From contig JARDVH010000124.1 of assembly GCA_030324005.1 (NCBI GenBank), positions 26,040,970 through 26,104,969 of the forward strand: a stretch of DNA of 64,000 nt, written 5' to 3'. Positions within the stretch are counted from its first letter, which is position 1; every line of letters begins with the position of its first letter. The position numbers and the translations under genes were made by a program. Shown in pieces: positions 1 through 64,000 of this stretch. The notes beneath the pieces are model-generated. The model saw only the letters and a list, made by a program, of their open reading frames with translations. It had not been told where the DNA came from and did not search any database. The DNA comes from Negaprion brevirostris (taxonomy: Eukaryota).

Positions 1-105
1 GCAAGCATACCATATGCCTTCTTCACCACCTTCTCCACCTGTGCTGCCACCTTCAGGGATTTGTGGACTTGCACACTTAGGTCCCTCTGTGTTTCTATAC
101 TCTTG
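1..105 (-). mobile_element. CR1-type LINE ORF2 fragment
   Basis: Reverse strand reads like the post-RT segment (SLKVAAQVEKVVKKAYGML) also seen in the CR1 copies near 9430 and 55770. Confidence 0.8.
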
Positions 106-1369
106 GTGGTGTGCTGCTAACCCTTAAAGGCATATTACACCACTTCAGTAGTTGTAAAGCATTTTGGGATGTCCTGACATTGTGCAGGGTATTATATAAA
201 GTTGTTTCTTTTGCCTTTTTGTCTTTCTGCCATGTTTTTCCTCCCAGTCTGGAGTGTTTCTTGATGTCCCCTTGAGACCAGGAAGTGGTTCTGATCCATA
301 AAATAAGTCAGGTGACCTTAGTGGCCTTATTTTCCAGCCTTTTTGTCCAGTTTTTACAAATACATAATTAGAATATTCAGAATGTGAGATGTTAGTACTG
401 GGTAAGATGATTTGTTTAAAAATTGTTGAGACCAGTTGCCAAAATGCAATACATTGGAACAGAGTGACCAAGAACATTGTTAATTGCCACTGGTATCTGC
501 AAAATTGGACATTATCATTCTGTGTGGTGATCCTGGTCCAGCCAGCTCTGGCCTAAGAATTGGATAGCACCAAATTAGTGAGCGGGCCTAGCAAATTGAG
601 TTTTTCTCCTCGTCCTTATTGGCAACCAGTTGATGCCCCAGCAACATCTGATGGCCCCAGTGAGTTTGAGGCCGGGGTAAGATGGGGTTTGAGGAGGTGG
701 AAATGGCAGTGATATTGACACGTTGACTTTATTTATATTCTAATATTGCTGCTGAAAATGGCTTGGGAGGTTCTCGTCAAACAGAGCTGAAAGGTAAAAG
801 GACCACTGGTGTCCATGACCTCCCGGTTCCCTCACTGAACCTGACTTTTTTTTAATCAAAGGGAAAATGGATGAGCTGTTGTGGATTTTATGCTTGAAAA
901 GGTGATTTGTGGCGAGGCTCCATGTTGGGTATTGTTACTCTAAGTCACAATTAAAATGGAGAGGGGCAGCCCTCAGAACCTGGGGAGGCTAGGTTGCATT
1001 TTCAATGGCTTTGCAGAAACAGCTGGGACATGAATCAGTCCCTGTGTGTGTACAAGAAAACACAAAAGGTCACTTGACCTCCCTGGAGTCCACCTTGTCG
1101 GCATAGATTGTACATATTCCTTGCTCCCCCCTCTCCATTTTAGTTGAAGTAATTCCAGGGTAACAATAGCTGACAGACTTGCCAGCCTTATGGAGATGCA
1201 AATAAAGACATATGGAGATTATTCATGAATGGAAAGTTGACTTGTGTGGTCATGGAGCACCATTACTATCGTTACACAACAGCTTGTCACAAGAATCATG
1301 GAATAAAATCTCCACAGTGCAGAAAAAGGCTCGTCAGCCTATTAAGCCTGCACCAACAACAAACCCACC

Positions 1370-1603
1370 CAGGTCCTGTCCCTTTAATCCAACATATTTA
1401 CCCTGTCAATCCCCTTGACACTAAGGGACAATTTAACCCATCCATCTTTGGAGTGTGGGAGGAAACCGAAGCACCCAGCGGAAACCCATGCAGACATGGG
1501 GAGAACGTGTAAGCTCCACATAGTCACCCAAGATCAGAATTGAACGCAGGTTCCTGGCACTGTGAGGCAGCAGTGCTAACCACAGTGTGCCATGGTGCTG
1601 CCC
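1370..1603 (-). mobile_element. tRNA-derived SINE, family A (HE1/V-SINE-like)
   Basis: Reverse complement of the GGGCAGCAC...GGCACACTGTGGTTAGCACTGCTGCCTCACAG head shared by many copies in the window. Confidence 0.85.
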
Positions 1604-1699
1604 AAGAAAACCCATGAACTGAGAACTTGGCAAAAACTTTCAACTCTAATGGTCTTCACTGATATTAAAATTTTAAATGTCCATTATCTTTTTAGGTTC

Positions 1700-2690
1700 T
1701 CAGGCATATTATATAGATAGACATCTAGCTGGAGAACAGAGGTGAGATGGTAGTAGATTGCATGGTGGACTATATCAGACACAATTGGGAAAATAAGGAA
1801 GACGAGGAGAGATAATGTGTTACTATCACAGTCACAGGAAATGTCATTCATGATTTTAGCTATGCTGACTTTAGAGTTTTGTGCAGAGTGGAAGCCGGAC
1901 TGAAACAGCACGGTGGCACAGTGGTTAGCACTGCTGCCTCACAGTGCCAGGGACCCGGGTTCAATTCCAGCCTTGGCTAACAGTCTGTCTGTGTGGAGTT
2001 TTCAGATTCTCCCGAAGTCTGCGTGGGTTTCCTCTGGCTGTTCTGGTTTCCACCCACAGTCCAAAGACTCTGTGGGTTGGGTTGATTGGCCATAAAAACT
2101 TGCCCCTTAGTGTAAAGTGGACTCACAGGGTGTGATTGTTGTCGGCGCAGTTTCAATGGGCTGATGGACTTCTTCTGCATTGTAAGAATTCTACGAAACG
2201 ATAGGGACTTATAGGTTGGTGGGAATGGAGTTAGGAGCAGACAATCAATATCAGGAACATGTATAGAAAAGACAGGTTAGAGGTGGATTAGCCGTTGCAG
2301 AAGAGAGGAAGATGATGGCTGTTTGTAAAGGGAAGGAATTGTCTGAAGAGAGGGAGTCATTTGTAATGCGAGCCAGCACGAAGGTGAGGCATTATAGTTA
2401 AATGAATGCTAATTGAATGAGGATGGGGATCCAGGGAATGAAAAGTGGATGGTTTTTGGATGGGAAAAATGGGATGAACAGTTCAAAGTGATAGGATTGG
2501 AGTTAGGATGAGTTGATAGAAAAGGAATGTAGTCACAGAAACAAGTATAGTCCCAGTCTTGAAAAATACGTGCAAGCTTTGTACCTAATGTTGGAGGTGA
2601 ACATGGAGCAGTTAAGGGGTTTAAGGAGATGGTTTATTGTGTAGACAAATAGATTTTAGGTGTTCTAGCCTCCTGGAATAATGGTGAGAA
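1700..2690 (-). mobile_element. Degenerate L2-type LINE, interrupted by a SINE at about 1906-2195
   Basis: ORF 1684..1911 gives FQSGFHSAQNSKVSIAKIMNDISCDCDSNTLSLLVFL, like the L2 RT motif QSGFR..HSTETAL.KV.NDI....D....SLLVLLDLS. Purine-rich continuation after the SINE. Confidence 0.65.
1906..2195 (+). mobile_element. SINE family A
   Basis: Pol III A box (GGTGGCACAGTGG), B box (GGTTCAATTCC), conserved core and CR1-like tail (ATGGGCTGATGG...CTGCATTGTAAGAATTCTA). Confidence 0.9.
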
Positions 2691-2809
2691 ATTGAATGGG
2701 GAATGAATCTGCTCATCCTTAATTCCTGAAATCCTACCAGATAATATTCAGTCTTAAAATTTCCCCATGCCAATATCCATACCACCTGCTACAGAATCAG
2801 ATAATTTTC

Positions 2810-3905
2810 TCTAATTGGTCTGTGCTGGTGGTGATGCTCCACATCAGCCTCCTCCCACCTTGCTTCATCTCGCCCTATCAACATAGCTTTCTATTCCTTT
2901 CTCCCTCAAGTACTTGCTGTCTTTCCCTGAAATATGCTATTCATCTCAGCCACTCCATGCACTCGCTGGTTTGACATTCTTGCCACTTACTGAGTGAAGA
3001 GTTTTCTTCTGAATTCCTCACTGGATATATAAGTGATTGTCTGTCTTTTGAGACCTGTAGTTCTCATCTGCTCCATAAATGGGAACAATTTATCTGCATC
3101 TAGCTTATTCAACCCCTTTACATAATTGTAAGGACCTCTACCAGGTAACTTCCCAGCCTTCTCTTTTTAGGAGAATGGTGCCCCAGACTGTTTAGTAATT
3201 TCTGATCAGAGTGCTCTCACAGTTCTGTTATCATCTTTGTAAATCCATTTCTTTAGCTTTTTCCAGTCGCTCTGTAGCCTTTCTTTATTATGGAGACCAG
3301 AACTGTGTGCAGTACTCCAAATGTGGTTCATTCAAAGTCTCTGCAAATTCAACATAACTTCAATGCTTTTGAATTCTGTTCCTTGAGGAATGAACCTTAA
3401 ACTCTGTTTACATAATTTATAGTTTTGATAACCTAATACATTTAGTATATCCCTTTGCACCTCTACCCCCACTGACTTAGTTTTCAAGGGATTCCTCCCT
3501 CTAAAATGTGCAACCTCACCCATGTATATTGAAATAAATTTTCCATCTTTACACACCCACTCTGCAAACTTATTAATATCCTCTTGTCGTTTGCCATTTT
3601 CTTGCCCAGTGTTAAGTGTGACGCCCAATTTGGTGCCACCGTAAATTTTGTGTCTGAGCTTCTGACTCCCCAATTTAAAATCCTTTATCTAAAAGATAAA
3701 ATATTATGGCTCAGAGCCAATTCCTGTGGAACACTTTTTGTCCCACCTGTGTATTTACCTTTCATCCCCAGTCTCTCTGTTTGGTAGCCAGTTTGCCAAA
3801 AATTCTTCTACTTGTCTGTCCCTTGATTCCGCATGCTTTGACCTTAGCCGCCATTGACCTTAATGAGTCCACTACATGGTACCTTACTAAAGGCCTTCTG
3901 TAAGT
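2810..3905 (-). mobile_element. Old degenerate CR1-type LINE 3' portion
   Basis: Recognisable CR1 segments on the reverse strand (e.g. ggagaccagaactgtgtgcagtactccaaatgtgg corresponds to PHLEYCTQFWSP). Confidence 0.75.
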
Positions 3906-4435
3906 TTATGTATATTAATGAGGCATTATATTAGATGACATGCTCTTCAAAGTCAGAGCAGCAAAATTTACACCAACTCTCCAGTGCAATGTAATCAAAA
4001 CATTTCCTTTGCTCTGCTTCTGTTCAGTGAATGGTAATTGATCATTCAGCATAATTTGTTTATCCACAATTATTCTGAGCAGAGGTCAAATGATAAAAAG
4101 CCAATGGATGCAGGTCCAAGATTGCTGTGAAATTTTATTCCGCTGGGGCAGTGGTAATATGATTATATTGCTTCCACTTTTGTCAATATGTAAAAAGAAA
4201 ATCACAAATTTACAGGAGAAAACTGAATATTATACAAGAATGTCTGATCACAAATGTGGGAGCACAAATTGTCTTGTCACTCGGATTTGGTTTGACTCAA
4301 GCACTCAAATGTTAGGACCCCCTAAACTGTGCGTGGATGATGAAGACAATAAAATTCTTACCTCTACAATTGGCCAAAATCTAATATATAGCATAACCAC
4401 ATTCAAGAGCTTTCCTTTTAGACGGCTGCTATTAA

Positions 4436-4792
4436 GGGGAGGTGATGGTGCAATGGTATTGTCACTGGGCTAGTAATCCAGTGTCCTAGGTTAATGCTCT
4501 GGGGACCTGAGTTCAAAACCCACCAGATGGTGCAATTGGAATTCAACGTAAAAAGAAAAATTGGAATTAAAAGTCCACTGCTGACCATTGTTGATCATCG
4601 TAAAACCCCTTCTGGTTTACTAATGTTCTTTCCGGGAAGGAATTCTGCCATCCTTACCGAGTCTGGTCTACATGTGACTCCTAAATGCCCTCAGAATTGG
4701 CTGAGCAAGTCTCTCAGTTCAAGGATAATTAGGGTTGGCCAGTGTTGGTCCAGCCAATGACGCCCACATCCCATGAACAAATTTTAAAAAAA
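4436..4792 (+). mobile_element. tRNA-derived SINE, family B
   Basis: Head GGTGCAATGGTATTGTCACTGGGCTAGTAATCCAG...GAGTTCAAAACC and tail GACGCCCACATCCCATGAACAAAT plus A-run. Homologous copies at 5965, 12285, 17115, 30940 and 56800. Confidence 0.85.
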
Positions 4793-5029
4793 GTGCGTGG
4801 TCTACTATCCAGGTTGCCAGTTTAACTAACATTTCTTCCTGTGACATTTTCAACTGTGTGCAATCATTGTAATTTTAACCCAACAATGAACTCTGATGCC
4901 CTGCATATTTGACATTAGCATGCCACAATCTTTTGCAGCATACCAACTGGTATAGCATTGGTGATTTTGATGTGATAGTGAGCTTAATGGAAACGACTAG
5001 TCTTGTACTAGTGGTGTAGTATACCACAC

Positions 5030-5335
5030 ATTGTTTTTCAGAAAACAGGCAGCTCTCTCTACAGTTAGCTGTCTGGGCTATTCCCAGGGACACATATCAA
5101 GACAAGTATCAACTGCAGATGTAGGAACATCTACAGTGAAAGGTGCTGTTTGGTCTGCTCAAAACCTGCTGGTCTTCCAGTGCAAAGAGTGGTCCCTGAT
5201 CGAGTGTTGCAGACTGGCACGTTTCAAGATGCAGGAATACATGTTGAGAGAGGCACTAAAGCTTGGGGCAATCAATCTAAGGCTTTTCAGCCATGGCACA
5301 CTGAGGTGCCAGGAACTGTGGAGCACTCCTTGGGT
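5030..5335 (+). mobile_element. Tx1/L1-clade LINE ORF2 C-terminal remnant
   Basis: Peptide VKGAVWSAQNLLVFQCKE...ECCRLARFKMQEYMLREALKLGA resembles fish Tx1-like ORF2 ends, from recall. Confidence 0.5.
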
Positions 5336-5844
5336 TGTATTCCAGACATTGGATGTGTATAATATTACATCCTAAGTTGTGCAATTAGGCGGATTGGCAG
5401 GGTAAATACATGAGGTTACAGGAAGTACCTGGATGGAATCCTCTTTTGAAGAGGTGTTGTAGATTTGATGGGCTGAATGGCCTCCTTCTGCACTGTAGTG
5501 ATTCTTTAATTCTGTGAATTATATTGGGGCACTTCAGAGTGCAGTATGCTCTGTGAAGAAAAGTTGAATCTTATTGCCCTTTTCTGCGATGAGCATTTTG
5601 AAATGTTTTAGATTGTCCTTTCAGATGTTTTATGTGCAAAGTATTTTTTTTGGAGGGAAAGGTTGAACACATGAAGGAATGCCTTGTGAATTCTTTTCCC
5701 AGTACCTCAGATTTCATCACAGTGAAATACTGCTATCACTGCTTTCCAGTGAACGAAATTAGGGATTGGATGTTTTGAACTTGCCAAATTGACAGTAACG
5801 TACAATGACGGTGTGACTGCAGCTATGAATGGAATTTCCATTCC

Positions 5845-6385
5845 ACAGAATCTCACAATGCAAAAGAGGCGCTTCGGCCCATCGGGTCTCCACCGACACA
5901 TGAGAAACACCTGACCGCTCACCTAATCCCGTTTACCAGCACTCGTTCAATAGACTCAAATGTTTTTTTTATTTATGGGACATGGGTGCCACTGGCTGGC
6001 CAGCATTTATTGCCCATCCCTAGTTGCCCTTGTTCAGGGGGCAGTTGAGAGTCAACCACAATGCTGGGTGGATCTGGAATCACATGTAAGCCAGATCAGG
6101 TAGGGACAGCAGATTTTCTTCTCTAAAGGACATTAGTGAACCATGTGGGTTTTCCCGACAATCGACAACATTATCATGTGTCAAGTGCTCATCCAGGTAC
6201 TTTTTAGAGTATTTGAGGTAACTTCCCTCCACAATTTTCCTAGGCAGTGCATTCCAGACCTTCACCACCCTCTGAATAAACTGAGTTCCTCACAGCCCCC
6301 CATAAACCTCCTGCCCCTCACCTTGAACATGTGTCCATTCGTGACTGACCCTTCAATTCAGGAGGACAGCTGCTCCCGATCCACT
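5845..6385 (-). mobile_element. CR1 3' end interrupted by a family B SINE (about 5965-6168)
   Basis: CR1 tail at 5845-5962, CR1 body (VKVWNALPRKIVE) at 6170-6385, SINE B between them. Confidence 0.75.
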
Positions 6386-6816
6386 CTTGGACACAAGCCT
6401 GATGTTGCGATTGTTTCTAGGTTAGGAATGGATGTAAATTCATCCATGTGGAAATGCTCAATGTGCTGCTATTGTGGTATGCAAAGTGCTTAACTAGCTG
6501 GAAGTCACGTCTAGCAGCAAATTGGATGTGGTGTATGGGGGAAGGAGGTTGGGCCATGCCAGAAGTGAGCCTGTTTAATGGGTAAGTGGCTGCCATCGCT
6601 GTGGCAACTATTTGTTCATCCACCACATGGAAGCAGAAACTGGGCAGTGGCAGAGAGTGGTGTCCTTGTGTAACAAATCAGCAGTAGGTCCATAAATATC
6701 CACAAAGAGAAAAGGTAGATTAACATCTCTTGTGTAGATCTTGTCTGTTCTAACAGTAACCAAAGCTTACATTTCTGTAGCAATTCCCCTAGTTGCCACA
6801 GTCCAACTTCTGTCCA

Positions 6817-6994
6817 GGTCAATCCACCTAGTGAGCATGTCTTTCAGACCGTGGGAGGAAACCGGAGCAGCTGGAGGAAACCCACGCAGACACTGGGAGA
6901 ATGTGCAAACTTCACACTGACAGTGACCAAAGCCAAGAATTGAACCCGGGTCCCTGGCACTGTGGGGCAGCAGTGCTAACCACTGTGCCACCAT
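6817..6994 (-). mobile_element. SINE family A, 5' half
   Basis: Reverse-complement head and core. Confidence 0.88.
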
Positions 6995-8962
6995 GTATCT
7001 GCTCATTATTTTTACAGATGCTGATAAAGTTGCCAGCGTGTTTCCAGAATGTTATGTTTTCGTTTTGTACTGAATCTCATCACCCCAGTGCACCTTGGCA
7101 ACTTGCCACTTAATAATTCTGCCTCATTTCTGCTGCTAACATGATGAGGACCATCTCACAGCCTTCCCCTTTATTGATACCTTATGATTCTCTCCTGCTG
7201 TTGTGAATTGTTCCTCTTAATGCCCCCCATCCTCTTCCATGTTGTGGTTCTGACGATGCGTCAAACCCCACCCATAAAAAAGCTCAAATTCAAGTTTCTC
7301 TTCTGAATTTGCTGACAATAAACTCATCATGACTTTAAGTGGCCATTTAAGAAGTCGGGCAGGTTATGTCTTCCAGCTCCCAAAAGCATCTTGCATCTGG
7401 AAGCCGACATGCCAACTCCCGGGGTGGGGGCTAAGCAAATGCCTTCCCTCAAACCTGCCCTNNNNNNNNNNTTAGTAATTCAGGGTTCATTTTCAAATGC
7501 ATAAACTTTACTCAGCTAACATCACTGAATTTGGCTGAGTCTTTTTGTTTTAAGAAATGGTGCACATGTACAGAATCTTCTCACTGTTGTAACAGTGGTG
7601 ATCATTGATAGTTTAGAGCTGGAGTGTTTGTTTCTAATCCCTTTGCTGCAGAAACATGTGTTTGTATTTTGCTGAACAATATGGTAACAGAAGAAATGCA
7701 TGTTTATTTCCTGTGAATCTTGGATCGCCATTTCTCAAGCCTCTAGTGTTTTCCCACATCCACAGGCTTTCTGTAATTTACAAGGAAAGCGAATACGATT
7801 TCACTGGGAAGGAGGAGTGTGTAATAAGCTGAAACAACATGGTTTGGGGCTCCTCCTGTTGTTTGCCTTGATCCCAAATTACTTTCTCAAATCTAAAATG
7901 ACACTGCACACAATGAACACAAACTAAGTGATAGCAGATTTTGGATGCAGTTAAAAGATTGCTGGGAAATTTGATTAAACAACGGGCTAACAAACAAACT
8001 AATGTGATCACAACCGCTTCCATTTCAACATCAAATGGGAGACTTACAAGGGCGCACATTATACAAGAAGCATCTGATCTCAGAATCTCTAATTTGATTT
8101 GACTGGATTTGATCCCCCGCCATCCACGTGACACCCCACATGACACTTCCCCCGCACCCTCCACCAAACCACTCAGTGATGGAGAGGAAAATATAATTCT
8201 TACTCTCATAATTGACTAAACTGGGGTAAGCTTTAAAAATCATAGCCACCACATTATGGAGTTAAATTTTTGGAGAGTTGCCATTATGACTTGAGTATTG
8301 AAGAAGCAGTGAGGCTCCCAAATCTCCAAGTACCTTCATTTATCCTTGGGAAGGAAGGAAGCCGGAGACGGATGTATTCCCAGATTTATGTGAGAACTTT
8401 TCCAAGTGGAGGAGCTCTGACTTAGAATAGATTCACTCCCTGGAGATGTGCAAGGATTATTCATGGCCTGGCTCTCAGCTGAGCCTATCGTGGATGAAGG
8501 GGTGAGATTTCAAATTGGGAAAAACGTACAGAAAATTCTGAATTTTGTTAGGGAAGAATGTTAAGATACATGGAGTTACGATGCTGATCAATCATAATCT
8601 AACCCTATGCGACCCAAAAGAACTTTGATGCCCACCAAACTTGTGGCAACCAGGTCACCATGTAATACAAAACCTATGCAATATTAATAAATTCATCGTT
8701 TGTTAGGAGCCTAATAGAAGAAAAGGATTAACAAATCTCTTCTGCTTTTTGACTCATGCCTTGCTTTACTCTGTCACTTAATATTTCCAAACACATCTGG
8801 ACATTTAATAGACTTCTGGCTCATGGTCAATGTCCTACACACTCTCCTTTTCTGCCAATAGTGCCTTATTTATTTCAATTGATTATTTCAACAGATTAAG
8901 ATCAAGGTTGAACACATTAGATGTTGCTGTAATGCCACAGTTGCACTTTTCAGCCCTCATTA

Positions 8963-10022
8963 ACCTTTGATAAGATTCCGCACGGTAAGCTATTGCAGAA
9001 AATACGGAGGCATGGCATTGAGGGCGATTTAGCGGTTTGGATCAGAAACTGGCTAGCTGTAAGAAGACAGAGGGTGGTGGTTGCTAGGAAATGTTCATCC
9101 TGGAGTTCAGTTACTAGTGGTGTACCGCAGGGATCTGTTTAGGGGCCACTGCTGTTTGTCATTTTTATAACTGACCTGGATGAGGGCGTAGAAGGATGGG
9201 TTAGTCAATTTGCGGATGACACTAAAGTCAGTGGAGTTGTGGACAGTGCGGAAGGATGTAAGAAGTTACAGAGGGACATAGATAAGCTGCAGAGCTGGGC
9301 TGAGAGGTGGCAAACGGAGTTTAATAATGAGATGATTCAGTTTGGAACGAATAACAGGAATACAGAGTATTGGGCCAATGGTAAGATACTTGGTAGTGTG
9401 GATGAGCAGAGAGATCTCAGTGTACATGTGCATAGATCCCTGAAAGTTGGCACCCAGGTTGATAAGGTTGTTAAGAAGGCNNNNNNNNNNNNNNNNNNNN
9501 NNNNNNNNNNNNNNNNNNNNNNNNNNNNNNNNNNNNNNNNNNNNNNNNNNNNNNNNNNNNNNNNNNNNNNNNNNNNNNNNNNNNNNNNNNNNNNNNNNNN
9601 NNNNNNNNNNNNNNNNNNNNNNNNNNNNNNNNNNNNNNNNNNNNNNNNNNNNNNNNNNNNNNNNNNNNNNNNNNNNNNNNNNNNNNNNNNNNNNNNNNNN
9701 NNNNNNNNNNNNNNNNNNNNNNNNNNNNNNNNNNNNNNNNNNNNNNNNNNNNNNNNNNNNNNNNNNNNNNNNNNNNNNNNNNNNNNNNNNNNNNNNNNNN
9801 NNNNNNNNNNNNNNNNNNNNNNNNNNNNNNNNNNNNNNNNNNNNNNNNNNNNNNNNNNNNNNNNNNNNNNNNNNNNGGGCATTTAAATGGTCATTGGATA
9901 AACATATGGATGATATTGGAATAGTGTAGGTTAGGTGGGCTTTAGATTGGTTTCACGGGTCGGCGCAACATCAGGGGCTAAAGGGCTTGTACTGCGCTGT
10001 AATGTTCTATATTCTGTGTTTC
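8963..10022 (+). mobile_element. 5'-truncated CR1-type LINE (reverse transcriptase remnant), spans an N gap
   Basis: Translates FDKIPHGKLLQKIRRHGIEG...VTSGVPQGSV*GPLLFVIFITDLDEG...FADDTKV. One in-frame stop. CR1 tail at 9960-10020. Confidence 0.93.
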
Positions 10023-11420
10023 ATTGTTCGTTGGCAACCATGCATCACTGTCCGTCACTCATGCACGTCAAATGCTTTTGCTACCAATGAAACAAAACCC
10101 AGTTTTTTGGTTAGCATCTACAGTGTTGCTAGATTCCCCAAGAAAAGTATGAGAGGAATCAAACTGCTGTCTTTTTGAGGGCTGCTTCTGCTTTCACAGC
10201 ATTTCAGTATGGTCGCACAGATGTAAACGTATCGTCATTTCTAAGCACTCTGAGAAAACAGAGAAGGTGGATTATTTTTCTTGCTCCATTTAGCAAATGT
10301 TCCTTCAGCTGCCAGGTGGCCGGATACCTGACAACTGAACCAGATTTTGATAAGCATAGTGGCGATCTGACCGATGTGTGACCCCTGGCCAACAGCAATG
10401 TTACTGATTTGTCCTTGCTCAATTAAGAATCAATAACATATAGTGGCCAGGAGAATGGTTCCCAATACTGTAACTTTAACAAAACTCAATACTGTGTGGC
10501 TCTAAAAATGAACAGGGTGATTTGCCACATGTGCTGAGCTTATTAGACAACATTGATCTGGTAGAGCAGCTGAATGGTCTAAACCTGTTCCTACCCTATC
10601 TTGTATTTTACTGTGAAAACCTGATGTATCAAAATGTTGGGCAAAATTGGTAGTCAATGATGAAAAATGATGTGCCCTGTGTCTACGGGAATACTTGACT
10701 GACACATCCTGGTGCCCACTATCTTGCCAATCACTTTCTGTTATCATTTTACAGCTGCCATAAATAATGACTTATTGCCAACAACTGAAATGTATACACC
10801 ACTTTCTCCATCACAATTTCCTGCTGTTTTGATCAGATACACAATCGTTTGTTGCAAAGAGAAGCTCGTTGAGAGTGAAGAGTTAATTTATCATATTTTC
10901 CTATGCTAGAAGCAGAACCATTAAAGCACTCAATAACAGACGTTTAGTACAATAGNNNNNNNNNNGTGAAGGGGTTGTGCTGGTGCAGCGATAAAGGGAT
11001 CTCTTTGCATGCGTACGTGTTTCTGCTCATAGAATACCTCCATGCTAGTGGTAGGCTCCAGGCAGTGGCGCTGTTAAAGCGAGAATGGGGTTTGACATCT
11101 GATTGAAATTCAGTGAAAATAACAGAATAGATTCTGGTCAATCAAAGGAATGGTGCTGTCAGATACAACACTGAAGTCCTTCTGCACCAGCCTATGCACT
11201 GCCAGCAGTTGGTTCATGCAGTGAATGGAGAACGATTGATGGAATCGAGTGTACAGGCAGCTACTTTATGCCATACAAGGAGCTTGTGAAAGAACGTCCG
11301 CTGCTGGAAGCATAAAAGATGCCCTGCCTGCAGTGACTTGTATTCACTCAACTGAACAGCAATTTCCCTTCTGCTTTGAACCTAACTACAGCATTTCTTA
11401 TAGATAGAATTAGGAAAGAA

Positions 11421-11539
11421 ATGGCTTTTAGCCCGTGGCATATCCTGTCTCCAGTACAATGGGTTCGATGGACATGGTCTGCTGTGTGTGGTGGAGGAGA
11501 CTATAGTCTCCATTTCATGCAGAAAATAACTGGAGCTAG
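11421..11539 (+). CDS. TACC2: TACC gene, probable first coding exon (MAFSPWHILSPVQWVRWTWSAVCGGGDYSLHFMQKITGA-R)
   Basis: ATG in strong context (gaaATGG). Peptide closely resembles the human TACC1 N-terminus MAFSPWQILSPVQWAKWTWSAVRGG as I recall it. Ends AG|GCAAGT (GC donor), 119 nt, phase 2, matching the next exon. Confidence 0.8.
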
Positions 11540-11647
11540 GCAAGTGTGTTTGGTATTATTGGTGGCATAAGAGGATCAGAGTGAGTGGGGTTAGTATCTC
11601 AGTGGGATTGAATTCACTTCTTACAGAATGTGTTCATTTTGCTTTAG

Positions 11648-11772
11648 GAGCTCAGACTCAGAGGGAGCATTCGAGACACCTGAAGAGACAACACCTGTTA
11701 AAGTCCCTCCGCAGATCTCTCCTCCTGCCACTGAGAAGGAAAGCCAGGAACAGCTGCCTTCAGAACAGTCAG
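11648..11772 (+). CDS. TACC2: TACC exon (SSDSEGAFETPEETTPVKVPPQISPPATEKESQEQLPSEQS)
   Basis: Acceptor ttttgctttag, donor G|GTAAAG, 125 nt (phase 2 to phase 1). Matches the TACC2 SSDSEEAFETPESTTPVK motif. This frame is not in the ORF track. Confidence 0.93.
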
Positions 11773-12282
11773 GTAAAGAAAGCTAAAAATGATTAATGGG
11801 GGTCAGCTGAAGGTCAGACTGATAAAGTGGCGACACAAAAGCAAAGGGCAGTGCATGCGAAAAGTTGAAGTTTTCAAATGTGGCACTTGGCGCTTCCTAT
11901 TGTTAGTGTGACTTGCTATATAATTCATGCGTCCAGCCATCCCAGAATGAAGAGTAGATTTCAAGATGTATAGAACCAAATGAAAATATACAATGGCTTA
12001 TAGAGAGTTTGAAAGAAATAAACAGTACCTTTTGATTTTAGTTGTATTATTATTGTCGGCTACATGTTTACCACCTGAAAAGTGAATTCATAGTTGCAGC
12101 CCGTGCCACTGATGGCCTTGTTTCCATAATAAGACTCCTCCTTTTCTGAGATAATTAACTCTAAAACCCTTACCAAATGCTTTCAAAGTTTGCAATGATA
12201 GCTTTGTTCTGCAGCTGAGATTTTATGAGTGTTTGCATTTTAAAAAAATGACTGCATTTACATATTTGGTTATTTCCTTCAT

Positions 12283-12638
12283 TATTCATTCATGGGACAT
12301 GGACTTTGCTGGCTGGTCAGCATTTATTGTCCATTCCTACATGGCCTTGGAAGGCAGTTGAGAATCAACCACGTTACTGTGGTTCTGGAGTCACATATAG
12401 GCCAAACTGGGTAAGGATGACAGATTTCCTTCTCTAAAGGACATTAGTGAACCAGATAGGTTCTCCTGACAATTGACAATGGTTTCATGGTCATCAGTAG
12501 ACTCTTAATTCTAGATATTTTTATTGAATCCAAATTCCACCATCTTCTGTGGCGGGATTCGAACCCAGATCCCCGGAACATTAGCTGAGTTTTTGTATTA
12601 ATTGTTTGGCAATAATACCACTAGGCCATTGCCTCCCC
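12283..12638 (-). mobile_element. SINE family B, near full length
   Basis: Begins with (TTCA)n tail complement and ends CACTAGGCCATTGCCTCCCC. B box complement GGATTCGAACC. Confidence 0.88.
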
Positions 12639-13628
12639 AATGTGGAAAGCAGTAAGTGACAGAATCAGATCAGTGCGGCGCATTTGAGTAGATTACCGTC
12701 AATCTTCAAATTAGTGTTCATTTTTAAAGGTCGTCTGAACGCACACTTCTCATTTGGATTTCCGTAGTGGCCTTCTGCAGTGCAATGTAAGGCTGTGTGA
12801 ATCCTTAATCAGGTGCTAAAAATAAATCTCTGAGGCAGCACTTGCCCTAATTAAACATGTGCAGCAGCTAACTCCAAAATGGTTTGTTTTTTTTTTAAAT
12901 AATAGTTCATATAGTTGCCTGACACATTAAAATGATATGGAGCCACTTTCAGTTATTAATTTTTGCCAAATTTATGAAGTTTTTGCAAAGAGCAAATGTC
13001 ACTATGACAGAATGAAGTATCATGTTGTGTTGGNNNNNNNNNNNNNNNNNNNNNNNNNNNNNNNNNNNNNNNNNNNNNNNNNNNNNNNNNNNNNNNNNNN
13101 NNNNNNNNNNNNNNNNNNNNNNNNNNNNNNNNNNNNNNNNNNNNNNNNNNNNNNNNNNNNNNNNNNNNNNNNNNNNNNNNNNNNNNNNNNNNATGTTTTG
13201 TTCGAAACTGTTCAGTGTTATGCCTAATATTGGACTGATGGATTAAAGTAATTCTGGATTGACTAAAGTGCACTTATTTTGATAGCTAATTGGCCAAAGC
13301 AGTGGATGGAAATTTATATATGCTCCACACTTTGTTAAAGAGTTCTTGGATAACTTCCTCTTTTAGAGGTATCATTTTAATCTGACCAAACTTGAAGGAG
13401 TAATTCAGTAGCTACGAAGTGCTATAGGAAATCCTGCAGCTCTAAATAAATAACAAGTCTTTTTTCCCACATAAATTTTTAAAATTAACTTCTTCATGCA
13501 AAATATCTCAGTCAGCAATGTAGTTCACCCGTATTTCTTCTGAATTTTGGCAATGATCTAAGAAGCTTATGGTCACCGCAATGCAATAATATTACCTCAT
13601 TACATGCTATAATGTCGCCATAGTCTAT

Positions 13629-13836
13629 GGGCGAGATTCTCCGGCCTCCCAGCCGCATGTTTCCCGTGGGAGGTGGCGCGTTGTTTGCTAGTGGCGGGAT
13701 TCTCTGGTTCTGCCGCTTTCAATGGGAATTCCCATTTTTCCCATCACCCCACGTCACAGGGAAACCTGCAGGTGGGGATACGCTGACGGCAGGACTGGAG
13801 AATCTTGCTGGTGTGAACGGCTAGAGAATTCTGGCC
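13629..13836. mobile_element. MITE-like fold-back element (PIF/Harbinger-like)
   Basis: Imperfect terminal inverted repeats GGGCGAGATTCTC / GAGAATTCTGGCC, an inner inverted repeat pair, and central palindrome AATGGGAATTCCCATT. Confidence 0.7.
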
Positions 13837-14597
13837 TAATTTTAAATTCTTTGAATATGCTGAAACAAAAGATTAAACTTAAACCAGACAATCCTTTTAT
13901 TTCCTTCCAAATCAACAAAATCCTTCAATTTGGAATCGAATTACTGACCAGAATAATAAAGTTGATGCCGTTTTAATATTTCAATGTCCAGAACTGCATA
14001 TGTTTTGTGGATGCAAATTCTATACAATTATTTACAGATTTTTTTCATATCTTGAGTCCATATACATTAAAACATTTAAAAGATGTTTGGACCCTGACAC
14101 AAAAAGCTCTTTAACAATTGAACTGTAAACTAATATTCAATGTACGGTGCACAGTGGAGATATTTTTGAAAACCTGTATAGCATTTGACAGAATCTCCAA
14201 ACAAAGAACAGTAATCTGTCAGGAAACTGCTTTCTGAATGTTTCCAGTCAGGATAATGAGTAACAACTCTGACAAAGAGAAGCTTCTGAACTTCCTGGCA
14301 ACAATTAATTACCATGCTTTCTAATAAGGTGTCTGATTTCAATGAGGGAATATTTGACTCGTGTCTTGGTCTGATTTTCGTTTACTAAATGTCAGCATTA
14401 ATAAAATTGCGTTATAACCTATATGTGAAGAATGTAAAGATAGTAGTGAGAGTAGAACTGTTGCAGACAAGGCTTTCAATTAACTCGAGCTTCAGGCAGA
14501 ACTGAAACAAACGGTTCATTTTTAACAGTGAAACGACAGAAGGAAATGCAGAGAAAGAACAAGCTTGAATTTGTAGATGTCGTTGACATCCCATTCA

Positions 14598-14925
14598 CAT
14601 TGTAAAACACTTCCCAGCCAATGAATTATCATTGATGTGTAACCACTGTTTGGCAGCCGGAGAAGGCAGCCAGTTTGCAGCAAGGCCCTGCAATCAGCAA
14701 TGAAAGAAATGATCCGCTAATCTGTTTTGGGGGATGCTTGTTGAGGGGCAAATTTCAAATGGGCCATGGAAAATTTCCCCTGCTGTGTTTGTGCCATGGG
14801 ATCTTTAGAGCAAGTAGACATCTCAAATGAAGGACGGCTGCTCTGAAATTTTAGTACACCCTCAATACTGCCATTTGGCCTCCATCATGTGCTCAAGTTG
14901 TGGAGTGAGGCTTAAACCTGACAGG
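14598..14925 (-). mobile_element. Ancient Deu-domain SINE (SacSINE1/AmnSINE-like), degenerate
   Basis: Reverse complement contains AAAGATCCCATGGCAC, AGCAGGGGAAAT and AAAACAGATTAGCGGATCATTTC...TTGCTG, collinear with the + copy at 44910. Confidence 0.65.
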
Positions 14926-16651
14926 TCAGTTACTGTCTGGAAATGAAATACTGGTTTACATTTTGGAATGAAACCCTTCATTGGTACTCAACACATTTGG
15001 CTATGACCCAACCCATGGAGGATTCCTATTAAAGCATTAACCTGTCTTCCTGGTTTAGATTCTGATGAACGTATTGCACTTTTTTTGTGTTTGTTTTGGA
15101 CTTCCTGCCTGTGTAATTTTTCTTATTGCTTTTTCTTAACAAAACTACCTGCTTATTCAAAGTCTGAACCCCATCGATACATTGTCTCTGTCCCTATAAA
15201 TGTTCCCTTACACTGATGTCAGTGCTACCCTTTACTCAGAGGGGCTGCATTTGAGCAAGGTGTTAACAAAAAACTGGCATGTAAAGACACTGGCACAACA
15301 CAACATTGTATGAATCATTTACTCTGGCTCTCAATGTATCTTTAATTTATTCAGTAAAAGCAGCCAGGAGCAGAAACACGCAGGCAGTTTCTGCACAATG
15401 GCAAATCTTGACTGCATGTTTGTAGAGCACTCACTGCAGGAATGCTGTTTGCCAAGAGGATAGTATTGTGGAAGATTTGCAATGCTATTACCAATGAATG
15501 CACCAAATGTCACAGCCCTCAATGTACTGACCAAGTTAGACCTGTGCAGCATCGAGCCTGGCAACTGGGACTCCAAAATGCACGTTATCCCTCCAATTAG
15601 CTACTTGTTTTAAAGCTGTGTGTGAATTGTAGTGCCTCAAATCCTATTTCTCACAAGAGAATTTGAACATCACTACCTGAAACACAAGGTGGGAAATAAG
15701 GAGAGAAGCAGCAGCTCTGCACAGATAACTAAGAGCTATCCCTGGATTTAACGCACTTGAGTATGCTGAGTAGGGCATATTTGATGAGCAAAGAAAACCT
15801 GGGAGCTGCTAATTAGTTTGTTGAGGGCAGCTACCATTATTACTGAGGTTAACAGCTGTTGTAGCTGTTAAGAGATCTAGAGGTTCATCTTTACAACTCG
15901 CCTGCTCTTCTTATTCCCAGTAGAATAGAACCTGGTTCCTGAAATGGACACTTTGACCATATGAATAGGTTACAAACTGAAAGCTTGTTAAGATAATAGC
16001 CAGGGTTATGAGCATTGAATGTGTTACTTATTTACAAGACACAAACATGTCAAAATATTAATTAAATGCTGATCAGTTGAGTTCACCAGATAAAAGCTAA
16101 ATAGGCATCTTTCAGGAGCCTGTCTCCTGAAAGCAATGGTTACTACAAAGAGGCATTTTTTAATTGGACATTTTGTTGAGAATACTGCAGTGAAATGGTT
16201 GAGTTTCCTCCATTGCCTTGGTGGATGACGATATTATTAACTGGGATGATACAATTCTATTTATAAATGTGGAAAAAACCTATCCTAGATATTGTAATTG
16301 AAGCTGTTGTATAAATCTGCTGTTGAAGCAGATCTTGCTGGAAGGCAACCATTTATGGAGGACATCTGGTACTCCAGCTGGTGTGCACAGATCTAATCGT
16401 TCTTTTCAAAAGGGTGTATGAAGAAAATCATATTGTATTGGATTTAAAAAAAAAACATACAATGTAGGAACCAGTCTGGGTGAAACTCTTGTCACCCAAA
16501 CTGCTACATAACTACCACTTTATTCTGTACATTAAAACAATATTGTGTATTCTATGTGACATTTGACTTGAGCTGTGAAAAGCAGCACCAAGAACAATAA
16601 CGGTGCATGAAGCAGCTCAGTGTGACTAATGGTCACTTTCCAATTAAAGTA

Positions 16652-16966
16652 AGGCATGGTGGCACAGTGGTTAGCACTGCTGTCTCACAGCACCAGGACC
16701 CAGGTTCAATTCCTGGCTTGTGTCACTGTCTGTGTGGAGTCTGCCTGTTCTCCTCGTGTCAGCCTGGCTTTCTTCTGGGTGCTCCGGTTTCCTGCCACGC
16801 TCCAAAGATGTGCAGGGTAAGTGGACTGGCCATATTAACTTGCCCTCCTCTTGTGTCAAGGGGGTTATCAGGGTAAATACGTGGGGTTATGGCAATAGAA
16901 CTTGGGTGGGACTGTTGTTGGTGGAGACTCGATGGGGTGAATGGCCTCTTTCTGCTCTGTGGGGAC
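16652..16966 (+). mobile_element. SINE family A, full length
   Basis: Head, core and CR1-like tail are all present. Confidence 0.9.
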
Positions 16967-17114
16967 TAAGTGGATTGTGGGTGGTTTTGTGAGATGATGT
17001 AAAATGCCCAAATAAATGATTTTATTGATGTGGCAAACAGTGAGGGTGATACTATTGGCATGGGATGGCCAAGCAGAATGGGCAATGCAATAGGTACATA
17101 GAAGGTGGCAGGTG

Positions 17115-17712
17115 GCTGTGGACATTACTGGCTGGGCCAACTAGTTGCCCATCCTTATTGTCCTTGAACTGAGTTGCCGGCTAAGCCATTTCGGAGGACA
17201 TTTAAGAGTCATTCACGTTGCTGGGTGGGCCTGGAGTCACATGCAGGCCAGACCAGGTAAGAATGGCAGATTTCCTTTCCTTAAGGGCATTAGTGGGTAT
17301 CAGGGTACCAGGCATTTTGCCGGAGAGGTGGTAGTGGAAGCGGATATAGTAGTGACTTTTAAGGGGCATCTTGACAAATACATGAATAGGATGCAAATAG
17401 AAGGATATGGTCCCAGGAAGGCTAGGGGATTTTAGTTCAGTCAGGCAGCATGGTCAGTGCAGGCTGGGAGGGCTGAAGGGCCTGTTCCTATGCTGTAATT
17501 TTTTTTGTCCTTTGGTGGACCAGTTGGGTTTTTTAGAACAATTGACAACGGTTTCATGGTCATCGTTAGACCTTTAATTCTAGATTTCTTTTATTATTTG
17601 AATTCAAATTTCACCATCTGCCATGGTAAGATTGAAACCCAGGTCACCAGAGCATTTACTGGGTCTCTCGATTACTAGTTCAGTGACAATACTGCTATGC
17701 CACTGGCTCCCT
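17115..17712 (-). mobile_element. SINE family B split by a + strand CR1 3' fragment (about 17300-17512)
   Basis: SINE stops at GGGCATTAGTGG and resumes at GGTGGACCAGTTGGG. The insert encodes VVEADIVVTFKGHLDKYMNRMQIEGYG plus tail. Confidence 0.8.
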
Positions 17713-17714
17713 AC

Positions 17715-18350
17715 TTGAGAGAGTGGTTTAGAGAAGTAAATGGCATCTTGGACTTAATAAATAGAGGCATTGAGCACAAATTCTGTGCCTTTATAAAGTT
17801 CTAGTCAGGCTACGACCAGAATATTTTGTCCAGTTCTGCTCACCATGTTCCAGGAAAGATGTAAGTATCCTCGAGAGGGTGCAGAGGAGATTTATCAGAG
17901 TGGTTGCAGGGCTGCGGAATTTTAGCTACAAGGTTAAGTTAAAGAAATTGGAGTTGTTCCCTCCTGGGGCAGAGGGGAGTGAGGAGAAATTTGATGGAGG
18001 TGTTCAAGAATGTAACAAGTTTCAAAAAGGTTGACAAAGGGAAGCTGTTTGGATTAGCTGATGGTACAAGGCTCAGACTATGCAGATTGAAGGTTTTGGA
18101 TGAAATTCAAAGGTGATGTGAGGGAGGACTTCTTTTAACATTGAGTAGTAGTGGCCCAAACTCACTGTCTGTGAGGGTCATGGAAACAGAGGTGATAAAT
18201 GAGGCAAAAAGGGAATTGGACATGCTATTGAGAGAAATAAATTTTCAATGCTGTGGGGATAGGGTGGGAGATTGAGACTTTACAGAGAACCATCATGAAC
18301 TCAATGGGCCATTTGGCCTCCTCCTGCGCATTGTGACTCTCTGTATGATG
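17715..18350 (+). mobile_element. Degenerate CR1 3' portion
   Basis: Segments corresponding to VQFCSPCSRKD..LERVQRRF, followed by a CR1 tail ATGGGCCATTTGGCCTCCT. Confidence 0.75.
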
Positions 18351-18369
18351 CTTTATTCTTTTGTACTTT

Positions 18370-18781
18370 GGTTCCCCAATGACACAAACTAGTTTCCAAT
18401 CCATTGACACTGACTCCATTTCCCTTGGAAAATCAGCCAGCATAATCAAGGACCCTCTCTCTCCACACACACACACACACGCACGCCCGCCCGCCCGCCC
18501 TGACATACTGTCTTCCACCTTCTTCGGTCAGGAAAATGATACAAAAGTCCAAGGTCACATACCAGCCGACTTCTTCCCTGCTGCCATCAGACTTTTGAAT
18601 GGACCTTACTCATATTAAGTTAATCTTTCTCTACACCCTGGCTATGACTGTAACACACACTCTGCACTCTCTCCTTTCCTTCTCTATGAACAGTATGTTT
18701 TGTCTGTATAGTGTGCATGAAAAAATACTTTTCACAGTATGCCAATACATGTGACAATAATAAATTAAATCAAAATCAAAG
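18370..18781 (+). mobile_element. Rex1/Babar-type LINE 3' end containing a (CA)n/(GCCC)n microsatellite
   Basis: KSASIIKDP...FFPAAIRLLNGP followed by a tail ending in (AATCA)-like repeats. Homologous to the - strand copy at 25003. Confidence 0.7.
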
Positions 18782-19805
18782 GTGACAACATTTGTATTTA
18801 AGTATTGGGGTAGTTACTGTACATGTGTAGTGTCGCTGTTGATTTGAAGTGGCCTTGCTGAACATTGGCTATATGATTTCTGGATGGTTGGAGACCAGAT
18901 ATATCCTGGAAGGTGTGCTGTGGGACCTCTGGGAGGTCCCAGCACAAGGACTCTGTGGCAATTGCCTGGGAAGTTTGAACTTGTGATGGGCAATTCCCCT
19001 GTTGTCCAGGACCCTCAGAAATAGTCTCCAACCGTAAGAGTTTGTGATTTTGAACAGTTCCGCCTTGCCTATCTGACTAGTTACCCAGGGAATTTTATAC
19101 AGAAAAGAAAAGCTAAACTAACTGCTGGAGAACCATTAACTGACCTAATCTGCAATGCTGCCAGTCCTGATTCCTGCACCCCCATCCCCACACCACCCCC
19201 CCAACCGCCCCCCCCAGTTCCTTGACTCTCCCTGTGACTGACCTAACCTGACCAGCCCTCACTATCCCACCAGACCCAACCAAATGAGCCTTCAACCTAA
19301 CCTGACTGACCCCCACTACCCTGGAAATGGCCTTATGAGTCCCCAGCCTGACAATCTTGCCCTACATGCCCTTATTATTCCCAACCCAATCACCCATTTA
19401 CCCTTCTCAGCTGCTCCCTTACTCTCTTACACACTTACCTCATGATCCATCCTACCCCTTTACGCACTTGCCATCTCTCTCTAGCTTTTCAAAGAGCTTT
19501 AGGATACAACCAGGATATTGCAATACAATGTTCAAAAGGGGGAATGGCTTCTGCATGGATTCTGTCCTCTACTCCTGCTGAGGTTTCCTGCAGTGACTGG
19601 AGTCTGTTGGAATGTCCATCAGAAGATTGCCCTTGAAAAATCGTGGAAAGAAAGTGAGTTTATTTCTGATTGGGGTTGGAAATAGGGTTCTGATTGTGAA
19701 TGGAAGAGTTGGGGTGTAGTTTTTAATTTTGTCAATGTACATTGAGCAGTTGCTGACAATCAGGTGAGGAGGGGCTGAATTGCTCCCCTCTTTCCCCTCT
19801 CTTTA

Positions 19806-20056
19806 ATAGAGTCATAGAGGTTTATAGCATGGAAACAGGTCCTTTGGCCCAACTTGTCCATGCCACCCTTTTTTTTAAAACTCCTAAGCTAGTCCCAATT
19901 GCTCACATTTGGCCCATATCGCTTATACCCATTTTATCCATGTAACTGTCTAAATGCGTTTTAAAAGACAAAATTGTACCCACCTCTACTATTATCTCTG
20001 GCAGCTTGTTCCAGACACTCACCACCTGATGTGTGAAAAAATTGCCCCTCTGGACA
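19806..20056 (-). mobile_element. CR1 3' end running into an N gap
   Basis: QRGNFFTHQVVSVWNKLPE...FKTHLDSYMDK plus tail. Confidence 0.82.
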
Positions 20057-22145
20057 NNNNNNNNNNNNNNNNNNNNNNNNNNNNNNNNNNNNNNNNNNNN
20101 NNNNNNNNNNNNNNNNNNNNNNNNNNNNNNNNNNNNNNNNNNNNNNNNNNNNNNNNCAGTGCACTGCCCCCAGCACTCTGGCACTGACACCATGATCTGG
20201 CCGCATGGACCCTGAGGGGAACCAAGGAGGTACCTCCAGTGGCCATTTGCCCTTCTGCTGCTGCCAGGCTGCGTTGGAAGGGTCCCTCAAGGACCCTGGG
20301 GGTTGGGTGGGTTCAGTCTGGGGGCAAGGGGCTCACCTTGCCACTCTACCTGGGTTGCAGGTTTCATGGCTCTACTGCTCCTTTGTACCCTGACAGACTT
20401 GACAATCACTCATGGCATGGTGATTTCTGACACCCCATTCAGTGGGACATCAGGATTCCCGTGGGCCATCTGGTGAGGCTAGAGAATCCCGCCCAAAGTT
20501 CTACCACTTAACAGTGAGATTTTACACCACCTTCAATTCAGTAGTGTCAAAAAGAAATAATACAACAGGCGCTGATCGTTGCCCCTGTTGAATTCAAGTA
20601 GAAAGATGTGCACACAGTTAAACTGAATGTCTTTTGGGAGAATATTTTGGACGTCAACAGGCATGTATGAAAAGATTAAAAAGGGTGATTACAATCAATA
20701 TAAATTCTGTGTTTTTATATCAATATTACAACCTCAAGAATTCTTGGGGGAAGAAATAATGTGAGCTGGAGAGGTCATCATCAGACATTCACTTCCCAGA
20801 ATCCAGCTTTTGTTTTCTCTTGGTATAGAGAGCATGTTTCCACGCAGATGTTTTAACGTCAGAGTTTCTTTATTTCCTCCCACCCTCTGGCCAGGATTCC
20901 TGAATACACGAAAACTCCCCCTCCACAATCCAGCTGAAATTTATTTTTGTATGGAACCTTTTCAGTTGTGGCTACAATATCTTAGCTTTGTCAATACAGG
21001 TAGCATTTTAATTCTTGCACGATGGCCTGGCTGAGAACCGAAAGTAGAACAACCCTTTGAGTTGCCGGATTTTGTACTGGCAACCTGGTCTGTGCAATTA
21101 CTGCCATCGACTTCACTTTGTGCACACTAAAATTTTTTCCATATTTTTNNNNNNNNNNNNNNNNNNNNNNNNNNNNNNNNNNNNNNNNNNNNNNNNNNNN
21201 NNNNNNNNNNNNNNNNNNNNNNNNNNNNNNNNNNNNNNNNNNNNNNNNACACTAAAATTTTTTCCATATTTTTTCCTGCTCTTTTTACTACATGCCCCTG
21301 AGTCAATAATTCTTCTGCTGCAGCAGTTAACGGGCTTGGAATTGACATATGAAAATGACTAAATTCTCTCACCTCATTATCCACCCCCACTCAGTGATCC
21401 TCTTTTCCCATAATACAATAATGTAGTTTGGCAACATTGACATCCATTAGCAAATGTGTTTTGAAGAGTTCCAGGAGGACATAGTGGTGATAGCTTCTCG
21501 TGACTGAAATACATTGCAACCTGTTTTTACCACATTGGGAAGTTGTCTGACTTCGTTCAAAACTTTTGGACTGCTTGGAGCTTGAGAACCAGGAAGAGAA
21601 GTGATTTTAGACAATGTAAATATTTGCCTCCCTCTGTTCTATTTCATTTTTGACTGGAATGTGTGTGCTCGGTGACGATGGATGATGAATCATCAGGAAT
21701 CATCAGGAGTGCCTCTCAGTGCACAGCTGTTGTTTCCTGTCTCCTTTCCCTGTTGTTCCAGAGAAAACTGGCCCCTGAACCCAGCCCTGCATCTGCTGCG
21801 ATCTGATCAAAATGAGGAAAAGGTGATTTATTTAAACATTTATATTGGTTGTAATTTGTAAAAGTTTTGTCAAGGCTTCCAAGAGTGAGAAATGCTGATA
21901 GTTACTCGGGCTGTGGAACCAGCGGTGGGAATATTCACGGAGGGGGGAGATTTTGCAGGGTGCTTGCCTGAAGACCAGCCTCATTAACGGGGACCAGGCC
22001 TGTGGTACAAGGTCACATTTGGGGAGCAATGAAGCAGGATAGCAGAACAGAGAAAGTGGCGGCAGAGTGGGAGGAGAGATGGATGAGATCATGGCAGGGT
22101 GTGATTAGATTGTTGAGGCCAGGAGTATTGTGGATGTTTGGGAAA

Positions 22146-22442
22146 GGATGGCATGGTGGCACAGTGGTTAGCACTGCTGCCTCACAGCCTCGAGTCACTG
22201 TCTGTGAGGAGTTTGTACATTTTCCCTATACCTGCGTGGCTTTCCTCCAGGTGCTCCAGTTTCCTCCCACAGTCTGAAAGACATGTTGGTTAGGTGGATT
22301 GGTCATACTAAATTGTCTCTTATTGTCGGGGGGCTTAGCAGAGCAAATAAATGGAGTTATGGGGAATGGACCTGGGTGAGATTGTGGTCAATACAGGTCA
22401 ATGGGTTGAATGGCCTCCTTCTGCACTGTGGGGATTCTACAA
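22146..22442 (+). mobile_element. SINE family A with an internal deletion removing the B-box region
   Basis: Head runs CCTCACAGCC directly into TCGAGTCACTGTCTGTG. Core and tail are present. Confidence 0.85.
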
Positions 22443-24178
22443 TTGGGGACAAATTCGTAGAGGTGGGTGAGGGTAAGCGTTAGGGTCTGTGAAAATGTTT
22501 GTTCGCTGTGCCAGGAGGAAGCATTTCCGTTGTGCAGTTTCAGCAAGCTGCAACTGAACCTCGCTGATGGATTCTGCTGATTTAACCCCTTTGAATCTGC
22601 TCAGTTCCTCGAACATTGGACGATTATCATCTCTCCCTATTTCAAGTGAAGTCATGGAAACTGGAGAACTCAGTTTGCAATCTTCTGATAAGAATTTGTT
22701 GAAGAAATCTGTTTTATGTCTGAGAGTGGCAAACATTTGAGGTGCAAAGTTTTGGAAAGTCAGAAGTAGCTGAATGATGGGGTCATTATAAATTTCTCCT
22801 TCAAGCCGAGATGATCTTACCCATTGAGAATTATAACAGTGTTTAATCACATAAATTCAATAATAACGTGGGATGGAAGAGACCTTGCATATTCACCACA
22901 GGAGCTGAAACTAGGTGTCGAGACCAACTCTTTCTTCATTCACAATGATGTGTGACTTGCAATTTGAGACACCTGTGATTTGTCATTCACAACTTAGGAT
23001 GAATTGCTGTTTTAATTGCAGTTTTATTTGAGTAACTTTCTCAAAAACTTGCTTCTTGCAATCACCATTCCATCATTGAAATAATCTGCTTGTCTTTAGA
23101 TCCGAGAACGTGAATTTAGATTAGAAACTCGTGCCTCACATTCTCACACCACAGGAAATGTGAATGGTCTAGTTGGCTGTATTTCAAATACCACAAAAAG
23201 AAAGATCCTCGATTATCTTGCAAGCTTCCACTCCTGTGACTTGAGATTTTATACTTTGGGGAAAGGAAGAGTGCACTTCTTTTCAAAAGGAAAAGATAAA
23301 ATAAAGGGTATAATAATCTCACTGAGGCCAGTCTTCTGTCACCCATCACCCTCTGTTTGAAGTGCCATTCTATGGTTACAGAGTGAAAGCCAAGTCCCCC
23401 CATATCCTCCCTCTGCTGCAGCTTCTCTTGGGAAAGCCTGCACTCCCCTAATAGGGGAGCTCGTATTCTACGAGGTCCAAAGGGAGATCTGTTGATGATC
23501 CCTTGTGGCCGTCATAACAAAAGTTTATTTCTAAGCATTTTGAGTTTCTCTTTGGTGGCAACATTGCCAAGTTCAGTGGAATGCATTTCCATACCTGACT
23601 ATTAATCTTTGATGTGTTCCTTGGGTTAGGCTCGTTTGCATTTTTCAGGTGGTCTTGCTACATTATTCCCACCTGCAGCTTCGGATCCACCTTGTTGCCA
23701 GGTGGGGTTGTGTGAAATGGTAATTGCAACCTTGGGATCCTGCTGAATGGGACCTGCCTGGATCCAAGTAATGCACCTAAAAAAATGAAAATCAGGGGTG
23801 GAAGAAATTAATCTATCGTCCCATTATGGACTCTTTACAATCCCTTACTAATTCTGGATGCCAGTAACATGGGCATTGCCAGTGTCTGGTGTTCTTTATA
23901 TCTTGGTAAGGGCACAAAATTGGTCATATGTCGTCTCTGGTCATTCTGGCTAACTTGGGTAGTCTTGTCTGCCGTACATTAAGACTTACCCATGCGCCGC
24001 CACCTGACTCTGGGTAGACAATCCTGAAAGCAACAGGAATTGCTAGGCTCCCCCTACCCCCACCCCTCCAAGCCCCATTAACCAAACTCAAGTTACAAAA
24101 CAAAAGCAGAAAATCCTGCTCTGTTCAACCAGCGAATTGGTGGAGAGATGAGTTTTCCATGAAGAGCAAGCAAAGAAG

Positions 24179-24220
24179 ATTAAAGGTTAATGCAATAACA
24201 TTAAAGGTTAATGCAATAAC
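24179..24220. repeat. Perfect 21-bp tandem duplication
   Basis: ATTAAAGGTTAATGCAATAAC x2. Confidence 0.9.
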
Positions 24221-24860
24221 TTCAGTCTTTAAATCCAAATATTACTTTTGACCAAATGTAAACAGGATGCTGCTGTCTACTGGATGACTTGATTTGATCT
24301 GAGTTGCTTGCTATTAAACAATTAGCTTCTGCATCTATTCACTGGTTAATCTCTTTGCCATCATTCCTTGATTCTTGCTTTTTGCACCATTCTTGGAACT
24401 ACCCATATTGCTATAATTTCTGCAGCCAAGATTATTTTATGCAAGCTTTCTTTATCTCATGCTGTTAGCCTTTTGAGTATCTGGAAGCAGAACAGTTGTT
24501 TGTGTTATCCAGCTTTCTTAGTTTTGACAGAACCATAGAGATGGCAAGTTTGCATCAGGGTTTCCTTTCAGAGTTGATGATGTTCACAGTGTAGAAGCAG
24601 TCGAGGTTTCCAGGAGCCCTGTTGTTTCTGTGGCAAGTTTCTTGAGGATTCTAACATTTTTTGATTGTTGGATTGCAACTTCTGTTTATGATTTGAAGTT
24701 TATTTTGAAGCATGCTGTGTTCGTGAATTAATTTTCCAATCATAATTTCAGCAAATTTTCAGGAGGAAGATATTTAATGCCTGCATTTGTTACCCAAACT
24801 TTATCAATCAGTGGTCAAAAACAAGAATTAGTCTGGATCTCTTGCATACAAGCAAATTTT

Positions 24861-24997
24861 GGGCGCAATGTTATTGCCCGTTTGCGCTATGCTCCTGCTA
24901 CAGTGAAGACAGAGAAGTTGGCGGCAAGCCAAATCTCCATTCATTTGCAGTGAGGTGAGAAAATCCCACTAACGTGAATGGTTGGAAAATTCTGGCC
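24861..24997. mobile_element. Short MITE-like element
   Basis: GGGCGCAAT...GGAAAATTCTGGCC termini, related to the 13629 and 50064 elements. Confidence 0.6.
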
Positions 24998-25002
24998 AAA
25001 GG

Positions 25003-25750
25003 TTTGGTTTGGTTTGATTTGATTTGATTTATTACTGTCACATGTATTAGTATACAGTGAAAAGTATTGTTTCTTGTGTGCTATACAGACGAAAAAACAT
25101 TCATAGAGAAGGAAAGGAGAGAGTGCAGAGTGTAGTGTCATAGTCATAGCTAGGGTGTAGAGAAAGATCAATTTAGTGCAAGGTAGGACTATTCAAAAGT
25201 CTGATGCAGCAGGGAAGAAGCTGTTCTTGAGTCGATTGGTATGTGACCTCAGACTTTTGTCTTTCCCACTGGAAGAAAGTGGGAGAGACNNNNNNNNNNG
25301 GAGAGACAATGTCTGCAGTGTGTGGGGTCCTTAATTATGTTGGCTTCTTTTCCAAGATAGCAGAAACTGTACAAGTGTCAATGGATGGGAGGCTGGTTTG
25401 CGTGATAGACTGGGCTTCATTTGTGACCCTTGCAGTTTGTTGCGGTCTTGGGCAGAGCACAGTCGTAGCTGACATGCCAAATTTCCTTAGTGTTCTGAGA
25501 AAGTAGAGGCGTTGGTGGGCTTTCTTAACTATAGTTCGGATGGATTGGACTACATTCACGACCTTTTGTAATTCCTTGCAGTCTTGGGCTGNNNNNNNNN
25601 NNNNNNNNNNNNNNNNNNNNNNNNNNNNNNNNNNNNNNNNNNNNNNNNNNNNNNNNNNNNNNNNNNNNNNNNNNNNNNNNNNNNNNNNNNNGTTGGTGGG
25701 CTTTCTTAACTATAGTTCGGATGGGGAGGTGGGGGGGACCAGGACAGGTT
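25003..25750 (-). mobile_element. Rex1/Babar-type LINE fragment
   Basis: IVKKAHQRLYFLRTLRKFGMS on the - strand, with a (TTTGA)n tail at the left end. Confidence 0.75.
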
Positions 25751-27543
25751 GTCTTTTATCTCAGTCCAAGAATTCCATTGTGACAAAATCTGGAGGAAGA
25801 AAACGAATCTCTTTGGATTGTGAATAAACCGTATTCTAGAATAATCCCAACCCAACTACATAATAAAATACGACATTAGTTGAAGGAGGGTGAATTATTC
25901 AGTGGCACCTAGGAACATCACAAAGAGTTAGATATTGGAACACGAAATGTTCTGTTCCTATTTATAGATTTAATGTAGTTACGGAAACAAATTATAGCAA
26001 CATTGCGCTAATATTATTTGAACTATTGAAGTTGTTTTGACGCTGCAAAATTAATTCATACACAAAAATGTGAATGGAATGCAAAGGTTATTACTTGTGT
26101 AAAGATGCAGTGAACATGAAAAGGCGGCTTGTAAAGAATCAAAACATTTAACTCGCTGCGTGTAATGGATAATGGTTTCAAACTGGTGAGGACTGTGAAA
26201 GGAATCAAAATGAGCAATTGTGTGTTTACTCACATGGGTACCAACCATGCAGACAGTAATGGCCTGGAGTTTTGCCAACTTGGGATGACTCGGGAAACCT
26301 TTAAAAATGGAGAGTGTGTTCCAATTCTAGGATTCCTGACCTCAATCCAGCGGTTTTTACGATTTTCAGTGGGTGCCTTACAAGGATGTGAGCTGGTTCG
26401 GCATACAAGCCAATACCCTGCACTCTCCACCCAGCTAGCTTCGGTGTGCAAATTGGCATGTTCTAATCCTCCATAATTTTCATGGAGCAGGGCAGGAATT
26501 TCTGAAGGTTGTGGCTCCCCAGCACCTCAAAGGTGTCATGAACCATAGTCTGGATGAATGAAAAGCAATTTCCAAGGGCGTCCCACTCACATCCTATGTC
26601 TCCTCATTCCCCCATGGCAAGTAATGTCCCTTGTTCATCTTCTCATGGTCCCTCACACCCCCTATGGCAACCTATGGTTCGCCCATGTCTAGTCAACCAC
26701 TACATGCTTTATAAAAGCATTGAATATAACAATGACAATAAGATGTGTAAAAAAAAAAAGCTGCAAAAAGTCATTCATTAATAACTTCCCACTTCCTTAA
26801 AACAAAACTTTTTTTAACTAGAGCCCAATATAAGTCTCAATTCTTCAAATAATTAAATAATGAGTCGCAGAAAATGCAGGAACTTGAAGCCTCGATTTTG
26901 AATATGAAATTGACAGCATAATTCAGAAAGCTGGAAGTATCAAATCATACAATGCTCCCTTGGGGCCCAGACATTTCAAAAGATTAATGGATTTCTGGGC
27001 TCTCAGCCAAGCCTCATTATGTATTCTTGGCTGAGAGCCTAGAGATCAATTAACCTGGCTAGCTCTGTCGCCCTCAAACAACACCTTTTGACCCACATGC
27101 ACCTCGTGCTAAGATATGCTCCCCACCATTCATAACATTTCATGCGAGTTGACCAAGATGGGAATTTTCCATGCTTCTGCTACCTGTCTTGAGGATGAAA
27201 ATGTAGTCCAATGTTTTAACTAATTTTTCCCCTCCTCATTTATTAGTTTTACCCTGATAGACCTGCCACCACGAGATTGACAGAACAAATGGAATGAATT
27301 TTGGATGAGCTGGGGTTCTGTGGATGGACGATGGGATGTCAGCAAAGCTAGGAAATATAGACTTGACAGGATTGAACAGAGTTATTGTAAACAGCCAGGT
27401 TCAGCATGAGATAGTGGCCAGGAGAATTGAGGGTTTGGGGGGGGCGTGGGGGGGCTGCAGGGGGTGGAGGGTGGATTTTAGTGGCAGGCGATTAAAAATG
27501 GCAACTTCAATCATCCCAGTGTTTAGCTAGAGGAAATGCTAAA

Positions 27544-27581
27544 CAATCAGTGTTTTTGAAAATATCAGCTTATTTGATATT
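27544..27581 (+). repeat. 38-nt direct repeat, copy 1
   Basis: CAATCAGTGTTTTTGAAAATATCAGCTTATTTGATATT; 36/38 identical to 29418-29455. Confidence 0.9.
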
Positions 27582-27971
27582 ATCGAAGTGTGCTTGTTGA
27601 ACAAGAGTTGGAAAGGAATTGTTCTTTGAATGAATTTGTGATAGAGACAGTTGGGACTGAATGTTGAAGTTGAGCTAATTTCTACAAATGGCCATTGTGT
27701 TTACATGTTATGATTTTTCTTAAGGTGATTAATACCATGGTAGATACAATCTTGTTGGTTTCAAAGCCGGAATGAACCGACTTGATAGTTTTTTTTAAAA
27801 GTAGCTTCATTGCAAACCCCTACATGTTTCCATGAATTTTATAAAATGACTTGGATTACTTAAAAGTTGGGTATTTGGGGTAAAAAAAAACTGAATTTAG
27901 AGACGAAAGGTGAATGCAGATTTCTATCGCACTGATAGTGTATAGTGATCATTGTTCTGTTTCTATTTCAG

Positions 27972-29286
27972 TGTTTTTTCCCGATGATAATCAGACTGGT
28001 GTTGCCCCTGAGACACAACTGCAAGAAACTGATTCCTTCAGACCTCTCACTGAGTCAGCTTCAATTGTCTTTGATGAGGATAAACCAATAGCCAGCAGTG
28101 GTGCTTATAAAATAGATTTTGATAGCCTTGATATTTTAGACTCTTTCCAACCTCACTGTCCTTTGGATCCGAGCTCACCTGTGAAGTCGGAAAGTTCCAA
28201 AATTTGCGGACAATCCGGTGAGAATTCTCTGCATTCTACCAACAGTACCAGCTCGGCACTGCCAACATCTCCCCCGTTGGCGCGGAAGTCTGATGGAACT
28301 ACAGATGTTGGTCGCACAGAGGAGGTGGCAAAAACATTACAGGCAGAGGCTTTTAGCATAGCCTCGGATAATGCTCACAGCGTCAAGAAAAAGAAACCTA
28401 GACCACTATCTCTAAAAAGGAAGACCAAGTCGGAGAAACCAGCAGAAGCACAAGCAGATAAACCAACAGAGACCTCGACTGTGACAGAAACACGAGCAAG
28501 GTCCACCATCCCCGAGACTAGTAATGAAGTGACTGTGTCTCATTCATCCTGCAACGGTTTACAAAGCGCAGTTGATCAACAGGACTCCCCCGTTCCTCAT
28601 CAGGCCTCCTGCAGCTTTGATCCAGATAACCTTTCCGAGCGTAATCCATTTGCGAGTGGAGATAAACAACAGAACTTGCCAGTAGCACAGAGTGAGTGCG
28701 AGACTGTTACTGCTGTGTTAAAAGAAACGGATAACACAGCACCTGAGTCTGCAACGCTTCCAGATACTCCAGCTGTGGGCCATGCAGTGAGGCTGGAGTT
28801 TGATTATTCCGAGGATAAAGACAGTTTTGAAATTGAGCAAGATAAAAAGCCCATTCCTAAGAAATTTGGCAAAAAATCTGGTGGAAAGATGCCACTTAGA
28901 AAGCCAAAGATAGGAGTCAAGAAGGTTCCGGCAGTGGAAAAGGTAGACAACGCTCTTGCTGCACCATCTCATTCAACTGTTGATCCCGATGATATCCCTA
29001 TTCCAAAGACCACGTATTCATTTGACCCTTCGAAATGGGATGATCCCAATTTCAACCCATTTAGCACGAATGTACAGGTTCCAAATTCTCCCAAGTTGCC
29101 TCATGCTGCATTCAGTTATGACATGGACAACTGTGATAACTCTGTGGACTCATTTAAATCTTCAACAAAAATCTCAGGATCCCCTTCTCATTCCCCCGCT
29201 TCGTTCGAGGTGAATGATGACACTGGTACTAGTGAGGGGGATGTTAACAATAAATCATCGAAGAAGAAGAGGCTACCTTTAAAGAC
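27972..29286 (+). CDS. TACC2: TACC2 large Ser/Pro-rich exon with SDP repeats
   Basis: Core of the 458-aa ORF. Motifs FDEDKPIASSGAY, KKPRPLSLK, VRLEFDYSEDK, KMPLRKPK, WDDPNFNPFS, SPASFE, KKKRLPLKT are TACC2-typical. Acceptor ttctatttcag, donor AC|GTAAGC, 1315 nt (phase 1 to phase 2). Confidence 0.96.
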
Positions 29287-29417
29287 GTAAGCACTAAAAT
29301 TGTTAATTTTCTTAAAATGTGCAACAATGTTCTGCGTCCTAATGATCAATATTGTGTTTGCAGGTTTCTAATCACGTGAATTGTTTAAGTGCGGGTTATT
29401 GTTTTTACAAAAAAGAG

Positions 29418-29455
29418 CAATCCGTGGTTTTGAAAATATCAGCTTATTTGATATT
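29418..29455 (+). repeat. 38-nt direct repeat, copy 2
   Basis: CAATCCGTGGTTTTGAAAATATCAGCTTATTTGATATT. Confidence 0.9.
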
Positions 29456-29746
29456 GCTAGTGGAGACACTTTGTATTAAAAAGTCTGAAGATGGGTTTGT
29501 GGTACGTAAGAATATAAGAAATGAGAGCTGGGGTAAAGCATGTGGCTTCTCGAGCCAACCCTGCCATTCAATAGGATTATGGCTAATCTCCAACTTCAAC
29601 TCCACTTTCTTACCTTTGCTTCCCTGTGAGAGGAACAATCTATCTCAGCCTTGCTTATACACAATGATGATGCGTCCAGAACCCACTGGAATCGAGAATT
29701 CAAACTCCTTGGGTAAAACATTAGGACTGATTAAAAGAAAAGTATG

Positions 29747-30345
29747 AAACATAGAAACTAGGAGTAGGCCATTCAGCCCTTTGAACTGCTCTACTATTCT
29801 ACATAATCATGGCTAATCCTCTATCTCAACGCTATGCTCCAGCGCGCTCCCTTGATGCTTTTAGAGTCTAGAAATCTATTAATTCCTTGAGTATATTCAG
29901 TGAATTGTCCTTCGCAGCCTTCTGTGGTAGAGAATTCCACAGGTTCACCACCTTCTGAGTGAAGGAATTTCTCCTCATCAGAGTCCTAAATGGCCTACCC
30001 TGTATCCTGATACTGTGACCTATTGTATTAGTTCCCCAGCCAGAGGGAACAACGTCCCTGTATCCAGTCCTTCTAACCTTGTCAGAATTTTATTCATTTC
30101 CATTAGATCCCATCTCTTTCTTCCAAATTCCAGTGAATACAGGCGCAGTCAACGCAATCTCTCCTTGTACAACAATCCTGCCACCCCAGGAATTAGTCTG
30201 GTGAACCTTTGCTGCACCCACCCTATGGCAAATGGATCCTTCCTTGAAAAAGGAGACCAAAACTTTACACGATTCTGGTCTCAGGAGGTCCTGGTATGAC
30301 ATCCTTCCTCCTGTATTCAAATCCTTTTGCAATGAAAGCCAACAA
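29747..30345 (-). mobile_element. CR1 3' portion
   Basis: CATAGAAAC tail complement and typical CR1 ORF2 C-terminal sequence. Confidence 0.8.
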
Positions 30346-30937
30346 TGGAAGTGGGGATTACACATATTCATTCTTTACTTCTGCTCACTACTTCAGTGCA
30401 CTCCCTGACAACACCAGCAATCATCTCACCTTGACATTTAACACTTTTACTATTGCTGAATCCACCATCATCAGCATTCAAATTCTCACATACACAGACT
30501 GTACCCACAAGTAGAAACCTATGTTAATAGCCCCCTGTCTAACTTACCTTAACGTTTCTGACATCAACTGTAGTGCTCGCAACCTCTCCCTGTCAGAAAT
30601 CAGCAAGCTTTATTTGTTCATATTAACTCTGGTTTATACAAACCTTGGGGGAAATCTTGTGGCTCAATGAGTAGTACCAATGCTTCTGAACCAGAAACCT
30701 TGGATTTAAGTCCTACTACAGACCATGAGCACAGGAGGAGTGTTGGAATAGGATCGAACAGCTTGATAATAAACCTAGTCACGCTTCCAACATGCTCATG
30801 CAAGGTGGTAAGAGTGGGAGAGACTGCTTGTCAGCTATGCTTGATGCAGTGGTGTCTCTCAAGCTATAACCACTTGACTCTTAACAGAGAAATGCCTACA
30901 TCCCTTTGTGGACTTGGCTAATTACAAGCAGGACTTG

Positions 30938-31233
30938 TGGGAGGCAATTAATTAGTATTGTCATCTACTAGTAATCCAGAGACCCAGGGTAATGCTCAAG
31001 GACCTAGGTTCAGATGGTGAAAATACAATGATGACCATGAAACCATTGTTAATTGTTGTAAAAATCCACCTAGTTCACTCATATCCTTTAGGGAAGGAAA
31101 TCTGTCATCCTTACCTGGTCTGGCTGACATGTGACTCCAGGTCCACAGCAATGTGGTTGACTCTTCAATGCCCTCAAAGATGGGCAATAAATGTTGGCCC
31201 AGCCAGCGATGCCCATGCTCCATGAATGAATGA
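30938..31233 (+). mobile_element. SINE family B
   Basis: CTAGTAATCCAGAGACCCAGG head, ends CCATGAATGAATGAA. Confidence 0.85.
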
Positions 31234-32475
31234 AGGCAATGACCTTTAAAATCCCACTTTAATTTTGAGCCCCCAGACCATTTCAACTTCACAACTATGA
31301 TAATGTGAACGTTTTTGTCCCTTAGTAAGTGTTAACATTACCTTTGAAAGGATTAATATGTTGACCTATTTGGCCCATGTCATGTACACTTCTCCCATGA
31401 TGAACGAGCGTTGGAGTAGGGCTTGCGTGCACAGCTTCTGGCTCAGAGGCAATGGCATTACTCACTGAACCAACAGATCTCCTCTTAAGCTTTGTATAAA
31501 GCTGAGTTAATATGAATAAAGTTAACATGCTGGTCTCTGACCGGCAGAGGTTGCAAGCACTACAANNNNNNNNNNGTCCTAAATTACATTAGTGAGGGGG
31601 TATTAACTTTGGCTCCTATTTGTGGGTACGGTCCGTGTGTGTCTGCGTGTGTCTGTATGTGTGAGTTGTTGATAGATAAGTGTTTGGCACAAAAGAGGAA
31701 ATTGAATTTCTTCACGGAAGTTGTATCTGATTTCTAAAGTCTTAGAAAAGAGAATTTTGCCTGAACTATTTGTATTTCTATGCAAGAATCTAGACGTAAA
31801 GTGGTAAAGCTTTGAACTGATTAGAAATTGGTTTCAAAGTATAATGGAAGCAAGTGAATTCTGGATAGAACCAGATTCTCTTGTATTGCTCATAGGAAAA
31901 TGAAGTGGGGATGGTGGAGTGATGGTGATTTTTTTTTAAGCATCTCTTTCAGTGACTGCTTCTCTGCTTGCGTCCTGATCTTTCTTACGTCTATCTCTTT
32001 CCCTCTCCCATTTTCATTACAAGCAATTTCCAATTTTACTTCATAATATTGAAATCTGTTTTGAAAAACTGCAGCCGTTGGTGGTGATCACTGTTCCTCT
32101 CAGAATATCTTTTATATGTTACTGTATCCAAATGTCTGATACAATGTGTTGTGATGTCAGAATGGACATTGACCAGCTTGGGGGTGGNNNNNNNNNNNNN
32201 NNNNNNNNNNNNNNNNNNNNNNNNNNNNNNNNNNNNNNNNNNNNNNNNNNNNNNNNNNNNNNNNNNNNNNNNNNNNNNNNNNNNNNNNNNNNNNNNNNNN
32301 NNNNNNNNNNNNNNNNNNNNNNNNNNNNNNNNNNNNNNNNNNNNNNNNNNNNNNNNNNNNNNNNNNNNNNNNNNNNNNNNNNNNNNNNNNNNNNNNNNNN
32401 NNNNNNNNNNNNNNNNNNNNNNNNNNNNNNNNNNNNNNNNNNNNNNNNNNNNNNNNNNNNNNNNNNNNNNNNNNN

Positions 32476-32592
32476 CATGCTGACACGGGGAGAATGTGCA
32501 AACCCCACACAGACAGTGACCCAAACCGGGAATTGAACCCAGGTCCCTGGCACCATGGGGCAGCAGTGCCAACCACTGAGCCACCATGCCAT
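32476..32592 (-). mobile_element. SINE family A head (remainder in N gap)
   Basis: Reverse-complement head. Confidence 0.85.
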
Positions 32593-32765
32593 CCATTTTT
32601 TCTGTTTATTTTTTTTAAAGGTCTGTAAAAAGCCACACTTGCTTAAAACTTCTGTCAGGAAAATGGGTGAAACGAGTTGTGATACTTGGCCCCTGATCCT
32701 ATGTATTCTAGCTCATCTAGTGATACATAGCATTCAACTTGTTTAAGACAGATTATTGAACAACT

Positions 32766-33182
32766 GGGCAGCACAGCGACACAGTGGCTAGCATTGCTGC
32801 CTCACAGTGCAAAGGACTCGGGTTCAATTCTGGCCTTGGGTGGCCTTGGTCTGTGTGGAATTTGCACATTCTCCTCGTGACTGCATGGATTTCCTCCAGG
32901 TGCTCTGGTTTCCTCCCACAGTTCAAAGATGTGTGGGTTAGGTGGTTTGGCCATGCTAAATTCTCCCTCAGTGTCCCAAGATGAGTAGGTTAGGGAGATT
33001 AGCCATGTTAAATTGCCCCTTTGTGTCCCAGGATCAGTAATTAAGGGGATTAGCTAGGCTAAATCCGTGGGGTTATGGGAATGGGTTTGTGGGGGGAGGG
33101 AGTGGGACAGGGTAAGATGCTTGGTTGGAGAGTCAGTGCAGACTCGAAGGGCCAAATGACCTGCTTCTGTACTATAGGGATT
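32766..33182 (+). mobile_element. SINE family A with a duplicated internal module
   Basis: GCCATG(C/T)TAAATT..CC..TGTCCCA.GAT..GTA occurs twice (about 32950 and about 33002). Confidence 0.88.
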
Positions 33183-34540
33183 AACCCTGAAATTATTAAA
33201 ATTAGGACCTACAGTTAATTAAACCTTTGACTTTAATCATCTTTAATTTAGGTTAACATAATGGGAAACAGACTAGGAAGGAGAATGTTACCATTTAATA
33301 AATAAACATGGAATTGGAACTTTTGTGACAACCCATGTTCTGAGAAAATTATATTTCAAAAAATTGTTGAGTGTCAAGGTTCTGGAAGGAGAATTTGAGT
33401 GGCCGATAGTGATTAACTTTAATTTTAATACGGAAACAATATCAGGAGAAAGGCTGTCTTCGGAATGTATAAGAAGAAAGCTTCTGGAATCAGAAATCCT
33501 CAAGCAGTATCATAGCAGATTAAGACTGCTTGCCTTATCAAGTTGTCATTATTTTCTCTTTAATTACAGAATATGACCTGTAATCTTGAGAAGTAATGTG
33601 TAAAATATAGTTAGAATTAACTGAAGTGATTTTCAGTAGAACAATTTGCCTATTCTGAGAACATCAGAGAAAAATCCTGAACAGTTAGAAGGAAGTTACT
33701 TTTTCTGGAATTTTATAGGAATGGAGGTAACTCAACCTGGGAGATGAGAACAATTTTAACTCCATCTTCCTGCCAATGTCCCATTCAATTTCTACAGTTT
33801 TCTAGGCAGAGGAAGGAATGTTTTAAGTCTCCATTTTCCTGGGATTCCGCCAACCCAACCCCTGCTACCAGCTCTTAAGCACAAGGCTCTTCCAAAACTT
33901 TGTGACTTTCCTTAGACTTCCTGAGGCAATTGATATTATTGGTAAAAAAGATAGTTCACAACGACTGTAGAAACAGAAGCAGATATGACAGTCCACTTTA
34001 CTGGGGACACATAACCAACAAGAATAAGCTAGGGATTTTCCTTTATCAATAATCCTCTGTGGTGTGTTACCATTTTGATTAATTTGCATGAGAGTTCATA
34101 TTTCCTCATTTTATTTATGGTGCAGCTGATTTTTGATCTCTGCAATAGTGCAGACCATTTATTAATGCTTTGTTAACAGATTGATCACATTTCAAGTACA
34201 TTGTGTATTTGTGTGTTTGCATGTTAATTGTGTTCTAAAATGTATAGATCTGAAACATGAGACCATAATGGTTGAATATCATTGCCTGAGCATATTTTTG
34301 TGTGGACATGATGTAGCTTTTTATACAGGATGGCTGTTTTCAGTTTTATTTCAGCAGAGAACTTTTGGAGTTGGGTAAGTCTGCTCATTTTGTTAGATGT
34401 TAATTTCAGGTGACTGTGTAGTTAGAATTTGATTAGTGCTTTTAAACTGCTCAGAGTGAATTTCCCAGCCCATGATAGTATTGGTGCAGAACTACTTCTG
34501 TTTGGAGATAAGTATACCCCTCACTAGATTTTTACATATT

Positions 34541-34738
34541 GGCTTGGATTTTCCCATTTTCACGCACCCCCCCCCCCTCCCCCCATTGGCAGGTTTTCCA
34601 GCAGTGGAGAAGGCATGCCATTGGCTGCTAGTGGGATCTTCAGGTCCCAGCAAAGCCAATGACCACTTGTGTTCGCCTGTGCTGCCGCTGGGGAACCCGA
34701 CCCCGGGGGATCGCCTCCAGGGCCAGGAAGTCCCATCC
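34541..34738. mobile_element. MITE-like element, same family as 47484 and 49149
   Basis: GGCTTGGATTTTCC start and shared CCATTGGCTG..GTGGGATC.TC.GGTCC internal motif. Confidence 0.6.
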
Positions 34739-35819
34739 ATTTGCTGCTTAATGTGCTAGTAAGAAACCTTTAACACTTCAACTATCAAGAAGTGATTTAA
34801 TAACTATTTTGAAGTTGCACGTTATGATTCTCAAATCAATATAAACAGTGCAAATGTTATGCACAGCAGTGTATCATTTGAAGTTAGCCTGTTGCCCTTT
34901 GATAAAAGGCATAAAAAAGTATAAATTGGATGTNNNNNNNNNNNNNTTACCTGTGAATTTATAGTTCCCACCCCTCCTGGTGTTGTTGACTCATGTTGGC
35001 TTACAGGACAAACTTGCCTAGCAGCCATTATTTTATGAATATTACTAGGCTTGTGTTTCATGGAAGGCCCCACAATTACACTTCTGCCTTCATCATGTAC
35101 ACACATCTTCCAATCAGGGATAGTACACAGCAGCAAAAAATAGAAATCGTGGCTGACTTCCTCTTCCCATCACTTTGTAGTCCAGGGAAGTCAAGGTCAA
35201 CTGTTGTGCTCTGGCTAGGTTTGCCAACTGCGATTACTTGTATTCTTAGAGGTTTCCTACAAGATATTTCCCCACACTCCAGCCATTAGTAAGACAACAC
35301 CTCCATCTTTGCGATGCACTGTCTTCCTACACCAATTGGAAAGCAAAACAACTCATTATCCAATTGAATGATGCTTGCCTGTTAGCTAAACAGTTATAGT
35401 TTTTTCCCATTTTCAATATTTTTATATCTGGTAAAGAGAGATGCTCAAAGAATTTATTTTTAAATTAGAAAATACTTGTTAAATGCCTGGATGATTTTTC
35501 TGCAGGCTCCTGGAGATTGATATTCAGTTTCTGGAGATTCCAGGCCAGTTGCAGAGGATTGTCAACCACAGCCTCTAATATTAGTTTAGCTGTGTTTAAA
35601 CAACGGGGTAGAATTGTATGGGCAAGGAAGACTGGAAACGTGGTGCGATTTGGCATTGGGTGGTATGTCCACATTCTCTCTAGCTGCTGGCACATCTTTC
35701 TAGCCATTTGGTCCCTTAAGAAGCCCCAATTTTAATCTTTCACCATTAGCAGCCACCTCATAGGATGCCTGGGTCGAATGCTCCAGAATTCCCTCCCGAA
35801 CTTACTCTCCTCTCCACTG

Positions 35820-36141
35820 CATAGAATCATAGAACCCTACAGTGCAGAAGGAGACCATTCGGCCCATTGAGTCTGCACTGACCACAACCTCACCCAAGGC
35901 CCAATCCCTATAAACCCATGCATATACCATAGCTAGTCCCACTGACACGAGGTTCAATTTAGCATAGCCAATCAACCTAACCAGCATGTCTTTCGGACCG
36001 TGGGAAAAAACTGGAGCACCTGGAAGAAACCACACAGACACGGGGAGAACGTGCAAATTCTGCACAGAAAGTGACCAAAGCAGGAAATCGAACCCAGATC
36101 CCTGGCACCATGAGGCAGCAGTGTTAACCATTGTGCCGCTG
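35820..36141 (-). mobile_element. SINE family A, full length
   Basis: (CATAGAAT)n tail complement through to the head. Confidence 0.9.
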
Positions 36142-36440
36142 CACATTTCTCCTTCTACCTACCTCTTAGACAACTCTCTTAATCATTTCTCCCAGAGTCT
36201 CATTCAGTTTTGAATTGCTAATGCGCCTGTGACGTGCTGTGGAATGTCTCTATGTTAAACCCTCTGTGCAAGTACACAATTCTGTTGAGGATAACTACAA
36301 TTCCAGAATATTCACCAAGCCATTATGCTATGCAATGTTTGAGCAATTCAATAACACTGTTTTAAAATGAAATTTGTTTAAATGCCTGTGTCAGGAAGGA
36401 TTGACATTTAATTTCCAGAGGCTCTTTACGATTGTGTTTT

Positions 36441-36882
36441 GGGTGGTGCAGAGGTGAGCATTGCTGCCAAGCAGCTCCAGGGACTTGGGTTTGATTCTGA
36501 CCTCGGGTGACTATGTGGAGTTTGTACATTCTCCCTGTGTCTGTGTGGNNNNNNNNNNNNNNNNNNNNNNNNNNNNNNNNNNNNNNNNNNNNNNNNNNNN
36601 NNNNNNNNNNNNNNNNNNNNNNNNNNNNNNNNNNNNNNNNNNNNNNNNATTTTCTCTGGTGCTTTGGTTTCTTCTCTCACTTGAAAGGTGTGCAGGTTAG
36701 CTGAATCGGCCATGCTAAATTGCCTCTGTGTCCCAAGGGGTGCAGGTTAAGGGGATTAGCAGGGTAAATACTGGGGTTACAGGGATAGGAAGAGTTGGGC
36801 CTGGGTATGATGTTCTGTTGGAGGGTCGGTGCAGACCTGATGGGCCGGATGACCTCTTTTTGCACTGTAGGGTTTCTATGAT
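36441..36882 (+). mobile_element. SINE family A spanning a 100-N gap
   Basis: Degenerate head, core and tail CTGTAGGGTTTCTATGAT. Confidence 0.82.
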
Positions 36883-37554
36883 TTGCTAAACGATAAACCT
36901 GTTAGGACATAGCTTCAGTGTTCAATGGAAGATGTTCTAATTTTTGTGCAAGTACATCATTCTCACAGGAGACCTATTAAACTATAATATTAGTGTTGAG
37001 AACAATGCCAGAAGGAATAAACTGCAATAAGAATGTACATCTGGCATGGTTTCCAGTTCATGTTGAAGACATGTTCTGACATTGACAATGATTGTAATAG
37101 TACAGAGCTAATATAAATCCTCTATCTTCGAAGTGATTTCCCTTATTTAGCCTCCCTGTGAAGCAATTATCAGATTGTCACAAATACATCACAATAGGCT
37201 CAGCCTCTAATCAGTGACTTTTACTGTCCTTTTGACTTGTATTTCAATTACTATGTTACCAATCATAACAAAGGTTTTGTCAGAATCTTCAGTTTTATTT
37301 CTGTGTTCGCTGACATTCTATAAGGAATCCAATGTTCATTTTCATGGTTTACGATTTTTGAAGCTCTCAATTAAATTTAGTTTTATTGCACGATGACTCT
37401 AGATTAAGGCTGAATGACTTAACCAGCATTGATCACCGTGGGGACAATTTTTGCTTCATTACTGCCAAATTGCACTCAATCAGCAGTAGTACAAGCAAAG
37501 TCAGGCAGCAGGTAGTCATGACAACCTACTGCTGAGTTGACAACCATTTTATTT

Positions 37555-38272
37555 TTTTAAGTTTACTTATTATGTCACAAGTAGGTTTATATTAACACTA
37601 CAATGAAATTACTGTGAAAATCCCCCAATCGCCACACTCTGCTGCCTGTTTGGGTACACAGAGACATAGAAGAAAGGGGCAGGCATAGGCTATTTGGTCC
37701 TTTGAGCCTGCATCACCGTTCAGTACGATCATGTATTTTCAATATCCCACTCCCGCTTTCTCTCTCTATCCCTTGCCTTTAGCCACAAGGGTTACATCCA
37801 GCTCCTTCCTAAGCGTATCTAATGAACTGGCCACAACAGCTTCCTGTGATAGAGAGTTGTGAACCGGTGGAATTCCCTGAGCGAAGAAGTTATTCCTCAT
37901 CTCAATCCTGAATGGCGTACCCCGTATTCTTAGATTGTGACCCCTAGTTCTGAACTTGCCCAACATCGAGAACATTCTTCCTGCGTTTAGCCTGTCCAGA
38001 CCCATCAGGATTTTGTGTATTTCTGTGAGACCCCCTCTCATTCTTCTAAATTCCAGTGACTACAAGCCCAGTCAATCCAGTGTCTCTCTTCATACGTCAG
38101 TCCTGCCATTCTGGGAATCAATCTGGTGAAGGGAGAATTTTAACATGGTCAATGCACCTAACTAGCACGTCTTCCAATTGTGGGAGAAAACTGGAGCACT
38201 CGGAAGATACCCATGCAGACGTGGGGAGAACATGCAGATAGTGACCCAAGCAAAGGAATTGAACCCAGGTGA
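37555..38272 (-). mobile_element. SINE (family A core, different tail) split by a CR1 3' fragment (about 37665-38130)
   Basis: Tail GGGTACACAGAG appears to continue as GGGAGAATTTTAACATGG at 38131. The insert encodes RGGLTEIHKILMGLDR...TRGHNLRIRG. Confidence 0.7.
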
Positions 38273-38635
38273 GGTGGACAAGCAACCTGTCTTCCAGAAC
38301 TTCCATCAGAAACTCACTATGTACACAGGGGTCAAATATGCAATTCAGATCGCAATGCTGTAATCCTCTCCGCCAATCTAACTATTTCCAGTTTTTATTT
38401 CTGTGTTACAAGTGCAGGGGTGACCATTTCCTGTGATGAGGAATCCTGGTCTGTTGTTGGGGAAAGCTTTTGGAGGCAGTTGGCGTGGGTTTTGCACCTT
38501 TTTGCAGTTTGAAATGTTACGTAGTTGCTGCTGTTGGTTCTGCAGCCATTGCCAGCTGCTCCACAAAGCTGCTGCTTGTTGATCCTAATGTTCAACATAG
38601 CTCCCCTTGAACCACTCCTGGGAGCACTTTATCAT

Positions 38636-39050
38636 TGAATCTCTGCAGTGCAGAAAGAGGCCACTCAGCCCATTGAGTTTGCACTGACCACAATCCCACC
38701 CAGCCCTATCCCCATAACCCCATACATTTACCCTAGCTAGTCTAACATTAAGGGGCAATTTATCATGGCCAATCNNNNNNNNNNNNNNNNNNNNNNNNNN
38801 NNNNNNNNNNNNNNNNNNNNNNNNNNNNNNNNNNNNNNNNNNNNNNNNNNNNNNNNNNNNNNNNNNNNNNNNNNGCTAGTCTAACATTAAGGGGCAATTT
38901 ATCATGGCCAATCCAGCTAACCTGCACATCTTTGGACTGTGGGAGGAAACCCATGCAGACTCCACACAGACAGTGATCCAAGCTGGGAATTGAATCGGGT
39001 CCCTGGCAGTGTGAGGCAGCAGTGTTAACCACTGTGCCACCGTGCTGCCC
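38636..39050 (-). mobile_element. SINE family A spanning a 100-N gap
   Basis: Tail through head CCACTGTGCCACCGTGCTGCCC. Confidence 0.88.
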
Positions 39051-40480
39051 GCCAGAGAATGGACTTCTTTCGTGATTTATATATAAGTGGACTCCTTGCC
39101 TAATTTTGGACATACATGTGACTGAGATACCTTTTTAGGGGAACATGTCTGCCAATCTCATTGCAAGGAAAATCCATTAAAAGACTGATTGTGTTCCACA
39201 CTGATTCCTTGTGCCTTAAATCCACCCTTCTACCCACCTCCAGCCCAATTAACAAAAAATCTTTAAAGATTCCTCTGAAAATAGCTGACCACTGTTGACT
39301 TCTTCGCCAACAGCAAAGGTTTGAGCAACACTATAAAAGATCATCAGAACTTTGCAATGGAGCATTGCTAACTGTCAATGTTTAAAAAGTAATCGCTTTG
39401 AGCATTAGTAAGCTTACTGAAGGAGTACTGTGTGTATTTTCATTCCTCAGAATGCCCGGTCACACTCATTCACAAACACAGTCCGGATACGTATCTATCC
39501 AACATCCTAACAAACCTTTCCTTTGCCTGCCCACATTCTCCCTGCCAGTTCTTTCTGGCTCCTTGTTTCTTTTCTCCGAGACTAGCTTTGATTCGGGACT
39601 GTAGAAGAGTAAAGTTCGTATGGTCTCTGTAGGTCCAGTTAAATCCCTGTGTCCAGCTTACAGCTGCTCCATGTGTGCCTTGCCTTTGCTGCTGCTATTT
39701 CAGAGCTGCTGATGCACTTGCTTGTTTTATTACCTAATACTTTCATTGTCTTTTAAACAAAATTAGCATAAAACAGTTTTTTTAATATCTACCTCCNNNN
39801 NNNNNNCTGCCCCTCCTCCACCCCTCCCCTGTGCTGTACCTTGGCTAGAAATGGTCTTTCAAATTGCCTAATGGCACCTGCCAAAAAATGTTTTAAGTGT
39901 ACTTGCATTGTGTGGACCAGGCAAGATGTTATTTGGATCCGATGGTCATTCTGATTTTTATTTATGCTGTGATTCTGTCCAGCAGTTCCCACTAGTTTCT
40001 TAAACTTCAAAACAAGCAGTAACAATATTGCTGCATGTTTATTATTAAAAAAATAAAAAATGTGGCTAGCTTTGCTGACAATTTCACTTAAATCCCAGTC
40101 GAACTCCTTGACAGACTCAATATACAGAATAGATTACGATTTTATGATAACTTGTCTCCTTGCTAAACTTTTGGGATAGATCTGGATGTACTAGTCAATA
40201 GCTGTGGGCTTTGATATACAAAGCGGTGAGAGAATTCCTTCAGCAATCACAGCTTGTTGATTGCGTTCTGTGATGGCCATTAACGAAATGGAGCAATTTA
40301 TAATGAAAAAATATGCCCGCCGTGTTTCAGTATCTGTGGGGCTCGAAGATGTTTCGTGGCACTTTGCCTTGTTTGTCAGTGTAAAATTCTGCTAATTGGG
40401 GCTGAAGCATCTTTGGCTGCTCTCTGTGAAGTAATAGCTGGTGTAGATGAAGATTTTAAATGCATTACTTCTATCTGCAG

Positions 40481-40541
40481 AAATACTTTTCGGGTGAAGA
40501 GATCCCCAAAGCGTACCTCACTATCTGAAGCATCCTCGCAG
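40481..40541 (+). CDS. TACC2: TACC2 exon (NTFRVKRSPKRTSLSEASSQ)
   Basis: Acceptor ttctatctgcag, donor CAG|GTCAGT, 61 nt (phase 2 to phase 0). Homologous to DTFRVKKSPKRSPLSDPPSQ. Confidence 0.93.
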
Positions 40542-40988
40542 GTCAGTAAACATGGATTCAGATTTATTCCAGAACTCCTAACTACAACAGTACATTGACT
40601 TGGTAGACAAATGGAAGGTATCAGGAGGGGGGAGGGGGAGCAGGGGTGGTGGCTGAAGTTGGAGGAGGGCTTTCACTGTACCGAAGGTTAATTGGAGAAT
40701 AACAAAACAATCAGTGTATCCACACTTTTGTCTTTTATTTGGCACTGTATCAATTTTAATGATACAGTATACACCACACTTATCAGCCCAGATATCCTAG
40801 TTTTGGAAGTTCTGATATTAAAGCTTGCTATAAGCTTTTACCTAAGGAACACCTGTGTTTGGGAAATTAATGTTCGTGTTTGTAATGCTGTATTATTGTT
40901 ACTGATGGACTAACTATGCCTTCTTTCGGCTGGCAGTCCTGCCTGAGGGTTTGATTTCAGGATGAATAATGTGATGCTTATGCTTTAG

Positions 40989-41214
40989 GAATCAACGCCA
41001 CTTAATACACCTGAGACCCCACAGGTAATTGGTACGGTGGAACATGCCACTGATGAAGAGAAACTGGCATCTTCAGTGACAAACCAGAAATGGTCCTACT
41101 CTGGAATACAAAGTGAATTGGAAGAAGATAAACCTGATTATCCTCAGCCTTCAGATCTTTCCGCGTTCGTCAATGAGAATTCTGAATTTGTAAATGAGAA
41201 CTATTCTTCAGCGG
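40989..41214 (+). CDS. TACC2: TACC2 exon (ESTPLNTPETPQ...HATDEEKLA...DYPQPSDLSAFVNE...)
   Basis: Acceptor tgctttag, donor G|GTATGT, 226 nt (phase 0 to phase 1). Carries the TACC-family HATDEEKLA motif and the TACC2 YPQPSDLS motif. Confidence 0.95.
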
Positions 41215-41689
41215 GTATGTTTTAAAAGCTCTGACGTACTTTGTAACAGCTGTACAAATTTATAATTTAATTTGGCAACCAGATATTAACCAAAGAATCC
41301 CTATAGTGCAGAAGAGGCCATTGATGCAGCACCGATTCTCCAAAAGAGCATCCCGCCCAGGTCCTTCCCTTCACTCTATCTCTGTAACCCTGAGCATTTG
41401 CCATGGACCCAGTGCACCTAACCTGCACATCTGTGACTGTTAAGGGGCAATTCACCTTAGTGCTAGGTCCCTTGCTTTTTGTGGTATATATCCATGATTT
41501 GGATTTGGATATTGGGACAGTGATGAAAAATCTCGAAGAAAGCTGTTGACTGTGGGAAGATGAGGAGTGTGAGCTAAAGTGTTTAGGGATGGCTAGCGAG
41601 GCAAGGGAATGCACATTTGATTTGATTTATTATTGTTGCGTGTATTAGTACATAGTCAAATATATTGTTTCTATAAATGGTAGGTTACT

Positions 41690-43452
41690 GAGATCTGTAG
41701 GAAAGAATGATCTTGATGTGAATGTTCGCAGATTCCTGATAGTGGATAAACAGGTAGCTAAGGCGATGGAGAAGGCAGGTGGGATATTTGCTGCTATCAG
41801 CTGAAGCACAGAATGTAAAATCAAGGCTTTTGTGCCTGAACAGTATAAAACATTTGTTTATTCATAGCCTGCAGTTCTGGACACAGCCCTTTCAGAGAGT
41901 TATGATTGCAATGGAGAGGGTAAAAGGAGGTTTATGAGGATGTTGCCTGGAGTGGAGAATTTTAGTTATGAGGAAAGGTTGAATAGGCTAGAGTTATTTT
42001 GTTTGGAACAAAGAAGGCTGAGGGGAGACCTAATTGAAGCATATCAAATTATGAGGGGCCTGGATAGAATGGATTGGAAGGCCCTATTCCCTACGCTTGA
42101 GGTCACCATAACCAATGGGCATAGATTTAAGGTGAGAGATAGAAGGATTAAAAGGAATTATTTTTCTTCCAGAGGGTGGTGAGAAGTTGATATTCATTGT
42201 TGACAAGGGTGAGAGAGAGAGAAGCTCTCGTAACATTTATAAAGTACTTGAATATGCATCAGAAGTGTTGAAGCCAAGAGCTGGAAAGTGAAATTAGGAT
42301 GGATGACTATCATCAGCATGGGCATGATGAGCTGATTAACATAGAACATAGAACATAGAACATTACAGCGCAGAACAGGCCCTTCGGCCCACGATGTTGC
42401 GCCGACCAGCTNNNNNNNNNNNNNNNNNNNNNNNNNNNNNNNNNNNNNNNNNNNNNNNNNNNNNNNNNNNNNNNNNNNNNNNNNNNNNNNNNNNNNNNNN
42501 NNNNNNNNNNNCTGCAACCTGTCTAAGTCACCCTGCAAACTATGACACCCTTCCTCACAATCTACCACACCACCTACTTTGGTGTCATTGGTATGTGTTT
42601 GTATAGTAAATTTCTATGATGAATGATAGAATCCCTACAAGTGCTGAAGGAGACCATTTTGCCCGTCAAGACTGCATCAACAATAATCCCACCCAGGTCC
42701 TATCCCCGTAACCCCACATATTTACCCTGCAAATCCCCCTGGCACTAAGGGGCAATTTAGCATGGCCAATCAGCTTAACCCACGCATCTTTGGACTGTGG
42801 GAGGAAACTGGAGTACCCGGAGGAAATCCACGCAGACACAGGGAGAACATGCAAACTTCACACGGACAGCCATCCAAGTCTGGAATTGAACTGGGTCCCT
42901 GGTGCTGTGAGGCACTGTGCCACCATGCCGCCCTAATGACAGGATACAGGAAGAATGTAATTGCTCTGTAAAGAGTGCCAAGGAGGTTTACAAGAATGTT
43001 GCCAGGCCCAGAAAAGTGCAGTAAGAGAAGAGATTGGATAAATTGGGGTTATTTCACTTGGAACAAAGAACATTGAGGGACAACTTGATTGCAGCTGTAC
43101 AAATTTATGAGGGGAAGACATAGAATGGACCGGTTAAAAATGCTTCCCTTGATGGAGAATTCTAGAACTAGGGGACATAGCTTCAAAATAAGTGGCAGTA
43201 GGTGTAGAGGGGACAAGAGAAAGAACTTTTTTATGCAAAGGGTGTGTGGGTGTCTGGAATTTGCTGCCTGAGTTGATGGAGGCAGTGGTCCAAAACTCTT
43301 TCAAAATATATCTGGATCTGCAAATGTAAGCTGTAGGGCTATGGGCCAGGTGCAGGAAGGTGGGATTAGAAAGGGCACTTCCGTGTCCTCAGGTTGGCAT
43401 GAACAAGATGGGCCAAATGGCCTCCTTATGTATGCTGTAACTTTTCTATGAG
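41690..43452. mobile_element. Cluster: CR1 (+, about 41690-42335), CR1 (-, about 42340-42590), SINE A (-, about 42625-42933), CR1 (+, about 42940-43452)
   Basis: ORFs RMLPGVENFSYEERLNRLELF...RRLRGDLIEAYQIMRG and NSRTRGHSFKISG; (CATAGAA)n tail; SINE core. Confidence 0.82.
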
Positions 43453-44909
43453 TTGATTGGTGTGTGTTTGTACAGTAAATTTTTATGATAGCCATCATAC
43501 ATCAAATCTCAACAATGTTTTAAGGCTGTTGAAGTATTTTTGACATAAGAAAGAAAACAAAATTTTAGCAGTGAGTTGTCACTGAAGCATTGCTGCAGTG
43601 TTATTGGTACAAAGCTGAATAAAGTATTGGTGTGGTTATGCAGGGAGAAAAGTAAATACAATCTCGTTATCTTAATGGAAAGTTGAAATGCGGCAGGAGA
43701 CAGATTTTAACACATTTGAAACTGAGGGCAATAAACTTGGCAAGTACAAACAAATCATAAATGTAAAAGATTAGCATAGCTTTTCCGCTCAACTTAATCC
43801 TGTGCCAGTATGATTTCCAAGTTATATGTTCATTTAGAAGAAAAATACTGTTGGAAGTCAAAAATAAAATGGTGATCTGAATTTAAGTAATGAAGCGATA
43901 GAAAGGATCTACAAGGTGGGCTCGATCAGAATGGTTGAAAGTGTAGGGAGGTGATCTTATCAGCTCGTCCCACCAGTCGATTGGCATGGCAATGAAAAAT
44001 CAGGCTTGCGCCCAGTTTCTTGCCTTTCATGTTCTTTCCAGCCCCATAAAGGGTGAAAAGCTGATTTCAATACTTATTAGGCCATTTAAATCTAATTAGT
44101 GAATTCCGGATACTATCACCTGGGCTCACTTGAACATACCTGCTCGTCATTTGAGGTCTTCACCAACAAGGACCACATATGGTCCCCATTGGTGGAGACA
44201 TGACATGATAGCCTCGCCAGTGGGAACAGAGGCTGCTGAAGCCCCCAAAGTGGGCAGGGAATGGGCAGTGTCCCTTGGGCAGTGCCAAGGTGGCACTGCC
44301 AGCCGGGCCTCCTGGCNNNNNNNNNNNNNNNNNNNNNNNNNNNNNNNNNNNNNNNNNNNNNNNNNNNNNNNNNNNNNNNNNNNNNNNNNNNNNNNNNNNN
44401 NNNNNNNNNNNNNNNNNNNNNNNNNNNNNNNNNNNNNNNNNNNNNNNNNNNNNNNNNNNNNNNNNNNNNNNNNNNNNNNNNNNNNNNNNNNNNNNNNNNN
44501 NNNNNNNNNNNNNNNNNNNNNNNNNNNNNNNNNNNNNNNNNNNNNNNNNNNNNNNNNNNNNNNNNNNNNNNNNNNNNNNNNNNNNNNNNNNNNNNNNNNN
44601 NNAGGGGGGGTAGGGATCAGCCAGGGTGGCGATGAGGAGGTAAGGGCAGTGATTGACGGGCGGCGATCGGGATGGGGGGTTTGGAGTGACAGATCTCTCA
44701 GTGCACTATGTACACTTGTACGAAGTGCCCTGGGAGATCGGGGCGCCTGCACAGTGGTGATTGATCATTTGAAAATTTGCATTAGAATTTACATTAGAAA
44801 TCTTATCCAAACTACTTCCTTACTTAACAACTGTAAACCTTTAAAAAACAATTGGATTGGTTTTTAAAGGTTTTATAACAGCACAAAATAACCAGTCATA
44901 TTTAGTGCC

Positions 44910-45275
44910 TGCCATGGCTCAGTTGTGTCTGGGTCACAAGGTTCTAGGTTCAAATCCCAATTGAATATACAAATCAAAGTTAGCATTCTCACGCAGTACT
45001 GAGTGAACACGGGCTGCACTTTCGGAGGTGCTACCTTGCACTAAACCAAGGCCTTTTCTGCCTCCTCAGGTGGATAAAAACATTCCCATAACATTATTCA
45101 AAGATGAGCAGGTGAGTTATCCCCACTGACCCTACCAAAATTTATCCCCCAATCAATATCACAAAAGCAGATGATCTAGTCATTATCACATTGCTCTTTG
45201 CAGAAGTTAGCTCTCTGCATTTTGGCTGCCATGTTTCCCACAGCAGTAACTACCCTTCAAAACATACTTTACTGC
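44910..45275 (+). mobile_element. Ancient Deu-domain SINE (SacSINE1/AmnSINE-like)
   Basis: tRNA-like head (GGCTCAGTTG..GGTTCAAATCCC), then GCTGCACT.TCGGAGGTGC, CTCAGGTGGA, GAGCAGG.GAGTTATCCC, ATTTATCCC.CAA.CAATATCAC, GTCATTATCACATTGCT, TTGGCTGCC. Confidence 0.75.
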
Positions 45276-45672
45276 CAAGATTTTCTTTTTTTACCCTTTT
45301 GAATTGAACCCATGTCTGTACTTAGCATGTACGCTTTGTAAAGAACGTAATTCATAATATTTCTTATAACTGCATTATTTCTCTTTATTTCTCTTATTCA
45401 GTTTCCTGTCACAGGGTTACCTTCAAGGTGATCTTGGGCAAAATGACAAATAGATACGTGAGGTATTCTTGTAGTTTGTCAAAATACCACTGTGACTAAG
45501 TGGATGCTTGTGGGAATAAAAAGAATGTGCTACAGACACAATGATTTAGAACATGGTGCCTTCCATTAGCACGGCAATATGTAGATATCGCATGGAATCC
45601 ATTATTCAGAGTCTACTTGAGCAGCCTCCATTCTATTTTCTAAATTGGCTTTTTCAATGCCTTGCCTTACAG

Positions 45673-45734
45673 TGCTGGGATATGAACACTCTCTAGAAAT
45701 AGAGTACATGGAAAAAATTGGTTCATCATCACCT
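45673..45734 (+). CDS. TACC2: TACC2 exon (VLGYEHSLEIEYMEKIGSSSP)
   Basis: Acceptor ccttgccttacag, donor CCT|GTAAGT, 62 nt (phase 1 to phase 0). EIEYMEKIGSS matches TACC2. Confidence 0.94.
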
Positions 45735-46044
45735 GTAAGTATCAATTTCAAGTTAAACAGTTGTTGTGCAGTTGTTCCTATTCACATTTTGTTGAACTTG
45801 GCTTAGGGAAATTGCTGCACTTAGCCATTTAAATGATGAAGCTGTTTATAAAGTGCATACTAAGATCATACTGTACTTTGGAAAGTCTCTCCCTGCAGCC
45901 ATTTTTTAAGAAGATCCGAGGAGCTGAATGTCTCCATCCATTGGAGCACTCTTCCATTTTCTGCTGTAACATTGGCATTACCACTACTGGGTAAATTATT
46001 ATGCTCAATTCTGAAAGTGATATTCTGCTTTTCTTTCCTTCTAG

Positions 46045-46160
46045 CATCATGATACAAATGCAAAAAAACAATCCATGTACTTGAAGATAGATTCTCTGAA
46101 AGACAGTCCAATAAAATGTCCTCCCATCAGGCTGTCTGATTCAACCACTCCGTGTTCAGG
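46045..46160 (+). CDS. TACC2: TACC2 exon (HHDTNAKKQSMYLKIDSLKDSPIKCPPIRLSDSTTPCSG)
   Basis: Long pyrimidine tract plus ctag, donor GG|GTATGT, 116 nt (phase 0 to phase 2). Homologous to KKQALYLMFD...SPVRMSESPTPCSG. Confidence 0.93.
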
Positions 46161-46834
46161 GTATGTATTCAGAGACTTTGAGTAATCTGATATGCTTTGA
46201 CAACAAAGAGAAAACGAACATTGAGATTGATTCATTTTCTAGACGCATGGATCTTCACAATGGCTTCCTCATTTTGCTGCTTTTTTAAAATTTCTGATGG
46301 AAGTCCTAAATGACTTGTTGTTTAAAGGATTAGATGTTTAAAAATCCTGGCGGCTCTTCTTCTTAAACTGCTTTTTGTTGAAGACATCATTTGAGCAAAA
46401 TGGTTTAAGCAAATCAAAAGAACAGTGGTAATTTTCATCTGCTTATTGTCCCATTGACACTCAAAAATTCTGTGGCAGACCGATGGTTTTTAAAAATTCT
46501 TTCCTGGGACATGGGCGTGGCTGGCAAAACTGGTATTTCTTGTCCATCCCTAATCACCTCCTTGAACTGAGTGACTCGCTAGACCATTTCAGAGGGTATG
46601 TGCCCTCGACCAATCGAAGGATCTCCTGCCACTTGAACTGGCTCCCACCTCCCTCATCCTCCTGTGACCCAGATTTATCTGTTCCTCAATGGGACTGCTT
46701 CTAGTCCCTGCAGCTTCTAATGCTCCCAATTGATGCTTCTGGGACAGTGTTGTTGAGGTGGAAATTTCAAGATTTTGCCCAATAAGCGATGAAGGAACAG
46801 CTTTGTAGTTCTGAGTCAGAATAGTGCATGACTT

Positions 46835-47130
46835 AGAACCATAGAATCCCTCCAGTGCAGAAGACCATTCGGCCCATTGAGCCTACACCAACAATCCCAG
46901 GTCTTATCCCCATGTATTTACCCTGCTAGCCCCCCTGACACATACGGGCAATTTAGCATGCCAATCAACCTAACCCGCACATCTTTGGACTGTGGGAGGA
47001 AACTGGAGCACCTGCAGGAAACCCATGCAGACACTGAGAAAATGCAAACTCCACTCACACAGTGACCCGAGGCCAGAATTGAACTTGGGTCCCTGGTGCT
47101 GTGTGGCAGCCGTGCTAACCACTGTGCCGC
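46835..47130 (-). mobile_element. SINE family A
   Basis: Tail through head on the reverse strand, inserted in an older LINE. Confidence 0.88.
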
Positions 47131-47483
47131 TTGGAGGAAAACTTGCAGCTAGTGATATTCCCTTGCTGCTACTGTCATTCTAGGTAGCAGACATTGGATT
47201 TGTGAGGTGGTGTCAAAGAATTCTTGGTAAATTGGTGCAGTGCATCTTGTTGATTGTACACCCTGCTGCCACTGTGCTCCAGTGGTGGAGGGGATGAATG
47301 TTTCATGTGGTGGATGGGCTGTCAGTCAGGCAGACTGCATGGTGGTGAACTTCTTGAGTGTAGTTGGAGCTGCACTAATCCAGACAAATACTGAGTATTT
47401 AATGACTGTCCTGACGAGCCTTGTGGATAGGTTAGGAGGTGAGCCACTTGTCATCGAGCATCTGACCTACTCCTGTGGACATT

Positions 47484-47690
47484 GGCTGGTATTCTGTCAC
47501 TTTCCCACTGTGTATTTCTCGCAGCAGGAGGCAGTCCACCATTGGCTGGTGGTGGGATCCTCTGGCCCTTCTGCTGTCAATGGGATTTCCCATTTGCTGT
47601 GCACCATGCCACCTGGAAACACACGGCTGGAGTGCGCTGTCAGTGGGACCAGAAGCTTCCGCTGGCGTGAACAGCTGGAAAATTTCAGCC
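47484..47690. mobile_element. MITE with 3-bp TSD (ATT)
   Basis: ATT|GGCTGGTATT...AATTTCAGCC|ATT. Confidence 0.75.
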
Positions 47691-48703
47691 ATTGCACTTA
47701 GTTGGCCATTTCAGTTTCTGGCCAATGCTAATTCCCAGGATGTTGATAACGGAGAATTCAGTGATCATAATATCAAGTGGAGATAGTTAGGTTCTTGTTG
47801 GAGATGATGATTGCCTGACATTTGTAAGCTGTGGATGTTACTTGCTGTTTGTAAGCCCAAGTTTGAATATTGCCCAGCTCCTGCAGCATGTGAGCTTCAA
47901 TAGCTAAGGAGTTATCAATGAATTGTGTAATCATCAGTGAACATTCCCACTTCTGACCTTATAATGGAGAGAAGGTCACTGATGAAGCCGCTGAAGATGG
48001 TGGAGCCTAGAATACTACCCTAAGGAACTCCTGTAGTGATATCCTGGATCTGAGATCACCAATGACCACAACAATCTTTCTTTGTTAGACATTACTCTGA
48101 ACCCTGGAAACCTTTCCCATCCCACCCTACTCTTGCCCAATTCCCATTGAATCCAGTTTTGCTAGGACTCCTTGATGCCACTCTCAGTCAAATGCTCCTT
48201 GAAGTCAAGGACAATGACTAAGCTCACCTCTGGAATTCAACATTTGTCCATGCTTGGGCCAAAAATGGAATGAAGTCTGGAGCTAAACTCAACAATGATG
48301 AACAGGTTATTGATAATTAAGTGCTGCGTAATAGCTCTGTCACCAATACCTTCCATCACTTTCCTGATGATTAAGAGTAGATTGATGTGGTATTAATTGA
48401 CAGGATTGGATTTGTCCTGCTTTTCGCTCACAGGACAAGGCTGGGCAGCTTTTCACCTTGCTGGGTAGGTGGCAGTGTTGCGGCTGTACTTGAACAGCTT
48501 GGCTCAAGGAATGGCTAGTTCTGGAGCAGTAATCTTTAGCACTGCACACAATGGTTGGAATTTTCCNNNNNNNNNNNNNNNNNNNNNNNNNNNNNNNNNN
48601 NNNNNNNNNNNNNNNNNNNNNNNNNNNNNNNNNNNNNNNNNNNNNNNNNNNNNNNNNNNNNNNNNNCTAGGTCTGGAGCAGTAATCTTTAGCACTGCACA
48701 CAC

Positions 48704-48885
48704 GGGTTGGAATTTTCCGGCCACTCCCACTGGTGGGATCCTCGGTCCTGCCAAGGGCAAACCCCTGCTTTGCATTTTCCAGTGGTGTGGGTAACACTGG
48801 TGGGACCAGAAGATCCTGCCACCGGCCAATGTTGGGTCACCTCTGCCGCCGCGGAACACATCGCAAGGCGCTTGGAAGATCCGCC
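48704..48885. mobile_element. MITE-like element
   Basis: GGGTTGGAATTTTCC...GGAAGATCCGCC termini, with inner GGTGGGATC / GATCCTGCC. Confidence 0.65.
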
Positions 48886-49148
48886 ATTAATTGTTGGGGG
48901 TAATAGTCTTTGCTATATGCAGTATACTTGACCATTTCTTGTCATCACATGGAGTACATTGAATTGACTAAAGACTAGCTTTTCAAATGCCAAAGACTTA
49001 GAAGGAGGTCAAGTTGGATCATCCACTCAACATTTCAATGCTTCAGCATTGTCTTTTGCACTGTCACGCTGGGCTCCCTCATCATTGAGAATTCCTGGAG
49101 CCTCTGCCTACAGTTTATCGTTCAGTAGTCCACCACTGTTCGGACCTG

Positions 49149-49356
49149 GGCTGGGATTTACTGGTACCTTTTCCCAGCAGGTTTTCCAGTGGGAGAGGTG
49201 GCTTGCCATTGGCTGCTGGCAGGAACCTCCAGTCCTGCTGAAGTAAATGACTGTGTTGCTCGCTGGTCATGCCATTGGGGAATCTGTCATGGGGAGGTCA
49301 CTTTTTTGGTGGGACCAGATGATCCCATTAGTGGGGTGGGCCAGAAAATCCCGGCC
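49149..49356. mobile_element. MITE with 3-bp TSD (CTG)
   Basis: CTG|GGCTGGGATTT...AAATCCCGGCC|CTG. Confidence 0.75.
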
Positions 49357-49588
49357 CTGATGTTGCAGGACTGCAGAACTTTAATATGTTGGCTGTGGAA
49401 TCACTTGGTCCTGCTGTTTAGCTTGCATTTAGGCCTGTGTTGGAATTCTACCAGGTTAATATCTCATTAAGTTACAATGATACACACTGTCCAATACAGA
49501 TATAGATCTCATTAAAATCTGTGGCTTAAAATATATTCTGTTGCATAATTAATGATGTCTCTATAAATGAACACACATTATTTTTCAG

Positions 49589-49745
49589 ATCGAGTTTAGA
49601 TGATGCAGATGATGGTGTGCCTTCTACTGCAAATAAACTTTCTGTCACACGACCTTTGGTTCCTGGTCAAGAGGCACATTTACAGTCACCTGACAAATTG
49701 AAAGACACAGATTCCCTGAACTCATCTCCAGCCAAGTCAGACATG
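49589..49745 (+). CDS. TACC2: TACC2 exon (SSLDDADDGVPSTANKLSVTRPLVPGQEAHLQSPDK...SDM)
   Basis: Acceptor tatttttcag, donor ATG|GTGAGT, 157 nt (phase 2 to phase 0). Similar to SSFEE...RGLAPNQESHLQVPEK. Confidence 0.9.
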
Positions 49746-50063
49746 GTGAGTAATCCACTCAATACACCAAGTTATTAATGACTCAATCTTGCTCCTGATT
49801 CCAAAGTGTCTCGGTATCCCTGATAAGGGAAATACCAAAATTCAGAGTCAACATTTAATGACTAATTGAACGGTGGGTTGGCGTTTGTGTATGAGTGTAC
49901 TGGTACTGACAAGCAGGTTATAGGGCTGCATTTCATAAGAACCAGGAGTAGGAGGGGGCCGTCTGGCCCTGTGATATCATTTTTTTTGTGAATAAGCAAG
50001 GCATTAATATATTTTATTACTAACTTTGACTTTGAAAGTATATCTCAATACCGAGAAACAAAG

Positions 50064-50199
50064 GGCATGATCTTACTGGCTGTTCACTCCCCGCTGCTGC
50101 TATAAGTGAAGATGGAGAATTTGGTACTCCGCCAATTCTTTGTTCACTGCAGTGGGACCAGAAAATCCCACCGGCATGAACGGCTGGAAGATTCCGCCC
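50064..50199. mobile_element. Short MITE with 3-bp TSD (AAG)
   Basis: AAG|GGCATGATCTT...AAGATTCCGCCC|AAG. Confidence 0.68.
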
Positions 50200-50569
50200 A
50201 AGGACTTTGATCGAAATCCTCTTCTCTTGCCCCTTGCCTTCTCATCTTCATCCTTGTTGAGCTTTGGTGACCATTGAGGCTGTGCTTGTTCCAAGGCTGT
50301 GTTTGAAATATTTATTTAGTGTAAAGACTTCAAAGAGAGTGTTTTGAGATTTAGTGGAGTTTCTGGAACAGTTGTGAATTTATGTCAATTTGGATGCAGA
50401 GATGTTTGACTTTAACAATCAGTGAATTGGGTAGTAGTTACAGCAGAGAAACATATCATTCAATCCAATTGTCTGTGCTGATGTTTATGTTTTGCATAAG
50501 CTTCCTCCCAACTACTTCATCTACACCCATCACAGTAAATACATCTATGGTCTTTGCCTCAATTACATC

Positions 50570-50895
50570 ATATAGAATCATAGACAAACCATAGAAAGGT
50601 TACAGCACAGAAAGAGGCCATTTGACCCATCTTGTCCGTGCCAAAGTGAGGACACCCAGGTGCCCTTTCTAATCTCACCTTCCTGCAACCAACTCATAGC
50701 CCTGTAGCCTACTGCACTTAAGGTTCAAATCCAGGTACATTTTTAAAGAGTTTAGGGTCTCTGCTTCCACTACCAACTTGGGCAGCGAATTCCAGACACT
50801 CACCACCCTCCGCATGAAAAGGTTCTCTCTCATGTATCCTCTACACCTACTTATCTTGAATCTCTGTTCCCTGGTTCTAGAATTCTCTGGGAATG
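50570..50895 (-). mobile_element. CR1 3' end
   Basis: ENLFMRRVVSVWNSLPKLVVEAETLNSLKMYLD. Close relative of the 43090-43452 copy. Confidence 0.85.
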
Positions 50896-52888
50896 ATGTC
50901 AAAGCAATGGCAAGTTATTGGTAAATTGCTTTACAACAGTCTTTAATCTGGTTGGCCTATCATAATATCCCTCGTATCTTAAATATAGAAGTTTATCGGA
51001 TTGAAAAAAACAAGCAGATTAATTACGGACACCAGATGTATTGCTGCTCATCTTACTTGTACTGTAATTATTATTAATTGCATATTTAATATGTTAAAAC
51101 TGATATTTAGAGATTTCATTTGAGTACGCTTGCTGACATAAAAAGCAATAAGTATGCTGGATATAATGAAGTTTTGTGGTAACAATGGCAGAGTTGTCAG
51201 CATTTGCTACCATTGCTCCACAGCAAGTTGGGGAGTTCGCACATAGCACGTACACAGAATATCGTGGAAATCCAGAAGTTGGTGATTCCATGCTTCTCCA
51301 CTAGGTGTGCTCTTGAGGTCTTCCCAGAGTGCAAACCCTAATGATCCGTTAATTCTTGAAAACATCCACTTCTACCCATTTCATCTCACAGTAAAAATCC
51401 TTAAAGTTACATCTTGTGCAGTGAGGTGTGACTGAGTTTTTAACAGCACAGTAAATTCATAGTTGCTATAAACACCACCACCTGCAAACTAATTATATAT
51501 TTTTTGTGTGCTAAATTTCCCCATTACGTTAAAAAAAACTGCATGTTTTTAAAAAGTATTTGCACACGTATTTTAGCTTCTGTCTAAATTCAATCATAAC
51601 CACGTACTTTGCTATCTGAAAATTGGAATTAAATATAANNNNNNNNNNNNNNNNAACTTCCTGTTTTGCTGTCTGTGAGAGTGGTTTATTGTGATTGGCT
51701 GTTCGATGGCATTCTTGCTGCTGCATTCTTGGAGATCCCCTTGACTTGGCACTAGAGGGGAAATACACATCCCAGAGTTGTCTAGTTATCTCAGGGAAAT
51801 GAGATCTGTGACAAATGCTATTGTTTGGCCCCTGACTGAAAAATCTAGCTATTTCTGCACTCTATAACATGAATCCTGGCAAGAATGACCGAAGTACTCT
51901 TTCTGTTATACCGGACAAAAGGGAGGAATATTTGGTAATTATGCCAATGATGTCTGAGGATCCACTCCTTATTTCCCAATACAAATAAATGAATAAATGG
52001 CTTTCCATGAGCCTGGGTAAGTTTAAGGCACATATAAAGTTACATCATGATTTATTTTCCAAAGGGAAAACGTGAAGATGATGTACTATGCTGTTTCTTA
52101 CAGTTGTCAGTATAATACAAATAAGTATTAACATACAACAGCTGTAAAGATATGAAATGCTGTTTTCTTTAAGATTTAAAACATGATACTGGAACAAGAA
52201 TGCTTAAATCATATGTTTCTTAGTTATAAATTATGCAGAAGTTTAAGATGTGACTTGTATAAATATGTACAGCAATCCATTTGCATTTTAACTTGTTGCC
52301 AACACTTAATTCCACTAGCACCAATTTTGGTTGGATCAAACCACTTGTCTCTCATGGTACAGCAATGACAAATCCGTAGAGTTTCTTGTTGACTGTTTTA
52401 GACTTCTCATTAAATGTAAAAATAATATGGTGTCAGTGACTCTTTAGATGTGCTATTCCTAATCTGTGATTTTCTTTAAAATGTGCATTTTACTTATTAT
52501 TAGACTATCCCGGGGAATCAAGTAAATTCTGTCTGAACTCGATTCCTGTAAAGCAGAGCTGGCAATGCTAACAAATAACTTTCCCCAAGAAGAAATGATT
52601 CTGATTTTAGTTCTGTGACTATTGTGCTTCGCTCTCATGTCAAAATCACAAATATCTGTCAGACGCTGGTTGGAGAAAGAGCTTTTGAGAAACCTGGGAC
52701 AAGATTGTCCAGCCATTCACACCCAGTGCCATGTAAAATAGTTATCCTGCACCATTGTGGACAATCGTACTTCATTGTTCATTTGAAATTTGTCCTCGAC
52801 CCAGTTATATTGAATTTATTGGATTAGAGCTTGCTGAAGAGGAGCACCTCACGCGATACCCATTTAGCTGGATTTCTTACTGCCCTTT

Positions 52889-53359
52889 CATAGAATCGTA
52901 GAAACCTAACAGTACAGTAAGAGGCCATTTGACTCATTGAGTCTGCACTGATTCTCTGACAACAATCCCGCCTCTCTGCCCTATCCCCATAACCCCATTT
53001 ATTTACCCCGCTAATTCCCCTAACCCACACATCTTGTGACACGCAGAGGCAATTTAGTATGGCCAGTCCACCTAACTGGCACATCTTTGGACAGTCAGAG
53101 GAAACAGACAACGTGGAGGAAACCCACACAGNNNNNNNNNNNNNNNNNNNNNNNNNNNNNNNNNNNNNNNNNNNNNNNNNNNNNNNNNNNNNNNNNNNNN
53201 NNNNNNNNNNNNNNNNNNNNNNNNNNNNNNNAGGAAACCCACACAGATACGGGGAGAATGTGCACACTCCACATTAACAGTCACCCAAGGCCAGAATTGA
53301 ATCTGTGTCCCTGATGCTGTGAGGCAGTAGTGCTAACCACTGTGCCATTGTGCTGCCCT
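52889..53359 (-). mobile_element. SINE family A spanning a 100-N gap
   Basis: CATAGAATCGTAGAA tail complement through the head TGTGCTGCCC. Confidence 0.88.
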
Positions 53360-54490
53360 CAACTCAAAAATATGTTATGGGGTCTTGCTGGAAGTGCAAA
53401 CTGATAAGTGTGGCTAGGGAAATGGTGTGTCTGTGACCCCAGTGAATGGTGGGTCAATGAGACTTGAGGTTTGAGACTGAAACAGTGGAGACTGTGAGGA
53501 GGAGAGTGAATGAGAGTGGCTGAATGAATCAAATCAGGTGCAGAAAGAAAAGTGATGGGACTAAATTAAATATTGGATTAAAAGGGAGAGCAAAGAGACA
53601 AAGAAAAAGTAAGAAAAAATACTAAAATGTCACATTTTAAAAATCTAACAACAATTTACCACCTGAAGGATAGAGATATCATAGTTTAAACTATTGAATG
53701 TCTGAGTCAGAGAAGTTGGTTCGGAATAATTATCACATCATTATAAAAGTTTTGGAACTGTTCAGACCAGAAAAGATCCTGTGTCTGTTAATGCTAGATT
53801 GAATTTTCTGTTGACAGTTTAATGAGCCACTCGTTAATGTACAAATCCAACAAGTTCTTAAAAATAAGAGGCAGGTTGAAGGAGAAATACCATTTGTGCT
53901 AAGCAAATGATAGTGGCGTAAATTAACCAGCAGGTTNNNNNNNNNNNNNNNNNNNNNNNNNNNNNNNNNNNNNNNNNNNNNNNNNNNNNNNNNNNNNNNN
54001 NNNNNNNNNNNNNNNNNNNNNNNNNNNNNNNNNNNNNNNNNNNNNNNNNNNNNNNNNNNNNNNNNNNNNNNNNNNNNNNNNNNNNNNNNNNNNNNNNNNN
54101 NNNNNNNNNNNNNNNNNNNNNNNNNNNNNNNNNNNNNNNNNNNNNNNNNNNNNNNNNNNNNNNNNNNNNNNNNNNNNNNNNNNNNNNNNNNNNNNNNNNN
54201 NNNNNNNNNNNNNNNNNNNNNNNNNNNNNNNNNNNNNNNNNNNNNNNNNNNNNNNNNNNNNNNNNNNNNNNNNNNNNNNNNNNNNNNNNNNNNNNNNNNN
54301 NNNNNNNNNNNNNNNNNNNNNNNNNNNNNNNTACATTAACTTTTACAAAAGCTCTTTTAGTCACAGATTCAAGAGAATATCATATATTAACTTAAATCCT
54401 CATTCATCTATGTCAAAATATATTTATTGGATTGGGTTACCAAACTACCTTAGCCCTGAAACATTGCACCTTCCCTACCCTTCTGTGCAG

Positions 54491-54625
54491 GCAACTCCTG
54501 AGGAACCAGTTGCCCCTGCAGATGCCTTGTTAAGTAGGATTATAGGACACACAGATGATGAGCTTGACTATCTGCAGCCTGACACAGCTGAAAAGAACCC
54601 TTCGGCATTCGCGTACAAGTTACAG
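54491..54625 (+). CDS. TACC2: TACC2 exon (ATPEEPVAPADALLSRIIG...LDYLQPDTAEKNPSAFAYKLQ)
   Basis: Acceptor ccttctgtgcag, donor CAG|GTTTGT, 135 nt, symmetric phase 0. ADALLSR and LDYLxPDxAEKNP motifs. Confidence 0.94.
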
Positions 54626-54791
54626 GTTTGTACTGAAATTCATTTGCTGCTCCATGATCACTTTATGTTCGCATTCATTTTCATGTCTATTTCTGTTTGT
54701 TCTCCGACATTTTGATTACAGTCAAAGTCTTATGCGTATTTTTTTCCAATACTGCTTTTCTATGGATTGTCCCCTGCCAATTCAATGCCAG

Positions 54792-54881
54792 GAAGAGCTA
54801 GTGTATGCAGCCATGAGGATAGAAGCACTGAAGCTAGCCAAACAGCTATCCAACTCTCCCAACAGCTCCTTAGATAATGAG
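54792..54881 (+). CDS. TACC2: TACC2 exon (EELVYAAMRIEALKLAKQLSNSPNSSLDNE)
   Basis: Acceptor atgccag, donor GAG|GTATCC, 90 nt, symmetric phase 0. Matches EELEFAIMRIEALKLARQ. Confidence 0.92.
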
Positions 54882-55675
54882 GTATCCCATACTGCCTGGA
54901 GTGTTGTGTTTGTAGTGCACTGACTAGTGTGTATACTAATTTGATCAAAAACTTGATATTGTTGAAAGCATGTCTGAATTATTTTTATTTAATCATCTAT
55001 TTGCAAATTAGTCCTTAAAAATAGAAGTTCTTAATTTCACCTTGTTGACTGCATGTTTGAAACAATTCTTACCTTTTTTTTCCCTTATGGGTTCTCATCT
55101 AATTTTTTGTGTGCTTCATAAATCAAGGGCAATTCGATGAGGCTTAAGTAACAAAAGGCTTTATCGCCCATGAATAAACAACTGTTCACTCTAATGACGT
55201 CGGACAGAATTACTATGCGACTGTATGGCACTTCTCCCTGAGGATCCCAAGTATCTCCAACCCTCCCTAACCCGGGATATGCAAACTTACACCCAATAGA
55301 CTCAGCTTCCTTTCTCAGCACTCCACAGGGTCCAGTCTGACCATATGGCCCTCAGGGAATGCTCCCTTAGAGGCCACACTGCCACATGCTTCATGCCACA
55401 GGATTGTGAACGTGGCTTTGCATGCACAACATGATACTACAAGCTCGGGGCTGAAACAAAAATCTTCATTACTTTATTTACTTTGCTTATTTTCCCAAAT
55501 CTCCCCTCTTACACATTGGAAAGTGGTGGAATAAACATTCTCAAAGATAGTGGTTAGAAATTTAAAAATAACACCAGAGAATGCTAGGCATGCAGTATCT
55601 AGGGAGGGAGAGCAAGTTCGCATTTCAGATCCCTGGCCTTTTGCCAAAACTGGAAAAAAGTTAGAGATGAAACCT

Positions 55676-56398
55676 TTATACAGTAAATGGTAGAACGCAT
55701 AAGAGTATTGACAGGCAGAAAGAACTAGGCGGACACATCCACCAATCACTGAAAGCGGCAACACAGGTATAGAGAAGGTAGGCAAGAAAGCATACGGCAT
55801 GCTTGCCTTCATTGGCCAGGGCATTGAGTATAAAAATTGGCGGGTCATACTGCAGCTGTACAGAACCTTAGTTAGGCCTCATTTAGAATATTGTGTACAA
55901 TTTTGGTTGCCACACTACCAGAAGGATATGGATGCTTTGGAGAGGGTACAGAAGAGGTTTACCAGGATGTTGCCTGGTATGGAGGATATTAGCTAGCTGG
56001 AGAGGTTGGATAAACTTGACTTCTTCTCATTGGAATGACAGAGGTTGAGGGGTGACCTGATAGAGGCCTACAAGATTATGAGTGGCATGGACAGAGTGGA
56101 TAGTCAGATGCTTTTTTCTAGAGTAGAAAAGTCAGTATTAGAGGACATAGGTTTAAGGTGCATGGGGAAAAAGTTTAGAGGAGATGTGCAAGGCAAGTTT
56201 TCTACACAGAGGATGGTGAANNNNNNNNNNNNNNNNNNNNNNNNNNNNNNNNNNNNNNNNNNNNNNNNNNNNNNNNNNNNNNNNNNNNNNNNNNAATGGA
56301 AGGAAACGGACTCTAAGTGCTAACGGTTTTAGTTTAGGATGGCATCATGATCGGCGCAGGCTTGAAGGGCTGAAGGGCCTGTTCGTTTACTGTACTTC
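55676..56398 (+). mobile_element. CR1 3' portion
   Basis: MLAFIGQGIEYK...LYRTLVRPHLEYCVQFWLPHYQKDMDALERVQKRFTRMLPG and RGDLIEAYKIMSG. Confidence 0.9.
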
Positions 56399-56797
56399 GT
56401 TGAAATGGGTTTTAAGCAAGTATGGAGGCAGGTAAAGGAGGGTGGGGGTGAAAAAGAGCAAAGGGAAAGATCTGTGATAGCATGGGAGGCTGGAAAGATT
56501 AATTGACAAAACAAATGGTGCAAGGCCAATGGGTTCCTAATGGGACACATCGAGAGAAGCTGCAAATAAAATCATCACCAACAGTGGCTGTCTGAAATGA
56601 GGTTATGATCTGAAATTGTGGAGGAGATGCTGTTCCTCAAGCTCACGTTGAAGAGGGGATGGAGTTGGAGTGGGATGGGAAATTAAAATGAAAGCTCAGG
56701 GTTATGCTTACAGAATGAACAGCAGTTAGTTTGATTCTACAAAAAAATGAATAAAAGGGGTAACATAGACGATACAGCAGTATACAGGACTTCAGTT

Positions 56798-57165
56798 TTT
56801 AAAATTTATTTGTTGGACATGGGGGTCGCTGGCTGACCAGCATTTATTGCCCACCCCTAGTTGCCCAAGGGTAATTTAGAATCTGCCATTCTTACCTGGT
56901 CTGACTCTAGAGTCACATGGAGGCCAGACCAGGTAAGAATGGCAGATTTTCTTCCCTAAAGGGCATTAGTGAGCCAGATGGGTTTTTACAACAATCAACA
57001 ATGATTTCATAGTCATCAGTAGATTCTTAATTCCAGGTTTTTTTTTTCTCGAATTCAAATTCCGCCATCTGTTGTTGGTGGGATTCAAACACCAGTCCCC
57101 AGAACATTAGCTGAGTTTCTGCATTAATAGTCTAGCAATAATACCACAAGGCCATCGCCTCCCTC
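56798..57165 (-). mobile_element. SINE family B
   Basis: Collinear with the 12283-12638 copy, ends GGCCATCGCCTCCC. Confidence 0.85.
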
Positions 57166-60100
57166 TGTAATCTTATCAAACTGATGGAATCTTGTATCTT
57201 AATGGACTCAGAAGAATTAATGAACTGGGAACAATGCTCCCTGAGGTACATCTCTTTAAACTCAAAAATGGAATGCCAAGATCATCTAGGCATCTCTCAA
57301 ATCACAATAACTATAACTGACTGGAGACTTGGATGACAGACCTATCTCATTCAATATACTAATGATTATGTAGGTAACTAACAGAAAATATTTCTAAATG
57401 CATCTATTAATCACCCAAAACAGGCCACTGACTAATTAATAGCAGCACAAATATCCATTTAATACTCAAGTCATGAAACCTCTTTGGAGTCACTGGAACC
57501 TCCAGGCAGTAAAGCAAGTAGGTTGACAAAGTTATAATGAAAACATTGGTGTTTTATTAACAAATCCCTGAGCTCCTGTGGTAGTTTATCTGGGGGTCCT
57601 GGTGTAAATTGAGTTGGATGGACTTTTTCAGTAAGCAAAATCCGAAGGAACATTTCAGTTTCCAGAATGAGATTTACTTTTGATCTGATTGTGATATAAT
57701 TTGGACCCCTCTGTTTTCTGGGCAGAGGAGATTTGATTCTTAACCAGGCCACATGTTACCTTGGCAGCATGAAATTTACGTTGCCTTGTCACTTTTCTGA
57801 TAGTAATGTTAGTCTGAGTGGGACACATGATGCTCATTGGCTGTAAGCTCAGCAGAGAGTGGAGCAGTTTTGCAAAGAGCACACAGTTTAGACAGTGTAC
57901 CTCCCTTAAAGGATTGCAGAACTTAGCACAAGGGAGATGCTACTGGCTCCATGTGGAAGCAGCACGTGGAGCACCAAGGAAATGGGAGAGCTCTGAGGGC
58001 ATGGTGCTGGAGTCCTTAGTCATGGAAAAAGGGCAGGAAGAGATTTTTGTGAAGCACCAGGAAGCTCTCAGGAATTATCATCTGATGGGAAAGGGAGTAG
58101 GTAGCAAGGGAGGACAATTCCCAGAGCCTAGCAGCAATGGCTTCATATGGGTGAGCAAGTTCAGTGGCTGTATCCTGACATGACATCTCCTACTGACTGC
58201 TCCACCAGCCTCTCACATTGCTCAATCTATCACGCCACCATCATTCACCCAGCAGCAGTTCTTGGCAATCAGGCCTTGCAGCTGAATGCTCCACTTCAGC
58301 CTCACACATAATCCAGCTTCATACCCAGTTCCTGCTGCTTCCATACCACTCCAGCTATTCAACTATGATAGGCACATCACCCAAACACTGTGCTACACAA
58401 TGACTGGCATGCTCTCTCTTGCATAAAAAGACTACCCATAATTGCTGGGAGCAAAGTGGTGGAGGATATGGATGCCTACAAACTGGTGGGGAAACAGGAT
58501 GTGTGCACCTCCTGAGCTCCACTGAGGGTCTCTGTATTGTGGGGCAGGCTGTGGCAGAGCCTTTGGTATCCAAAAGAGAAAATGCTGGAAAATCTTAGCA
58601 GGNNNNNNNNNNNNNNNNNNNNNNNNNNNNNNNNNNNNNNNNNNNNNNNNNNNNNNNNNNNNNNNNNNNNNNNNNNNNNNNNNNNNNNNNNNNNNNNNNN
58701 NNNNNNNNNNNNNNNNNNNNNNNNNNNNNNNNNNNNNNNNNNNNNNNNNNNNNNNNNNNNNNNNNNNNNNNNNNNNNNNNNNNNNNNNNNNNNNNNNNNN
58801 NNNNNNNNNNNNNNNNNNNNNNNNNNNNNNNNNNNNNNNNNNNNNNNNNNNNNNNNNNNNNNNNNNNNNNNNNNNNNNNNNNNNNNCTCGAGAGTTGCCG
58901 CCTACCCAGCCATAGCCCCAGCAAGAGAGCAACAGGACATCACTGATGAATAGTATTGCCTGATGTGACAATCACAGACTCAAGCTCAGATGTCAGCACC
59001 ACACCTAACTTAAAGGTTAGTGTAGATGCCAGCACGATAACTACCTTAGAGGCTACTGTAGATGTCAGCACTTTGGAGACTAGTGTAGAGTTGGGATTAG
59101 CATTTGGTGACTCACTGGTCATGAGTGGCTTCCAGCCATATGTTTGAGAAAAGGTGGTTTATTGGCAGGTCACTGCAGGGTGAGGTTGCTGAGGGGGACA
59201 TGGATAAGGAAACCAATGAGATGGAATAAAGGAGAATGCTAATGATGCATACCAAGATACTGGGTGTGATGGCTGGGCTGCCAGGCCTCCTGCCACTGTC
59301 AAGCAGCATAGAAGATTTTGACCCCCACTTGGTAGAAGGCATCACGCTGAACTTGCCCTCTCGGCAGCCTCTGTTTCATCTCTATGTCGTGTTGCAGACC
59401 CAGAGGTACTGCAACCGCAGCCCTCGTTGCACCGTCACTGGAGGCAAATCACACAACTCCTGCCATCATTGTGAGGGTGCAACAACACTCCTTGCTAAAT
59501 CCAGGAACTTAGTACAATTCCTCCAAAAGACACTATTCAGTAACTTTGAGAAGTTTTGTTACAGTAGAATTTATCCTAAATCACCTACCCTGCAAGTTGC
59601 ACCTTGAATAATGCTCATGCTGGGTCCCTCCTGCAACTGAACACCTGCTCCTTGGTGAGTGAGAAGTGAATATGTTGAATGCATCCATATGGCTAAAGTT
59701 TGTAAATTGTGTACCAGATTAGCTGGTACGGCTGTTTGACATCATGGCAAAATGCAAGGGACCCACTTGTGAACACCCTTCATTCCGTGGGGTGCCACTT
59801 GGGTTGCACTGGAAGCACCCGGAGGTGAAATATATCATCCTCTGAGTGGTTCCAGCTTCTGTCAGGCTGATTCCAGCTATCTGGATCAAAATTTGTGCCT
59901 GCAGCCTGTAAACAGGTGGCAAAAATATTTCATGGAGTTAAAAGGTCAAAGTATTAATGTTCCCCACATTTAAAAAGGAATATATTTGGTATGATTTTTG
60001 TGAAGCAGCATCTGAAAGGAATTAAACATTAAATACATAATTACCGTGTAATTTTCCAATATTCTGGGGCACCTTTTCCTCAGGACAAGGGATTGTAACG

Positions 60101-60282
60101 TTAGAAGAAGCTACTTGATGAAATGGAGTCGTGCTTATTTTCTGAATGGAAAGGTTTCTATCTCTGCCTGAGAAGCCCATCTGTCACATCAACTTCTGGC
60201 AATTGTCTCTGAATGAACAATGGATCAATAATTGTTAAGCATGGTAAATTTATGACTGAGTTTGCAGTACCATGTTTAATAG

Positions 60283-60705
60283 GAACATACGAGCAAATGA
60301 ACTAAGAGGAAAAATAGGCCATTTGGCCCCTGGAGCCTGCTCCACCATTCAATAAGATCATNNNNNNNNNNNNNNNNNNNNNNNNNNNNNNNNNNNNNNN
60401 NNNNNNNNNNNNNNNNNNNNNNNNNNNNNNNNNNNNNNNNNNNNNNNNNNNNNNNNNNNNNNNNNNNNNNNNNNNNNNNNNNNNNNNNNNNNNNNNNNNN
60501 NNNNNNNNNNNNNNNNNNNNNNNNNNNNNNNNNNNNNNNNNNNNNNNNNNNNNNNNNNNNNNNNNNNNNNNNNNNNNNNNNNNNNNNNNNNNNNNNNNNN
60601 NNNNNNNNNNNNNNNNNNNNNNNNNNNNNNNNNNNNNCTTACGTACCTTAAGTCAAATCACCCCTTACTCTTCTAAACTCTAGTGGAAACAAGCCCAGCT
60701 TTCCC
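60283..60705 (-). mobile_element. CR1 3' end spanning an N gap
   Basis: TAGGCCATTTGGCCCCTGGAGCCTGCTCCACCATTCAATAAGATCAT tail, body resumes after the gap. Confidence 0.7.
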
Positions 60706-60779
60706 AACCCAATGACGCTGCATTAAGTAATTTGGATATGGTTAGTTTCATAGATTTATAGTGTGGAGCTTCAAGCCAA

Positions 60780-60973
60780 TCCAAAAATGTGCAGGTTAGG
60801 TTGATTGGCCATGCTAGATTGCTCCTTCGTGTTAGGGGGATGGCAGGGGGATTAGTGGGGAAAATATGTAGGGTTATGGGGATGGGACCTGGATGGGATT
60901 GTTGTCAGTGCAGGCCTGATGGGCCAAACAGCTTCTTTCTGCACTGTAGGGATTCTATTCTATAATTCTATGT
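60780..60973 (+). mobile_element. SINE family A, 3' half
   Basis: GTGCAGGTTAGGTTGATTGGCCATGCTA...CTGTAGGGATTCTATTCTAT. Confidence 0.85.
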
Positions 60974-61404
60974 AATTGCAGCGCCTGGCATGGGGTGTAT
61001 AGTTAACAAAGAACTAGGTCATTAAATCTGTGGCTGACATATGCCAATATCATGTGCAAGAAATCTAATGATCAATTTTTCCTTTTCATGCCAAATTAAC
61101 AACTCACTATTGGAGGTAATCGGGTCTGTTATGTTATCAGTTTTAGGGTCATTTATCCTTTTTAAAATTAAGTAGTAAAGGGATTAATTTCAAAATATTC
61201 TGGATTGATTTATCTTTGCAGTAGTTAGAGCATACTTTTTAAAAAGCCATTTCAATATGATGCTTTCTTTCTCTGATTGGCTAACTCATGCTTTCAGCTG
61301 ACATGTGCATGAATGGTTGAGGTATGGTAATTATCCAAATTTATCAAAGGTTTAGTTATCATGTCACTTTCTTCAGTTTCTTTCACTTGTCTGTATGCTC
61401 ACAG

Positions 61405-61461
61405 ATCAGAGGGAGGATCACAGCCCAAAGACAACGGGCCAATTTTGGTTCATGCTTGCAA
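61405..61461 (+). CDS. Candidate cassette exon (IRGRITAQRQRANFGSCLQ)
   Basis: Long pyrimidine tract ending ctcacag, donor CAA|GTAAGA, 57 nt, stop-free, phase 0 to phase 0 as required here. No homology recognised. Confidence 0.4.
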
Positions 61462-64000
61462 GTAAGAGATAGTTTAGGACCTTCCCCGATGGTAATCTGT
61501 TTTATAACATTGTACAATAAAGCATCATCAATGCTTACAGCATTTGAAAGTAACAATATGTGTTTTGTAATATGAACTGTATGTAGTAAAATTGTTGGAA
61601 TTTTAATAATGGCTACTTTATCTGGAAATCCAGTAAAGACTAAAGCTAAACATTTCTCAAGAAATACATTGGATCCGAAGCATTAACTAGCTGAACTTTT
61701 TCTCAAACAAAGTAGATTGCAGTGGTTCTGTTGGGATATAGCCATTACTTTTAGTTGTGACACTATTGTCATTTGGTTTAATTTACATTTATAATTCTTA
61801 ATAAGATAACTTCTGATAGTTTGACTGAAAATATGAAAAATTTGATTCCTTTGGCCTGGCTAAATTTCAGAATTCTCACCTCCAAATATGACACCTACCA
61901 TTTTTGTGGGGCAGGAATGGTCCCAGTCAGGATTTGACACACACATTTTACAGAGGCAGCTGCCTACTCATCTCTAAATTTGGTGATGTTGGTGTGTAAA
62001 ACACGATTTTTGCAGGATAGACCTGATCAAAGCAGGCCTGAAATATGTGGAGCCTTCGGAGAGGGAGGGTTCCTCTTCAGGTTTGACCTTGGAACCTTCT
62101 TAGGGGAGGCCAGATGNNNNNNNNNNCAGATGCCTTTTGGGAAAGGTCAAGTGTTCCTTGGGGAAGTTAAGGTATCCCTTGAGATTGTTAAAATAGGCAT
62201 GAATGTGTGTTAAGAAATGCATAAAGTTGATTGAACTTGATTGTCAAGTTCATAGGAACTGTCAAAATGAATTGTCTGAAGCAACTATCAAAAGTCTCAA
62301 ACTGAATTGTCAAGCCGGCAAGGCACTTAAAACACCCACCTTTTAAATCTTTGAATACAATGTCTGTAGTTTTTTTAAGTGGTAGTTAGGTACTTTACCC
62401 TGTTGACAGAGTCAGAGGGCTCCCAATAATGGGTTAGTGCTGCATGACAGATTTCACCAGTTTTCATTAGCACATTAGGATGACTTTTGTTTCACAATTT
62501 AATAGACAGGTCCCAGTAGTTATTGACTCTTTGAAGTGGGGCTATGAATTCCAATGTTTGCCTTTATAAGGATTAAGCATCTGAAATAAAATATTGTTTT
62601 CATAGGGGTGTAATTTAATGAATGTAAATGTAGTGAATGGGTTTTAATCAAAGACCAGAATGAAAAATTCACCTGGGGAACTTTTCTGGCTCAGATTTAC
62701 AGAGCTGGGAAGTGGCCTGACTTTATATTTCAGATCCAGAGAGCAAACATCCAGGCCTTAATTTTAATTTTAATAGGACAGTGCTATTTGGAGAAATAAA
62801 GTTCTATTAGAAAAATAAATCACAGACCATTCTAATTAGTACAAAGGATTTATTCAGTATAATACTTCGTGCAATTTAAGAAACTAGACTTTGTACATAC
62901 ATCTGGATTTAAAAAGCATTGAATACCCTACGACTCAAAAAGACGTCCTGGTACTTGAGGTGTTAATAATGGAAGACATATCCTCCTTATTATTTAATTT
63001 GTTTTGTTTCATTTTTTATTCTAACCGTGTAAGGCAAAAACCAAAGAAATGTAAAGCACTTGACTTCACAATTGGTTCCAATGTGAATTTCCAAGCTGTT
63101 CAAACTCATTGCAGGAAGAGTATTTGACAAAATGGTGACTGAGTTCATATTGCTCTCTCTGTGTCTGACTGTTGTGAAGTGAGACATATTTAAGTCCGTT
63201 AACTTCTTCCTCCTTACCATTGACTCCATGCTGACTTCTCATGGCCATTATGATAAAGTAATATTCCTTCCAGGAAACTAAAACAACTTTGCATTACATA
63301 GCATTTTAATCATGGCATCACTTCAGTATTCCTAATTGTACACTTTGTCAGAAAATAGATTTAATAAACAATATTTAGCAGAGATGGGCAGAGGAACTCC
63401 ATTTCCTTCTGTTATTTTTTCCATTTAATTTGTAATTCAGTTATTGCATGTTGCTACCATTTGTCTAGATTGCATGTTGCTACTTGGCTTTCTAGACAAA
63501 TGGTGAAATAAAATATGAAACACTTTTTTAAAAAAAACAAGTATTCTTTTGTTTTCCTATTATCTGACTTTATAAAACTAGAAGTTGACAAATTCTGCAC
63601 TTGGTATTGTCTCCTGCCTGTACTAATTTGGATTTATTATTCATTTTGTTTGCCATTCCTTTACTTCTCCAGAATTGTGAATGATACAAAAACATATTCA
63701 CTCTCTTTCAGGTCACAGATTTTCAGTTAAGAAAAAAGAACCTAAAGACCAATGGCATTGTTTATATGCAGTCCAAAATTTCACTTATCCTTTATCCTCA
63801 AGGTTTATTTCCTTTGACTGCCCATGTGTGTTCTCCCACACGTCTCATCACACACATGTGTGCACATGCAAGCACACACGCTCTTTCCAAAAATCTTAAA
63901 TCTGCGCCCCATCATCCTTGTGCTATCACATAATGGGGCCACTTTTACTTGCATATCTTATCCACATCTGTCATATCCTCATATGCTTCTATCAAATCTC

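What the first reader, a model, noticed from the sequence alone, without database searches (positions are those of the whole stretch)
11421..11772. TACC1-type N-terminal exon on a TACC2-type gene body
Seen: an ATG in strong context encodes MAFSPWHILSPVQWVRWTWSAVCGG, in an exon ending only 108 nt upstream of the SSDSEGAFETPE exon. Established (from recall): MAFSPWQILSPVQWAKWTWSAVRGG is the N-terminus of mammalian TACC1, while the downstream exons here (FDEDKPIASSG, YPQPSDLS, EIEYMEKIG, ADALLSR, MRIEALKLA) are TACC2-type. I do not recall this start in mammalian TACC2 isoforms. Inference: the Trp-rich first exon predates the TACC1/TACC2 duplication, was kept in shark TACC2, and was lost or is unannotated in mammals. 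It may be a membrane-binding amphipathic segment beside the acidic, FFAT-like SDSEGAFETPE stretch.
Basis: partly seen in the sequence, partly recalled or inferred. Interest (0 to 1): 0.72.

Follow-up and report, generated by a model that had tools for sequence, protein, structure and literature searches.

The report
Ancient alternative start exon of TACC2
This shark TACC2 gene keeps an intact tryptophan-rich start exon that TACC1, turtle and sturgeon TACC2 and a lamprey TACC also carry, so it likely predates the TACC1/TACC2 split; it likely serves as an alternative targeting tag to a fatty-acid-anchor start exon, though its use in sharks is unshown.

Summary
The exon is real: ATG 11421 to 11539, then a 108-nt GC-AG intron, then the SSDSEGAFETPE exon. 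The gene is TACC2 by tree, exon lengths and ATE1/NSMCE4A neighbours. The first 22 residues match TACC1 at 18-19 of 22, but the exon is not shark-specific. Automated models already carry it in turtle and sturgeon TACC2, and lamprey TACC has it too. Its basic tail resembles lamprey's, not TACC1's acidic one, so it is likely ancestral rather than borrowed. Read-through records (RQV) point to the same rare GC donor in TACC1, TACC2 and lamprey. Both shark paralogues also have a far-upstream 68-nt MGGSQS exon, whose human TACC1 counterpart is N-myristoylated. The Trp exon is therefore likely one of two ancient alternative N-termini, probably a membrane-targeting tag (about 45%; protein docking about 35%). 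Against this: six presumed-RNA assemblies of relatives splice other exons onto 11648; amphipathicity is not above shuffles; the FFAT score misses the published cut-off. Loss in mammals could not be tested. The scan's earlier findings held nothing on this. Modest novelty.

The parts
11421..11539 (+). Trp-rich alternative 5' coding exon of TACC2 (39 codons + 2 nt, phase 2); its 5' end is unknown
   Evidence: same length in turtle TACC2 models
11421..11486 (+). 22-residue conserved head (W6, L9, S10, P11, W14, W17, W19, A21, V22); predicted short helix, Pro turn, helix 11-24
   Evidence: alignment A1, identities, AlphaFold2 mean pLDDT 64, block 11-20 at 81
11487..11539 (+). short basic tail, like turtle, sturgeon and lamprey and unlike the acidic TACC1 linker
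11540..11647 (+). 108-nt GC-AG intron (AG|GCAAGT ... TTTTGCTTTAG|G)
   Evidence: unchanged donor in two relatives' contigs; RQV read-through in 21 of 44 homologues
11394..11403 (+). acceptor-like TTTCTTATAG 17 nt before the ATG; may mean a non-coding leader exon lies upstream
   Evidence: untested
11648..11772 (+). common SSDSEGAFETPE exon (human exon 8 equivalent) onto which the alternative 5' exons splice
   Evidence: both ends match contig ends in 6 of 6 presumed-RNA runs of relatives
27972..29286 (+). large TACC2 exon (1315 nt; human exon 9 is 1312 nt)
   Evidence: joined to 11772 in contigs
40481..40541 (+). TACC2 exon, 61 nt (human exon 10: 61)
40989..41214 (+). TACC2 exon with HATDEEK and YPQPSDLS
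45673..45734 (+). TACC2 exon, 62 nt, EIEYMEKIG (human exon 12: 62)
46045..46160 (+). TACC2 exon, 116 nt (human exon 13: 116)
49589..49745 (+). TACC2 exon, 157 nt
54491..54625 (+). TACC2 exon with ADALLSR
54792..54881 (+). 90-nt TACC2 exon with MRIEALKLA

Best explanation
The shark TACC2 gene carries an intact Trp-rich start exon homologous to TACC1 exon 1, which is likely an ancestral alternative first exon that would give one TACC2 isoform a short helical membrane-targeting tag in place of a likely myristoylated MGG start. Shown: exon structure, TACC2 identity, the same exon in turtle and sturgeon TACC2 models and lamprey TACC, and a 68-nt phase-2 MGGSQS exon far upstream in both shark TACC2 and shark TACC1. 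Inferred: the ancestor of TACC1 and TACC2 had both starts feeding the SDSE exon; a near promoter makes the Trp form, spliced at a weak GC donor; TACC1 later gained an acidic linker. Inferred and untested: the helix-Pro-helix head with four invariant Trp sits in the cytosolic leaflet of an endomembrane (ER most likely) while the C-terminal TACC coiled coil tracks microtubule ends, so promoter choice sets how the protein is anchored. In shark TACC2 the Trp form is likely minor or tissue-restricted. Gene-structure and ancestry part about 0.9; the membrane mechanism about 0.45.
For: TACC2 identity: best hits are shark TACC2 at 76-77%; TACC-domain tree puts it with TACC2 at 95/93 and rejects a clade with TACC1, p-AU 0.0025; ATE1 and NSMCE4A families lie 0.2-0.35 Mb upstream on the same contig (the human gene order is recalled); separate TACC1 and TACC3 loci exist. 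Ancestry: head identity to shark is 18-19/22 in four TACC1, 15/22 turtle TACC2, 17/22 sturgeon TACC2, 16/22 lamprey. The tail aligns to turtle and lamprey (0 of 2000 shuffles) and sturgeon (10 of 2000) but not to four TACC1 (203-978 of 2000). 21 of 44 Trp-head proteins read RQV after the exon, across TACC1, TACC2-type and lamprey records. Two-start layout: shark TACC2 and TACC1 MGG exons; both starts in Chrysemys and sterlet TACC2 and in lungfish TACC1. Human TACC1 GGSHSQTPR is an identified myristoylation site (PMC4200515 supplement rows). TACC1 is in the ER-membrane APEX proteome (PMC5404927 supplement row) and among seven proteins shared by all five VAP-family interactomes (PMC8306308 legend). 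TACC domain mediates plus-end tracking (PMC5063610, PMC4520305 passages).
Against: 0 of 6 presumed-RNA runs of relatives had a contig on the Trp exon; 5 join the long-form exon and 1 the MGG exon to 11648 (contigs drop rare forms). None of the shark TACC2 models retrieved starts with it. Hydrophobic moment is not exceptional: shuffles reach it in 402 (shark), 61 (turtle), 1325 (sturgeon), 127 (coelacanth TACC1) and 245 (lamprey) of 2000, and W19 lies on the face opposite W14/W17. The ER signal of human TACC1 may come from the myristoylated isoform, since the protein groups pool isoforms. A GFP-tagged Xenopus TACC1 N-terminal half stayed cytoplasmic (PMC4520305 passage). Human TACC1 exon 1 is described as the LSm7/SmG binding site (PMC8665927 passage). 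The AlphaFold model is low confidence (pTM 0.31). TACC2 myristoylation was not found in PMC4200515's files. The lamprey gene's place in the tree is unresolved.
Confidence: 0.5

Rival explanations
1. Same ancestral alternative exon, but the head is a protein-docking motif (for LSm7/SmG or an unknown partner), not a lipid anchor.
For: 10 of the first 22 positions are invariant in the 15 rows of A1, lamprey included; such fixity suits a protein interface more than a lipid surface (inference). LSm7/SmG binding is assigned to human TACC1 exon 1 (PMC8665927 passage). Amphipathicity is unremarkable.
Against: It occupies the same slot as a myristoylated start. The original LSm7/SmG paper was not held, so the mapping to these 22 residues, rather than the acidic TACC1 linker, was not seen.
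Confidence: 0.33
2. The exon is a silent or decaying relic in shark TACC2.
For: No contig support in 6 of 6 presumed-RNA runs. In one relative the exon (1 change in 119) is not significantly more conserved than the downstream intron (19 in 428; p=0.09), and that change is non-synonymous.
Against: Frame, exon length, ATG and GC donor are kept between shark and turtle; neutral DNA would not survive that span (inference).
Confidence: 0.08
3. The exon was copied from TACC1 into TACC2 by gene conversion or exon shuffling in sharks.
For: The head is closer to TACC1 (18-19/22) than to turtle TACC2 (15/22).
Against: The tail is TACC2/lamprey-type, the exon is in turtle and sturgeon TACC2, and the paralogues lie on different contigs. 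The shark TACC1 Trp exon itself was not seen, so the direct comparison is missing.
Confidence: 0.04
4. The gene is TACC1 or a chimeric mis-assembly.
For: TACC1-like head only.
Against: Tree test, neighbours, one 2.3-kb contig of a relative spans both exons, and a separate TACC1 exists.
Confidence: 0.01

Closest known systems
Vertebrate TACC1 Trp-rich exon 1 (lungfish XP_043940264.1, coelacanth XP_006009678.1, caecilian XP_033804599.1)
   Same: 22-residue head 18-19/22 identical, phase-2 junction onto the SDSE exon, RQV read-through implying a GC donor
   Different: TACC1 has an acidic linker of 28-33 residues (net -7 to -9); shark TACC2 has 18 residues, net +1
Turtle TACC2 isoforms X28/X31 (Chrysemys), X13 (Gopherus), Emys; sterlet TACC2 X1 (XP_058891682.1)
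   Same: Direct orthologue of this exon; same length in turtles, two residues longer in sterlet
   Different: Automated models only; no paper on them found; none of the retrieved shark models includes it
Lamprey TACC (CAM9390124.1, CAM9474851.1)
   Same: Head 16/22, similar basic tail, RQV read-through in one model
   Different: Extra sequence before a diverged SDSECFETDQ motif; orthology to TACC1, 2 or 3 unresolved
N-myristoylated MGG isoform of human TACC1 (PMC4200515)
   Same: Alternative start feeding the same SDSE exon; homologous 68-nt exons in both shark paralogues
   Different: Lipid anchor shown by proteomics; the Trp exon has no Gly2
Phospho-FFAT motifs (STARD3 type, PMC7705450)
   Same: Acidic tract, F at core 2, T at 4, P at 5
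   Different: Glu at core 3; score 3.0 in TACC2, 4.5-5 in TACC1, 7.5 in lamprey, cut-off <3

Membership tests
TACC2 orthologue | C-terminal TACC domain grouping with TACC2 | tested here: met
   PF05010 exons downstream of the window; tree 95/93; TACC1 clade rejected p-AU 0.0025
TACC2 orthologue | TACC2 exon structure | tested here: met
   3 of 8 compared exons equal the human lengths, the other 5 differ by multiples of 3
TACC2 orthologue | Synteny ATE1-NSMCE4A-TACC2 | tested here: met
   human order recalled
TACC2 orthologue | Linkage to FGFR2 | not tested
   no FGFR search was run
TACC1 exon-1 homologue | Conserved Trp head | tested here: met
TACC1 exon-1 homologue | Same phase and GC donor before the SDSE exon | tested here: met
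   direct in shark DNA; inferred from protein read-through for TACC1, turtle-like and lamprey records
TACC1 exon-1 homologue | Acidic Gly/Glu linker of TACC1 | tested here: not met
Expressed alternative first exon | Transcripts joining 11539 to 11648 | tested here: inconclusive
   0 of 6 presumed-RNA contig sets of relatives; contigs drop rare forms
Amphipathic membrane-binding helix | Helical, with one segregated hydrophobic face | tested here: inconclusive
   helix predicted at low confidence; moment above 95% of shuffles in 1 of 5 homologues only
Amphipathic membrane-binding helix | Binds membranes | not testable with these tools
   needs flotation or imaging
Phospho-FFAT motif | Score below 3 on the published matrix | tested here: not met
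   3.0 in 4 of 4 TACC2, 4.5-5.0 in 3 of 3 TACC1; 207 of 500 shuffles reach 3.0
Conventional FFAT motif | Conventional matrix score and VAP binding | not tested
   conventional matrix not applied; the published table lists other sites as TACC2's best

The most novel reading that the evidence does not exclude
TACC1 and TACC2 have kept, since before their duplication, a promoter switch between two membrane anchors (a myristoyl MGG exon and a Trp helix exon behind a conserved GC-AG intron). That would make them isoform-programmed linkers between the ER or other membranes and microtubule plus ends, with amniote lineages other than turtles possibly losing the Trp option from TACC2.
Probability: 0.3. 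Interest if true: 0.62.

Novelty: new member of a known kind. Interest (0 to 1): 0.32.

Why it matters
TACC proteins are studied through their C-terminal coiled coil; the most conserved N-terminal piece of TACC1 has little functional work in the papers I could read. Seeing it as one of two ancient alternative starts, the other being myristoylated, gives a simple testable idea about where each isoform sits. N-terminal GFP tags, as used for Xenopus TACC2, would mask either anchor. It also corrects annotation: GC donors are easily missed, and shark TACC2 models lack this exon. If only the evolutionary part holds, this is a routine paralogue-exon retention already present in automated annotation.

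Tried and rejected
Word-index protein search with the 49-aa open frame found nothing, yet HMMER found 35 TACC hits. That tool's blanks are therefore unreliable here, which also weakens (only 2 turtle candidates for the turtle exon). No RNA holder was listed on record for the stretch; the runs laid are guessed RNA of relatives and contigs only. Own-genome search with the exon found only itself. A local profile scan of the window and 50 fetched loci found no second copy at the TACC1 or TACC3 loci; 52,572 of 190,000 bases fetched upstream in TACC1 read N, so absence there means nothing. Pfam, PDB sequences and the ESM Atlas gave no match for the exon. The scan's earlier findings gave nothing relevant. 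Still et al. 2004 (BMC Evol Biol, TACC evolution) and Conte et al. 2002 (Oncogene) were not held; either may already discuss this exon. FANTOM promoter positions near human exon 8 could not be read from a figure's text. PMC1175095 and PMC2822774 passages added nothing on the exon. Two of 14 supplement files of PMC7705450 were not searched. No complex prediction was run.

Full report
Observation. The window encodes MAFSPWHILSPVQWVRWTWSAVCGG from an ATG at 11421. The coding exon ends at 11539 after 39 codons and two bases. A 108-nt intron with an in-frame stop follows, and the SSDSEGAFETPE exon runs 11648-11772. The donor is AG|GCAAGT, a GC-AG intron. Nine of ten nearby GT donors give early stops, and the tenth is a poor match. 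Ten exons give an open 802-aa model, but the gene is longer: TACC-domain exons lie up to about 27 kb past the window, and other 5' exons lie up to about 90 kb before it.

Gene identity. The large exon's best hits are shark TACC2 at 76-77%, and the listed named hits are TACC2 or generic TACC entries. Three of eight exons equal the human TACC2 lengths in PMC8087818 (sections 3 and 11 part 1 read) and five differ by whole codons. In a TACC-domain tree of 16 rows the gene sits with TACC2 (95/93), and a clade with TACC1 is rejected (p-AU 0.0025; a 21-row tree agrees). ATE1 and NSMCE4A families lie just upstream on the same contig (the human order is recalled). Two other TACC loci exist, each near a LETM-family gene; one groups with TACC1 and the other is TACC3-like. 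FGFR linkage was not tested.

Where else the exon occurs. Of 212 records from the TACC2 searches, 184 hold the SDSE exon: 86 start MGGSQS, 83 long or other, 8 partial and 7 with the Trp exon, all in turtle clusters. HMMER with the exon gave 41 hits; by my reading 31 TACC1-type, 2 TACC2-type (sterlet XP_058891682.1 and an unnamed turtle-like record), 2 lamprey and 6 unrelated. So the exon is already in automated TACC2 annotation outside sharks. No mammal or bird TACC2 record retrieved has it, but no such genome could be searched and the word-index tool gave a demonstrable false blank (against 27), so loss in mammals is unproven.

Ancestral, not borrowed. The 22-residue head is 18-19/22 identical to four TACC1, 15/22 to turtle TACC2, 17/22 to sterlet and 16/22 to lamprey. 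The tail is short and basic in shark, turtle, sterlet and lamprey and aligns better than shuffles (0, 10 and 0 of 2000). In TACC1 it is long, acidic and unalignable (203-978 of 2000). 'TACC1-type' is thus a partial misnomer: the TACC2 form looks closer to the lamprey form. Of 44 proteins with the head, 21 continue RQV and 1 RQR where they read into the intron; the other 22 lack it and are mostly spliced models. RQV is what AG|GCARGT gives, so the GC donor is likely shared by TACC1, TACC2 and lamprey; for those it is inferred from protein, not seen in DNA. The lamprey gene's position relative to TACC1, 2 and 3 is unresolved, so the exon predates the TACC1/TACC2 split but cannot be dated further. 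The shark TACC1 Trp exon was not seen; much of that region reads N.

Two starts. Shark TACC2 has an MGGSQS exon about 29 kb upstream of the Trp exon, and shark TACC1 has one about 44 kb upstream of its SDSE exon. Both are 68 coding bases, phase 2, with GT donors. Both starts also occur in Chrysemys TACC2, sterlet TACC2 and lungfish TACC1. The human TACC1 MGG isoform is myristoylated: peptide GGSHSQTPR is listed as a modification site (PMC4200515, supplement rows seen); TACC2 was not found in those files. The long TACC2 models begin MGNESSS or MGNENSS, also a Gly2/Ser6 pattern (the consensus is recalled).

Expression. No run on record as RNA holds the stretch. Six presumed-RNA contig sets of relatives all cover 11648-11772; five join it to the long-form exon and one to the MGG exon, and none covers the Trp exon. 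Contigs drop rare forms, so this suggests a minor isoform and does not show silence. Two relatives' genomic-type contigs show no change at the donor or acceptor and one non-synonymous change in the exon; one spans the whole stretch, ATG included, in a single piece. Constraint against the flanking intron is not significant at this short distance (p=0.09). An acceptor-like site at 11394-11403 leaves the 5' end open.

Mechanism. AlphaFold2 gives a short helix, a Ser-Pro turn and a helix at 11-24, at low overall confidence. I commit to a membrane-surface tag, because it alternates with a lipid-anchor exon, has four invariant Trp, and human TACC1 appears in ER-membrane datasets: the APEX ER-membrane list (PMC5404927, supplement rows), all five VAP-family interactomes (PMC8306308, passages) and a BioID list rich in ER and nuclear-envelope proteins (PMC11985969, one passage). 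The TACC domain alone tracks microtubule plus ends (PMC5063610, PMC4520305, passages). Against: the helix is not clearly amphipathic; the ER signal may come from the myristoylated isoform; a GFP-tagged Xenopus TACC1 N-terminal half stayed cytoplasmic; and exon 1 is described as the LSm7/SmG site (PMC8665927, passage). Protein docking is a close rival. The SDSE motif scores 3.0 in four TACC2, 4.5-5 in three TACC1 and 7.5 in lamprey on the Phospho-FFAT matrix (PMC7705450, passages and Table EV4 read). The cut-off is below 3 and 207 of 500 shuffled models reach 3.0, so it is not filed as an FFAT.

Novelty. Ten searches listed no paper on a Trp start in TACC2, the shared GC donor or the two-start ancestry. 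The main TACC evolution paper and the LSm7 paper were not held and are known to me only by recall. PMC2822774, PMC1175095 (passages) and PMC5658375 (supplement 1, part 1 of 2) added nothing. Verdict: a real, ancient alternative exon, a new shark member of something already in automated annotation, with a modestly interesting and testable targeting idea. Interest 0.32.

Noticed in passing
L007 about 2289-2356 (window -17711) and L050:325-392: Homologous 68-nt, phase-2 MGGSQS first exons in shark TACC2 and shark TACC1, each with Gly2/Ser6.
   Followed up: yes
window 11540-11647: GC-AG intron whose donor appears shared by TACC1, TACC2 and lamprey TACC, judged from RQV read-through records.
   Followed up: partly
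window 61402-61473: Segment 83% identical to residues 1142-1165 of the Hemiscyllium TACC2 X3 model; likely an alternative exon used instead of, or beside, the 90-nt exon at 54792-54881.
   Followed up: no
L012-L013 and L008-L010 (window -73000 to -28800): The long shark TACC2 N-terminus is built from tandemly repeated small exons (e.g. LEHVKPLDGAEV-type repeats), not one giant exon as in human exon 4.
   Followed up: no
L066 (G000:C160:7594471-7594626): A second ATE1_C match on another contig in a 183-aa open frame; possibly a paralogue or retrocopy.
   Followed up: no
P0222 (lamprey TACC): Combines the Trp start with an RKQSLYVKFDPLL stretch that matches the shark TACC3-like locus at 79%, so it may preserve a pre-duplication layout.
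   Followed up: partly
window 9143-9883, 55712-55993 and others: Fragments resembling LINE/CR1 reverse-transcriptase ends and SINEs fill the introns (resemblance recalled, not searched).
   Followed up: no
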